A DNA stretch of 46,572 nt from the NCBI GenBank assembly GCA_009705865.1, contig WLSJ01000001.1, positions 1 through 46,572 on the forward strand. Direction: 5' to 3'. Below the pieces are notes generated by a model. It saw only the letters and a program-made list of their open reading frames with translations. It ran no database searches and was not told the origin of the DNA. The stretch comes from Actinomycetota bacterium. GTDB taxonomy: Bacteria; Actinomycetota; Acidimicrobiia; Acidimicrobiales; Ilumatobacteraceae. Shown in pieces: positions 1-46,572 of the stretch. Numbering within the stretch: the stretch's first letter is position 1; each line of letters opens with the position of its first letter. The position numbers and the translations under genes were made by a program.

Positions 1-1
1 A

Positions 2-382
2 CATATCGGCGCCAGCATTATCGGCTTAGAACGTCGTCTTGAATCGATGTCATCGCTCGGAAAAGGTCGTTCGCTACACCCAGTACAACGTCAAAAACTC
101 GCCGCGCTGATTTCTCAAGGAACTGCGTATAAGGCAGTCGCCCAAACTCAAGGCCCTGTCGCATCAACTGCTTCGTCACTAATGAAACTGGGCATCACAG
201 AAATGATGTTTGAAATGTCAATGTTGCGAGGCGACATCAGTGGCGCAGATGCCATGCTCGAAGGCCCAGATGCTCTCGGCATGATGTCAGCACCAGGGGG
301 CCGCATTGCCGGCGGAACCAGCCAAGTACAACGCAACATTATTGGCGAACGACTTCTCGGACTACCGCGAGAACCAAAATGA
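2..382 (+). CDS. acyl-CoA dehydrogenase, C-terminal fragment (5' end outside the window)
   Basis: The frame is open from nt 2 with no stop. The tail ...IAGGTSQVQRNIIGERLLGLPREPK matches the conserved ACAD C-terminal helix (GGT..IQRN.I.ER.LGLP). The stop TGA 380-382 overlaps the next ATG (ATGA). Confidence 0.8.
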   Translation, partial: HIGASIIGLERRLESMSSLGKGRSLHPVQRQKLAALISQGTAYKAVAQTQGPVASTASSLMKLGITEMMFEMSMLRGDISGADAMLEGPDALGMMSAPGGRIAGGTSQVQRNIIGERLLGLPREPK

Positions 383-1260
383 CACAACACATTGCGTGCC
401 ACGACGCGACCCTGATTCCATCTATTGACGGAACAACAATCGCTATTCATGATTTTGGTGGCGCCGGATCCCCTGTTCTTGTTTCCCATGCCACTGGTTT
501 CCACGCACATTGTTGGGAACCTCTCGCAGGCGCATTGACTGACCAGCATCACGTAGTCGGCCTTGACCACCGTGGGTACGGCGATGCAGAAACTATTGAT
601 CCTGCATCAATGACATGGAATCAATACGGGCTTGATGCATTAGCTGCTGCTCGCCATTTGTTTGCTCAACATAACGAACCGATCATTGGTATTGGACATT
701 CAATGGGTGGCGCATCACTATTGATGGCTGCACACAAGGAACCCGAACTATTCCGTGCATTGTTCGTGTTTGAACCAATTGTTTTCCCACCAGCGCCTCC
801 TGATGCGGCTGAACGCCCGAGCAGTCCGCTGCCTGCTGGCGCGCGCAAACGTCGCAGTCATTTCGATTCTTTTGATTCAGCAATTGAGAACTTTGCTGCA
901 AAGCCTCCGATGGCATCGTTTCACCCAATGGCACGGACCGCATACGTTCTTCACGGTTTCAAACCATCGCCAGAAGGTGGCATCGAATTGAAATGTCTTC
1001 CTGAACACGAAGCTCGCACTTATGAAACAGGCGGAGACAGTGATGCATGGATATCGCTTCCGGCTATTACGACTCCCGTGTGGGTTCTGTCAGGAGCACT
1101 TGCACCATTTCAGCCGTCAACATTTGCAGTAGCAGTTGCTGAGCAATTACCAATGAGCACGTTTGTGCGATGGGACGAACTCAGTCATTTTGGACCGCTA
1201 GAACAACCGCAGTTGTTGGCCAATTACATCTCGTCGGTGATCGCGACTTTTCCCTCATGA
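379..1260 (+). CDS. alpha/beta-fold hydrolase
   Basis: 293-aa ORF with the nucleophile elbow GHSMGG, an HG-type oxyanion region (VLVSHATGFH) and a C-terminal His (LSHFGP). It is coupled by ATGA overlaps to both neighbours. Confidence 0.85.
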   Translation: MTQHIACHDATLIPSIDGTTIAIHDFGGAGSPVLVSHATGFHAHCWEPLAGALTDQHHVVGLDHRGYGDAETIDPASMTWNQYGLDALAAARHLFAQHNEPIIGIGHSMGGASLLMAAHKEPELFRALFVFEPIVFPPAPPDAAERPSSPLPAGARKRRSHFDSFDSAIENFAAKPPMASFHPMARTAYVLHGFKPSPEGGIELKCLPEHEARTYETGGDSDAWISLPAITTPVWVLSGALAPFQPSTFAVAVAEQLPMSTFVRWDELSHFGPLEQPQLLANYISSVIATFPS

Positions 1261-1775
1261 GTTTCGACACCGTTGGCGACCGGATCTGTGAACCACTGCG
1301 TAATCACAAAATATCAAACACGCTCTTTGGTGTTGCGAGCACCGTGGGTGATTTCAGCATCATCTGGCACGTCATCGGATTTCTCTATGCGATTGGTTCC
1401 ATGCATCGACTACAACAAGCAGTTGCATTATCCATAGCTCTTGGTTGCGAAAGCATCATTGTTAATCAGGGAGTCAAGCGGCTTTTCAGACGTGAACGCC
1501 CCACGACGTCGGGTGATGATCGTTTTGATCTACGCACTCCGAGCACGTCCAGTTTCCCTAGTGGCCATGCGTCATCAGCCACCGTGGCTGCAATAATTCT
1601 TGTGACATTTACCGGAATGCCGTGGGCAATTTTGTGGGTTGCAATCGCAATCATCGTGGCGATGAGCCGCGTGGTGGTACGAATACACCACATGTCTGAC
1701 ATCGTGGGCGGCGTTATCACCGGCGCAGTGCTCGGAGCCATCATTGCTCCAATCATTTCTTCAATTATTGGCTAG
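1257..1775 (+). CDS. PAP2-family phosphatase (membrane phosphatidic acid / lipid phosphate phosphatase type)
   Basis: All three PAP2 motifs are present: KRLFRRERP, PSGH and SRVVVRIHHMSD. The protein has several hydrophobic helices. I chose ATG 1257, which overlaps the upstream stop (ATGA), over the upstream alternative start at 1170 in the ORF track. Confidence 0.85.
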   Translation: MSFDTVGDRICEPLRNHKISNTLFGVASTVGDFSIIWHVIGFLYAIGSMHRLQQAVALSIALGCESIIVNQGVKRLFRRERPTTSGDDRFDLRTPSTSSFPSGHASSATVAAIILVTFTGMPWAILWVAIAIIVAMSRVVVRIHHMSDIVGGVITGAVLGAIIAPIISSIIG

Positions 1776-1787
1776 TAGGTTGAATCC

Positions 1788-3248
1788 ATGAGCGAGAAGC
1801 GAATGAGCGATACTGAGTCACTGATGTGGCGCCTTGAAAAGGACCCGTATCTGGCCTCCACCTTTGCCAACATCACCATTCTTGATCGTCCACCAAATAT
1901 GGATGCGTTATACGAACGCATGGAACGGACATCAATTCTTTTTCCACGCTTACGTCGCCGCGTTCTGCCAGCTCCTGGCAATTTCGGAAACCCAACGTGG
2001 GTTGATGATCCATCATTCGATATTCGATACCACGTACGAAACATTTCACTGTCAGAGCCCGGCGATATGCGCCAACTACTCGATCTCACCACTCTGCTCG
2101 TGGCTGATCCGTTTGACCGATCTCGCCCACTATGGCATTTCATTATTGTGAATGGTTTGCGCGGTGGACGCAGTGCACTTATTCAAAAACTTCATCACAC
2201 CGTGACTGATGGTCAAGGCGGAGTTGAACTTTCGCTTCTCTATCTCGACCTTCAACGCGATCCGGGCCCATTGCCGGCAATTGACCCTGAAGTTCTCAAT
2301 GCCGTACACAACGTGTCCGAACCAGACTCCACCGAAGCACTACGCGGCGCAATGACAGATTCACTTCGCCTACCACTTGCCGTATTGCGCCAGGTACGTG
2401 ATGTTGTTTCAGACCCATCACTGATTGGCTCTCTTGGCACATCAACCACGGCAACCATCAAGGGCTTGATGGCGCAGTTAAACGAAGTTGATTCTTCTCG
2501 ATCTCCTCTATGGACTTCACGGTCACTGCGTCGTCGATTAGAAACAACCAGAGTGTCGTACCACGACATGCGTGGTGCAGCCAAAGCACTCGGCGGAACC
2601 TTGAATACTTCGTTCATCACCGCAGTTGCTCATGCAGCTGGCAACTACCACCGCGAGATGGGTGCACCAGTCGAATCATTACGCGCTTCAATGGCCATCA
2701 GCACAAGAAATGAAAACAGCGGTAGCAATGCTTTTACGCTCGCACGCATGTTGGTACCAACTGGTGAGATGCCCATCGCCGAACGTTTCTCAGCTGTCAA
2801 CGAAATACTGATCAGCGCACGTTCCAATGCGTCTGCTTCATCGTTGGACGCAATAGCAGCGGTGTCGTCAGTGATTCCTACTTCTATTGTGACTCGCCTC
2901 GCACGGTCTCAAGCAGAAACCGTCGATTTTGCTACCTCAAACGTGCGCAGTGCAGGAGTACCGCTATTCATGGCTGGGTCACAGTTGCTGGAAAATTATC
3001 CGGTAGGACCACTTGGTGGAGTTGCGTTCAACGTGACACTGATGTCATATCTCGGAAGTCTTGACTGCGGAATCAATATTGACGAAGCAGCAATTGAAAG
3101 CCCAACATTGTTGCGCGAGTCTCTCTCGCAAGCATTTACAGAACTCTCTGCGCACGCGCCAGAACGCGATAGTGCGTCGCCTAGCCCAAAGGGCAACGAC
3201 AAAGCGTCAACTAAACGGCAGCGACGGTGGTGGCGACGCTCGCAGTGA
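1788..3248 (+). CDS. wax ester synthase / diacylglycerol acyltransferase (WS/DGAT)
   Basis: 486 aa. The catalytic HHxxxDG motif reads HHTVTDG at nt 2193-2213, and the N-terminus (MWRLEKDP...) is typical of the actinobacterial WS/DGAT family. Confidence 0.9.
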   Translation: MSEKRMSDTESLMWRLEKDPYLASTFANITILDRPPNMDALYERMERTSILFPRLRRRVLPAPGNFGNPTWVDDPSFDIRYHVRNISLSEPGDMRQLLDLTTLLVADPFDRSRPLWHFIIVNGLRGGRSALIQKLHHTVTDGQGGVELSLLYLDLQRDPGPLPAIDPEVLNAVHNVSEPDSTEALRGAMTDSLRLPLAVLRQVRDVVSDPSLIGSLGTSTTATIKGLMAQLNEVDSSRSPLWTSRSLRRRLETTRVSYHDMRGAAKALGGTLNTSFITAVAHAAGNYHREMGAPVESLRASMAISTRNENSGSNAFTLARMLVPTGEMPIAERFSAVNEILISARSNASASSLDAIAAVSSVIPTSIVTRLARSQAETVDFATSNVRSAGVPLFMAGSQLLENYPVGPLGGVAFNVTLMSYLGSLDCGINIDEAAIESPTLLRESLSQAFTELSAHAPERDSASPSPKGNDKASTKRQRRWWRRSQ

Positions 3249-3381
3249 GCAAGCCACGAAGGTCGAGCAACAAGTCGCCCACTTCAACCGACGAGACCAA
3301 TTCACGTCGCAACATTTCTGCCAACGCTTTATCAATGACGGCAAGCGCCTCTGTGATCACTGTGTCGTGAGTGTCGATCAT
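3211..3381 (-). CDS. small hypothetical helical protein (56 aa)
   Basis: This is the only plausible coding frame in the 279-nt gap between WS/DGAT and the SDR. ATG 3381 is preceded by GAGGAG (3394-3389) at a 7-nt spacing. The product is MIDTHDTVITEALAVIDKALAEMLRRELVSSVEVGDLLLDLRGLL.... A longer version starting at ATG 3516 is possible. The 3' end overlaps the WS/DGAT stop region by 38 nt. Confidence 0.45.
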   Translation of the reverse strand: MIDTHDTVITEALAVIDKALAEMLRRELVSSVEVGDLLLDLRGLLTASVATTVAAV

Positions 3382-3388
3382 TGTGGTG

Positions 3389-3394
3389 CTCCTC
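3389..3394 (-). promoter_or_regulatory. Shine-Dalgarno-like GAGGAG for the small ORF
   Basis: The minus strand reads GAGAGGAG-CACCACA-ATG. Confidence 0.45.
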
Positions 3395-3527
3395 TCGGTA
3401 TCAAACGGAAATTCCGATTGCTCGGTTCCGCCCGATACCCCCATCGTACAGATGGGCTGACCCAACATGCGGACATCCGTGAATCTCTGGTACTTCGCCT
3501 CAGTGACGCGTGCCATAGGGTAAGGAC

Positions 3528-4346
3528 ATGAATCTTGAAGGTAAAACAACCGTAGTAACAGGCGCAGCCAATGGCATCGGCGCAGCCCTCTCGCGACGTT
3601 TCCACGCAGCAGGGGCCCGCGTGGTTCTTGCCGACCGTGACGCAGCAAATTTGAAGCTCGTCGAAAAAGAACTCAACGCAATTCGCCCTGACAGCGCATT
3701 CGCAGTTGTTGCTGATATCGGAACCGAAGCTGGAAACGTCGCCCTGATCGACGCAGCACGCGCCAAGTTTGGATTCATCGATTTGTTCTACGCAAATGCC
3801 GGCGTCGGCATGGGTACAGACCTTGAATCAACTGATGAAGAGACATGGAATACCGCCATGGACATCAACTTGCACTCACACCGTTGGGCAGCAAAACATT
3901 TGATGGGTGAATGGCTCGCAGCTGGCGAAGGATATTTTTGCAGCACTGCATCAGCTGCCGGATTGTTGTCTCAAATCGGAAGCGGCCCCTACAGCGTCAC
4001 CAAACATGGTGCAGTGGCATTCGCTGAATGGCTTTCCATTACGTACGGAGACCGTGGCGTGCGAGTTACAACCTTGTGCCCTCAAGGCGTCAACACAAAT
4101 ATGTTGAACCCACCTGATGCAGAAAAAGGCATCGGAAATACTGACGGCGGCAGTGCCGTAAAAGCATCTGGAGCAGTTCTTGAGCCATCAGAAGTTGCTG
4201 ACATCGTGTACAACACAATTGTTGCCGAGAAATTCTTAGTCATGCCTCACCCAGAAGTGCACACATACGAAAAGCGCAAGGTTGACGATCGTGACCGCTG
4301 GCTAGCAGGCATGCGACGCTTGCAAGCTCGCGTTGCTGGCGACTGA
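3528..4346 (+). CDS. short-chain dehydrogenase/reductase (SDR)
   Basis: It has the cofactor motif TGAANGIGAA, NAG (YANAGVG) and the catalytic YSVTKHG (YxxxK). Confidence 0.9.
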   Translation: MNLEGKTTVVTGAANGIGAALSRRFHAAGARVVLADRDAANLKLVEKELNAIRPDSAFAVVADIGTEAGNVALIDAARAKFGFIDLFYANAGVGMGTDLESTDEETWNTAMDINLHSHRWAAKHLMGEWLAAGEGYFCSTASAAGLLSQIGSGPYSVTKHGAVAFAEWLSITYGDRGVRVTTLCPQGVNTNMLNPPDAEKGIGNTDGGSAVKASGAVLEPSEVADIVYNTIVAEKFLVMPHPEVHTYEKRKVDDRDRWLAGMRRLQARVAGD

Positions 4347-4380
4347 TAACCCAGACAGTTTCGTGTTCTAGAGTTTGCGC

Positions 4381-5406
4381 ATGGCAATACGACTAGACCC
4401 CGCTGACGAATACATGCACGAACTCGGCCCAGAGTCGAACTTCAACGAAAGCATGTACATCAATTGTTTCGACCCTAAGACTCAAGTCGGTGGTTGGTTT
4501 CGCATGGGCAACCGCGCGAACGAGGGATACGCCGAAATGACCATTTGCATTTATTTGCCGAATGGTCGCGTTGGTTTTATGTTCAAGCGTCCAAATATTG
4601 ATAACAACGATGCACTTGATGCCGGCGGTCTGACATGGACCATGGTGAAGCCATTTGAAGAATTACGCATTGACTATGTCGGCAAAGTGGTGGTGCTTGA
4701 TAATCCACACGAGATGGCAGATCCTAAAACAGCTTTCGCGAATAATCCGTTTGTGGAATGCGAAGCTCACATCACATTTACTGGCCAAGGTAAGCCCAGC
4801 ATGTTTGGCGGTGAGCCTGATGTGCCACACGAAGCACCGGGCGAAGAGTTTGCTAAAGGCCACTACGAACAATTAGTCACGGCAACTGGATCCATTCGCG
4901 TCGGCGACGAAGAGTTTGCAATCAATGGCTTCGGATTACGCGATCACTCGTGGGGCCCACGCTTCTGGCAAGCACCGTGGTACTACCGCTGGCTCACTGC
5001 AAACTTCGGTGAGAACCTTGGCTTCATGGCGAGCCGCGTTGCAAAGAAAGATTCAGCTGGCTCACGCGGAGGGTTCGTGTGGGACAACGGCAAGATTCAC
5101 CTGTGTGACGACGTACAAATTTCTACTGTCACTGTTGGTGAAGATAACTACCACGACAAGGTCACAGGTGTCATTAAGTCATCGCGCTCAAACAAAGAGT
5201 GGAATTTTGAAGGCGAAGTCACCAGCCTTATTCCGCTACGTAACCGTCGCCAAGACCCCGATGGAAATTGGCTAATGACGCGTATTAGTGAAGGCATGAC
5301 CAAGTGGCGTATCACTTCTGGAGAACATGAAGGCGCAACAGGCTTCGGAATGTCTGAATATCTTGATCAAATCATCGACGATGCACCTGTAGGTATCGCC
5401 GAGTAG
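4381..5406 (+). CDS. conserved hypothetical protein, function unknown
   Basis: Long ORF (341 aa from ATG 4381; the track starts at TTG 4375) with protein-like composition and an RDHSWGPRFW motif. I cannot assign a family with confidence. Confidence 0.7.
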   Translation: MAIRLDPADEYMHELGPESNFNESMYINCFDPKTQVGGWFRMGNRANEGYAEMTICIYLPNGRVGFMFKRPNIDNNDALDAGGLTWTMVKPFEELRIDYVGKVVVLDNPHEMADPKTAFANNPFVECEAHITFTGQGKPSMFGGEPDVPHEAPGEEFAKGHYEQLVTATGSIRVGDEEFAINGFGLRDHSWGPRFWQAPWYYRWLTANFGENLGFMASRVAKKDSAGSRGGFVWDNGKIHLCDDVQISTVTVGEDNYHDKVTGVIKSSRSNKEWNFEGEVTSLIPLRNRRQDPDGNWLMTRISEGMTKWRITSGEHEGATGFGMSEYLDQIIDDAPVGIAE

Positions 5407-5455
5407 CGATTCGCTACCCTCAATCGTTGACACATTCACTGGGTACTGTGCGGAT

Positions 5456-8383
5456 ATGCGCATTCCCCGTTTAATACTCACTCTTCTTCTTGTTGGCACA
5501 CCCGTTGCCGCGGTGGTTGCCACATCGTCAGTTGCACTGGCAGATCCGTTTACGTATTCAAGTATTGACGTTGGCAACCAGGCTGTGTGTGCAGTCACAA
5601 CCGACGGAACAGGGCTTTGCTGGGGAAGCAATCGCGACCAATATCTCATCTCGACTTCTCACGATGATGTTGTTCCTACTCCCACGAAAATTTCACTACC
5701 AAATAACGATCGATTCGTCTCGCTTGACGGCGGTGCAAATCGCACATGGTGTGGGTTAGCAACATCGGGGAATGTGTACTGCTGGGGAGATCACCACATC
5801 GGAAGCTATTTCACTCCTACGTCTCGCACGCCAGTTGCCGTTGAATTCCCGCACGCAATGACAATTACCGAAGTCCACAGTGGTTACAGCAATGGTTGCG
5901 CACTAAACACTGACGGTGAACTGTGGTGTTGGGGAGACATTCTTGAATCAGGAAGTGGCGAAACCGAGCCCATGCGCACCCCTGTCAAAGTTGCTATTCC
6001 ACGTGGGGAGCGCGTCATAGATTTTGACAATGGCGGAGCTTCATGCGCCGTTACTGATCTCGGAAACATCTATTGCTGGGGTCATTCAAACGGCGCGGGT
6101 CAATTAGGCATCGGATACGTCAACAACTTTGCTTACGCAGTGTCCGTCACTCCCCTCAAAGTTCTTACACCTATTGGTGTTGCATTTGCATCTGTCACTA
6201 CTGGCCTTGAACATTCTTGTGCACTGTCCACAACAGGTAACGGGTATTGCTGGGGCGACAACTACGAAGGCCTCTTTGGAAACAACTCAATAGTCGATAG
6301 TCCGACCCCTACAGCAATGATCGTGCCAGACAATGAAAAACTTGCACTCATTACAACCGGTTGGTACCACACGTGCGTACTCACCATCTCTGGGAAAACA
6401 TGGTGCATGGGCCGAGGTGACTTCGGTGAACTAGGCACAGGCACATCACTTGGCGGCAAGACTTACCGCACTCCCCTTGTTCCTACAGGCACGCAGTTCA
6501 GCACCATCAGTGCAGCACTCGGCACTACCTGTGGCATCTCGCTCGACAACAAGGCGTGGTGTTGGGGTGGTCTGAATTGGGGTACCAGTGGAAACGGAAG
6601 CATTGTTGCTTCTCTTTCTCCCTCAGTCATTGCGGCCGTCGGCACGCCCACCGTGTCTCTTAGTGCTGCCACAAACATTGATGCAGAAGCAGCAACCATT
6701 CGCGGCACAGTGAATGCAAACGGCAATGCCACGCGCATGTCGGTGGAATTTTCCGTCTCCCCAACATTTACTACCTCACGCAACACATCCGTCTTTACCG
6801 TGTTACGCGATGGCAACTACACACCGGTTGCAATTCCTACCGACCTCAGTGGGCTCGAGCCGCGCACTACCTATTACGCACGCATGATTGCAACTAATAC
6901 TTTTGGTTCAACTGTCAGCAATGTCATTTCACTCACCACTCTTGGTACAGAACCAGAAGTCTCTGATCTGAATATCTCTGATATCACGGGCAACGAAGCA
7001 AGCGTCTCGGCCTCAGTCAACCCTGGCCGACTTTCAACATCATCAATTCTTGAATATTCACAAGACAAAACATTTGTCTCGGATGTCACTTCTGTGTCTC
7101 TCGTTTCTATCAGAGGGTCTGAAACCCAAACTTTGACTGCGTCGCTCTCCGGGCTTCATGCCCGCACCACGTATTACGTACGAGTGACCTCTACTAACCA
7201 GCTTGGCAGTACCCATTCACGAGTTGCCTCGTTTATAACCATCGGTGCCCTGCCGCAAGCGACACTCACTTCAGTAGCAAGTTCCCTTTCGTCGATAACA
7301 GCAACAGTCTCAGTTGATACTGGCCTGTTATCTGGATTTGTGCATCTGGAAGCTTCTCAGGACCCGAACTTCAAGGATTCAATCTCATCAAACGTCAGCA
7401 ACTTTGTTAGCGGCGGACCCACACAACATTCGCTCGCAATCACTGGTTTATCAAACCGCACTAATTACTTCATCAGAGCCATTGCAACGAACGAGCTCGG
7501 GTCATTCACCACCGAACCGCAGAGCGTGCGGACTGCCGGAGGAATCCCCTCAGTTTCGACAATTCACATTGTTCCCCAGATCGAATCAGCAACACTTGGA
7601 ACCACAATCGAGACCACAGGACTTGAGACATTTGTTGTTGCCAAAGTGTCTACCAATGTAGACATGTCCGAACCCACCGAACACTTCATGTATTCAGGAA
7701 CGGCTAGTGGTCACCAATCATTGACCGTCAAAGATCTACAACCCCGAGTGCTGTACTTTGTGCAGATCGTTGCCACTAACGCGGCTGGCACCACCAATTC
7801 AGAGGTCGCATCGTTCACGGCACTTTCCCCTGTCGGTGTGGTGATTAACGGAGATGATGAATCCACAACTTCACTATCCGTCACTTTGAACATCACGGTT
7901 CCGCACAACACGGCAGCCGTTCGCATTTCAAACTATGCCGACTATCGCAATGCGCGAGTGGTCAAGCCCACTGAATCACTGTCATGGCAATTACTGACAA
8001 TTGCCAAATCTCAAACAGAACGCACTGTCTGGTTGCAATTTATTTCAACATCTGGGGTCGTCACTACATATTTCGACACAATTGCCGTCTCCTTAGAAAC
8101 AAACCAAACTCCCCCGCCAGACACCACCGTTGTTGAATCACCGGTGGTGATCGCATCTCAACGTTCACCCATCCGCACCGCCACCGTGATCGCGCGTGGT
8201 ACTCGCGCAAATATCGTACGTATCCAAACCAAAATTGGTAAGAAAATCTCCTCGCGTACAACAGCAAAGAAGTCAGGGACTTTCACAGTCGCTTTTCCGA
8301 AAGGCATCACACGAATGCAAGTTCGTTTTGTCAATAAGTCTGGTGCAGTCTCACAATGGACCACTGTTTCATCACACAAGTAA
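5456..8383 (+). CDS. secreted RCC1-repeat beta-propeller protein with Fn3-like repeats
   Basis: Signal peptide MRIPRLILTLLLVGTPVAAVVATSSVALA. Seven blades about 50 aa apart carry the motifs GLCWGSN, VYCWGDH, LWCWGDI, IYCWGHSNGAGQLG, GYCWGDNYEGLFG, TWCMGRGDFGELG and AWCWGG. These are followed by four roughly 95-aa repeat modules and an Ig-like C-terminal region. Confidence 0.85.
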   Translation: MRIPRLILTLLLVGTPVAAVVATSSVALADPFTYSSIDVGNQAVCAVTTDGTGLCWGSNRDQYLISTSHDDVVPTPTKISLPNNDRFVSLDGGANRTWCGLATSGNVYCWGDHHIGSYFTPTSRTPVAVEFPHAMTITEVHSGYSNGCALNTDGELWCWGDILESGSGETEPMRTPVKVAIPRGERVIDFDNGGASCAVTDLGNIYCWGHSNGAGQLGIGYVNNFAYAVSVTPLKVLTPIGVAFASVTTGLEHSCALSTTGNGYCWGDNYEGLFGNNSIVDSPTPTAMIVPDNEKLALITTGWYHTCVLTISGKTWCMGRGDFGELGTGTSLGGKTYRTPLVPTGTQFSTISAALGTTCGISLDNKAWCWGGLNWGTSGNGSIVASLSPSVIAAVGTPTVSLSAATNIDAEAATIRGTVNANGNATRMSVEFSVSPTFTTSRNTSVFTVLRDGNYTPVAIPTDLSGLEPRTTYYARMIATNTFGSTVSNVISLTTLGTEPEVSDLNISDITGNEASVSASVNPGRLSTSSILEYSQDKTFVSDVTSVSLVSIRGSETQTLTASLSGLHARTTYYVRVTSTNQLGSTHSRVASFITIGALPQATLTSVASSLSSITATVSVDTGLLSGFVHLEASQDPNFKDSISSNVSNFVSGGPTQHSLAITGLSNRTNYFIRAIATNELGSFTTEPQSVRTAGGIPSVSTIHIVPQIESATLGTTIETTGLETFVVAKVSTNVDMSEPTEHFMYSGTASGHQSLTVKDLQPRVLYFVQIVATNAAGTTNSEVASFTALSPVGVVINGDDESTTSLSVTLNITVPHNTAAVRISNYADYRNARVVKPTESLSWQLLTIAKSQTERTVWLQFISTSGVVTTYFDTIAVSLETNQTPPPDTTVVESPVVIASQRSPIRTATVIARGTRANIVRIQTKIGKKISSRTTAKKSGTFTVAFPKGITRMQVRFVNKSGAVSQWTTVSSHK
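6647..7825 (+). repeat. four tandem roughly 95-aa Fn3-like modules inside the RCC1 protein
   Basis: Each module ends with the same signature: GLEPRTTYYARMIATNTFGSTVSNVISLTT, GLHARTTYYVRVTSTNQLGSTHSRVASFIT, GLSNRTNYFIRAIATNELGSFTTEPQSVRT and LQPRVLYFVQIVATNAAGTTNSEVASFTA. The repeats are diverged at the nucleotide level. Confidence 0.7.
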
Positions 8384-8392
8384 AACTTTGAG

Positions 8393-9124
8393 CTAGTTGT
8401 TTGCAGTGCGATTCAGGAATTGATGAGCAACGTCTGCATTACCAATGACTTCAAGTGACGACATAGGAATTCTGCGCCACAGTGCGAGCAAAAGATCTTG
8501 AGCAGTTCCTCGTAATGCACAGTCTCCCTTTGCATGTTCACGAGTCACAATGACTTCTGTTGTCTCTGTAGGCACAATTAGCCATTCACCATCAACGTCT
8601 GTGCAGTGAATGTGCACTGATCCGCTCAATACGTCTTCTTCTTCGCGGACATTGTGCACCGCCATTACATGTATGAACTCATCGATGCCATCACTTGCTA
8701 GGACGGAATCGATATGGGTTGTTTTGCCGGCCGCAGAATGTGCATCCCATGAATGAACTGCTGTCTCGTGAGCCATCCGCCGAATTACCCAGGCAACATC
8801 CTGGATGCCAGCCCATGTCCAGCATGAACGCGCAGGGTCAATAGACGATAAAACACTGATGAGCTCCTCGAGGCCCTTGCGGTATTCAGAGAGAAGATCT
8901 TTGTCGGCAGGCTTCGAACGCGGTACGTAATCATCGGGGTTCATCATGTGGCTTTCCACGATGAACTTCCATGAATAATGCACTTCGATCATGTGCCACA
9001 ACAGATCAGTTCCTACCCACGGTTCGCAGGAAGCAATGGGTGACGACATGGCAGTTGCTACAGAATCTGCAAATGCTACGCCTTCATGTCGCAATATTGC
9101 GAGGTAATCAGAAGACGTCAGCAT
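8393..9124 (-). CDS. mycothiol-dependent maleylpyruvate isomerase / DinB-family protein
   Basis: 243 aa with a DinB-like N-terminal four-helix region (LRHEGVAFADSV..., WVIRRMAHETAVHSWD) and the C-terminal domain typical of the actinobacterial mycothiol-dependent family. Confidence 0.75.
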   Translation of the reverse strand: MLTSSDYLAILRHEGVAFADSVATAMSSPIASCEPWVGTDLLWHMIEVHYSWKFIVESHMMNPDDYVPRSKPADKDLLSEYRKGLEELISVLSSIDPARSCWTWAGIQDVAWVIRRMAHETAVHSWDAHSAAGKTTHIDSVLASDGIDEFIHVMAVHNVREEEDVLSGSVHIHCTDVDGEWLIVPTETTEVIVTREHAKGDCALRGTAQDLLLALWRRIPMSSLEVIGNADVAHQFLNRTANN

Positions 9125-9140
9125 GATCTATTGAACGCAA

Positions 9141-10031
9141 TCAGATAGAGCGTGTGGCATCTGCCAGTTCTTGCCATTGCTTCATCGGCAACGTGCCAGG
9201 GGCATCGGTGAGTACCTGAACACATACGTGATCTGCACCAGAATCAAGATGTCCTTTGATGCGGGAAACTATTTGTTCCGTTGTGCCCCATGCAACGATG
9301 GCATCGACAACACGATCTTCTTGATTTGTCACTTCATCGGCTGTAAAGCCCATACGAACAAGGTTGTTCACATAGTTCGGCAAACGCGTGTATGTCTTCA
9401 TATGTTGGCGAGCAATGTCACGCGCCTTTGCTGGATCGGTTTCGAACACCACGGCTTGCTCTGGGGCCAGCAATGCACCAGCGCCCATAGTTTTGCGTGC
9501 AAATGCTGTGTGCTCCACAGGAATGAAATACGGGTGAGCCCCGGCACCACGTTCAGCTGCAAGCTTCAACATCTTTGGCCCTAGAGCTGCAAGAACTCGT
9601 TGCGGTGGCGTACTAGGCGCTGGTGAAAAGAAAATTCCTGCATCCATTGCGTCGAGATATTCAACCATTGTGGAATATGGCTTGTCGTAATTGCCCTTGT
9701 GCACGCCGTTCACCATTGGTGCATGGCTGACGCCCATTCCTAACAGGAAACGATCGGGAAATGCTTCGGTGACGGTTTTCCAACCGGCTTGCATTGTTTG
9801 CGCAGTGCGAGCATGAATGCTTGCGATACCCGTTGCCAAGACCATCTTCTTAGTAGCAGACAACAGCAGTGCGGTTGATGCAAAGGGCTCACGCAATACG
9901 GCTTCAGGAACCCACACAGTGCCGAAACCCATGGTCTCTACTTCTGCGATTGCTTCCTGCGCCTTAGCCATTGGTTGCAGGTCAAAGTCTGCAGTCCATA
10001 GTCCGACTCGTCCAAGATTAATTGTGCTCAT
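9141..10031 (-). CDS. luciferase-like monooxygenase (LLM) class F420-dependent oxidoreductase
   Basis: 296 aa. The N-terminus LGRVGLWT... and the overall TIM-barrel LLM pattern (GFGTVWVPE, GMGVSH) match this class. Confidence 0.8.
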   Translation of the reverse strand: MSTINLGRVGLWTADFDLQPMAKAQEAIAEVETMGFGTVWVPEAVLREPFASTALLLSATKKMVLATGIASIHARTAQTMQAGWKTVTEAFPDRFLLGMGVSHAPMVNGVHKGNYDKPYSTMVEYLDAMDAGIFFSPAPSTPPQRVLAALGPKMLKLAAERGAGAHPYFIPVEHTAFARKTMGAGALLAPEQAVVFETDPAKARDIARQHMKTYTRLPNYVNNLVRMGFTADEVTNQEDRVVDAIVAWGTTEQIVSRIKGHLDSGADHVCVQVLTDAPGTLPMKQWQELADATRSI

Positions 10032-10066
10032 GTCATTCAGACTAGAGCCTCAGTCTCGCGAAATGA

Positions 10067-10858
10067 TTAGCGCTGCAATAGCCAGTCGTCAATCAGACGG
10101 CGTGCGATTGAAATGGCTCCAGGAATCATGGGCAGGTCTTCCCTGTTGTACCAATTGGCATCAGCAATTTCGGTGGTATCACACACAATGTCGCCAGAGA
10201 CATAGCTGGCGCGAAATCCGAGCATCAGTGAATTCGGAAACGGCCACGGCTGACTTGCAACATATTGAATGTTGTTCACAACAATGCCCACTTCTTCTTC
10301 TACTTCACGCGCCACTGCTTGTTCCAAGTTTTCACCTGGTTCCACAAAGCCGGCAAGACATGAGTACAACGGCATTGGGAAATTAGTTCCTCGTGCAAGT
10401 AACGCCTGCTGGTCATCGCCTTCACCGCGCGTGACCAATGTGATGATGGCGGGAGACAAACGAGGAAACTGCATGAGCGAACATGCGGGGCATCGAAACG
10501 CACGCTCGTTGTGTGCAAGTTCAGTTGGTTCGCCGCATCGGCCGCAGAAACGATGCGTGCGCGCCCATTCAATGAGCTGTACCGCACGTCCCGCTACTGC
10601 CCATTCGGTATTACTGACACGGGCAAACAAGGAATACAGATCAGTCTCAGCGCCATAGCCAGGGTCTTCGCCATGCGGAACGTCAATACCCCAACAAGCA
10701 ATGTCTCCGTGCATGCCAAGAAAGTGACTGGTCCATCCTTCTTCGGCCGGACGGTCATCAATGAACACCTTGGTGCCAACCACATGGATATAGCGATGTT
10801 CAACCGCAGAATCGGCGGGAATCAGTGACGGGCGAAAGGGGGAATCTTGCTGGCTCAT
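10067..10858 (-). CDS. nudC: NAD+ diphosphatase (NADH pyrophosphatase), Nudix family
   Basis: It has the zinc ribbon CGRCGEPTELAHNERAFRCPAC followed by the Nudix box GFVEPGENLEQAVAREVEEEVG. I chose ATG 10858 (MSQQDSPF...) so that it does not overlap the divergent thiolase start. Confidence 0.85.
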   Translation of the reverse strand: MSQQDSPFRPSLIPADSAVEHRYIHVVGTKVFIDDRPAEEGWTSHFLGMHGDIACWGIDVPHGEDPGYGAETDLYSLFARVSNTEWAVAGRAVQLIEWARTHRFCGRCGEPTELAHNERAFRCPACSLMQFPRLSPAIITLVTRGEGDDQQALLARGTNFPMPLYSCLAGFVEPGENLEQAVAREVEEEVGIVVNNIQYVASQPWPFPNSLMLGFRASYVSGDIVCDTTEIADANWYNREDLPMIPGAISIARRLIDDWLLQR

Positions 10859-10902
10859 TGCCCACTGACGGTAGTGCGTATTGCGCTGTCTAGGATAACT
10901 AC

Positions 10903-12090
10903 ATGGCACGTTCCCAAAACTCAGTAGTAATTATCGACACCTTGCGCACCCCAATCGGCAAGCGCAACGGAGGTTTGTCCACCTTGCACCCAGGCGAATT
11001 GCTCGGCATTGTGCAAAAAGGAATTCTTGATCGCACAGGTCTTGACCCAGCACTTGTTGAACAAGTTGTTGGCGGTTGCGTTAGTCAAGTCGGCGAACAG
11101 GCATTCAACATCACTCGTACTGCATGGTTGGCAGCTGGCCTTCCACTCACCACCGCTGCAACCACCATTGATACACAGTGTGGTTCTTCACAACAGGCCA
11201 CTGGTCTTGCAAGTTCACTCATTGGTTCTGGCGTTGTTGACATTGCAATTGCTTGTGGTGTTGAAGCAATGAGCCGAGTACCCATCGGAGCATCGGGCCG
11301 CAAAGAATTTGGTCTCGGTATCCCAATGCCAAAGACATACTTCGCCGAGTACGAAATGACTTCTCAATTCGAAGGCGCAGAGCGCATCGCTGACAAGTGG
11401 GGCATCTCTCGCGAAGACACAGACAAGTGGGGCCTTATTTCTCAACAGCGCGCAATTCGTGCATGGGAAGAAGACCGCTTTGCTGGTCAGTTCATCGAAG
11501 TAGATGCACCAGAAGTGAACGAAGCCGGCGAAGTCACTGGTACACGTCGCGTGTCACGCGACGAAGGCTTGCGCGAAACTACTTTGGAAAAGCTCAGCAC
11601 CCTGAAGCCAGTTGGTCGCCCAGATGGTGTCCACACAGCTGGTAACTCATCGCAGATTTCTGATGGCGCATCAGCAGTTCTCATGATGACCGAAGAAAAG
11701 GCCAATCAACTCGGCCTCAAGGCACGTGCTCGCATCGTTGACTCTTGCCTAGTCGGGGTTGATCCGGTACTCATGTTGACAGGACCAATTGATGCAACCC
11801 AGCGTCTCCTTCAGCGCAACAACTTGAAGATCTCGGACATTGATGTGTTTGAAATCAACGAGGCGTTTGCGTCTGTTGTTCTGGCATGGGCCAAAGAAGT
11901 TGGTGCTGATCCTGAGCGCACAAACCCCAACGGTGGTGCAATCGCTCTTGGTCATCCTCTCGGCGCAACAGGCGCCTTCCTTGTCACCAAGGCACTGAAC
12001 GAACTCGAGCGCACCGGTGGTCGCTACGCAATCGTTTCAATGTGCTGTGGTGGTGGCCTCGGAACCGGCACGCTCATCGAGCGTCTCTAA
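10903..12090 (+). CDS. acetyl-CoA C-acyltransferase (thiolase)
   Basis: Active-site Cys context DTQCGSSQQA, NPNGGAIALGHPLGATG and the C-terminal CCGGGLG. Confidence 0.9.
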   Translation: MARSQNSVVIIDTLRTPIGKRNGGLSTLHPGELLGIVQKGILDRTGLDPALVEQVVGGCVSQVGEQAFNITRTAWLAAGLPLTTAATTIDTQCGSSQQATGLASSLIGSGVVDIAIACGVEAMSRVPIGASGRKEFGLGIPMPKTYFAEYEMTSQFEGAERIADKWGISREDTDKWGLISQQRAIRAWEEDRFAGQFIEVDAPEVNEAGEVTGTRRVSRDEGLRETTLEKLSTLKPVGRPDGVHTAGNSSQISDGASAVLMMTEEKANQLGLKARARIVDSCLVGVDPVLMLTGPIDATQRLLQRNNLKISDIDVFEINEAFASVVLAWAKEVGADPERTNPNGGAIALGHPLGATGAFLVTKALNELERTGGRYAIVSMCCGGGLGTGTLIERL

Positions 12091-12093
12091 ACA

Positions 12094-12099
12094 AAGGAG
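12094..12099 (+). promoter_or_regulatory. Shine-Dalgarno AAGGAG for the nuclease gene
   Basis: AAGGAG lies 5 nt upstream of ATG 12105. Confidence 0.6.
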
Positions 12100-12104
12100 C
12101 GCGC

Positions 12105-12611
12105 ATGGCGCGCAATCATGTGGCCGTCACGGCTGTTCTCTTTTCATCGCTTCTATTCGGCTGCGCCCAAAAACAAATCGCCGTCACTCCTGACGGTCGT
12201 GTTCATGGCGTCATCACTCATGTCACAGACGGCGACACAGTCGATGTTCGCTTCGGTAGCAACACTGAAAAGATTCGACTCATAGGGGTTGATACCCCCG
12301 AAACGAAACACCCCACAAAACCAGTGGGCTGTTGGGGGCCTGAGGCATCTGCACACACAACGGCGTTATTGCCACCCGGCACTGATGTGTACATCGTGCG
12401 TGATGCAGAAGCTCGAGACAAATACAAACGACTGTTGGCATACGTGTATCGATCAGCCGACAACTTATTTGTCAATTACGAATTGGTCGCAGGTGGTTGG
12501 GGCGTGCCCCTCTCCATTGCGCCGAATACTGCATTCGAAACGGACTTTGCGGCGGCTGCGTATTCAGCACAACAAGCAGATCTCGGGTTATGGGGACACT
12601 GTCGGGGGTAG
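12105..12611 (+). CDS. thermonuclease (staphylococcal-nuclease fold) lipoprotein
   Basis: It has a lipobox (LLFGC) after a short signal peptide. SNase motifs are present: DGDTVDV, IRLIGVDTPET and DKYKRLLAYV. The start is supported by the AAGGAG site. Confidence 0.85.
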   Translation: MARNHVAVTAVLFSSLLFGCAQKQIAVTPDGRVHGVITHVTDGDTVDVRFGSNTEKIRLIGVDTPETKHPTKPVGCWGPEASAHTTALLPPGTDVYIVRDAEARDKYKRLLAYVYRSADNLFVNYELVAGGWGVPLSIAPNTAFETDFAAAAYSAQQADLGLWGHCRG

Positions 12612-12620
12612 TGTTTCTGT

Positions 12621-13460
12621 ATGCCAGACAGTCGCACTCTTGCCTCACGATTGGGTCACAGCGACGATGCACGACTGGTCATCATCTCGTGCGACGATCT
12701 CGGTTCATGTCATGCGGCCACTGAAGGCGTCTACCAAGCACTGCGTGACGGAGTTGCTACGTGTGCATCAATCATGGTGCCTGCACCGTGGGCAAGATAC
12801 GCAGCACAGCAATACAACGGCGACGACATTGGTGTGCACCTCACACTGAATGCCGAACATCCTTTGTACAGATGGGGCCCATTGACTCACGCTCCATCAC
12901 TGTTGTCAGGCGAAGGAGGCTTTCCTCGGTCAGTTGATGACTTGTGGGAACACGCCGATTCAACAGAAGTGTTGCGTGAATGTCGAGCACAAATTGAGCG
13001 TGCATTGGCATGGGGTATTGATGTCACACATCTTGCACCACACCTCACGTCCATCACTGTGAGGCCAGAATTTTTTGATGTGTATCTCGAACTTGCTGTG
13101 GAGTTCAAACTGCCTATCCGTTTGCCTTCCACCATCTCTGCGTCATCAGCTGGTTTTCCATTCCGTCAGTTAGCTACTGATGAAGGCGTTGTGTTTCCTG
13201 ATCATTTTGACCATGACTGGCGCACGGGAAGTCGTGAACGCGTTCTTAGTGCGCTTGCTTCACTTGAACCTGGTGTCACAGAAATTCATGTGCAGCCTTC
13301 AATAGACACTCCTGAAGTGCGAGCACTTGGTGATGTAGCGGTCGGATGGATCGACGACTTGGCTCTTGCTCTGAGCGATGAACTTCGCAGCGCTATTGCG
13401 TCAAGTGGCGCAGTGCTAATTGGCTATCGCGAATTACGCGACGCCATGCGTGCTAACTAA
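12621..13460 (+). CDS. YdjC/ChbG-family carbohydrate deacetylase
   Basis: The N-terminal pattern LVIISCDDLGSCHAATEGVYQALRDGVATCASIMV...GVHLTLN matches the YdjC family (DDxG...N.G.......G.....S.MV...HL.L). Confidence 0.7.
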   Translation: MPDSRTLASRLGHSDDARLVIISCDDLGSCHAATEGVYQALRDGVATCASIMVPAPWARYAAQQYNGDDIGVHLTLNAEHPLYRWGPLTHAPSLLSGEGGFPRSVDDLWEHADSTEVLRECRAQIERALAWGIDVTHLAPHLTSITVRPEFFDVYLELAVEFKLPIRLPSTISASSAGFPFRQLATDEGVVFPDHFDHDWRTGSRERVLSALASLEPGVTEIHVQPSIDTPEVRALGDVAVGWIDDLALALSDELRSAIASSGAVLIGYRELRDAMRAN

Positions 13461-14374
13461 CGAATCCCGACAAACATGTCGGTTTCCATCATTCCTTCTG
13501 GCACGTCGCGGTGATGACTCTGGGCCAAAATCCAGTCTTCCCACGGATACACGTCAGCTAATTCGGCGTCTGTGAGTCCGAACCAAAACTTGGCAGCAGG
13601 ATCAACTTGAGTGGCATGCGCACGAAGCGACTGAGTGCGCGCAAAGAGATAATCGCCAATATGCAGACGCGTTGTAACACGGTGATCTTGAGACGGACGA
13701 TTACGCCAGTTCTCATCAAACGGTGACTCGCCATATTTCAACACCAATGCTTCATGCACTGCAAGAATGCGCTCTTTTGCCCACAATGTGTAATACATCT
13801 TTTGTGGTTGCCATGGCTCCCCAGCTTCGGGGTACCACGCAGGGTCGCCCGCACGATCAAATGCCAACACACTTGCATCATGAACCCGTAAATGATCAGG
13901 GTGCGGATAACTGGCTTGGTCATCGTTGTACGTGAGAATTACATGCGGACGCTCGAGTCGAATCAAGCGAACAAGACGACCGGCAGCTTCATCAAGATCT
14001 GCCATATGGAAACAATCAGGATTGTTGTTCGAATCAGAACCAGCCATGCCCGAATCTCTGTAGCCCAACATATGCAGAGCACTAAAACCAATGGCCTCAA
14101 CTGACCTGCGCAACTCTTCAGGGCGCACAATGGCGAGGTGCGCTCGTTCTTGTTCAGGCGTCATGTCGTGAAACGGCTGGCCTGGTTCACGCAACGCCGG
14201 GTTCTGCAGATCGCCTTCTTCGCCGCCTGTGCAGCACACGAGCACTGTCCGCACTCCTTCAGCAAAGTACTTCGCCACCGTGGGAGCACCTTTAGACGCC
14301 TCATCATCAGGATGAGCGTGAATTGTCATGAGGCAGAGTGGATCTCCCGAGGAAGACAATGGGGGCGTAGGCAT
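13457..14374 (-). CDS. mca: mycothiol S-conjugate amidase (LmbE/PIG-L family)
   Basis: The motifs HAHPDDEASKGAPTVAKY, YPHPDHLRVH, AGEPWQPQKMYY and LRAHATQVDP are collinear with Mca as I recall it from Mycobacterium. I prefer ATG 14374. The track starts at TTG 14395, and ATG 14329 is also possible. Confidence 0.8.
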   Translation of the reverse strand: MPTPPLSSSGDPLCLMTIHAHPDDEASKGAPTVAKYFAEGVRTVLVCCTGGEEGDLQNPALREPGQPFHDMTPEQERAHLAIVRPEELRRSVEAIGFSALHMLGYRDSGMAGSDSNNNPDCFHMADLDEAAGRLVRLIRLERPHVILTYNDDQASYPHPDHLRVHDASVLAFDRAGDPAWYPEAGEPWQPQKMYYTLWAKERILAVHEALVLKYGESPFDENWRNRPSQDHRVTTRLHIGDYLFARTQSLRAHATQVDPAAKFWFGLTDAELADVYPWEDWILAQSHHRDVPEGMMETDMFVGIR

Positions 14375-14438
14375 CCTTGACAGGATAGTGACCAAGCGGT
14401 CATGAACCGATCACGCTGGGGGGTTGTTCCACCGCTAA

Positions 14439-14714
14439 GGGTGTTCAATCTGTGAGAATAGCCATATCGACTTCTCCACCACTGCCCTGCCGATTGGCAT
14501 TTTTGAGACGGACATCAACTGTCGTCTCACAGCTGGCAACGATGCCTTTCGCGCATTAGTCCTCGGAGGAGCACCCGTCAGTGTTGGTACTGCTCCGTGG
14601 GTCAATGCATTACCGCAAGAACGAACAGAATGTGAACGACGCTGGGTACAGCATCGTGACAGCGGAGAAACTTTTACTGTTGAATTCCGCATCGGATTAG
14701 CAACGGGTGAAGTC
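14439..14714 (+). other. in-frame PAS-encoding extension upstream of the first canonical start of the GGDEF-EAL gene
   Basis: 92 open codons run in the same frame as ATG 14715. They encode ...TTALPIGIFETDINCRLTAGNDAFRALV...ETFTVEFRIGLATGEV, the N-terminal half of a PAS fold. No ATG, GTG or TTG occurs in this stretch. Confidence 0.6.
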
Positions 14715-16547
14715 ATGTGGATTCAAGCGTCAACTCAACCCGTTGTTATTGATGGCGCACTTGCCGGTTACATCGGAACGGCCATTGATTGCACGTCACT
14801 TGTGACACAGCGGCAACTGTCTGATCAGCTTGTCGGGTTACTTGATGTCTCTGGCGATGCAGTACTTGTTTTTGATCGTGTTGGTGAACTGATGTTTGCA
14901 AACGACACCGCACGCACGCTCATTGGCGTCGCTGACCCTGGTGCAGGCGCTGGCGACATCGCTGCACGCACGTTTATGCAAGCAGTGCGCGACCAATTGC
15001 CTCGCGTCTTGCTTGATGCTGCCCCACCAGCTGATTCATCGCATCGCTGGGAAGGTGAAATAGGTTTCCGTTCCCCAGATGGCATTGCCCGCACGCTGTC
15101 TGTTGTGGTGCAAGTAGTGCGCGATGCCAACGGAAGCGTGCATCACTGGGCCACGATCACCCGCGATATCACTGAAGAGCGACAATCACAAGCCGAACTT
15201 GCACGCCAAGCAACCCACGATGCATTAACCGGGTTACCGAACCGAGTGTTATTCGAGCGCAAGACCACCGAAGCTCTTGAACGTAGTCGCACTACACATT
15301 CAAGTGTCGCTGTGTTGTTTATTGACCTCGACAAACTGAAGCACGTAAACGACACCATTGGTCATGCCGTTGGTGACCAACTGATTGTCACTGTTGCTCG
15401 CCGTCTCGCAGCAGCAACTCGTCCTAGTGACTTAGTGGCACGCATCAGTGGTGATGAGTTTGTTGTTCTGTGTGAGGGGCTACTTGATGAACAAGTTGCT
15501 CTTGATGTTGCCGAGCGAATTCGCACATCAATTACAGGGCCATTGGTATTGCAAGGCGTGGAAATCGAAGCTGGCGCAAGTATCGGTGTCGCAATGTCGA
15601 CACCAGAACTTCTCAGTTCTGAATCAGCTGCTGATGCTGCAGTGACATTGTTACGTTCAGCAGACACCGCTATGTACCGAGCTAAACAACGTGGTCGCGG
15701 CAGATCAGAGCTATACAGCGAAGATATGCGCACAGCTGCCAAAGCACGCCAGACTCTTGCATCAGAACTTGAACAAGCATTGGCAGGCAATCAGTTCGCC
15801 GTGGTCTTTCAACCCATCGAATCAGCCCACACAGGCCGCGTGGTTGCTGCAGAAGCCCTGTTGCGCTGGAATCACCCCACTCGGGGACTACTGGCGCCAG
15901 GCGCCTTCCTTGACCTCGCAGATGAATCTGGACTCATCGCCCCTATTGGTGATTGGGTGCTGAATGAGAGCGCTCGCACAGTCGCAGAATGGATTTCAAC
16001 GGGGCTCGTTGATCGCTCGATGGCAATTCATGTCAATGCCTCGCGCCGTCAACTCTCTGACATCACTTTCGTTGATCGCGCACTAACTATCTTGCGTGAC
16101 AACAATCTTGAAGGCTCTCAACTGGTGTTTGAGACGTCCGAAGCAACATTGGTAGACAACAACCCATCAGTGCTTCGCACAGTTACTGCTCTGAAACGCC
16201 AGGGTGTACGCATTGCAGTTGACGACTTTGGTGCTGGCTATTCATCGCTCGCATCATTGCGCACCTTCCCTGCTGACTTATTGAAGCTTGACGGCACCTT
16301 GGTACGCGATGTCGGACGCACTGACGGCGGCGATGACCCCATGGTGCGTTCTCTTATTCAGTTAGCTCACTCACTGAATTTGATTGTGTGTGCAGAGTGG
16401 GTGACAACCGAAGATCATGTACAGCGCCTCAAAGTTCTTGGGTGTGATTTACTGCAGGGAAACCGCATCGGAGAACCAATTAGTGCAGAAGCATTTGCTA
16501 CTAAATTGCGCAGAGTTTCTGCGCAACCTTCTCAAGCAATCGACTAG
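14715..16547 (+). CDS. PAS-GGDEF-EAL c-di-GMP signalling protein (minimal CDS from the first ATG)
   Basis: A second PAS domain (aa 40-155) is followed by a GGDEF domain with the variant SGDEF (nt 15447-15461). The EAL domain has EALLRW (15852-15860), DDFGAGYSSL and KLDG. Confidence 0.85.
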   Translation: MWIQASTQPVVIDGALAGYIGTAIDCTSLVTQRQLSDQLVGLLDVSGDAVLVFDRVGELMFANDTARTLIGVADPGAGAGDIAARTFMQAVRDQLPRVLLDAAPPADSSHRWEGEIGFRSPDGIARTLSVVVQVVRDANGSVHHWATITRDITEERQSQAELARQATHDALTGLPNRVLFERKTTEALERSRTTHSSVAVLFIDLDKLKHVNDTIGHAVGDQLIVTVARRLAAATRPSDLVARISGDEFVVLCEGLLDEQVALDVAERIRTSITGPLVLQGVEIEAGASIGVAMSTPELLSSESAADAAVTLLRSADTAMYRAKQRGRGRSELYSEDMRTAAKARQTLASELEQALAGNQFAVVFQPIESAHTGRVVAAEALLRWNHPTRGLLAPGAFLDLADESGLIAPIGDWVLNESARTVAEWISTGLVDRSMAIHVNASRRQLSDITFVDRALTILRDNNLEGSQLVFETSEATLVDNNPSVLRTVTALKRQGVRIAVDDFGAGYSSLASLRTFPADLLKLDGTLVRDVGRTDGGDDPMVRSLIQLAHSLNLIVCAEWVTTEDHVQRLKVLGCDLLQGNRIGEPISAEAFATKLRRVSAQPSQAID

Positions 16548-17551
16548 CCCGCCACGGGTGCTGGACCAAGTCCTGCGAAATATGCCAACACTGCAGGGGC
16601 ATCATTTGCAAGGCGGAACACAAAGTTGCTGCCAGACCATCCGCTTGTTACGGGTAACGAATACGACACTGCAGACCCGTCACCCACTGGGCGTAACTTT
16701 CGTGCAAGATCAATGAGATCAAGTCCATCGTCTACAGACACGGCTTCTGCAAATGAATCGAGAACGTTATGTGCATCAAGTGGATTCTGTGCAATATAGC
16801 GAGCGGCCTCTTTAGCTAATAGAGAAATGAAGGCCCTCTGGCGAGTACCGCGACCTACATCTCCTGTTCCCTCTGGTTGCCACTGGCCGTCAATCTTTTC
16901 TTCAAAATGGCGGGAACGGGCATAGGCCAAGGCTTTTGATCCAGTCAATAACTTGCACCCTTTATGTCCGATAAAAAATCCGGTGGCTTTGTCGCGTGAG
17001 CCACGTGGAACACACAGATGCACGCCGCCGATTGCATCAACAATTTTTTTGAAACCAGAAAAATTGACTTCAATGTAATGATGAATCGGGATATTCAAAG
17101 CTCTTTCAATTGTTCGCAATAGAACATCTGCTCCACGTTGATAACCAGCGTTGACTCTCGAAAATTTGTCGTTGTCTGACATTCGCACCCACAAGTCACG
17201 AGGAATCGACATCATTGAAACAGATTTCGCATTGGTGTCGTACCGCAAAAGAATCAGCGTGTCAGAACGCATCCCAGGATTTTTCTCTTCTGAACCCATT
17301 GATGCATAGTCAGCATCATTCGGGTCTGCAGAGGCGCGCGAATCCGAACCAACTAAGAGATAATTCTCAATACCGTCCGTGGCAGGTGACAACGCTGAAG
17401 TTGCTGCCGGAACTCGAGTGACAGAATCAAGATGACCGCGGGTTGCCCTCACAATGCCAAGTGCACCTGCGAGCGACATAACGAGTGCGACACACAACAC
17501 AATCATCCATCGAGGAGCGCCTGCGAATCGCGAGAGTTTGCCTTCGGTCAT
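16544..17551 (-). CDS. LytR-CpsA-Psr (LCP) family cell-wall polymer ligase
   Basis: It has an N-terminal TM anchor (WMIVLCVALVMSLAGALGIV) and the LCP core LLVGSDSR...RSDTLILLRYD...MMSIPRDLWV. I chose ATG 17551, 16 nt downstream of the birA stop. Confidence 0.85.
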   Translation of the reverse strand: MTEGKLSRFAGAPRWMIVLCVALVMSLAGALGIVRATRGHLDSVTRVPAATSALSPATDGIENYLLVGSDSRASADPNDADYASMGSEEKNPGMRSDTLILLRYDTNAKSVSMMSIPRDLWVRMSDNDKFSRVNAGYQRGADVLLRTIERALNIPIHHYIEVNFSGFKKIVDAIGGVHLCVPRGSRDKATGFFIGHKGCKLLTGSKALAYARSRHFEEKIDGQWQPEGTGDVGRGTRQRAFISLLAKEAARYIAQNPLDAHNVLDSFAEAVSVDDGLDLIDLARKLRPVGDGSAVSYSLPVTSGWSGSNFVFRLANDAPAVLAYFAGLGPAPVAG

Positions 17552-17567
17552 CACATGACTACGGTAC

Positions 17568-18317
17568 TCAGTCAGTAGCAGGTCGGAGATGCACCACATC
17601 TGCGGTGTTGATGCGATGCGACACAGCGCAGTCATCAAGAACCACTAATTGACCATCTGGTTCAACCGCTACGGCACGACCAATGATGTTTTCGCCATTT
17701 GGCATTTCTGCACGGACCATTGTCCCCAATGTGGATAAGCACGCGACATACTCGGCGTGCATGACGTCTGGCGATAGGTCTAGTAGGCGATCAATTTCAG
17801 GAAGCATTGCCTCAAGAAATTCTTGGGGGGTGAACTCACGAGTCCACCCGCAGCTTGCTAACGAAGCTGCCCCTGGCGGTGCCCAAGCAAGATTCAGACC
17901 AAGCCCAGCAATCACGAAGGGGATTTTCCCATCTGGTCCGGCTGGCGCTGCCTGAGACAAAATTCCCGACAGCTTTTCACCATTGACCAATATGTCGTTC
18001 GGCCATTTCAACACGGCATTCACACCGCACTGATTTCGTGCAACATACGCAGCAGCGAGCACCACCACCTGAGTCAGGGACTGAATGTGCTCTGGGACAT
18101 TACGGAACAAAAGCGAGACGAGAAGGTTCGCGCCCCGCGGAGCTTCCCATGTGCGATCAAGGCGGCCCCGGCCAGCTGACTGGAAATCAGCCCGCAAGAC
18201 GCTGCGGTCAGGGGCCCCTTCGAGCCCAGCTGCCATCAGGTCAGCATTGGTACTTCCCGTCTCAGGGATGGCTCGAATATGCCAGTGGCTCGATGAGTTC
18301 GCAATTGTGTGGTCCAT
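17568..18317 (-). CDS. birA: biotin--[acetyl-CoA-carboxylase] ligase (no HTH domain)
   Basis: It has the motif GRGRLDRTWEAPRGANL and KWPNDILVNGEKLSGIL. I prefer ATG 18317; the track TTG 18362 would overlap the accA start. Confidence 0.85.
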   Translation of the reverse strand: MDHTIANSSSHWHIRAIPETGSTNADLMAAGLEGAPDRSVLRADFQSAGRGRLDRTWEAPRGANLLVSLLFRNVPEHIQSLTQVVVLAAAYVARNQCGVNAVLKWPNDILVNGEKLSGILSQAAPAGPDGKIPFVIAGLGLNLAWAPPGAASLASCGWTREFTPQEFLEAMLPEIDRLLDLSPDVMHAEYVACLSTLGTMVRAEMPNGENIIGRAVAVEPDGQLVVLDDCAVSHRINTADVVHLRPATD

Positions 18318-18336
18318 TAGACCAAGATTGTCATCT

Positions 18337-20097
18337 GTGCTGAAGAAAATCCTTATCGCCAATCGCGGCGAAATCGCCGTCCGTGTTATCCGAGCTGCCC
18401 GAGAGATGGGAATCGCTACTGTGGCGGTCTATTCCGAGCTCGACCGCAATGCCTTGCACGTGCGCCTAGCCGACGAGGCATACGCACTTGGCGGCCAGAC
18501 AGCAGCCGAGAGCTACCTCAATACAGAGGCCATTCTGAAGGCAATCACGGACAGTGGCGCTGACGCAGTTCACCCCGGATACGGATTCTTTTCTGAGAAC
18601 CCCGACTTTGCTCGCGCCATCACAGCCATGGGCGTTGCATTCATCGGGCCTCCACCAGAAGCCATCGACGAAATGGGTGACAAAGTCTCGAGCCGCAAAG
18701 CAGCACTTCGCGGTGGAGCACCCATTGTTCCTGGCACAACAGAATTTGTTACATCAGCAAAAGAAATTACTGACTTCGGAAATGAACACGGTTGGCCACT
18801 AGCAATTAAAGCTGCATTCGGTGGCGGTGGACGAGGCATGAAAGTGGTGCAGTCAGCAGACGAAGTGCAGGCAGCCATGGATTCAGCACAGCGCGAGGCA
18901 AAGAGTTTCTTTGGACGCGATGAGATTTACATCGAGCGCTACCTCACATGGCCACGCCACATTGAAGTACAACTCGTTGGTGACCAACACGGAAACGTGG
19001 TGTGGATCTCAACGCGTGACTGCTCGGCTCAGCGTCGTCACCAAAAACTCATTGAAGAAGCACCGGCACCTGGCCTTCCTGCTGGCGTCGAAGAAGCAAT
19101 GGGTGCTGCAGCAGTAAAAGCTGCAAAAGCTGTTGGCTACTACAACGCCGGAACCGTGGAATTCATTTTCCAAGACGGAGATTTCTTCTTTCTTGAGATG
19201 AATACTCGCTTGCAAGTTGAGCACCCTGTTACAGAAGTCATCACTGGCATCGATCTTGTTGAATGGCAAATTCGCGTTGCATCTGGTGAGAAATTGCCAA
19301 TGACACAAAAAGAAGTTCTTGCTGCACGTCGCGGACACGCAATTGAAATTCGTATTAACGCTGAAAACCCAGCAGGCGGAAAGTTTCTTCCCTCTCCTGG
19401 CCCCATCACAAAGCTTGTTGCACCAGATGGCTTCGGCGTGCGCTTTGACGCAGGGTATGAATCAGGCGATGAAATCAGCCAGTACTACGACAACCTCGTT
19501 GGAAAAGTCATTGTGTGGGGACGCGATCGCGATGTTGCAATTGCCCGCGCCGTTCGCGCACTCAAAGAAATGGTTGTGGAAGGAATTGCCACCACCATTC
19601 CTGCTGATATCGCAATTCTTGAACACCCCGACTTTGCGGCTGTTACTCACTCAACAAAGTGGGTAGAAGAAGTTCTCGACCTGTCACACATTGGAACTGC
19701 GCCAATTACTCCTGCCGGAGACGACAACGAACCTCTCGTTCAGCGCACCACCACTGTTGAAGTCAATGGTCGCCGCTTCGATGTGAAGTTGTGGGTTCCT
19801 GAATCTGCTGGCGTTGCGACGTCAAGCGCCAAGGCCAAGAAGCCAACACGCAGCGCTGCTGCTTCAGCCGGAGCAGGTGGAGGTAGCGGCAAAGTTTCTG
19901 TCCCAATGCAAGGAACCATCGTAAAAATTCTTGTTGAAGTTGGTCAGACCGTTGAAGCTGGCCAAAGCGTTGTCGTCTTGGAAGCCATGAAGATGGAAAA
20001 CCAGATCGAAGCAGACAAGTCTGGCGTTGTGAAGGCAATCAATGTCAAGACCGGCGACACAGTCGGTGCTGGCGACGTTGTTGTAGTTATCGAATAG
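18337..20097 (+). CDS. accA: acetyl/propionyl-CoA carboxylase alpha subunit (biotin carboxylase + BCCP)
   Basis: From GTG 18337 the product begins VLKKILIANRGEIAVRVIRAAREMGI, followed by an ATP-grasp core. The C-terminal biotinyl domain carries EAMKMEN. The 84 codons upstream in the ORF track are antisense to birA. Confidence 0.9.
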   Translation: MLKKILIANRGEIAVRVIRAAREMGIATVAVYSELDRNALHVRLADEAYALGGQTAAESYLNTEAILKAITDSGADAVHPGYGFFSENPDFARAITAMGVAFIGPPPEAIDEMGDKVSSRKAALRGGAPIVPGTTEFVTSAKEITDFGNEHGWPLAIKAAFGGGGRGMKVVQSADEVQAAMDSAQREAKSFFGRDEIYIERYLTWPRHIEVQLVGDQHGNVVWISTRDCSAQRRHQKLIEEAPAPGLPAGVEEAMGAAAVKAAKAVGYYNAGTVEFIFQDGDFFFLEMNTRLQVEHPVTEVITGIDLVEWQIRVASGEKLPMTQKEVLAARRGHAIEIRINAENPAGGKFLPSPGPITKLVAPDGFGVRFDAGYESGDEISQYYDNLVGKVIVWGRDRDVAIARAVRALKEMVVEGIATTIPADIAILEHPDFAAVTHSTKWVEEVLDLSHIGTAPITPAGDDNEPLVQRTTTVEVNGRRFDVKLWVPESAGVATSSAKAKKPTRSAAASAGAGGGSGKVSVPMQGTIVKILVEVGQTVEAGQSVVVLEAMKMENQIEADKSGVVKAINVKTGDTVGAGDVVVVIE

Positions 20098-21465
20098 CTA
20101 TTCGGCTGCGTCAGCTAAAGCTTCGGCCAAAGCCGGATGCACCAATAACGATTCTTCAATATCGGTGACTTTTAGGTTGGCTGTTACTGCAAGTGCAATA
20201 ACGCTGATCAATTCTGCTGCGTGACGACCCACGATGGAGCCACCCAATACTTCACCGGTAGCCGGATCACTGATGATCTTGACAAAGCCACGAGAATCAT
20301 TGTTAATGAGCGCCTTAGCTGTGGTTGAGAACGGAACTTTCGTGACACGGATTTTTCTACCCGATGCAAATGCATCTGCTTCAGCAAGTCCTACATCAGC
20401 AATTTCTGGTTCAGTAAATATCGCAGATGCTGCTTTGTCGTAATCAAGATGGCGATGAGGTCCTTTGGGGCCGCCCACTACTTGTTCGGCAACCTTGCGA
20501 CCTTGCATGGAAGCCACTGATGAAAGTGGAAGCTTTCCACTGACATCACCAGCTGCATAAATGTGTTCAATATTGCTTTGACAATGACGGTTGATCGGTA
20601 TGTAGCCACCATCAGTGACCACGCCCACTTCTTCAAGACCAAGACCTTCAGTGTTCGGAAGAGAACCGATGGCGAGAACGACATGCGTAGTTTCAGACAC
20701 TCGCCCATCATCACAAACAACCCGAACACCGTCTGCAGTTACTTCCACTGAGGTAGCGCGAGCACCTTTGAACAAACGCAAGCCGCGACTTAAGAACGAT
20801 TCTTCGAGAACAGCGGCAACTTCTGGGTCTTTGCCGGGCAGAACTTGTTGACGACTAACAACAAGCGTCACCTTCGACCCGAATGAAGCAAACATGTGAG
20901 CAAATTCAACTCCGGTAACACCAGATCCGATAATTGTGACGCTCTCAGGGAAAATGCGAGGAGGATAACAATCACGTGTTGTGAGAATTCGATTTCCGTC
21001 TGGTGTCACGAAATTCGGAATACGTGGTCGTGAACCAGTCGAGATCAGAATGTCACTGGCTTCAAGAACATGTGTCGTGCCATCGGCTGCATCAACATGA
21101 ACCGTGTGGGCAGAGGCAAGCCGCGCAGTACCAATAATGATGTTGACTCCTTGACTCTCAAGCAAAGTGTGCACATCATTTGATAGTCGAGTCTTGATGC
21201 TCTCAATTCGGGCAGTAAGGGCAGCGACATCAACCTGAGCGGAGCGATCTTCTAGACCCATACCTGACAGGTTGTCCGTAAAGCTCATTGCCCCACCTGT
21301 TGCAATCATGGCTTTCGATGGCACGCAATCGAGAAGGTGCGCAGCACCTCCCAAAATTTCACGCTCAATCAGAGTGACTGCAACACCACGTCTGGCAGCG
21401 GCGGATGCGGCAGAATGACCCGCTGGTCCGCCACCGATGATGACTAATTGTTTGTCGACGTTCAC
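20098..21465 (-). CDS. pyridine nucleotide-disulfide oxidoreductase, LpdA-like NAD(P)H dehydrogenase
   Basis: It has the FAD motif IIGGGPAGHSAA, an NAD motif IIGSGVTGVEFA and a dimerisation domain. Only one Cys is present (HLLDCVPSK) where true lipoamide dehydrogenases have CxxxxC. The GTG start overlaps the upstream stop (GTGA). Confidence 0.75.
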   Translation of the reverse strand: MNVDKQLVIIGGGPAGHSAASAAARRGVAVTLIEREILGGAAHLLDCVPSKAMIATGGAMSFTDNLSGMGLEDRSAQVDVAALTARIESIKTRLSNDVHTLLESQGVNIIIGTARLASAHTVHVDAADGTTHVLEASDILISTGSRPRIPNFVTPDGNRILTTRDCYPPRIFPESVTIIGSGVTGVEFAHMFASFGSKVTLVVSRQQVLPGKDPEVAAVLEESFLSRGLRLFKGARATSVEVTADGVRVVCDDGRVSETTHVVLAIGSLPNTEGLGLEEVGVVTDGGYIPINRHCQSNIEHIYAAGDVSGKLPLSSVASMQGRKVAEQVVGGPKGPHRHLDYDKAASAIFTEPEIADVGLAEADAFASGRKIRVTKVPFSTTAKALINNDSRGFVKIISDPATGEVLGGSIVGRHAAELISVIALAVTANLKVTDIEESLLVHPALAEALADAAE

Positions 21466-22745
21466 TCTTGCGAGACTATCGGCGTTGTCGTTGTGGTGGC
21501 GGGAGCATTAGTAAACCTAGGGACAACAGGGACGACAGCCGGTACAAGGTTCGGACAATACTTTGACGGAAATCCGATCCTGTCTCGGCGCTCCCCCACA
21601 TATTCAAAGTGCATTCCATCTGCCCATGGGAAGTTCCCACCCCACGCAAATCCCCATTTACGGAAGATCCGAACGACAGAACAATTCATCTGAGGGACAC
21701 GTCCCTGTGCGTTGGCGGTCGTGTTGATGTCAAAAGCCATTCCCCATGCATGGCGTGCAGGCGATCCGAATACACCGCCTCGACGGTTATAGCGAGCAAC
21801 AAAACACCCGCCGTAACTATTGGAATTAACAAGATCAATAGAGCCAGCTAGGCCTGCCTTACTTATTTCACTTAATGCACTTTGAAGAGCAGGTACAACA
21901 GTTTTGTGGCAGTTGTTATGCAGACCAATGTCTGAATACCGCTTGTTCCACACAATGTTTTTATTCACCCACGTTGAAGAGATCTGAATTCCAGCACCAG
22001 TTGTGGGCCGATACGAGAACTCTCCCAGTAAAGACTTAGCTTTTGCGGTACCAAGTTGAGCATCCGGGTCTGGCGTATCCCATGAGTATCGAACTCGATA
22101 TGTGGAACTCTTTCCAATGCCTTGTGCCAGCAATGCCCTCGTCACAACTGATAATGACGTCATCCCTGTCAGCATCACGGTAGTGACCGACATCGTGCCT
22201 AAGACCCTGGCCGACACATCAGACATTGTGATGTCACCTTCGTCTACAAAAGAATCAGGCACGATCGCCCCCACCACGAATTCATGTGGGGAAAACTTCG
22301 AATCCCTCAATGTGATTACATCTCCGATGTGTGCTGAACGAACACGCGCAGCAGTCTCACCCATCAACACTTCACCGCGATTAAGAGGTTCTGCCATTGC
22401 AGGTCCACCAATGGCTGATATCAGAGATACTGGCGCCACCATCGTGGCAAACGGAATTCGCCACTTGTTTTTCAGCCGTAGTAAATCTTTGCCATCACGA
22501 GTATGTGCAGTCAACGGGACAAACGGAAAATTGAGGACTGCGATAGTGGCACCAGACGCGCGGGCTGCCTTTGCTACCAGACCAACTTGATGACGAGACA
22601 TTGACGACACCGAGACAGAAATCACTGGGGTGAGAAACGTATTCGGAAATGGGCTGACCGCTTCAGCTCGCAGTACTGGCGTACTGGTAGAGAAAAGTGC
22701 AAGTCCAAGCCCCATCACCCCCAACAGAGATAGCCACCGACGCAC
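21462..22745 (-). CDS. secreted M15-family metallopeptidase (D-Ala-D-Ala carboxypeptidase / VanY-like C-terminal domain)
   Basis: Signal peptide MRRWLSLLGVMGLGLALFSTSTPVLRAEA. The C-terminal motifs are SPARHAWGMAFDIN and ADGMHFEY. The roughly 280-aa N-terminal region is unassigned. Confidence 0.8.
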   Translation of the reverse strand: MRRWLSLLGVMGLGLALFSTSTPVLRAEAVSPFPNTFLTPVISVSVSSMSRHQVGLVAKAARASGATIAVLNFPFVPLTAHTRDGKDLLRLKNKWRIPFATMVAPVSLISAIGGPAMAEPLNRGEVLMGETAARVRSAHIGDVITLRDSKFSPHEFVVGAIVPDSFVDEGDITMSDVSARVLGTMSVTTVMLTGMTSLSVVTRALLAQGIGKSSTYRVRYSWDTPDPDAQLGTAKAKSLLGEFSYRPTTGAGIQISSTWVNKNIVWNKRYSDIGLHNNCHKTVVPALQSALSEISKAGLAGSIDLVNSNSYGGCFVARYNRRGGVFGSPARHAWGMAFDINTTANAQGRVPQMNCSVVRIFRKWGFAWGGNFPWADGMHFEYVGERRDRIGFPSKYCPNLVPAVVPVVPRFTNAPATTTTTPIVSQE

Positions 22746-22766
22746 CTATTTCACCGTAGTTGATGA

Positions 22767-24317
22767 ATGGCTTCCCCTTTAGGTAGTTGCGCGAACTACC
22801 GTAGAGAACCTGTGAGTGATGAAATTGACGATCTAGGAACGAATGGCCTCGAGCTAGAAAAAGCACGCCGCCTTGGCTCGCTTGATGCACTACGCGCAGA
22901 GGGCACAAATCCGTACCCATACCGCTTTGATCGGTCTCACACACTTGGTGAGATTCGCAACGAATTTGGTGTTCTTGAAGCAGGAACTGAAACAGAAACC
23001 CACGTCACAGTCGCTGGACGAATCCTGCTCAAGCGAGATCAAGGCAAACTTATTTTTGCCACATTGCAAGATCGCGAAACGTCCATTCAATTGTTCGTAT
23101 CAAAAGCAATCGTCGGCGATGGCGCATTTGATGCCATCAACAATTTGGACCTCGGAGACTGGGTCGGCGCAACAGGCATAGTGATGACCACACGCAAAGG
23201 AGAACTATCAATCAAGGTTGATTCAGTGGTTCTACTTTCAAAAGCTGTTCGCCCACTGCCAGACAAATGGCACGGTCTCACTGATACAGACACTCGCTAT
23301 CGCCAGCGCTATGCAGACCTCATCGGCAATGAAGAATCGCGTCGCATGTTTGCTGTTCGCCATGCAGTCATTGCCAGCTTTCGTCGCACATTGCACGAAC
23401 GCGGTTTTATCGAAGTTGAAACTCCGGTACTGCATGTGGAACCAGGCGGCGCACATGCACGACCTTTCGTTACCCATCACAACGCGCTCGACATGACCTT
23501 GTACCTGCGCATCGCGCTTGAGTTGCATTTGAAGAGGCTCATCGTCGGCGGCATGGAACGTGTTTTTGAAATTGGTCGCGTTTTCCGTAACGAAGGAATC
23601 TCTACACGTCACAACCCAGAATTTACGATGATGGAGCTGTACCAAGCATTTGCTGACTACACCGACATCATGGATCTCACTGAAGTGTTGTTTGTCAATG
23701 CAGCAAACGATGCCACTGGTTCATCCACAGTTTTGATTGATGACATCCCCGTTGATCTTGCAAAGCCTTGGCGACGGGTTCGCATGATTGACCTTGTAAA
23801 AGAAGCAACGGGTGTTGAAGTGCATCCGTCGCAACCACGCGAGCAATTAGTAGCTCTTGCCGAAAAACACGGCGTGAAGGTGTTGCCACATTTCGGTTCT
23901 GGAAAAATCATTGAAGAACTCTTTGAAGCAACGTGTGAAGCAGCTCTTCGTGAACCGACTTTTGTTACAGGTCATCCGGTTGAGATCAGCCCACTTGCTC
24001 GTGTTGACCGCAATGATCCGCATCTCACAGAACGATTCGAACTATTTGTTGGCGGACGCGAATTAGCCAATGCATATTCAGAACTCAATGACCCAGTGGA
24101 ACAACGCCTGCGTTTTGAAGACGAACAGAAGTCCAAAGAAGCAGGCAATGCTGAAGCCGGCACTGTTGATGAAGACTTCTTGCGCGCCATGGAATACGGA
24201 ATGCCGCCAACTGGTGGCCTTGGTATCGGCATGGACCGCCTAGTCATGCTGATTGGCAATGCTCAATCAATTCGTGACGTCATCTTGTTCCCCACACTTC
24301 GCCTGGAGGCTTTCTAA
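22767..24317 (+). CDS. lysS: lysine--tRNA ligase (class II)
   Basis: It has an OB anticodon-binding region and class II motifs (FRNEGIS..RHNPEFTMME, GGLGIGMDRLVM). ATG 22767 and the in-frame GTG 22812 are both possible starts. Confidence 0.9.
   Translation: MASPLGSCANYRREPVSDEIDDLGTNGLELEKARRLGSLDALRAEGTNPYPYRFDRSHTLGEIRNEFGVLEAGTETETHVTVAGRILLKRDQGKLIFATLQDRETSIQLFVSKAIVGDGAFDAINNLDLGDWVGATGIVMTTRKGELSIKVDSVVLLSKAVRPLPDKWHGLTDTDTRYRQRYADLIGNEESRRMFAVRHAVIASFRRTLHERGFIEVETPVLHVEPGGAHARPFVTHHNALDMTLYLRIALELHLKRLIVGGMERVFEIGRVFRNEGISTRHNPEFTMMELYQAFADYTDIMDLTEVLFVNAANDATGSSTVLIDDIPVDLAKPWRRVRMIDLVKEATGVEVHPSQPREQLVALAEKHGVKVLPHFGSGKIIEELFEATCEAALREPTFVTGHPVEISPLARVDRNDPHLTERFELFVGGRELANAYSELNDPVEQRLRFEDEQKSKEAGNAEAGTVDEDFLRAMEYGMPPTGGLGIGMDRLVMLIGNAQSIRDVILFPTLRLEAF
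24305..24309 (+). promoter_or_regulatory. Shine-Dalgarno GGAGG for dapD, embedded in the lysS 3' end
   Basis: GGAGG lies 7 nt upstream of ATG 24317. The lysS stop and dapD start share TAATG (24315-24319). Confidence 0.6.
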
Positions 24318-25237
24318 TGTCAGACATCGCATGGGGTGTTGGTATCGCAACACTCGATTCTCACGGAGCAACGCTCGATGTACGTTTTCGTACGGTCGGA
24401 CTTGGGAAATTCTCCCCTGCCGACGCTCCAACATTTCAACCAAGTGTTGATTCAGATCGTGATCGTGGCGTGACATTCGAATCTGTCACCGTAGAAATAG
24501 ATACCTCCGTTGCACCAGCAAGTGCGAAAGACGTCTACTTGCGTCTCAATTTGTTGTCTCAACGCTTTATGAAGCCTCGCACCATCAACCTTGACGGTGC
24601 ATTTGGGTTGCTACAAAACGTGGCATGGACCTCGCGTGGACCTGTTGCTATTGAAGCCCTTGAATCAGTGACATGGAATCTTGCACAACGTGGCGAGCAT
24701 CTTGTGGTGCATGGTGTTGACAAATTCCCACGCATGACTGATTACGTGGTCCCCTCGGGTGTCCGCATTGCAGACGCAAGTCGCGTACGACTCGGCGCTC
24801 ATCTTGCACCTGGCACCACGGTGATGCACGAAGGTTTCTGCAATTTCAATGCAGGAACATTGGGCGCCTCAATGGTGGAAGGTCGTATCTCAGCCGGCGT
24901 CATCGTGGGTGATGGTTCAGATATTGGTGGTGGCGCATCCATCATGGGAACACTGTCTGGCGGCGGAAAAGAAATGGTCACCATTGGCGAACGTTGCCTT
25001 CTTGGCGCAAACGCTGGTATCGGAATCAGTCTTGGCGACGATTGCATCGTGGAAGCTGGCCTGTATGTCACTGCGGGCACCGTTGTTATTGACCCATCGG
25101 GCACAAACGTAAAGGCCAAACTTCTGTCGGGACAGTCAAACTTATTGTTCCGCCGTAACTCATTGTCGGGCGCTGTTGAGGTCATCTCACGCTCTGGTTC
25201 GTGGGGCGGCCTGAACGCCGACCTACACAAGAACTAA
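24317..25237 (+). CDS. dapD: 2,3,4,5-tetrahydropyridine-2,6-dicarboxylate N-succinyltransferase (actinobacterial long form)
   Basis: It has left-handed beta-helix hexapeptide repeats (GVRIADASRVRLGAHLAPGTTVMHEGFCNFNAGTLGASMVEGRISAGVIVGDGSDIGGGASIMGTLSGGG), collinear with mycobacterial DapD as I recall it. Confidence 0.85.
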   Translation: MSDIAWGVGIATLDSHGATLDVRFRTVGLGKFSPADAPTFQPSVDSDRDRGVTFESVTVEIDTSVAPASAKDVYLRLNLLSQRFMKPRTINLDGAFGLLQNVAWTSRGPVAIEALESVTWNLAQRGEHLVVHGVDKFPRMTDYVVPSGVRIADASRVRLGAHLAPGTTVMHEGFCNFNAGTLGASMVEGRISAGVIVGDGSDIGGGASIMGTLSGGGKEMVTIGERCLLGANAGIGISLGDDCIVEAGLYVTAGTVVIDPSGTNVKAKLLSGQSNLLFRRNSLSGAVEVISRSGSWGGLNADLHKN

Positions 25238-25791
25238 TGACACCAGACGAACTAGAGACACTGATCGCTGCGCGACGCAGCAGCATGTTGATTGATGCAG
25301 CACGACAAGTTGATTCTGCAATTATCGATCGCATTGTTGTAGCAGCTCAATGGGCACCTAACCACAAACGCACATGGCCACTGCGCGTTGCCATAGTGAC
25401 CGGCAATTCACGACGCACCCTTGGCGACACCATCGCAGATGCAATGGCAATTCACGGTGACGATGACATGAAAGTCACAAAGACTCGTGGGAAGTACATG
25501 CGATCACCGGTGGTCATTGTTGTTGCAGCAGCTGAAGGCGAAACAGTGAATGAAACTGAAGAGAACAGGTACGCAGTTGCCGCCGGGGTTCAAAACATGC
25601 TTCTCATGATTGAAACTTTTGGATTAGCTGCGCTGTGGGGTTCTCCCGCCAAAGGCGCAAACACAGCAATTACTTCTCTGTGCTCAATGGACACATCCGA
25701 TCATGTGATGGGCATCATCTACGTTGGCTGGCCATCACAGTCAGTTGCTGCGCCACTTCGACCAGAGATCACAATCACTCACCTCACGTAA
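25237..25791 (+). CDS. nitroreductase-family protein
   Basis: The N-terminus LIAARRSSMLID...AAQWAPNHKRTWP is typical of the nitroreductase fold. I chose ATG 25237, which overlaps the dapD stop (TAATG). Confidence 0.75.
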   Translation: MTPDELETLIAARRSSMLIDAARQVDSAIIDRIVVAAQWAPNHKRTWPLRVAIVTGNSRRTLGDTIADAMAIHGDDDMKVTKTRGKYMRSPVVIVVAAAEGETVNETEENRYAVAAGVQNMLLMIETFGLAALWGSPAKGANTAITSLCSMDTSDHVMGIIYVGWPSQSVAAPLRPEITITHLT

Positions 25792-25818
25792 GCGAACAGA
25801 CACAGTCCGTTACAGAGG

Positions 25819-26505
25819 TCAGAACTTTCTGATGAGGTTTGCGAACCATTCGTCTGGATTATCAATACGACCTCGTAATGAATCCCATGTCCGAGATATT
25901 CCATCGCGACCTCGTTGAGGGTGTGACGCAATGTGGTCTGCGACATCTCGTGCGCGTTGCGCCACATCAGAGTCAGCCACAATCTCTGAGACCAAACCCA
26001 ATTCCGTCAATGAAGCACCGACGATGCGATCGCCGACAAGCACAACACGGTCAGCAACTGCAGGTGAATGCTTCAGATGCAACCATGCCTGACACATCGG
26101 CGCTGCAACACCCATTGCAATTTCGCCCACTTGCAGAAATGAGGTTTCCCCTGCCACCACTACGTTGGCCGCTAACGCCAAAGCAGCTCCGGCATTGATT
26201 GCGTACCGTTCGAGAGCTACAACGATCGGCACGCGACACTGATAGATCGCAGCATGCACTTCCACCCACGCAGTTAACGGCTCATTTTTAAGATCAGCCC
26301 CGGCAACCTTGAGATCAATTCCACTACAGAACGCACCGCCAGAGCCAGACAGCAGAATGCAACCAACATCAGTTGGCACATTGAGAAAAGCATCGCGCAA
26401 TTCAACAGCTAATTGTTGCGTGATTGCATTTTTTCGATCTGGGCGATTCAGAATGATGTCAAGTCGATTACCGACTTGCTGCACAATCACATTCTGCTCG
26501 CTCAT
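25819..26505 (-). CDS. enoyl-CoA hydratase/isomerase (crotonase) family
   Basis: It has the pattern NRPDRKNA...GSGGAFCSGIDL and the crotonase helix pattern. It is short (228 aa). Confidence 0.85.
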   Translation of the reverse strand: MSEQNVIVQQVGNRLDIILNRPDRKNAITQQLAVELRDAFLNVPTDVGCILLSGSGGAFCSGIDLKVAGADLKNEPLTAWVEVHAAIYQCRVPIVVALERYAINAGAALALAANVVVAGETSFLQVGEIAMGVAAPMCQAWLHLKHSPAVADRVVLVGDRIVGASLTELGLVSEIVADSDVAQRARDVADHIASHPQRGRDGISRTWDSLRGRIDNPDEWFANLIRKF

Positions 26506-26513
26506 GGCGAGTA

Positions 26514-28097
26514 CTACCGACCTGGCTTATAGGTGCCGTACACATCGCGAAGAGCATCACTGACTTCACCAAGGGTTGCGTGAGCACGCAACGCCTCTTT
26601 CATCGGAATCAGAATGTTGTCTGTGCCTCGCGCAGCTGCGCGGACTTCTTCAAGAAGTGCTGCCACTTTGGCATGATCGCGGTTTTCTTTGAATTTCTTC
26701 AGACGTGCCAATTGACCAACTGCAAGAGTTGGGTCAATGGGGAACACATTTGGCTCCCCTTCACCCTCAACCGTGAACTTATTAACGCCGACTATGACAC
26801 GCTCATCATCGTCAATTGACTTCGTGTACTCATACGCACTTTGTTCAATTTCGTCCATTTGGAAGCCAGCTTCAATGGCATCAACAGCGCCACCCATTGC
26901 ATCAATGCGCTCGATGTATTCCCACGCAAGACGTTCCACTTCGTCGGTCAATGTCTCCACGAAATACGAACCAGCAAGTGGGTCAGGAGTATCAGCTATT
27001 CCGCTTTCGTATCCAATGACTTGCTGTGTGCGTAATGCGATGCGTGCAGCTGCTTCAGTGGGAAGCCCAAGAGCTTCGTCGTAACCATTCGTATGCAAAC
27101 TTTGCGTACCACCCATCACTGCGGCCATTGATTGCAGTGCGACGCGTACCACGTTGTTCAGTGGTTGTTGCGCAGTCAGCGTGCTTCCGCCTGTTTGTGT
27201 ATGGAAGCGAAGAAGCTTGCTTGCTTCTTTCTTTGCACCAAAACGTTCGGTCATGATCTTGTGCCACATGCGGCGACTGGCGCGGAACTTTGCTACTTCT
27301 TCGAAGAAGTTGTTATGGCCGTTCCAGAAGAATGACAAGCGTGGTGCGAAATCATCAACGTCAAGGCCCGCGTCGACCGCAGCCTGTACGTATGCAATGG
27401 CATTAGCCAAAGTAAATGCTATTTCTTGAACTGCCGAACTTCCGGCTTCACGAATGTGGTACCCAGAGATAGAAATAGTGTTCCACTTCGGAATGTTCTG
27501 TGCGCAATAGGCAAAAATGTCTGTGATGATGCGCATGGAAGGACGTGGTGGGTACACATAAGTACCGCGTGCGATGTATTCCTTCAACAAGTCGTTCTGA
27601 ATAGTTCCGCTAATTGCAGATGACGGAACACCTTGTTCTTCTGCGACCAATTCGTACATCAACAACAAAACTGCAGCGGTTGAGTTAATGGTCATGGAAG
27701 TTGACACTTTGTCGAGAGGAAGATCCTTCAACAACATGCGCATGTCTTCAAGAGTGTCTATGGCAACGCCGACTTTGCCGACCTCACCTTCACTGCGTGC
27801 ATGGTCTGAGTCGTATCCCATTTGTGTCGGCAAGTCGAATGCACATGACAGACCGGTTTGGCCTGCTTCAAGCAAGAACTTGAAGCGCTGGTTTGTTGAT
27901 TCAGCAGAACCGAACCCGGCGTACTGACGCATGGTCCACAATTTGCCTCGATACATCGTTGGGTACACACCACGGGTGTAGGGAGGCGTTCCCGGAAGTC
28001 CCAACTGCGTGGCAGGGTCCCAACCGGCGAGATCGTCGGCCGAATAGAGAGGGGCAATGTCAATGCCAGAGTCAGTGCGCTTTATTTCATCAGCCAT
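26514..28097 (-). CDS. methylmalonyl-CoA mutase family, catalytic (TIM-barrel) subunit without a B12-binding domain
   Basis: The motifs [44 protein letters not shown] and [12 protein letters not shown] are present. The protein ends after the barrel and linker, at about 527 aa from ATG 28097. The track starts at TTG 28106. Confidence 0.9.
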
Positions 28098-28148
28098 GGG
28101 GGTCAATCGTACGAGCCACCACTGCTAGTGGCATATTCCTAGAGATTT

Positions 28149-28547
28149 CTAGGACGCAGCGACCAAGCTGATTTCAATCAGCCATTCCGCGCGAGCCAAG
28201 GCCGGAACTGTCACAAGGGTGCTTGCCGCCCTGTGGTCTGCCATCACTTCATCGCGTACGGCCATAACAGAGGCGAGATCGGGGTTCAGCGTGTCTCGAG
28301 CCACCACATATGTAGTGATGCTCACGATGTTTGTGACGCCCATTTGGGAGGCACGCAGGATTTCTAGCAAGTTGGCCCACACCACACGCGTTTGACCCTC
28401 AAGAGAGGGCGGAACGGTGCCATCAGGCATAGTGGGCACAACGCCCGATGTGAAGACCATCGACTGGGCTCCATCTACCTTCACGGCGTGTGCGTACTTG
28501 GCGGCCGGGGCTCCCATGTGTTCTGGCTGAATCTGGCTTATTCCCAT
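28149..28547 (-). CDS. RidA / YjgF / endoribonuclease L-PSP family protein
   Basis: 132 aa from ATG 28547: ...APAAKYAHAVKVDGAQSMVFTSGVVP...ITTYV...ASTLVTVPALARAEWLIEI. The longer N-terminal extension in the ORF track overlaps the divergent aldolase gene. Confidence 0.8.
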   Translation of the reverse strand: MGISQIQPEHMGAPAAKYAHAVKVDGAQSMVFTSGVVPTMPDGTVPPSLEGQTRVVWANLLEILRASQMGVTNIVSITTYVVARDTLNPDLASVMAVRDEVMADHRAASTLVTVPALARAEWLIEISLVAAS

Positions 28548-28557
28548 ACCAACCATT

Positions 28558-29409
28558 GTGGCGTATTGTGAGGCCATGACCATCACACCAGATGCCCCCG
28601 TAGAGACCCGCATGATCGACGGTATTCCGTTGACCCCAAAGCAGGTCACCATTCTTGGCCAAGAAGCTCTTGCCCCGGCAGCCAACGTTGCCGAAGAGCG
28701 TCTTCGTCGCAAGCAAAAACTTGCCGGCGCACTGCGTATTTTTGGACGACTCGGATTCGGTGAAGGCGTTGCCGGCCACATCACAGTACGTGACCCAGAA
28801 TTTCCTGATCACTTCTGGGTCAACCCACTTGGCTTGTCATTTCGTCACATGCGAGTGTCAGATCTCATCTTGGTGAACCATCACGGTGAAGTTGTGTACG
28901 GCAAGTACGCAGTCAACCGCGCTGCATATGTTCTGCACGCCGCTGTTCACACTGCTCGCCCCGATGTCATCGCAGCAGCACACGCGCACTCGGTCTACGG
29001 AAAAGCATTCAGCTCACTTGGTATCCAACTTGACGCATTAACTCAAGACTCGTGTGCCTTCTACGAAAACAATGTTGTTATTTCTGAACATGGTGGCGCA
29101 GTCGTATTCGAAGAATCAGCTGGTCGTGACTTTGCTGAAGCCTTCGGTAACAACCGCGCGGCAATCCACCAAAACCACGGTCACTTCACCGTTGGTGCCA
29201 GTGTCGATGAAGCAGTGTTCTGGTTTGTATGTTTCGAGCGTTGCGCACAAGCACAACTTGCAGCCATGGCTGCTGGCACTCCAAAACACATTCCCCATGA
29301 TTCAGCTGTGTACACACGCGAACAGGCTGGCAACGCCATGACAGGTTGGGCGCACTTCCAGCCTCTCTGGCAAGAAATTTGCCGTACAGACCCTGACCTG
29401 TTCGATTAA
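28558..29409 (+). CDS. class II aldolase / adducin-domain protein
   Basis: It has the patterns LRIFGRLGFGEGVAGHITVRD and HAAVHTARPDVIAAAHAHS. The start is either GTG 28558 or ATG 28576. Confidence 0.8.
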   Translation: MAYCEAMTITPDAPVETRMIDGIPLTPKQVTILGQEALAPAANVAEERLRRKQKLAGALRIFGRLGFGEGVAGHITVRDPEFPDHFWVNPLGLSFRHMRVSDLILVNHHGEVVYGKYAVNRAAYVLHAAVHTARPDVIAAAHAHSVYGKAFSSLGIQLDALTQDSCAFYENNVVISEHGGAVVFEESAGRDFAEAFGNNRAAIHQNHGHFTVGASVDEAVFWFVCFERCAQAQLAAMAAGTPKHIPHDSAVYTREQAGNAMTGWAHFQPLWQEICRTDPDLFD

Positions 29410-29424
29410 CTAGCGAAATTTTCA

Positions 29425-30321
29425 GTGGCCTCCAATGAGAGGTTGCGAGCTGATCGTATTTTTGACGCCGCACCTCCCGAACTCTTTTTCATACTCTCTG
29501 CAGTAGCGCAATACACCGGCGCAATCGTTGCTGTTCGTCTTTTCGACGATATTTCCCCTGCCACTGTTGCGTGGTTGCGAGTACTGAGTGCTGCATTTAT
29601 CTTGCTTGCCTTTTCGGCGCGTTCATCACACGCACGATGGAGTCGTCGAGACCTGTATTGGGTGGCAGCATTTGGTGCGTCAACTGCATTGATGAATATG
29701 TTCTTCTATTTAGCAATAGACCGGCTTCCGCTTGGCAAGGGAGTCACCATTGAATTCATAGGCCCAATAACTGTTGCCGCATTACGAACACGATCTGCAC
29801 GAAATACTGTTGCTTTGCTATGTGCCGCAGTCGGCGTTGTTGTTTTGGGCGGCGTTGAACTGGGCAATGAACCATTAGGACTTGTGTTTATTTTGTTGGC
29901 ATCAGTCATGTGGGCCGGATACATCGTGATGGGTTCGCGCGTTGCTCTTGCTGATCGAGGAGTGTCAGGCCTAGGGCTTGGCCTTCTCTTTGGTGGAATC
30001 CTTATTACACCGTTTGCTGCAGGAGATGCAGTACCAGCCTTCTCTAGTGGAAAAATCTTGTTCGGATGCATTTTGGTTGGCCTGTTATCAAATGCAATCG
30101 GATACGGCATCGACCAATCAACACTGCGTCGAATTCCCATACGTCGTTTCTCGGTCATGTTGGCGTTACTTCCCGTGTGCGCGGCCATCTTTGGATTTGC
30201 GTTTCTTGACCAATCTCCAAGCCTTCTTGACCTTGTTGGTATGACATTTGTTTTGGTGGGTGTTGCAGTACAAGAAAGAGACGAGACAGACCGCCACCAT
30301 GAGGTGGTCGAGACCACCTAG
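29425..30321 (+). CDS. EamA/RhtA-type drug/metabolite transporter (DMT superfamily)
   Basis: It has about 10 hydrophobic helices and two EamA-like halves. GTG start. Confidence 0.8.
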   Translation: MASNERLRADRIFDAAPPELFFILSAVAQYTGAIVAVRLFDDISPATVAWLRVLSAAFILLAFSARSSHARWSRRDLYWVAAFGASTALMNMFFYLAIDRLPLGKGVTIEFIGPITVAALRTRSARNTVALLCAAVGVVVLGGVELGNEPLGLVFILLASVMWAGYIVMGSRVALADRGVSGLGLGLLFGGILITPFAAGDAVPAFSSGKILFGCILVGLLSNAIGYGIDQSTLRRIPIRRFSVMLALLPVCAAIFGFAFLDQSPSLLDLVGMTFVLVGVAVQERDETDRHHEVVETT

Positions 30322-30332
30322 CGTGGAGGCTT

Positions 30333-32732
30333 ATGGTTTCCTTCCCACGAATCTCTCGCCGATTCGTTGCGTGTCTCTGCGCATTCGCAGTACTCGCCCC
30401 GTTGGTTTCTCACAACACCACGATGTCAGCTGATGCAGACACACTTCCCCCACTCGGAGTAATTGTGCGCGGCCATGGCAATGGACATGGCCGTGGTATG
30501 AGCCAATACGGAGCACTTGGCTGGGCAACAAAACTGGGCGCCACGTGGCAAGACATTTTGAATTTCTATTACGGCGGCAGTGGTCGCACAATCGCAACGC
30601 TGACCGAGGCTGAGGTAGCTACTCCGACAATCGGAACAATGAGTGTTCGCTTAGAAACTCTGGATGCAAATGTCACCTCGGTTATTTCAGACAACGGGAC
30701 TGCAACATGGGCTGGTGCCGCAGGTTCATTCGCTGGACTCGTTGCGCGCATGGTCTCAAAAAATGTGTTCAACGTGTACGGATCCGCCCAAGCTTCGTGT
30801 GCTGTCGGAACGACTAATCCAAATGGGTTTGCGCTGATTGGCCAAAATGTGACCGGACCAATTGATTTTGTTTCCACAAACAGTTCGCTGCCCACATCCG
30901 TAGCACCAACTGACCTCTTGGGAGTCTGTGAGCCTCCTACCTCGGCCTACAAAACCGGTCGCGTTCGGTATTACCGGGGCGCAATTCGAGCGACTACAGA
31001 CAGCAGCGGAAATCGCCGAACAGTGAACCTTGTACCTACAGAGCTGTACTTACGGGGCGTTGTTCCACGTGAGTCTCCTGCTGGGTGGGGCGATATTGCT
31101 GGCGGCCTGGGTATGAACGCACTTCGCGCTCAGGCAGTTGCAGCACGAAGTTATTCACTGTCTGAAAAACGAGCATCGTTTGCAAAGACGTGCGATTCAC
31201 AGAATTGCCAGGTCTACGGAGGTGCTGCACTGCGCAATGTCGGATCAACGTCAGTGAGCATCCTTGAAGACGCACGCACAAACCTCGCCATTAGTGACAC
31301 AACAAATGTTGTCATCAAAGATTCGAACAACACCTTTGTTCGAACTGAATTCACATCGTCAAATGGTGGACGTACTGCAAGTGGGCAATTTGTAGCTCAA
31401 GTAGACAACGGAGACCTGATTGCCGACCCAGTTCTCCAATCGTGGTCGAAACTGTTGTCAGCATCTGACATACAAAAGAAGTTCCCCTCAATTGGCGTAT
31501 TCACTTCTATCACCACCACACATGATGGTTTAGGTGGAGACTGGAACGGGTACACAACGTCGGTAGTGATTGCTGGAACAGCTGGTTCAGTGACTCGCAC
31601 CGGATGGGAATTTCGTGGTGATTTCTCTCTCAATGCACCGTGGTACGAAACATTTCCCATTGCTGCAGCGGACCCAGCAGCCCCTCCCGTAGGTTCAATT
31701 TTGTTCATCGGAGATTCGGTGGCAGAAAGCATCGCTTCAAAATTTGCATCCATCGTGACGCCCGCGTATCCCGCAATGAACTACCAGGCATGTGCCGGGC
31801 GAGGCATGGCCGGGGCTGACTGCTTGTTTACCGTTGCTGCACCCCAAGTAGACCTTGACGGTGTGGGCATCATTAATGCACTGGAGACTCCCGCGATTGC
31901 CATCGTGGAACTTGGCTACAACGATGACCCCAATGCATTTGCTGCCGAATTGCAACAAGCATTATCGGCATTGGCAACCAAAGCTGTTCAACGAGTCATC
32001 TTTGTCACCATGTCAACGCGCTCAACGTCGCGTAATTACGCCATTGCGAATGCTGCACTGCTCACAGCTGCAGCGGCCAACCCTGCCATCAGTATTTTCG
32101 ACTGGAATACAGCCAGTTCGGCACCTAACCAATGGAGATGGTTTGACAACACATCATTGTGTTGTTGGGTTCATCTCTCTACAACTGGCCAAGCCGAATT
32201 CGCTCTTTTCCTTCGAGAGCAACTCGATGCATTGCGCGCTCAGGGGTTATTGCCCACAACAGCGATCGCAGCTCCAGTCATTCCTGGTCTTCCACTAATG
32301 AAGAAAAATACAGGCGCGATGGTCGCTACCTTGCAGAAGAAGATGAACTCCCTCTTGAAGTTAAAAGGGAAAAAACGTCTCGCGACTGATGGCAATTTTG
32401 GTACTGCAACCGCCAAGGCCGTTAAGGCATACCAACTTCAAGCAAGCCTTCCTGTCACAGGCAAGGTTGACCGAGCGATGTGGGACGCGATGGGATTATC
32501 GACACGACCAGAGTTATCTGTGTTAACTCTCGGAACCAAACACCCATCTGTCATCTCTGTACAACGCGCTTTGTCTAAAGTCTTAAAGAAGAAAATTACA
32601 GGCACCGGCCAGTTTTCATCAAGCCTTGTGCGCGAGGTAAAAACCTTCCAGCGACGAATGAAGATCCCAGCGACTGGAAAAGTTGATGTTGCGACATGGA
32701 CATCTCTGATGGCCACTTCGACACTTGCTTAA
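30333..32732 (+). CDS. secreted SpoIID/LytB-domain protein fused to an SGNH hydrolase and two peptidoglycan-binding domains
   Basis: GGAGG lies at 30325-30329, followed by a signal peptide. The SpoIID signature is GHGNGHGRGMSQYGALGWA. SGNH blocks are LFIGDSVAES and ELGYNDD. Two PG_binding_1-like repeats are present (TDGNFGTATAKAVKAYQLQASLPVTGKVDRAMWDAM and GTGQFSSSLVREVKTFQRRMKIPATGKVDVATWTSL). Confidence 0.85.
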   Translation: MVSFPRISRRFVACLCAFAVLAPLVSHNTTMSADADTLPPLGVIVRGHGNGHGRGMSQYGALGWATKLGATWQDILNFYYGGSGRTIATLTEAEVATPTIGTMSVRLETLDANVTSVISDNGTATWAGAAGSFAGLVARMVSKNVFNVYGSAQASCAVGTTNPNGFALIGQNVTGPIDFVSTNSSLPTSVAPTDLLGVCEPPTSAYKTGRVRYYRGAIRATTDSSGNRRTVNLVPTELYLRGVVPRESPAGWGDIAGGLGMNALRAQAVAARSYSLSEKRASFAKTCDSQNCQVYGGAALRNVGSTSVSILEDARTNLAISDTTNVVIKDSNNTFVRTEFTSSNGGRTASGQFVAQVDNGDLIADPVLQSWSKLLSASDIQKKFPSIGVFTSITTTHDGLGGDWNGYTTSVVIAGTAGSVTRTGWEFRGDFSLNAPWYETFPIAAADPAAPPVGSILFIGDSVAESIASKFASIVTPAYPAMNYQACAGRGMAGADCLFTVAAPQVDLDGVGIINALETPAIAIVELGYNDDPNAFAAELQQALSALATKAVQRVIFVTMSTRSTSRNYAIANAALLTAAAANPAISIFDWNTASSAPNQWRWFDNTSLCCWVHLSTTGQAEFALFLREQLDALRAQGLLPTTAIAAPVIPGLPLMKKNTGAMVATLQKKMNSLLKLKGKKRLATDGNFGTATAKAVKAYQLQASLPVTGKVDRAMWDAMGLSTRPELSVLTLGTKHPSVISVQRALSKVLKKKITGTGQFSSSLVREVKTFQRRMKIPATGKVDVATWTSLMATSTLA

Positions 32733-34477
32733 CCTTTGAAGCGCTCTTTCCACGCCTGATCGCTGACAAGTTCTAGATATTGATTGCGGTACGCAGCCTT
32801 GAGGCGCTTATACGTTCTTGCCAACTGAATAGTGCAGCGGAAAACTTCGCGTTGCACCGACAAGAACCTCTTGAAGTCACGTTCACAGACAAAACCTTCA
32901 TCAAATCGAGGATGGCGATACAAAATTCGATCATGGCGAATTGCAAGACCCACAGCGCGAACATCAATTTGCGCAACACCGATCTGTTGTGATCTCAGCG
33001 ATTTCGGAATCCATCGGCCTGCTCCTGTGAGCGGCGACAACAGAAATCCGCCTAGACGAACAATCTTGGCTTTTGGTGCAGTAAAGCCCAAGTTCAGTAA
33101 CTCATCTGGAAGAGGTGCAGCTTTTTCCTCTGTGACATGACGAATCTCTTCATGCTTAGCGGAGTGATCAATTTTCATCCATTCGTCTGGTCCAGCAAGA
33201 AAATCTTTCATTCCGTGAATCATGTACTCAGCACTGGCGTATCGATGTGAGTATGCGTTGCGGAATCCAAACCCAAGGAATCGCCAGGCCAAGTTATGCC
33301 ACCTGTGATGATCAAAAACCAAAGTGTCAATCAGTGCAAAGTTACGAATTTCGTAATACAAAGAAGTCGGATTGTTCTTCAGTGCAAAATCTGCATGCCA
33401 CACCACGATGCCGTTAAGCGTGACGGTGTGTTGCCCCGTATGCAAGAGACCAAAAGCCACATCATCTCCACGGACAAAAACTGGTAACGGGTTTTGAGTT
33501 CCGAGATGCATGGGGAATGCAGTAAACCACCAAGCTGAATAATCAATTGGTTGTTCCAACTGATCTCGAACTACCTCTGATCGACTGCGCAGGTCAATGT
33601 CGCGACCGATTGCTCGCAACGGATACACCGCTTTGAATTCATATGAAGAACCCGCTTCGAACTGCATCCACGGCTGTTCTTCACTCAACATTGCTCCATG
33701 AATACAGAGATCGGGTGACGTCGAATATGACAACAACGAAATTGTGCGGACTATTGATTCTGGCTCGAGTGAAATGTCATCATCCATGAACACCACGTGG
33801 GTGCTCCAGCCTTGATCGCGATACTCAATGAGTCCTCGCGCAAACCCTCCTGCTCCCCCAAGGTTTGGATTTTTCAGCACCCGCAACGGAGCTGTGGCGG
33901 GTACTTGTGGTTCGAGATTTCGAGCGTTGTCCACCACGAGAATCTGTAGATGGCCATGGACTGATGGCTCTGACGCTTCCAACTCAACCAGGCGGTCAAT
34001 CGTCTTCAAGACGTACTCTTGCCGATTAAAGGTCGTAATAGATACCCCTAATCGAACTTCTCGTTCCGGGTTCGTTGTAGTTGTCCAACTGCCAGACCGA
34101 ATAACCACTCCATCTTCAAGCGCAGTGACCGCAACATAGAAAGATTCAGCAGCAATCGCCCGCAGGTCTCTGCAATGCAATGTGGTTTCCTCTTCGGAGG
34201 AATCAATCACCGTGTCATTGCCATTTGAAAATGCGACGAGTTCGACTAGGCAACGACCCGAGATATCCATGGTCACGCCCAGGTCAGCTATCTGCGTCAA
34301 CCGGCACCAGCGACCGGACGAGAATATTCCGAATGCGGTGTCAAATGTTGCTCGTCCGCCAGACGAAAGACACAACCCAGACTCTGTAAGTTCACCATGT
34401 TGATGCCTGACGTACAGGCTCGGTTCAGAAAAGCTCGGCGCTGGAATATTGATTCGAGCGAGGGGGTGCGCGGTCAC
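32729..34477 (-). CDS. glfT2: GT2 galactofuranosyltransferase, GlfT2-like
   Basis: It is collinear with mycobacterial GlfT2 as I recall it: ITTFNRQEYV, NPNLGGAGGFARG, VVFMDDDISLEPES, DYSAWWFTAFP, PLPVFVRGDDVAFGL and TVTLNGIVVWHADF. It lies 10 nt downstream of glf. GTG start. Confidence 0.8.
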   Translation of the reverse strand: MTAHPLARINIPAPSFSEPSLYVRHQHGELTESGLCLSSGGRATFDTAFGIFSSGRWCRLTQIADLGVTMDISGRCLVELVAFSNGNDTVIDSSEEETTLHCRDLRAIAAESFYVAVTALEDGVVIRSGSWTTTTNPEREVRLGVSITTFNRQEYVLKTIDRLVELEASEPSVHGHLQILVVDNARNLEPQVPATAPLRVLKNPNLGGAGGFARGLIEYRDQGWSTHVVFMDDDISLEPESIVRTISLLSYSTSPDLCIHGAMLSEEQPWMQFEAGSSYEFKAVYPLRAIGRDIDLRSRSEVVRDQLEQPIDYSAWWFTAFPMHLGTQNPLPVFVRGDDVAFGLLHTGQHTVTLNGIVVWHADFALKNNPTSLYYEIRNFALIDTLVFDHHRWHNLAWRFLGFGFRNAYSHRYASAEYMIHGMKDFLAGPDEWMKIDHSAKHEEIRHVTEEKAAPLPDELLNLGFTAPKAKIVRLGGFLLSPLTGAGRWIPKSLRSQQIGVAQIDVRAVGLAIRHDRILYRHPRFDEGFVCERDFKRFLSVQREVFRCTIQLARTYKRLKAAYRNQYLELVSDQAWKERFKG

Positions 34478-34487
34478 CCGTCTAGTT

Positions 34488-35636
34488 TCACAGGGGCTGA
34501 GCCACGAAAGGTGTCATTGGACGCATTTCACGCCGACATGACAGAAATTCGTCTGCCACTTCAAGAGCTTCCTTGATTGTGACATCCATATCGAGGTAGC
34601 GATACGTACCAAGACGACCAAGGAAGGTCACCCCGGTCGCTTCCTGGGCTGCAGAGACATATTTCTCTAGGAGCTCTTTTTCTCGCACCTGGCGAATGGG
34701 GTAATACGGGATATCCCCGTCGCTCGCAAGCCGGCTGTATTCGGTATAGATCGTGCTGCCTTCATGAGATTCCCATGGTGCGAAATGTTTATGTTCTGTA
34801 ATGCGCGTATAGGGCACATCGACATCGCAGTAATTCATGACTGGGCATCCTTGAACGTCGCCCATTGTCTCAGTTTCAACAAAATCAAGAGTTCGATAAC
34901 CAAGATCTCCAAATGCGCCAGAGAAATATTGGTCAATTGGGCCAGACCAAAATATGTGCTCAGCATCTGACAATTCAGCAGGCGTCACCGAGCGCCCGAG
35001 ACTGACCTCGATCAGTGGATGGTCAAGTATTGCTTCCACAATTGGCGTATATCCGTCTCGCGGAATCGCCTGATATGGGTGATTGAAGTAACTGTCTTCG
35101 TAGGAAAACCGAACAGGCAGCCGAGCCAAAATGGCCGCCGGCAATTCAGTGGGAGATACTCCCCATTGCTTCTGGGTGTACCCCTTGAAGAATGCTTCGT
35201 ACAGATCTTTACCAACAAATTTCAACGCTTGGTCTTCAAAACTTTCTGGCGTTCCAATGCTGGAATCAGCACGTTCAGCGATGAACTTTTCTGCTTCTGC
35301 TGGCGACAATGTGGTGCCAAAAAATTGGTTTATTGTGTGCAGGTTAACAGGAAGCGAGTACACCTTCCCACCAGAGGTTGCTTTCACACGATGGTTGTAC
35401 GGCATCATCTCACCAAAACGATTGATGTATTCCCACACACGTGTATCTGCCGTATGGAAAATGTGAGGTCCATACACATGAACCATGACACCGTTGTCTC
35501 GCCGCTCAGTATGAGCATTACCGGCAACGTGGGAACGCGCATCAATCACTGAAGATGCAATGCCTGCTTCTGCTAATTCACGAGCCACGACTGCACCGGA
35601 AAAACCGGCGCCGACGATAACGATGGATGCTGTCAC
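34488..35636 (-). CDS. glf: UDP-galactopyranose mutase
   Basis: It has IVGAGFSGAVVARELAE, VYGPHIFHT and YTQKQWG, and the length (382 aa) is typical. Confidence 0.92.
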   Translation of the reverse strand: MTASIVIVGAGFSGAVVARELAEAGIASSVIDARSHVAGNAHTERRDNGVMVHVYGPHIFHTADTRVWEYINRFGEMMPYNHRVKATSGGKVYSLPVNLHTINQFFGTTLSPAEAEKFIAERADSSIGTPESFEDQALKFVGKDLYEAFFKGYTQKQWGVSPTELPAAILARLPVRFSYEDSYFNHPYQAIPRDGYTPIVEAILDHPLIEVSLGRSVTPAELSDAEHIFWSGPIDQYFSGAFGDLGYRTLDFVETETMGDVQGCPVMNYCDVDVPYTRITEHKHFAPWESHEGSTIYTEYSRLASDGDIPYYPIRQVREKELLEKYVSAAQEATGVTFLGRLGTYRYLDMDVTIKEALEVADEFLSCRREMRPMTPFVAQPL

Positions 35637-35646
35637 CCGTTGAACG

Positions 35647-36813
35647 CTAGTGGCTCAGCCAGGGGGCACAGAGGCCATCGAGGTCACGAACCTCGATGCG
35701 GTCACGATTTTCCCAGGTGACTTGGTTCTGAGGATCAGCACGCAACTTAAAGACATGGAATGACATGTCAGTTGTATCAATCGTAAGAATGCGACCGATG
35801 AGAGCTTCGCCAAGGCCAAGAATGACCTTGATGGTCTCAAGGGCTTGAATGGAGCCAACAATTCCTGGCAGAACTCCGAGCACTCCTGCCTCTGCACATG
35901 ATGGTGCAAACTCAGCCGGAGGTGGTTCAGGAACCATGTCGCGATACGTGGGGCCTTCCAATGGGTGAAAGACAGACACCATTCCTTCAAAACGAAAAAT
36001 GCTTCCGTGCACAACCGGAATTCCTAATTTCACACTGGCATCATTCAGCAGATATCGGCTTGGGAAGTTGTCAGCACCATCAACTACTACGTCATACCCG
36101 CTCATGATGTCCATGATGTTGTCAGCTGCGAGACGAACGTCGTATGTCTTAACCACTACGTCTGGATTCAATTTTTCAATTGTCTGACGAGCAGAATCAA
36201 CTTTGCGTTGACCAATTCGATCCAAGTTGTGCAAGATCTGGCGTTGCAAGTTTGATGCATCGACATCATCCATATCAACAATGCCGATGGTTCCAACGCC
36301 CGCCGCAGCCAGGTATAGCGCCGCCGGCGAACCGAGACCACCAGCGCCAAGCATCAGAACTTTTGCGCCCAATAACTTTGCTTGACCTTCAATACCAACT
36401 TCTGGCAACAACAAATGGCGTTGATACCGATTACGTTGATCGGCTGTCAATGTGACTGGTTGGCGCCATGGGCGGCCTTCGTCTTTCCACTTTCCGAAAC
36501 CACCAGCGACAGAGAGAACATCTGTGTACCCAAGTTCTTGCAGCGTTCGTGCCGCAAACGCACTGCGAACTCCGCCCGCGCAATACACAACAATCGTTTG
36601 GTTGCGATCGAGTGCTTTTGCCTCAATCTGTGCTTCCAAGTGTCCACGAGGAATGTGGACTGCATTGGCAAGAGCTCCCTCGTCATATTCATCTGGCTCG
36701 CGAACATCAAGAATTAGTACATCGCCTGATTCAATACGCGTCTGAGCCGCAGCGGTATCAATTTCTACAATCTGGGATTTGGCGTTGGCCAAAAGGTCAC
36801 GAAAGGTTGCCAT
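35647..36813 (-). CDS. rhodanese-ThiF/MoeB fusion (MoeZ-like adenylyltransferase/sulfurtransferase, rhodanese N-terminal)
   Basis: The N-terminal rhodanese domain has LILDVREPDEYDEG and the active-site loop YCAGGVRS. The E1-like domain follows: RYQRHLLLPEVGIEGQAKLLGAKVLMLGAGGLGSPAALYLAAAGVGTIGIVDMDDVDASNLQRQILH. Confidence 0.85.
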   Translation of the reverse strand: MATFRDLLANAKSQIVEIDTAAAQTRIESGDVLILDVREPDEYDEGALANAVHIPRGHLEAQIEAKALDRNQTIVVYCAGGVRSAFAARTLQELGYTDVLSVAGGFGKWKDEGRPWRQPVTLTADQRNRYQRHLLLPEVGIEGQAKLLGAKVLMLGAGGLGSPAALYLAAAGVGTIGIVDMDDVDASNLQRQILHNLDRIGQRKVDSARQTIEKLNPDVVVKTYDVRLAADNIMDIMSGYDVVVDGADNFPSRYLLNDASVKLGIPVVHGSIFRFEGMVSVFHPLEGPTYRDMVPEPPPAEFAPSCAEAGVLGVLPGIVGSIQALETIKVILGLGEALIGRILTIDTTDMSFHVFKLRADPQNQVTWENRDRIEVRDLDGLCAPWLSH

Positions 36814-36831
36814 AACCCAAAACCCTACCGA

Positions 36832-37599
36832 CTAAGTCGGGAATTCAGCACCGGCGACAAGAGCCTCAAGAGTGGGCGTGATACTGCCTTCCAGTACTAC
36901 ATGGGCAAATGCGTCCATGTGCGTGGAGGTGCCGTTCAGAATGACTACAAGCGCTCCGGCCGCTTTGGCTCGCGGCACCAACTGATTCGCTGGTCTTACA
37001 GACAGAGTGGAACCGACAGCGAGCAGGAGATCACACTTTTCTGCTTCATCAAACGCACGATCAATGACGTCAGGAACAAGTGCTTGTTCAAACAAGATGG
37101 CATCACTCTTGACTACTCCTCCGCACAGTTCACAATGTGGATCAGGATCACCTGCAATCACTCGTGCAATAAATTCAGACATTGGTCGTCGATCATCGCA
37201 GCCCCAGCAACGGCCGTACTTAATAGTGCCGTGCACTTCGACAACATTGTGTTCTTCGATTCCAGAATCTTGATGCAATCCGTCAACGTTCTGTGTAATC
37301 ACGCACGATAATTTGCCAGCGTTCTGAATGCGAACAATTGCATGATGACCCCCATTGGGTTGTGCGGTTCCATTGAAATTTCGTACTCGTCCCTCCCACG
37401 CAACTTTGCGCACCTCGGGATCATTCAGGTAGTAGCTCAGGGTCGAGGTCTTTTCAGCAAGTGGATTACGAGTCCACAAGCCATTTGGCCCGCGGAAATC
37501 AGGGATACCTGAGTCCGTCGAGATACCTGCACCACTAAACACCACAACTCGTTTCGCTTGAGCTAACCATTGCGATACTTGCGTCAAGTCGCTCGACAT
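36832..37599 (-). CDS. cobB: NAD-dependent protein deacylase (sirtuin, CobB-type)
   Basis: It has GAGISTDSGIPDFRGPNGLW, TQNVDGLH and a catalytic EVHG. The Zn ribbon is CWGC...CELCGG, followed by VGSTLSVRPA. I prefer ATG 37599 (MSSDLTQ...). Confidence 0.85.
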   Translation of the reverse strand: MSSDLTQVSQWLAQAKRVVVFSGAGISTDSGIPDFRGPNGLWTRNPLAEKTSTLSYYLNDPEVRKVAWEGRVRNFNGTAQPNGGHHAIVRIQNAGKLSCVITQNVDGLHQDSGIEEHNVVEVHGTIKYGRCWGCDDRRPMSEFIARVIAGDPDPHCELCGGVVKSDAILFEQALVPDVIDRAFDEAEKCDLLLAVGSTLSVRPANQLVPRAKAAGALVVILNGTSTHMDAFAHVVLEGSITPTLEALVAGAEFPT

Positions 37600-37680
37600 A
37601 TCTTCATCATTTTTCACTGCCCATATTCTGCCTGACCCGCACACATTGTGAAATATCGGAAATAAACCAGAGAAAGAACG

Positions 37681-38112
37681 GTGCTTATGAACTCACCTTC
37701 AGTAGACCTACTCGAAGTCCTCCCATGGCGCGACCCAGTGATCGAGGCTGCCGGATATGCCATTAATGACCCGTATATAGAAATGTTTTGGCTTCCTATT
37801 CTTGGACCCACTGCCACGTGGCTTGTTAGACGCCTTGCGTCAGGTCTTGAACATGAACCGCAGGGATACACCGTTTCCATGACGTCACTAGCTCGTGGAA
37901 TTGGAGTTTCTTTTTCAGATGGAAAACACAATCCCTTTGGTCGCGCGTTGCAACGGTGCATCATGTTCGGCGTCAGCCACAATGTGCCGTCAACATCACA
38001 CCAAATAGTTGCAGTTCGCAGTGTCCTTCCGCAGTTGTCACAACGACACCTTGCGCGACTACCAGATGAATTACAGACTCTCCACTACGACTGGCGGCCT
38101 ATTTGCGTATAA
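37681..38112 (+). CDS. conserved hypothetical protein (possible winged-helix fold)
   Basis: 143-aa ORF starting at GTG 37681 or ATG 37687, with protein-like composition (…YIEMFWLPILGPTATWLVRRLA…). No catalytic motif was recognised. Confidence 0.6.
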   Translation: MLMNSPSVDLLEVLPWRDPVIEAAGYAINDPYIEMFWLPILGPTATWLVRRLASGLEHEPQGYTVSMTSLARGIGVSFSDGKHNPFGRALQRCIMFGVSHNVPSTSHQIVAVRSVLPQLSQRHLARLPDELQTLHYDWRPICV

Positions 38113-38121
38113 TGTACAACT

Positions 38122-38823
38122 GTGAACAAACCCCGATTGCTTCATTTTTTCAGTGTCGCAGCGGTTGGGATCACTCTTGTCTCATCAGTTGGGCTGCCAG
38201 CACAAGCGGCACGCAAGACCAGCAATGTCGTCATTATCGGAGATTCCGTAGCAAATGTATTGCGATGGGCGCCAGCAACTATGAGGCCTTTGTGGAAAAG
38301 CCAATACAACGCAATTCTCGAAACATCCGGGTGTCAACAGCTATTACGAGAAGGCTGCCTTCCAAAGAAACAGCTCAGCTCACTTGAGCGCATCGTCAGT
38401 CACCGAAAAGACAACATCGATGTCTACGTTGTTGCAACCGGATACGACGACACCGGCCCGGAATACTTGGCCATGGCTATGGGCAAAATAAATGCCGAAG
38501 TAAAACGGCAAGGCGCCTCACTCATTTGGCTTACGTACCAAGTAAATGGCAACGTCAAGAGAAAAGCCCGATCCTTCAACAAAGTTCTTCTTGAAGAACA
38601 AGTAAAAAATGGGATGGAGATTCTTGATTGGAACCTCATTTCCTGGAAGAAGACCAAATGGTTCCCCGGAGGCGGAGTGCACATGAATGGTCTCGGTGGT
38701 CTTCAGCTTGCTCGCAGCATCGTTCAAGCTCTTGACATCCACTATGGGCGAGCCACGGTCGCGAGCACCACTACGACAAGTACCACCGTGTATACAACTA
38801 CGACAGTTGCCGCCAGTAAGTAA
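38122..38823 (+). CDS. secreted SGNH/GDSL-like hydrolase with a Thr-rich C-terminal tail
   Basis: It has a signal peptide (LLHFFSVAAVGITLVSSVGLPAQA), block I VVIIGDSVA and a late GGGVHMN. The tail is TTTTSTTVYTTTTVAASK. Confidence 0.7.
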   Translation: MNKPRLLHFFSVAAVGITLVSSVGLPAQAARKTSNVVIIGDSVANVLRWAPATMRPLWKSQYNAILETSGCQQLLREGCLPKKQLSSLERIVSHRKDNIDVYVVATGYDDTGPEYLAMAMGKINAEVKRQGASLIWLTYQVNGNVKRKARSFNKVLLEEQVKNGMEILDWNLISWKKTKWFPGGGVHMNGLGGLQLARSIVQALDIHYGRATVASTTTTSTTVYTTTTVAASK

Positions 38824-38835
38824 TAGATTGACTGC

Positions 38836-39765
38836 GTGAAACTACGCATCTTTACAGAACCACAACAAGGCGCCAGTTACGCCCAACTCCTAGCCGTTGC
38901 ACAACGTGCCGAGAAGCTTGGGTTTGATGCTTTTTTTCGCAGTGACCATTACCAAGTAATGGGAGATCACTTCTCTGGGCTGCCAGGCCCATCCGATGCA
39001 TGGATAACTCTCGCAGGCATCGCTAGAGAAACATCAACAATCCGTCTCGGAACATTGGTGAACTCAGCCACATTTCGTAACCCAGGCGTACTTGCCATAA
39101 GCGTTGCCAACGTGGACGACATGTCGAATGGACGCGTTGAATTAGGACTCGGGGCCGGTTGGTACGGTGTCGAACATTCGTCATACGGCATTCCGTTTGC
39201 GCCGCTTGGTGAGCGTTTCGACATCCTTACTGAACAACTGCAGGTCATTACAGGGTTGTGGAACACCCCACACGGTGAACAGTTCAATTACGCCGGAGAT
39301 CACTACACAATTACTAATTCTCCAGCGCTACCAAAACCAGTTCAATCTCCCCCACCCATCATCGTTGGGGGCGGCGGACCAAAACGTACGCCTGCCCTAG
39401 CTGCCCAATTTGCAGCCGAATTCAATATTCCCTTTAGTGGAATAGAACGGTTTACTGAACAATGTGAACGCGTTCGCGCCGCCTGCACCGCTATCCACCG
39501 TGACCCGAAAAGCCTGGTCTACTCATCAGCTTTGGTTGCGTGTATCGGCAAGAACGAAGCAGAAATCTCGCGACGAGCCGCAGCTATTGGTCGCGATGTC
39601 GAAGAACTACGTCTCAATGGTTTGTGCGGTACGCCAGCAGAAGCAATCGACCGACTCAAGGCCTGGTCTGTTGCTGGAGCCGATCGTATGTACTTACAAT
39701 TTCTCGACCTGTCAGATTTGGAACACCTTGATCTGGTCGCAGAACACGTAATGCCCTTTGTCTAA
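38836..39765 (+). CDS. LLM class F420-dependent oxidoreductase
   Basis: The N-terminus KLRIFTEPQQGASYAQLLAVAQRAEKLGFDAFFRSDHY is typical of the F420-dependent LLM subfamily. GTG start. Confidence 0.8.
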   Translation: MKLRIFTEPQQGASYAQLLAVAQRAEKLGFDAFFRSDHYQVMGDHFSGLPGPSDAWITLAGIARETSTIRLGTLVNSATFRNPGVLAISVANVDDMSNGRVELGLGAGWYGVEHSSYGIPFAPLGERFDILTEQLQVITGLWNTPHGEQFNYAGDHYTITNSPALPKPVQSPPPIIVGGGGPKRTPALAAQFAAEFNIPFSGIERFTEQCERVRAACTAIHRDPKSLVYSSALVACIGKNEAEISRRAAAIGRDVEELRLNGLCGTPAEAIDRLKAWSVAGADRMYLQFLDLSDLEHLDLVAEHVMPFV

Positions 39766-39770
39766 CCGAA

Positions 39771-41129
39771 TCAGCTAAAGAATTGTTCGGGGATCATTCC
39801 CCGATGTGCATCTAGCAACTCATCGACAAGATTCCATATCTGGTCAAGGTCAAGCTCGGCAGCAGTATGCGGATCAAACATTGCGGCGTGATACACATGT
39901 TCGCGTTTTCCTGTCAATACAGCTTCAACCGTTAATGACTGAACATTGATATTGGTCTGCATTAGTGCTGCAAGATGCGGAGGTAACGCTCCAATAGTTA
40001 CAGGACTGATGCCTGAGGCATCAACAACACACGGAACTTCCACGCAACAATCATCTGGCAAATTGCTGATTATTCCGCGATTAGGCACGTTTCCGTACAC
40101 GGTGCGTGGAACCCCCGTCTCACAACTATGAATAATGCCGCTGCCATATTCCAAGCTTTGCACGACACGCAATTTTGCATCAGGGTTCTCTAAGCGAGTA
40201 CGCAACGACTCCCAGCCTTCAATCTGTCGCTCACACCGACGCGGATATTCATCAAGAGGAATTCCATATCGGTCTAGTAGGTCGGGGCGACCCCCCTTAA
40301 TAAACCACGGGACGTACTCACTGAAATGTTCACTTGACTCTGTCACGAAATACCCCAGCCGCTTAAACATCTCATAGCGAACAGCGTCTGACAATCCATC
40401 AAAACCACCATCACTTCGTTCAACATCTCCACGTGTTGGCATCGGAAACACATTTGCCCGTTCTGAGATTCGTGGATACAGATCAGTTACTTGAGAACCG
40501 ATTCGCTGCTGGAATTCCAGATAGAACGCCATGTGGTTGATACCGGCACATCTGTATTCAATGGTGTCCGCATCAATACCAAGATCGTCAGCTAATTGGT
40601 GTGCCGTGTGTTGCACGCTGTGACATAAACCAATGGTCTTGATAGCTGAAGCCCGGGAAATGGCCCAACACAACATGCTCATTGGATTGACATAATTCAA
40701 TAGCAACGCATCCGGGCATAGTTCTTCCATGTCACGACATATGTCCAACATAATTGGGATCGTTCGTAGCCCACGCATGATTCCACCAACACCAAGAGTG
40801 TCTGCAATCGTCTGTTCTAAGCCAAATTTCTTTGGGATTTCAAAATCAATAACTGTTGACGGCTTGTAGCCGCCAACTTGGAACATGGTGATGACGTAAT
40901 TTGCCCCCGCCAAAGCCTCGCGCCTATTTGTTGTTGCTTCAATTCGTGCAGTTACTCCAAGAGTTTCAACAATCTTGTGACCGACAATTTCTGAAGTACG
41001 AAGTCTTACTTCATCAATGTCATGCAACACAATGGTGCTATTTGATAATTCAGGAAAACTTAAAATGTCACCCATCAGGTTGCGAGCAAACACCGTGCTT
41101 CCAGCGCCGATAAAAACAATTCGTGCCAT
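39771..41129 (-). CDS. glycoside hydrolase family 4 (NAD/Mn-dependent alpha-galactosidase / alpha-glucosidase type)
   Basis: It has the N-terminal Rossmann motif RIVFIGAGSTVFARNL plus NYVNPM and GLCHSVQ. Length is 452 aa. Confidence 0.85.
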   Translation of the reverse strand: MARIVFIGAGSTVFARNLMGDILSFPELSNSTIVLHDIDEVRLRTSEIVGHKIVETLGVTARIEATTNRREALAGANYVITMFQVGGYKPSTVIDFEIPKKFGLEQTIADTLGVGGIMRGLRTIPIMLDICRDMEELCPDALLLNYVNPMSMLCWAISRASAIKTIGLCHSVQHTAHQLADDLGIDADTIEYRCAGINHMAFYLEFQQRIGSQVTDLYPRISERANVFPMPTRGDVERSDGGFDGLSDAVRYEMFKRLGYFVTESSEHFSEYVPWFIKGGRPDLLDRYGIPLDEYPRRCERQIEGWESLRTRLENPDAKLRVVQSLEYGSGIIHSCETGVPRTVYGNVPNRGIISNLPDDCCVEVPCVVDASGISPVTIGALPPHLAALMQTNINVQSLTVEAVLTGKREHVYHAAMFDPHTAAELDLDQIWNLVDELLDAHRGMIPEQFFS

Positions 41130-41157
41130 TGGGCAATGGTAGGCGTCAACTGACTAC

Positions 41158-41988
41158 CTACAGGACATTTGTTGCCAGCAACACAACACAAATTGTGCCA
41201 ATTGCTAATCGGTACCACCCAAAGACCTTGAATGAATGCGACGCCAGATATCCCACCATCCACCGCACGGCCACAATGGCCGTGACAAAGGCGACCACCA
41301 ATCCAATTAATGGGGCGAGAAGACCAAACTGATCAACGACATCGCCACCATGCTTTGATAAATCCAGTGCTGTTGCAGCTGACAAAGTCACTAGGCCAAG
41401 CAGGAAGCTGAATTCAATCGCCGCTGACATTGTCATGCCCACAGCAAGTGCCGCAATCAACGTCGCCAGGCTGCGACTAACGCCGGGCCACAATGCAAGT
41501 GCTTGTGCGACACCAATAATGAAAGCAGACCTAATGGAGATCTCATGGAAAGCCAGTGAACCGTTAGTTGGACGCCACCACAGAAGAAATACGCCACCAA
41601 TCAACCACGCAATTGTCACAGGAACTGGACCAAACAATGCTTCTTTCATGGCGTCACCAACTGCCGCACCGATAAGAGCTGCAGGAAGGAAGGCAACGAC
41701 TAATCGCACCAAAGATTGCCTACCAACCGCATCAGCACCTATGAGGCCTCGCACTAGCGACCACACACGAATGCGATATAGATACAGCACAGCGAGAATT
41801 GCGCCGAACTGAATAGCTATGGAATACGTATCTGCAGCAGTGCTGGTTGAGCTAGTACCAAAACCAATGAGGTCTCCAACGACAAGCAAATGCCCAGTTG
41901 ATGAGATGGGCAGGAATTCAGTGACGCCTTCAACTATTCCTAAGAGAACGGCTTCTGGAATCGACAACAAGCCTGCAAACATATTCAC
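41158..41988 (-). CDS. uppP: undecaprenyl-diphosphate phosphatase
   Basis: 276 aa and polytopic, with the signature GIVEGVTEFLPISSTGHLLVVG near the N-terminus. The start is GTG 41988 or ATG 41982. Confidence 0.9.
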   Translation of the reverse strand: MNMFAGLLSIPEAVLLGIVEGVTEFLPISSTGHLLVVGDLIGFGTSSTSTAADTYSIAIQFGAILAVLYLYRIRVWSLVRGLIGADAVGRQSLVRLVVAFLPAALIGAAVGDAMKEALFGPVPVTIAWLIGGVFLLWWRPTNGSLAFHEISIRSAFIIGVAQALALWPGVSRSLATLIAALAVGMTMSAAIEFSFLLGLVTLSAATALDLSKHGGDVVDQFGLLAPLIGLVVAFVTAIVAVRWMVGYLASHSFKVFGWYRLAIGTICVVLLATNVL

Positions 41989-42014
41989 AGTCTCTCATAT
42001 GCCAATAATTGGCG

Positions 42015-42761
42015 TTAGTCAATCACTGCCCACAGTGACCATGACAGCTTTTGTCCATCAACCTTTAGTGATCCATACTTGGCCGGATATTGGTAATTAG
42101 CAATAGATGCCGCCATCGTGGTGAGGTCACGTGTCGCACATGCGGGTCCTTTTTGAAGAGTAAAGGAGTACTTTGCACCAATGATCAATGCGCTATCCAC
42201 TGCGGCAGTTACTTTTTGACGAACACCGACTTCATTTTTAGCGGTGTACGCCATTGTTGCCATTGGTAGCCCATTATCAGCCACAATCGATGCCTGAAGG
42301 CACACGGCATTGGGGTCCGTAGCTTCTGTTGCCTCTACCAAGACTCCAATATTTGGGCTCTCAATTTCTACCTGAACTGTCTTCACAGAGTTAGTGATTG
42401 AAGTAAACGTTTGTGTAACGGATTGCGCAATGTTGATTTTCGTGCTGTTCGTAGCAGATTTATCAATGGGGTATGTCCCCCACACACAGTAATCAGCCTT
42501 CTTTATCCCGGCACATGAACCAGACACCTTCTCTGCGACTGGCTTCTTTTTCGGCACCGTGCCTACTGGTGGCGCAACAGGTGGCGCGATCGGCAGCGTC
42601 GTTGTCGTAGTAGTCGTGGTCGTCGATGTAGTCGATGTTGTTGTTGATGTTGTCAATGGAGCAACCGTGGTAGTCGGACTGCTATCTCCACCTGAACACG
42701 AAGAGACAATGACAATGCTCATGAGCACTAGTGCCACAGACCGGATATTTCCTTTTTTCAT
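42015..42761 (-). CDS. lipoprotein with a Thr/Pro-rich linker, function unknown
   Basis: ATG 42761 overlaps the stop of the upstream metzincin gene (ATGA). The signal plus lipobox is MKKGNIRSVALVLMSIVIVSSC, followed by a poly-Thr and PxxP linker and a roughly 170-aa globular domain with 4 Cys. Confidence 0.75.
   Translation of the reverse strand: MKKGNIRSVALVLMSIVIVSSCSGGDSSPTTTVAPLTTSTTTSTTSTTTTTTTTTLPIAPPVAPPVGTVPKKKPVAEKVSGSCAGIKKADYCVWGTYPIDKSATNSTKINIAQSVTQTFTSITNSVKTVQVEIESPNIGVLVEATEATDPNAVCLQASIVADNGLPMATMAYTAKNEVGVRQKVTAAVDSALIIGAKYSFTLQKGPACATRDLTTMAASIANYQYPAKYGSLKVDGQKLSWSLWAVID
42597..42674 (-). repeat. ACN-codon (Thr/Ser) low-complexity tract
   Basis: It encodes TTTVAPLTTSTTTSTTSTTTTTTTTT. 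The plus strand reads as imperfect (GTN)n. Confidence 0.8.
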
Positions 42762-45229
42762 TTCACTACCGTGCTTGTTCTGAATATGGTGGATCCAGAA
42801 GTTCCACGGACAGATATTGCGATGTTCAATGTTGAGCCTGAGACAAGATTTTTTGCGATACAACTTGTTTTACTATCCGACTTACATGTGCCGGCAGAGG
42901 TTTTCACCTTCACAAGAGAAACAGCCCCCAAAGAATCCTTGACTGTCCACTTTATTTTGACCGTTCCCGCCTTAGGTGAGGTCACTACGGGTACAAGTTT
43001 GATCTTTCCGGGAATAATTCTCCCAGAAGAGAGCACGTGCAAAAGACGATAACCACTCGAGTAAATTTTCACGTTTCCTGTTGACATCGCTCGACCATAG
43101 CAGTAAGTATCTTTACCTTTTACAGCCGTAAACGAGAATTCTTTCGACGCTGGCGTAGCACCTTGGTTAAAACCATATTTGGAATTCTGTTTCCCCTTCA
43201 CGACACAATTGACTTCAAGCAAATTCACATTGTTCTGATCTAATTCCGCTGCCGTGGCTGTGACCAGTAGGTTTTTGCCTGAAAATTTCGCGCTCAGAAC
43301 CGGGTCTTCTGGGAGCCCAGCAAGCGTTCTAGTAGTGAACAATGTCTCTCTAGACCCGGTCGCATTGGTTCCCTTCGCTATTAATTGCACTGCTGTTTTC
43401 CGTGGTAGGTCAGAAAACGTACACACAGTGTCGCCAAGAACTGCCAACACACATGGTTCGCGGCCAGCAATCTCAATAGTTGGAGTCCCTTGGATTTCAG
43501 ACCCACCGTTCTCCACATGAACTGTTGCTACAACCGAGTCAGAAGTGGCCGTAAATGTAGAACGGAAGATAGGCGCGACGTTTGATAGCTGCGTGGCAGC
43601 CGAAGTAATGCGATTCGATGAAACAGCGCCATTTATCCCAGCAACTGTGGGAGAAACAACTGTCTCACGAGCAACATTGAGTATTTGACATGACGACTCC
43701 CATACAAATGCGGTACACGCTTTTGTTGCATCTTCTAGAAGATTCACAGACCATGAACTCGGTTCATCTTCTCCATAGGCGGAGCCAGCGACACCCCATG
43801 CCACGTTCAATGTGGCTTCACCTGACTGGTCAGCGGTCCCTGTCACGGTGGCTGGATCTGTTACAGCAAAACTCATTACAGGTTCAATACGCACCGTTGC
43901 ACTTGTGCCGTTGGTTGATTCGACTGAGACTGTGAATCGATTACGCGGGTCGGTCCATGATCGAAGTGCAGGAAGTCGAGGATCATTGGCATAGTCAATT
44001 GAGGTGAGAGATGCAGTGGGCGGAGTGATGTCACACAGATAGCTGGTACTAGACGCAACACCGACTACCCCTTCCAGACTTATTCGGTGAGTTGAAAAAT
44101 CTGCAGAAGGCTCATACGTGATTGTCACACCTCCGTTTACAGGAGCAGCAGCCGGAGAGATTGAGGTAATTACATTTGGGTTGTATTGCAGCCAGAATTC
44201 ATTATCACCCGCAGCGACATCAGTCGGCAAAATATTGACGGCAGTAGTTCCAAGGTCACTTCGGTCAGGTCTATTCAAAATGACCGTTTGTGCAGAGCCG
44301 GTCCATACTGCAACATTGGAAGCTGGAAGCCAACCAACGCTTTCCAAAAACGTCGGAGCATAATAACCAGAGGCACCGGCAATACCCATCGTGTCTGCGA
44401 GATTTCCGTATTCAACTTCCTCGCACGATTTCAAATACGTCAATGTCACGCCGGCATTGCAGGTGTTGGCATGAGGAAAGCCCATATTGTGTCCGAGCTC
44501 ATGTGCCCACACACCCATATAACCCGGGGCGGTGTAAGTCCAAGTCAATTTGCCTTCAACTTCACCTAGACCACCAAAGTTGCAATCTTGATTGTCGCCA
44601 GTAAAAGTCATCATGACATGGTCAGAACTCTCTGTTAACCCTTGCTTCTCAACATAAGCGAGAGCAAGGTCAGACATTTCATAAAAGTTGCATTGTCCAG
44701 CCGAATTGACCGAAGAGACATTTACTGTTGATAAAAAATTGACAGACAGAGTCTCTTGATTAGCCGACATACTGCGCCACCACGTTTTCAACTGTGTCGC
44801 AATTCCATTTGCCACTGTCCGGTCAGCGCTCTTCCATGTTGCACCAGACCACTGCAACGGCACCACCGTTACTGTGCGATTTGCTACCACAGCAGTTGAG
44901 TGCACTGGTCGACGGACCGTTATTGCTTTTGACAAAGAAGACGCCGTAACTTCCGATCCGACCTTTTTTGAAAACGACACAAGAGATCCGCTGCTTTGTT
45001 GAACTTCAACTTCTGAATCAACCGGAATTACACGATCGCTAGTCTTGACCACCCACGTGGAGTTACCCGCTGCTTCAAATCGCCCGTCATTAGAAGCCAG
45101 TTTGAGCAATGTGCCACTGATGGCATTGACCGCCGGAGTCATCGCTGCCTGTACTGGCGTAATCGCCGATGAAAAAGCCGCTGACCCAACTAGGACGAGA
45201 CTTGCCCCGAGCCACCGAAAACTTTTCAC
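42758..45229 (-). CDS. secreted metzincin-type zinc metalloprotease with multiple Ig/Fn3-like domains (gametolysin/M11-like core, tentative)
   Basis: GTG start and signal peptide MKSFRWLGASLVLVGSAAFSSAITPVQA. HELGHNMGFPH (HExxHxxGxxH) lies at nt 44503-44471, followed by EYGNLADTMG...ESVGWL. About 500 aa of beta-rich repeats follow. Confidence 0.8.
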   Translation of the reverse strand: MKSFRWLGASLVLVGSAAFSSAITPVQAAMTPAVNAISGTLLKLASNDGRFEAAGNSTWVVKTSDRVIPVDSEVEVQQSSGSLVSFSKKVGSEVTASSLSKAITVRRPVHSTAVVANRTVTVVPLQWSGATWKSADRTVANGIATQLKTWWRSMSANQETLSVNFLSTVNVSSVNSAGQCNFYEMSDLALAYVEKQGLTESSDHVMMTFTGDNQDCNFGGLGEVEGKLTWTYTAPGYMGVWAHELGHNMGFPHANTCNAGVTLTYLKSCEEVEYGNLADTMGIAGASGYYAPTFLESVGWLPASNVAVWTGSAQTVILNRPDRSDLGTTAVNILPTDVAAGDNEFWLQYNPNVITSISPAAAPVNGGVTITYEPSADFSTHRISLEGVVGVASSTSYLCDITPPTASLTSIDYANDPRLPALRSWTDPRNRFTVSVESTNGTSATVRIEPVMSFAVTDPATVTGTADQSGEATLNVAWGVAGSAYGEDEPSSWSVNLLEDATKACTAFVWESSCQILNVARETVVSPTVAGINGAVSSNRITSAATQLSNVAPIFRSTFTATSDSVVATVHVENGGSEIQGTPTIEIAGREPCVLAVLGDTVCTFSDLPRKTAVQLIAKGTNATGSRETLFTTRTLAGLPEDPVLSAKFSGKNLLVTATAAELDQNNVNLLEVNCVVKGKQNSKYGFNQGATPASKEFSFTAVKGKDTYCYGRAMSTGNVKIYSSGYRLLHVLSSGRIIPGKIKLVPVVTSPKAGTVKIKWTVKDSLGAVSLVKVKTSAGTCKSDSKTSCIAKNLVSGSTLNIAISVRGTSGSTIFRTSTVVK

Positions 45230-45253
45230 CTGCCCAATGTACCCAAGCCTGGG

Positions 45254-46042
45254 CTACTGAATCATGTTTTGCACGGCACTAGCGATGGGGCTGATGTCAA
45301 CATCGGCCCCACTTCCCTGTCCATCATTGGTTCCATGCCCAAACGGATTGTCAAGATCTTTCACCAGCAACAACAAATATGCATAGGCAAGGCTCAGAAC
45401 TGACGGGGCGATCCAGGACATGATGGTGGAGGGGAAACTAACAACCGCCAGAGAGACCTGCAGCACGAGCACAAGAAAACTCATTAATACGTAACCCGAT
45501 TGCACGAACGACGTGTTTCGAATGACCGCAATTCTGTTCAGTACTCCGGTCAATTCTCCGTTCAAGACCATGAGTCGACTGAGGTAATGAGTTGCTACTC
45601 CACTTTTCTCAACATCAACTATTAGTAACGCTAAATCGGAGTGCCTTTTCCATAACTCTTCGTCGCTGATTCTCCCTATGCACCACGAATTAATAGCAAT
45701 CCCCACTTCAGATATTCGCTGACGAAAAGAGCGCGCGTCTATCTCTTTCAGTGCCAAACCTGAACTGCAGGTTGTGTAGAAGCTTGTCAATGCCACGGCA
45801 ACGACTGCTGGCAATTTTTCAGATTCCTTATAGTCAGCGAGAACACCACCCAACATGAAACCCAAGATGAGCGTTACCCCCGTAATCACTGAACCGATCT
45901 CAGCAAAAGTGGCAACTTCTCCGATGTTAAAGACCTCACGCAGAATGACGCGCAATACCATTACCGCGATTACTACGGGAATCGATAACAGCAACAATCG
46001 CAGACGATTGAGGAATTTGTTCTGAAGCAATAAAGTTTTCAC
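45254..46042 (-). CDS. bestrophin-like / DUF4239-like integral membrane protein (tentative)
   Basis: 262 aa with four hydrophobic helices in a 2+2 arrangement around a soluble helical insert. The C-terminal KDLDNPFG...DVDISPI resembles the bacterial bestrophin EDPFG...D.D motif. GTG start at 46042. Confidence 0.65.
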   Translation of the reverse strand: MKTLLLQNKFLNRLRLLLLSIPVVIAVMVLRVILREVFNIGEVATFAEIGSVITGVTLILGFMLGGVLADYKESEKLPAVVAVALTSFYTTCSSGLALKEIDARSFRQRISEVGIAINSWCIGRISDEELWKRHSDLALLIVDVEKSGVATHYLSRLMVLNGELTGVLNRIAVIRNTSFVQSGYVLMSFLVLVLQVSLAVVSFPSTIMSWIAPSVLSLAYAYLLLLVKDLDNPFGHGTNDGQGSGADVDISPIASAVQNMIQ

Positions 46043-46063
46043 GGCAAAAACTTAGCGAGTTAT

Positions 46064-46101
46064 TGGCAGTCCCAACGGGATTCGAACCCGTGCCGCCACC
46101 T
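46064..46101 (-). pseudogene. tRNA 3'-half remnant (anticodon-stem 3' strand, variable loop, T-arm, acceptor 3' strand, CCA)
   Basis: The minus strand reads AGGTG-GCGGC-ACGGG-TTCGAAT-CCCGT-TGGGACT-G-CCA. No matching 5' acceptor strand (AGTCCCA) or D-arm lies upstream. Confidence 0.6.
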
Positions 46102-46148
46102 ACGACAAGTAGATGCCCGGTGGACGACATGGGTAGAAATTCTGACAC
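46098..46148 (-). pseudogene. 17-codon relic of a diverged uppP gene
   Basis: It translates to VSEFLPMSSTGHLLVVG, against VTEFLPISSTGHLLVVG in the intact UppP (41925-41875). That is 15/17 aa and 38/51 nt identical, and 11 of the 13 nt differences fall at third codon positions. TGA lies immediately upstream at 46151-46149. Confidence 0.65.
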
Positions 46149-46272
46149 TCATAGGCAATGCAGACCCACCAAAGTGTCCCGCCTTGATTGAATCGCTCTA
46201 TCCCATGGTTGGTTTGATTGACGAGTTAGGCTGGCATTTTAAGTAGACAGCAAATCTAATAAAGGTTCCATC

Positions 46273-46572
46273 ATGGCTTTCAATCGCTTCGGCACATTCA
46301 CACTCGGCATCATCATTGCTGCGGTATCAGCAGGAGCAGTGAACTTCGCAAACGCCGCAGGTAACACAACACTGAAAGCTTGTGCCGACAAAGCATCCGG
46401 CACGATGCGTTACATCTCAAAAGGCTCGTGCAAAAAGACTGAAAAAGCTCTGTCCTGGAATCAAATAGGCCCGTCTGGTGCAACCGGGACAAATGGTCAA
46501 AATCATTTTGCTGTGGATGCAACGGGAAAGACTTTAGGAGTAGTTACTGGCACTGGTTGGGGTGCGTATGAC
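46273..46572 (+). CDS. secreted protein with a Cys pair and short collagen-like G-X-Y run (3' end outside the window)
   Basis: The frame from ATG 46273 stays open to the window end (100 codons): MAFNRFGTFTLGIIIAAVSAGAVNFANAAGNTTLKACADKASGTMRYISKGSCKKTEKALSWNQIGPSGATGTNGQNHF.... It has a signal peptide and AAAGG 7 nt upstream. It is absent from the ORF track because no stop is reached. Confidence 0.65.
   Translation, partial: MAFNRFGTFTLGIIIAAVSAGAVNFANAAGNTTLKACADKASGTMRYISKGSCKKTEKALSWNQIGPSGATGTNGQNHFAVDATGKTLGVVTGTGWGAYD

Follow-up and report, generated by a model that had tools for sequence, protein, structure and literature searches.

We describe here a recombination scar in a freshwater member of the Ilumatobacteraceae, an actinobacterial lineage of lakes, in which a fragment of uppP (undecaprenyl-diphosphate phosphatase) is fused to the 3' part of a tRNA-Glu(CTC) gene. 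In the reading that we prefer, to which we assign a probability of roughly 55%, two alternative fillings of a variable slot between tRNA-Glu and uppP were concatenated by a single illegitimate joint, an event that would have given rise to a mobile module carrying a secreted-protein gene, here referred to as sec. The scar is located near the end of the 46,572-nt stretch of DNA that was analyzed, here referred to as the window, and the order of features is tRNA-Glu, sec, uppP fragment fused to tRNA fragment, the three cassette genes cas1-cas2-cas3, and intact uppP. Genomes and contigs used for comparison are given as L numbers.

The uppP relic (positions 46152 to 46097, minus strand, with the match extending from 46148 to 46102) consists of a remnant of the 5'-UTR motif (AGTGTCAGA) and codons ~22 to 38, fused to the tRNA part. 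Its peptide, V-S-E-F-L-P-M-S-S-T-G-H-L-L-V-V-G, agrees at 15 of 17 residues with the sequence V-T-E-F-L-P-I-S-S-T-G-H-L-L-V-V-G of the resident UppP, and the best six-frame match to the relic motif in 100 shuffles of the window reached 7 to 9 of 17. At the DNA level, 10 of 46 bases differ from the resident uppP, chiefly at third codon positions, which argues that the relic stems from a different, once-functional uppP allele and was not copied recently from the resident uppP. Since the differences are mainly synonymous and 15 of the 17 residues are kept, the relic also appears young compared with the ~80% nucleotide divergence of L001 and L051, and an ancient joint from which L001 and L051 were derived by deletion is disfavored. 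Apart from a 74-nt deletion, with which the start codon and ~20 codons were lost, the relic follows the sec-uppP regions of L001 and L069 collinearly; an in-frame TGA is located immediately upstream of it. The full reading frame is thus absent and only ~17 codons are left, whereas the resident gene (41988 to 41158, minus strand; ATG at 41982 in public assemblies, 274 amino acids) matches the Pfam BacA family over its full length (E = 2.8e-67). Identity of the relic to individual uppP alleles ranges from 28 to 39 of 46 positions, so that no source allele can be named. An early impression from a 33-nt stretch had pointed to L001 as the best source, and this range provides no such discrimination; a search for a donor genome with a uppP matching the relic yielded none, the best match being 39 of 46.

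The tRNA-Glu(CTC) part (46101 to 46064, minus strand) comprises 38 nt, beginning at the final base of the anticodon loop and ending with CCA, and is nonfunctional. It differs at 1 position from the intact tRNA-Glu of 13 relatives (39 of 40 when the two flanking bases are included), and the position of this mismatch, a G-to-A change in the acceptor strand, varies among members of the species, with G being present in L044 and L046. ARAGORN found no tRNA anywhere in the window, and Rfam returned a T-arm-only match to the tRNA half that scored 15 bits, below the gathering threshold of 29. The half is followed by the native 3' flank of tRNA-Glu (46063 to 46043, minus strand; ATAACTCGCTAAGTTTTTGCC), the same sequence that follows the intact tRNA-Glu in L072, L073, and L074. 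Both parents share AGGTG (46101 to 46097), a crossover microhomology of 4 to 5 nt: uppP alleles read GT(A/N)GGTGA, the tRNA reads CAAGGTGG, and the joint reads GTAGGTGG. Because the identical joint is present in contigs of at least 10 independent assemblies (ENA, NCBI, and JGI), it is real DNA and not an assembly artifact. Signs of decay are the in-frame stop, the missing start codon, and the polymorphic mismatch in the tRNA half, as well as substitutions and a 1-nt deletion in a distant lineage; both relic and tRNA half are nonfunctional at present. An earlier note on this DNA had described the relic, the tRNA half, and the cassette together with their positions and geometry, and this description is confirmed by the 15 matching residues, the adjacency of the parts, and the gene calls.

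On the other side of the relic lies sec (46273 to 46572, plus strand), of which the window holds the first 100 codons before the gene, encoding a secreted protein of 249 amino acids, runs off the end; the full gene is found at L041:4961-5710. Its orthologs are 82 to 87% identical and belong to a large family with a conserved N terminus and a variable C terminus. The intergenic region between sec and the relic (46153 to 46272) is the divergent spacer that originally separated sec from uppP, and it aligns collinearly to its counterpart between sec and uppP in L001 and L069 and to that of the distant-lineage modules. The earlier note had proposed a search beyond the window for an intact tRNA and an integrase. 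An intact tRNA-Glu is indeed present just past the end, at L041:4860-4935, some 480 to 550 nt beyond the window and 25 nt beyond the sec stop codon, and in the window species (L040 to L042) the 10 kb to each side contain no integrase or recombinase. Because of this second tRNA-Glu sequence, the sec module is flanked by direct repeats of 38 to 40 nt, the repeat at L041:5882-5921 (window positions 46101 to 46062) being 97.5 to 100% identical to the intact gene. The module is ~0.95 kb long, with sec as its sole cargo and the relic as its right end, and contains no integrase, the 249-amino-acid secreted-protein gene being the only gene inside it.

The interval between tRNA-Glu(CTC) and uppP has at least 12 different gene contents among ~30 lineages and is a recombination hotspot of freshwater Ilumatobacteraceae and a flexible-island boundary, with variable content between conserved genes. 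The conserved flanks, ECH-ACAD on one side and GH4-LLM on the other, are found in most of the hotspot configurations and are absent or not seen in L018 and L039. Lineages fill the hotspot with differing small sets of secreted- or membrane-protein genes, of which sec and cas1-cas2-cas3 are common. The suggestion of the earlier note that this is a tRNA-linked flexible-island boundary was borne out, as there are relatives in which uppP directly adjoins tRNA-Glu (L006 and L050), relatives in which it adjoins a homolog of the 46273 gene without the cassette (L001 and L069 to L071), and others with further fillings. Even the sisters L001 and L051, which are ~90% identical at the nucleotide level, differ in this respect, with L001 carrying sec and L051 carrying cas2-cas3. 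L050 is a 1.7-kb contig in which tRNA-Glu lies directly before a uppP that is 87% identical to the resident gene, and its upstream part is 97% identical to the window species; it may be an assembly chimera formed through the tRNA and is not used as support here.

In L001, L069, L070, and L071, the order is tRNA-Glu, sec, spacer, and full-length uppP, collinear with sec, spacer, and relic in the window. The joint and the 74-nt deletion are the same in all joint-bearing modules, which are 88 to 91% identical to one another at the nucleotide level, compared with only 78 to 81% to the modules of L001 and L069. By this comparison, the joint arose once, in a genome in which sec abutted uppP. It is also present in a distant lineage (GltX 73.5% and DUF218 55% identical at the amino acid level), where the module with its joint sits in tRNA-Glu. 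A Liv-type ABC operon and a deacetylase come next, and uppP and the cassette are both missing from the vicinity; the sec module has thus been transferred into the tRNA-Glu gene of this lineage. In L072, L073, and L074, on the other hand, an intact tRNA-Glu lies directly before cas1, and the relic and the 46273 gene are both lacking. These three are 97 to 97.5% identical to the window over 4.6 to 15 kb from cas1, and in L073 and L074 the identity continues into the downstream genes. The joint-bearing L057 is 99 to 100% identical to L073 downstream and yet differs at this site. Upstream of tRNA-Glu, in ECH-ACAD, the window species and L073 are ~94% identical, compared with 97.5% downstream, with no sharp breakpoint; this difference fits with donor DNA having come in from the left.

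Given the arrangement in L072 to L074 and the occurrence of the joint in the distant lineage, the unit that is gained or lost among close relatives is the ~0.95-kb module and not the 4-kb cassette, and the cassette and the resident uppP form a stable local context in the window species. The empty sites of L072 to L074 could also have arisen by deletion between the two tRNA repeats. The earlier note had read the relic and the intact uppP as the brackets of a cassette inserted into uppP. As it stands, this claim is not supported, since the joint occurs without uppP and the cassette in the distant lineage, so that the relic is conserved independently of the cassette, and since L072 to L074 have the cassette without the relic. 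Its second alternative, a truncated second copy of uppP at a tRNA-linked recombination hotspot, comes close to what is there.

The cassette begins with cas1 (46042 to 45254, minus strand), which encodes a multipass membrane protein of 262 amino acids from GTG 46042 or 235 amino acids from ATG 45961 with only a faint bestrophin-like match. It is the usual gene after tRNA-Glu in most relatives, and an intact tRNA-Glu immediately precedes it in L003, L004, L009, L011, L012, L014, and L015 as well as in L072, L073, and L074. The cas2 gene (45229 to 42758, minus strand) encodes a predicted secreted zinc metalloprotease of 823 amino acids, M66 (StcE)-like and with an HELGHNMGFPH motif; its match to Pfam Peptidase_M66 (E = 2.5e-5) is just above the cutoff, and its homologs are named M66 family metalloproteases. 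The third gene, cas3 (42761 to 42015, minus strand), codes for a protein that is secreted or lipoprotein-like and contains a Thr-rich linker, and it has no Pfam or NCBIfam match. Cas2 is 88% identical to its counterpart in the L051 lineage and ~55% identical to that of the main group, and cas3 is 84% identical to L051 and 49 to 55% identical to the main group at the amino acid level, with 97% nucleotide identity in the relic-free L073 and L074. The earlier note had also singled out the cassette by its low G+C content. Compared with the per-gene mean of 51.2 ± 1.8% for 40 genes, cas2 (48.3%) and cas1 (47.1%) are indeed lower, but the core GH4 gene beside uppP is as low (46.7%), and in GC3 and codon-usage distance the cassette genes are no outliers among the window genes. 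The lower G+C content of the cassette reflects amino acid composition (GC1 and GC2), in keeping with the note's own caveat that secreted-protein genes here are AT rich, and we do not take composition as a sign of foreign origin. The cassette is core-like in composition and is kept in the 97 to 100% identical relatives; the gene content of the slot varies across lineages.

On its right-hand side, the hotspot is bounded by uppP as a conserved border gene, but the resident allele is an outlier. The protein is 77 to 80% identical to that of every relative whose GH4 and LLM genes are 89 to 95% identical, including L001, L051, and L069 with GH4 identities of 94 to 95%, whereas the UppP proteins of these relatives are ~89 to 91% identical to one another; the nearest nonself allele is 87% identical (P0007/L050). 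For uppP and cas1, the distance from the window to the main group is ~0.84 of that from L016 to the main group, compared with 0.3 to 0.6 for the flanking genes, and this deep-branching pattern spans from cas1 to ~40630 inside GH4.

As read from these sequence comparisons, the polarity of the event and the pathway behind it would be as follows. In a genome of the sec type, codon 38 of uppP would have been joined to the anticodon-loop end of tRNA-Glu at the AGGTG microhomology. The result would have been an integrase-less module of ~0.95 kb, comprising the tRNA flank, sec, the spacer, and the uppP fragment, between tRNA-Glu 3' repeats. This module would then have entered a genome of the cassette type, with its left end recombining homologously in or upstream of tRNA-Glu and its right end being joined illegitimately, so that a failed island replacement turned into an addition, resembling homology-facilitated illegitimate recombination. 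That the incoming block was the small sec module, entering a cassette-type genome with a homologous left end and an illegitimate right end, we regard as the most likely course, at about even odds. It is also conceivable, although rather doubtful, that the joint is no dead scar but serves as the active terminus of a minimal one-gene island, which would lack an integrase and pass from genus to genus, with uppP being an active exchange partner and not just a border. Such an island might exploit the universally conserved tRNA-Glu 3' end through short-homology recombination or an Xer-like recombinase acting in trans, and the conserved uppP motif might serve as a secondary recombination site.

The polarity proposed in the earlier note is the reverse, namely, that a sec-type genome took up a block consisting of the tRNA-Glu 3' part, cas1-cas2-cas3, and a foreign uppP, possibly together with ~500 nt of GH4. 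Homologous recombination in or after uppP would have integrated its right end, and an illegitimate joint its left end, at codon 38 of the native uppP, truncating that gene, and the relic-free relatives would represent later deletions between the tRNA repeats. The outlier position of the resident UppP speaks for this possibility, as does the likewise deep-branching cas1. In addition, the sec module is 80% identical to L001 and L069 at the nucleotide level, which is near the backbone level, as would be expected for native DNA, and the geometry of the locus fits. Since the deep-branching uppP and cas1 fit an imported cas-uppP block, the polarity that we prefer requires a separate, earlier replacement. 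A foreign resident uppP, and hence an inserted cassette, was in fact the explanation favored at first; it was downgraded in view of the joint in other contexts and the relatives with empty sites. The closest relatives (97 to 100% identical) are constant in the cassette and uppP but variable in the sec-relic module, and it is this module that is seen moving, into a distant lineage. After a simple repeat-mediated deletion from the state of L057, the C48 gene and its flank should still be present, and L073 has neither. Finally, cas2 and cas3 are 83% identical to L051 at the nucleotide level, the same as the backbone, and do not look foreign, and their composition is core-like. On balance, we consider uptake of the cassette a possible but less probable course of events.

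We think it unlikely, though it deserves consideration, that the joint was made by a recombinase and that the sec module is a decayed, integrase-less tRNA-Glu island with att sites. In such a case, the uppP fragment would have been caught by aberrant tyrosine-recombinase excision at a pseudo-att site (GTAGGTGA compared with CAAGGTGG), and integration and loss at tRNA-Glu would have proceeded through the 38- to 40-nt repeat with help in trans. The insertion is exact, the empty site is precise, and the same tRNA was entered in the distant genome; moreover, L016 and L013 carry a tyrosine recombinase (Pfam Phage_integrase, E = 4e-29) beside a second, degenerate tRNA-Glu copy, and the L016 island has three sec-like genes that share the N terminus of the sec gene in the window. 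In a single comparison, the tRNA half of an unrelated island remnant, L007, was found to begin within 1 nt of the same position, a hint of a site-specific recombinase over random illegitimate joining that counts against our preferred account. However, recombinases are found only in L016 and L013, the integrase-bearing islands end in a nearly full-length pseudo-tRNA and not in a 38-nt half, and the difference between the 94% identical upstream and the 97.5% identical downstream flank is not predicted by a clean site-specific insertion. It is very improbable that the relic and tRNA half are functional, as a small open reading frame (ORF) of 64 to 70 amino acids, a tRNA-like RNA, or a regulatory element. 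Gene callers do annotate a 70-codon ORF across the scar (45936 to 46148) in public assemblies, and the 5' end GGCCCCA in L058 and L059 could pair with the acceptor 3' strand. This ORF, though, overlaps the start of cas1 and has no independent homologs, the distant lineage has a frame-breaking 1-nt deletion (L061 and L066) or GTCCCCA (L068), and the element is missing from 99 to 100% identical relatives; the tRNA-like reading of GGCCCCA is rejected because of the noncompensatory variation in L061 and L068, and neither ARAGORN nor Rfam recognizes a tRNA. That contigs of two co-occurring strains were merged through their shared tRNA sequence has next to no likelihood. The 38-nt tRNA segment is a communitywide repeat with a k-mer depth in the thousands at which short-k Logan contigs break, and L050 could be such a chimera, but the assemblies spanning the joint come from different pipelines and samples, with contig names that suggest several assemblers, a diverged form of the joint is present in the second lineage, and depth is similar on both sides in 3 of 4 runs.

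The arrangement shares features with several known systems. The lambda gal and bio specialized transducing phages form by aberrant excision that captures flanking host DNA; in a similar way, a fragment of a former flanking gene travels with the sec module into new genomes, although the module has no visible phage or excisionase. CIMEs are att-flanked elements that have been stripped of their integration and transfer genes while retaining attL and attR (PMC5704250). As in such elements and in tRNA islands, the sec module lies between direct copies of the tRNA 3' end that start at the anticodon loop, there is an exact empty site in close relatives, the same tRNA is hit in a distant genome, and relatives have a tyrosine recombinase at this tRNA. 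Unlike those islands, the sec module lacks an integrase, both inside it and nearby, and no parent integrative element was found; it carries a single cargo gene on just ~0.95 kb, and the arm beside its right repeat is a piece of a housekeeping gene and not element DNA. In homology-facilitated illegitimate recombination, one end is homologous and the other is illegitimate (PMC3240628), and this process has been invoked for the sequential displacement of gene arrays in Vibrio (PMC5361080). The 4- to 5-nt microhomology between uppP codon 38 and the tRNA anticodon stem with homology on the other side is similar, as is the addition of foreign DNA beside an anchor with a relic left behind; the difference is that in Ilumatobacteraceae we infer the process, the anchor side included, from sequence alone. 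In streamlined aquatic bacteria, such as the freshwater and marine Methylophilaceae, flexible islands can be of the replacement or the additive type and occupy conserved positions (PMC10872708). The slot described here has the same fixed position between conserved genes, secreted- or surface-protein content that varies between and within species, and diverged alleles (cas2, ~55% amino acid identity) in genomes with ~90% identical flanks. In contrast to those islands, the scar here records one event that concatenated two fillings, and the border gene uppP joins in the exchange.

Taken together, the scar is an ordinary type of tRNA-linked genomic island of a kind already known, and it reveals no new kind of system; what is unusual is how clearly it is documented. 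It also offers some practical lessons, in that public gene calls carry a spurious 64-amino-acid ORF over the scar, short-k assemblies break at the 38-nt tRNA repeat, and the island is invisible to a compositional test. The uppP fragment acts as a provenance tag, marking a one-gene secreted-protein module that moved from a genome in which it abutted uppP into a distant lineage in which uppP is nowhere near. In the reading preferred here, one illegitimate crossover would have united two alternative fillings of the tRNA-Glu-to-uppP slot, and the scar documents, down to the nucleotide, the rebuilding of a flexible island in a lake bacterium that is abundant, uncultured, and streamlined and that shows no obvious mobile-element machinery.

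On the minus strand, an intergenic region is followed by a uppP-like stretch (46148-46102; here the relic, recognized by a translated match to the resident UppP), a tRNA-like 3' half (46101-46064), a 21-nt spacer, the three cassette genes, referred to as cas1 (46042/45961-45254), cas2 (45229-42758) and cas3 (42761-42015), and an intact uppP gene (41988-41158) with a full-length Pfam BacA match (E = 2.8e-67), as the earlier note had described. The relic peptide VSEFLPMSSTGHLLVVG shares 15 of 17 residues with the resident UppP VTEFLPISSTGHLLVVG; in the shuffled window (n=100), the best match of this type reached at most 9/17. At the DNA level, the relic differs from the resident uppP at 10 of 46 bases, almost all third codon positions, which rules out a recent duplicate and indicates another uppP allele formerly under selection. 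ARAGORN found no tRNAs in the entire window and Rfam returned only a T-arm match, below threshold. The tRNA half matches the last 38 nt of the relatives' tRNA-Glu(CTC), from the last anticodon-loop base to CCA, with 1 mismatch. Since 46101-46064 equals a tRNA-Glu 3' end, the joint is a chimera of uppP codons ~23-38 and the 3' part of tRNA-Glu, with AGGTG common to both parents at the crossover (uppP alleles, GTAGGTGA; tRNA, CAAGGTGG; joint, GTAGGTGG). The mismatch is polymorphic inside the window species, as expected of dead sequence, and neither the relic nor the half tRNA is a gene. A 70-codon ORF (45936-46148, minus strand) spans the relic, the tRNA half and the cas1 start, and several public assemblies call a 64-aa gene here; this 64- to 70-aa ORF over the scar is a spurious annotation artefact.

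The joint is real DNA. An exact-protein look-up (UppP from the ATG at 41982) found identical UppP on 12 contigs, 10 of which (L040-L049) were retrieved from ENA, NCBI and Logan assemblies of separate samples. Their identity to the window is 97.6-99.9%, and the joint is the same on all that reach the site; short-k Logan contigs are uninformative, as they break at the tRNA repeat. Contigs running beyond the window end show that sec, the gene from 46273, encodes a 249-aa secreted protein and that an intact tRNA-Glu lies 25 nt past its stop codon, ~480-550 nt outside the window, followed by ACAD, ECH, tRNA-Gln, DUF218 and GltX; no integrase was found within 10 kb on these contigs. The full order is tRNA-Glu, sec (opposite strand), spacer, relic fused to tRNA half, cas1, cas2, cas3, uppP, GH4 and LLM, and the locus holds two interleaved direct-repeat pairs. 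Just upstream of tRNA-Glu, a ~200-nt ACAD patch beyond the window end (L041:4250-4450) differs by ~5% between window-species contigs that are otherwise 100% identical, suggesting short recombination tracts close to the hotspot.

In four related loci (L001 and L069-L071), sec immediately adjoins a complete uppP gene. The window's sec, spacer and relic are collinear with this arrangement, the sole difference being a 74-nt deletion. With it, uppP lost its start codon and ~20 codons, and part of its 5'-UTR motif AGTGTCAGA became fused to codon ~23; the collinearity identifies the relic as the stump of a uppP gene formerly beside sec. When metagenomes were scanned for the joint, allowing synonymous variation on the uppP side, four loci were found: L060 belongs to the window species, L057 shares 97% identity with the window and has C48 (a small SHOCT-domain gene) inserted after the tRNA half, and L058 and L059 are another lineage bearing the joint. 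Look-ups of sec orthologs provided long contigs of this distant lineage (L061-L068), ordered GltX, DUF218, tRNA-Gln, tRNA-Glu, the module (sec, spacer and relic fused to tRNA half), a Liv-type ABC operon, a deacetylase and an MFS gene; uppP and the cassette are both absent from these contigs. Although the backbone is only distantly related to that of the window species (73.5% aa identity for GltX, 55% for DUF218 and 75% for DUF2237), the ~0.95-kb module is 88-91% identical at the nucleotide level, with an identical joint and 74-nt deletion, compared with only ~80% for the modules of L001 and L069. The joint therefore has a single origin, and the module moved horizontally to another tRNA-Glu. 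In the distant lineage, the relic has lost 1 nt, which breaks its frame, and carries more substitutions; it is thus evolving neutrally. The earlier note had viewed the relic and the intact uppP as bracketing an inserted cassette; as stated, this is not supported, since the relic is conserved independently of the cassette, the very finding that the note had said would refute it, and the distant lineage has the joint and no cassette. Gene content directly downstream of the tRNA half also varies there, since in L058 (33-120; cf. L061, reverse complement, 8968-9010) the Liv-type ABC operon is missing and the tRNA half is cut short before CCA. The sec family has >200 homologs with a common signal peptide and ~65-aa N-terminus and variable C-terminal domains (window 46273-46572; L041:4961-5710), many of them containing collagen triple-helix repeats; three copies stand in tandem in L016.

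Near-identical relatives with an empty site (L072-L074) were retrieved via cas2 and UppP proteins 97-98% identical. Here, an intact tRNA-Glu is followed by the window's flank ATAACTCGCTAAGTTTTTG and then cas1, without sec and without the relic. From cas1 onward they share 97-97.5% nucleotide identity with the window species, reaching past cas3 into uppP in L072 and, in L073 and L074, extending to GH4, LLM and later genes (up to 15 kb). The joint-bearing L057 is 99-100% identical to L073 across the cassette, uppP and GH4. By these comparisons, the sec-relic module (plus C48) is the unit that varies at strain level, and the cassette and resident uppP are constant. Identity between the window species and L073 is only ~94% upstream of tRNA-Glu and reaches 97.5% downstream.

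A UppP scan of species-representative genomes gave 19 related loci, all from freshwater Ilumatobacteraceae/Acidimicrobiia MAGs, and 13 of them (L008 and L039 being one MAG) have a complete, co-oriented tRNA-Glu(CTC) upstream of uppP. The tRNA-Glu-to-uppP interval has at least 12 fillings: none (L006, L050); C48 (L007, L008, L039); sec alone (L001, L069-L071); cas1 alone (L013, L016, L017); cas1-cas2-cas3 (L002, L003, L011, L012, L014, L015, L072-L074); cas1, C31 (acyl-CoA ligase-like), cas2 and cas3 (L004); cas1 and C31 (L009); C31 alone (L018, L019); a 57-nt cas1 remnant with cas2-cas3 (L051-L056); cas2-cas3 with a collagen-repeat gene (L010); sec, joint and cas1-3 (the window); and joint, C48 and cas1-3 (L057). 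The sister lineages L001 (sec) and L051 (cas2-cas3) are ~90% identical in nucleotides. Between groups with ~90% identical flanking genes, cas2 and cas3 share only ~55% and ~50% aa identity, and the window's copies are 88% and 84% identical to those of the L051 lineage, a pattern suggestive of allelic replacement of, or strong diversifying selection on, the M66-like metalloprotease gene cas2 and the Thr-rich, mucin-like cas3 (42015-45229). On these grounds (the varied fillings, the unlike sisters and the divergence of cas2 and cas3), the flexible-island boundary proposed in the earlier note is correct; its observation is confirmed and its interpretation supported in part, the bracketing being unsupported as stated. 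Its AT-rich cassette stands only as a measurement: cas1 (47.1%) and cas2 (48.3%) fall below the per-gene G+C mean of 51.2 +/- 1.8% (40 genes), but the core gene GH4 is equally low (46.7%), GC3 is ordinary (42.4% for cas2 and 52.5% for cas1; mean, 46.6 +/- 3.5%) and codon-usage distance is unremarkable. The low G+C lies in codon positions 1 and 2 and is thus an effect of amino acid composition, with no compositional case for foreign origin. C48, a small membrane protein gene, recurs in several lineages right downstream of tRNA-Glu or its 3' half (L057:146-508, L007:1432-1845, L008:166-444) and, in L057, sits between the tRNA half and cas1. In the relatives, the adjoining tRNA-Gln-to-tRNA-Glu interval is variable too, from ~40 nt to 5.2 kb (e.g., L039:4138-4179 and L018:3080-8250), and contains a 1,693-aa repetitive surface protein in L018, TetR-like genes in L001 and L014 and pentapeptide-repeat genes in L009 and L015.

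The resident UppP is itself an outlier, with 77-80% aa identity to all relatives, including L001, L051 and L069. In GH4 and LLM, these three are 93-95% identical to the window, and among themselves they share ~89-91% identity in uppP. Plain rate acceleration is unlikely, since the distance to the outgroup L016 is not inflated to match (72%, versus 73-77%). cas1 is similarly deep-branching, but cas2 and cas3 match L051 as well as the backbone does (~83% in nucleotides). The outlier pattern seems to reach ~40630 within GH4 (~40630-41129, ~500 nt of its 5' part), which suggests a recombination tract ending there. Judging from these deep-branching alleles, the cas1-to-uppP block, whole or in parts, has been exchanged at some time, with uppP inside the exchanged tract and more than its border. 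The nearest uppP allele (87%) is carried by L050, a 1.7-kb contig that could be an assembly chimera; its part upstream of tRNA-Glu shares 97% identity with the window species.

Our data show that, in a sec-type genome, a single illegitimate event joined uppP codon 38 to the boundary of the tRNA-Glu anticodon loop at a 4-5-nt microhomology. Two polarities would give this one product, and we favor, at a probability of about 0.5, the entry of DNA from a sec-type relative into a cassette-type genome. The left end would recombine homologously, within or upstream of tRNA-Glu, and the right end would miss uppP, leave the cassette unreplaced and join illegitimately to the recipient tRNA-Glu, so that a sec filling would be added before the cassette and the tRNA 3' end duplicated. 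Four observations fit this polarity: strains are polymorphic at the site, divergence is greater upstream, the cassette-type arrangement prevails and the module is demonstrably mobile. The polarity of the earlier note, by which a sec-type genome took in a block of tRNA 3' part, cas1-3 and foreign uppP that was anchored at its right end and truncated the native uppP, suits the outlier uppP and cas1 alleles; it reads the relic-free relatives as secondary deletions between the tRNA repeats, and we consider it rather doubtful.

A serious variant, which we nevertheless judge improbable, is a recombinase-mediated origin, with the module as a CIME-like remnant (PMC5704250) and the uppP fragment caught by aberrant excision. 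In its favor, a Xer-like tyrosine recombinase gene (L016:8090-8929, L013:214-1086) directly adjoins a second, degenerate tRNA-Glu (L016:9029-9099, L013:~1130-1225) with a ~20-nt hairpin-like D-arm insertion GTTGGCTGTCCGAAGGACAGGACC, which in L016 closes a 4.3-kb island of three sec-like collagen-repeat/Lcl_C genes. Likewise, an unrelated island remnant (L007:1-1519), carrying an OGG-like DNA glycosylase-family gene and one more gene, ends in a tRNA-Glu 3' half that begins within 1 nt of the same base; no integrase is present in its visible 1.5 kb.

The proposed illegitimate pathway resembles homology-facilitated illegitimate recombination as defined previously (PMC3240628). Unlike a classical integrative island, the module contains no integrase, but it shares the direct repeats and the empty site. 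All components belong to known categories, namely, a tRNA-linked flexible genomic island, an att-like direct repeat and a microhomology-mediated illegitimate joint, and the value of the case is that of a well-resolved example and not of a new kind of thing.

Follow-up and report, generated by a model that had tools for sequence, protein, structure and literature searches.

The short scar at positions 46064–46148 of the window, the whole 46,572-nt stretch of DNA analysed here, is probably the attR-like, far-end junction of a cassette of about 985 bp, which has no integrase, is inserted in the tRNA-Glu(CUC) gene of freshwater Ilumatobacteraceae, and carries a passenger stump of uppP from a type A-like arrangement (tRNA-Glu, a secreted-protein gene, and uppP). 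The cassette lay between the intact tRNA-Glu gene and a displaced half of it, and was composed of the secreted-protein gene, a spacer of 124 nt, and the uppP stump. The secreted-protein gene, the cargo and the only ORF of the cassette, encoded a 249-aa protein on the strand opposite to tRNA-Glu, and its 5′ part occupied 46273–46572 of the plus strand, where it was cut by the window end. The spacer (46149–46272, minus strand) was homologous to the region between the secreted-protein gene and uppP of L003/L052-type genomes, with a colinear alignment. The stump (46098–46142, minus strand) ran into the displaced tRNA half (46062–46101, minus strand). On the original chromosome, tRNA-Glu was followed first by a gene outside the cassette, termed X (45254–46042, minus strand), which encodes a 262-aa membrane protein. 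No integrase, relaxase, or transfer gene was found in the 985 bp, and a tblastn search with the integrase of a relative, L018, detected no integrase near the cassette in a 56-kb composite.

The minus-strand sequence of the relic from 46148 to 46098, GTGTCAGAATTTCTACCCATGTCGTCCACCGGGCATCTACTTGTCGTAGGT, was translated as VSEFLPMSSTGHLLVVG, and GGCGGCACGGGTTCGAATCCCGTTGGGACTGCCA followed without a gap. The resident uppP gene (BacA, PF02673 at full length; 41158–41988, minus strand) was intact, was the conserved element that bounds the variable tRNA-Glu-to-uppP region on the right, and encoded VTEFLPISSTGHLLVVG at the counterpart of the relic (41925–41875, minus strand). A recount reproduced the 38 identical nucleotides out of 51 that the sequence-only reading had reported for this pair, with 11 of the 13 differences at third codon positions; nine of the 11 changed codons were synonymous. 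The similarity between the relic and uppP is not a chance match, and the best unrelated 51-mer of the entire window, on both strands, matched the relic at 27/51 nt.

The sequence-only reading had assigned 17 codons to uppP. The homology was real, but it covered only 15 codons (46142–46098, minus strand; EFLPMSSTGHLLVVG), which corresponded to the BacA/UppP signature motif and matched the resident gene at 35/45 nt. The other two codons, GTG TCA (46143–46148, minus strand), earlier read as Val-Ser, aligned with the non-coding sequence AAGTGTCAGA in L003 and L052, where it precedes the uppP start codon by about 11 nt; they were therefore not derived from uppP. They formed the end of the non-coding spacer, directly 5′ of a 74-nt deletion, the joint of which was ambiguous within GA (46142–46141). 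A TGA codon was present at 46151–46149, where it had been placed before. The abrupt stop of homology on the 5′ side held against the resident gene, whereas against L003/L052-type loci the homology ran on through the spacer and the neighbouring gene and was broken by the 74-nt deletion.

The stump was not a UppP/BacA gene, as it contained no full-length PF02673 domain, its start and first 22 codons were deleted, and the remainder of the gene was absent. It matched nearly all uppP alleles of related species at 33–38/45 nt, with lower values for L020 (28) and L021 (32), and its last 21 nt were identical to the L052 allele. A closest donor lineage, which had been proposed as a target for a search, was not nameable from 45 nt with family alleles at 28–38/45. 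The flanks of the stump identify it as type A in origin. The earlier view that the relic did not arise by recent copying of the resident gene held, with a divergence of 22% in the uppP part compared with 2.5% in the tRNA part, and with an upstream flank of a different locus type.

The displaced half of tRNA-Glu(CUC), an attR-like direct repeat, was composed of the 3′ strand of the anticodon stem, the variable loop, the T arm, the 3′ strand of the acceptor stem, G73, CCA, and an additional AT. Positions 46101–46062 (minus strand) matched positions 9046–9085 of contig L001, inside an intact tRNA-Glu gene, at 39/40 nt (97.5%) in direct orientation, and the sole mismatch was at window position 46070. 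The 40-nt repeat began with the final anticodon-loop base and ended two bases beyond CCA. The claim that the relic is joined straight to a tRNA 3′ half, as two unrelated gene fragments, was thus confirmed by the sequence.

The intact tRNA-Glu(CUC) gene was located at 9008–9083 in L001, 3729–3804 in L002, and 3959–4034 in L045. These contigs were 99.3–99.7% identical to the window. L001 and L002, both of which run past the window end, are NCBI MAG contigs and encode the 262-aa protein adjoining the scar. Based on the three contigs, the intact tRNA-Glu gene is located about 476–551 nt past the window end; in L001, tRNA-Gln and gltX were found further upstream of it. The proposed search for an intact tRNA sharing this 3′ half was therefore answered by tRNA-Glu(CUC), just outside the window in 99.4%-identical contigs.

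Within the window, ARAGORN found no tRNA gene. The Rfam tRNA model matched only the T arm (positions 44–63) with 15 bits, compared with a gathering score of 29, and the minimum free energy fold of the 85 nt (46064–46148) was not a cloverleaf. These checks, which had been suggested with the sequence-only reading, agreed with its claim that no complete tRNA is present. Its assignment of the half to tRNA-Trp through the identity set A1:U72 and G73 did not hold. A tRNA-Trp identity was ruled out by the 39/40 match to tRNA-Glu(CUC), and the adenine at 46070 behind that reading of the acceptor stem was a mutation specific to the window species. The run was GGGACT in the window and GGGGCT in the displaced halves of L042–L044, L046–L049, and L055. 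The displaced half of L057 had its own mutation in the same run, TTTGGGCT.

The joint of the stump and the displaced half contained AGGTG (46097–46101, minus strand), a 5-nt microhomology. In tRNA-Glu, its first base is the 3′-terminal one of the anticodon loop, and the other four begin the 3′ strand of the anticodon stem. In the parental sequences, GTAGGTG is followed by AACTCAT in the uppP alleles, and CTCAAGGTG is followed by GCGGCAC in tRNA-Glu. After GTCGTAGGTG, the window genome ran into the tRNA (GCGGCACGGG) and not into uppP (AACTCAT). A chance similarity between tRNA-Glu and the uppP motif as the driver of a homeologous recombination was considered and rejected, with a Smith–Waterman score of 7, whereas random windows of the genome gave a mean of 7.9. 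In L001, the public gene call of the 262-aa protein (10001–10877) was 877 nt long, which is not a multiple of three, and began at an ATG within the uppP stump. The scar seems to interfere with the automatic annotation of this gene.

Relatives were found by a scan with the resident UppP, using one genome per species. Among the freshwater Ilumatobacteraceae (Acidimicrobiia) relatives, the order tRNA-Gln, tRNA-Glu, and uppP was conserved, and the distance between tRNA-Glu and uppP ranged from 54 nt (L008) to 5.7 kb (L006). In the type A arrangement (L003, L052, and L053), the secreted-protein gene lay on the minus strand between tRNA-Glu and an intact uppP. The window genome was colinear with type A from tRNA-Glu through the secreted-protein gene and the spacer to the uppP motif, and the cassette region was about 84% identical to L003 across the complement of 8994–9961. 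Compared with type A, 74 nt were missing from the window genome. These nucleotides, located between GTGTCAGA and GTTC in type A, contained the uppP start codon and the first 22 codons.

In the type B arrangement (L005, L013, L014, L016, L017, and the truncated contig L004), tRNA-Glu was followed by X, the M66 gene, the lipoprotein gene, and uppP. In L006 and L011, tRNA-Glu abutted X, and the orders were X, ligase, M66, lipoprotein, and uppP, and X, ligase, and uppP, respectively. When L004–L006, L011, L013, L014, L016, and L017 were aligned to the window, the match and the displaced half began at the very same base. Therefore, with tRNA-Glu abutting X and the alignment starting at the displaced half, these loci represent the empty site.

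The interval between tRNA-Glu and uppP (41989–46061 in the window; L003–L021 among the relatives) was a cassette hotspot, the modules of which were mostly surface or secreted proteins. A variable subset of five modules was present in a fixed order, namely a SHOCT protein, the 262-aa X, an AMP-ligase, an M66-like 822-aa protein, and a Thr-rich lipoprotein. In the window, an 823-aa M66-like ORF and a 282-aa Thr-rich lipoprotein ORF overlapped by 106 nt as listed (42758–42863). The lipoprotein of the relatives was 243–247 aa long, and thus the start of the window lipoprotein is probably located further downstream. The records of L005, L006, and L015 were titled ‘Bifidobacterium breve’; their loci were syntenic with Ilumatobacteraceae MAGs, their UppP proteins were 76–80% identical to that of the window, and they are probably mislabelled submissions.

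Other copies of the cassette were found by a metagenome scan for the joint and by look-ups of homologues of the cargo protein. The same joint and the same 74-nt gap were present in four downstream contexts: X, the SHOCT gene followed by X, an ABC-transporter operon, and a deacetylase gene. L042, which was 97% identical to the window genome, had the displaced half, the SHOCT gene, and then X. In lineage C (L043, L044, L046–L050, and L055–L057), gltX, DUF218, tRNA-Gln, tRNA-Glu, the cargo gene, and the joined stump and half were followed by the ABC-transporter operon or directly by the deacetylase gene, and no uppP was found within about 6 kb. The core genes of lineage C were 69–74% identical to those of the window genome (71.4% for the leuA region, 68.8% for gltX/DUF218, and 74.4% for DUF2237). 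The block that starts with tRNA-Glu and ends with the half was 86.0% identical over 1,069 nt, including the non-coding spacer. With no uppP nearby in lineage C, and with 86% identity in the cassette compared with 69–71% in the flanking core, the stump therefore travels with the cassette. These identities indicate that the cassette moved horizontally as a unit bounded by tRNA-derived repeats.

Further rearrangements were observed around the displaced half. The SHOCT-domain gene of L042 (176–540), located between the half and X and absent from the window genome, was bounded by a 9-nt repeat, CCAATTGCT, consisting of the tRNA 3′ end and 6 nt. Its insertion, at the very 3′ end of the tRNA, may be of a second type. 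Within lineage C, a 4.9-kb ABC-transporter operon was present or absent right after the displaced half (reverse complement 6906–11832 of L046, compared with 83–86 of L043). The operon was preceded by an island-type left-arm sequence, TTCTTGCTATGCG, resembling that of L018, and this sequence suggests a possible tandem accretion of cassettes. In addition, the Leu codon CTA of the stump was changed to GGC at 9–18 of L043, at about 700–712 of L044, and at the equivalent positions of L046–L057. The change created the 10-mer TTGGCCCCAT, which is identical to the start of tRNA-Glu together with the 2 nt before it, and the three adjacent changes suggest that a templated patch, rather than point mutations, may have altered this codon.

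Tyrosine integrases (PF00589 with a SAM-like N-terminal domain) were located directly beside a pseudo-tRNA-Glu in L018 and L015. In L018, the order was tRNA-Glu, three secreted collagen-repeat/Lcl_C genes (minus strand), the integrase (minus strand), the pseudo-tRNA-Glu, X, and uppP. The N-terminal 77 aa of the cargo protein were 74% identical to the collagen-repeat/Lcl_C proteins of this island, and the module was present in all three L018 genes. The sequence just after the intact tRNA, ATTGCTTCTTGCTATGC, was common to the window-type genome and L018. The pseudo-tRNA-Glu (9029–9099 in L018; about 1125–1225 in L015) had an insertion of about 20 nt in the D arm and abutted the start of the tyrosine integrase gene; the L018 copy was called by ARAGORN as a 71-nt tRNA-Glu. 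The pseudo-tRNA-Glu resembles the attachment-site arm of a family of intact islands. None of the relatives showed conjugation or mobilization genes.

The only match in a scan of viral contigs for the 3′ part of tRNA-Glu was L058, a high-GC IMG/VR phage contig (3382–4588). Its attP was identical to tRNA-Glu over the stretch that begins with the anticodon loop and ends with CCA, and an Arm-DNA-binding tyrosine integrase gene was located 110 nt downstream of the attP. This attP is informative on the class of site and is unrelated to the cassette. The uppP/tRNA joint had no match in the scan of viral contigs, and no circular form or true attP of the cassette was found.

An independent half tRNA-Glu was present in L009, where it started 1 nt earlier than that of the window. 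The two independent half-tRNA joints, the window-type one and that of L009, were both at the edge of the anticodon loop, 1 nt apart. In the cassette, repeat identity began with the final base of the anticodon loop, and the repeats did not share the loop itself, whereas the L058 attP shared the whole loop. Both edges of the anticodon loop are expected to be cut positions of anticodon-centred integrases. In the Islander collection, island ends consist of a regenerated tDNA and a displaced fragment and are mostly anticodon-centred, this class accounting for 2,083 of the 3,919 islands (PMC4383910).

From the anatomy of the cassette, its colinearity with type A, the empty site, its presence in unrelated backgrounds, and its decay, which were all observed, we infer the following order of events and the type of enzyme involved. 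The cassette would descend from an adjacency of tRNA-Glu, the secreted-protein gene, and uppP, such as that preserved in L003 and L052. The tRNA would have recombined, at the 3′ margin of its anticodon loop, with AGGTG just after the uppP motif, and the stretch between them would have been cut out or copied. This recombination at AGGTG would have produced the joint of uppP and the tRNA 3′ half, and the uppP start and first 22 codons would have been lost later with the 74-nt deletion. The unit would then have been inserted in the tRNA-Glu genes of other lineages, displacing the original 3′ half (46101–46062) by about 1 kb downstream, beside its old neighbour X. The cassette brings a fresh tRNA 3′ half, and thus the tRNA-Glu gene stays intact. 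The joining and the insertions may have been carried out in trans by a tyrosine integrase of the kind found beside the pseudo-tRNA-Glu in L018 and L015, with AGGTG in uppP as a pseudo-site. The joint itself was most likely formed by an integrase or by microhomology recombination at AGGTG. As for the direction, an X-type genome may have received the cassette, or an L003-type genome may have received the X block. The sequence-only reading proposed the right class of explanation, namely recombination at an attachment site in a tRNA gene. The nested or successive site-specific events which that reading envisaged are not required, and one aberrant recombination, one small deletion, and an ordinary cassette insertion suffice.

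Against the action of an integrase, none was found in the 56 kb, no circle was detected, the repeats did not share the canonical 7-nt overlap in the loop, and a 5-nt microhomology fits a non-enzymatic illegitimate recombination equally well. The main alternative is a route without any integrase, which we consider unlikely. By this route, foreign DNA would have been taken up and joined by homology-facilitated illegitimate recombination, with one end anchored in or upstream of tRNA-Glu (or in uppP) and the other joined at AGGTG, and the product would have spread by homologous recombination with the full tRNA and the 40-nt half as arms. The microhomology was located exactly at the joint, the cassette was devoid of an integrase, flanks of 76 nt and 40 nt were identical in every recipient tRNA-Glu, and the interval was a hotspot in which modules were swapped between conserved borders, all of which support this route. 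However, two random events in a gene of 76 nt are unlikely to have placed this joint at the 3′ boundary of the anticodon loop and the start of the L009 half 1 nt away, and integrase-bearing islands used the same tRNA in relatives. Furthermore, arms of 38–40 nt are close to the minimum length for RecA-dependent exchange, which counts against a spread by this route.

A tandem duplication in situ, of the segment spanning the tRNA-Glu 3′ half through the uppP motif in the ancestor of the window genome itself, with most of the first copy lost and the stump left as a paralogue of the resident uppP, was very improbable. Such a duplication would give the interleaved order of tRNA 3′ part, uppP motif, tRNA 3′ part, and uppP motif, and the gap between the tRNA and uppP was only 54 nt in L008. 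However, the upstream flank of the stump matched the L003/L052-type locus and not the upstream region of the resident uppP, the stump differed from the resident uppP by 22% compared with 2.5% between the tRNA halves, and the joint was also present in lineage C, which had no uppP within about 6 kb and a much lower core identity. A function of the stretch, as a small ORF, a tRNA-like RNA, or an element that regulates the downstream operon, was scarcely credible, even with a joint kept in several lineages and a fold slightly more stable than those of shuffled sequences (z = −2.0). The stumps of lineage C had lost one C (TTTGGCCCATG), which caused a frameshift, and also had an ACC to ATC change. 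The 70-aa ORF that ran through the scar (46148–45936, minus strand) had a completely different downstream part in each context. The displaced halves had accumulated different substitutions in the T loop, the acceptor strand, and the discriminator base, namely G70A in the window species, G73A and a change after CCA in L046, a C-to-T change in the T loop of L049, and GTTTGGG in L057. Rfam gave nothing at the gathering score in the region or the whole window, no cloverleaf was formed, and a promoter and terminator scan around the scar revealed nothing relevant and no promoter-like site. The frameshift and the tRNA-arm mutations in the copies therefore mark the scar as non-functional.

Beyond the reading of the scar as the far-end junction of an integrase-less cassette, a more far-reaching proposal is that the uppP stump is a working left arm of a new attachment site. 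It would have arisen when an integrase recombined tRNA-Glu with a look-alike site in uppP, and the cassette would hop between the tRNA-Glu genes of distantly related freshwater Acidimicrobiia by using the integrases of other islands. We regard this proposal as speculative and quite doubtful. If it were true, the scar would record the natural birth of an att site by capture of a housekeeping-gene fragment. Excision, if active, would leave tRNA-Glu ending in GGGGCTGCCAAT directly before AACTCGCTAAGTTTTTGCC, together with a circle joint in which CTTGTCGTAGGTGGCGGC and GGGGCTGCCAATTGCTTCTTGCTATGCC run into the 3′ end of the secreted-protein gene.

The locus provides a worked example of the remodelling of a tRNA-linked variable region in uncultured freshwater Ilumatobacteraceae, in which small cassettes of secreted or surface proteins stack behind tRNA-Glu and each leaves a tRNA-derived repeat. 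The 45-nt stump serves as a natural barcode, which marks a cassette that was once beside uppP and later passed into lineages with a core identity of only about 70%, and is useful for tracing cassette exchange in metagenomes. In annotation, neither the half tRNA nor the stump should be listed as a gene.

The arrangement resembled the tDNA-integrated islands of Islander in several respects. The intact tRNA was regenerated by the island sequence, the displaced 3′ fragment was located at the other end in direct orientation and started at the boundary of the anticodon loop and stem, the empty site was present in relatives, and integrase-bearing islands and a phage attP used the same tRNA. However, the unit in the window was about 1 kb long with one cargo gene and had no integrase, which is a criterion for these islands. 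In addition, its arm at the crossover was a fragment of a host housekeeping gene, and the repeat identity began after the anticodon loop.

CIMEs are decayed remnants of ICEs or IMEs, which keep attL and attR, have lost the genes for integration and transfer, and often form tandem arrays by accretion (PMC5704250). Like them, the cassette was flanked by 40-nt direct repeats that are att-like at the level of sequence, contained no recombination genes, and was located at a locus with tandem cassettes. In lineage C, the half was followed by a second island-type left arm (TTCTTGCTATGCG), as in L018. Unlike the CIMEs, which were defined in Firmicutes, the cassette belongs to an uncultured actinobacterium. 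The preferred account, an integrase-less cassette at tRNA-Glu, would match the definition of a CIME-like remnant (PMC5704250).

The joint also resembled those of homology-facilitated illegitimate recombination, which combine a 5-nt microhomology between unrelated sequences with a long homologous anchor nearby, but its position was the predicted cleavage position of a recombinase and recurred within 1 nt in L009. In the lambda gal and bio specialized transducing phages, aberrant excision captures flanking host DNA. By the same logic, a piece of a former flanking gene, uppP, is now permanent at the end of the element and moves to new hosts; in contrast to lambda, no phage is involved, only 45 nt were captured, and the piece replaces the crossover arm rather than extending the element. 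A displaced tRNA fragment at the end of a degenerate tDNA-integrated islet is a well-known kind of feature and does not constitute a new type of system, and the unusual detail of this one is that its crossover arm is a captured fragment of a housekeeping gene.
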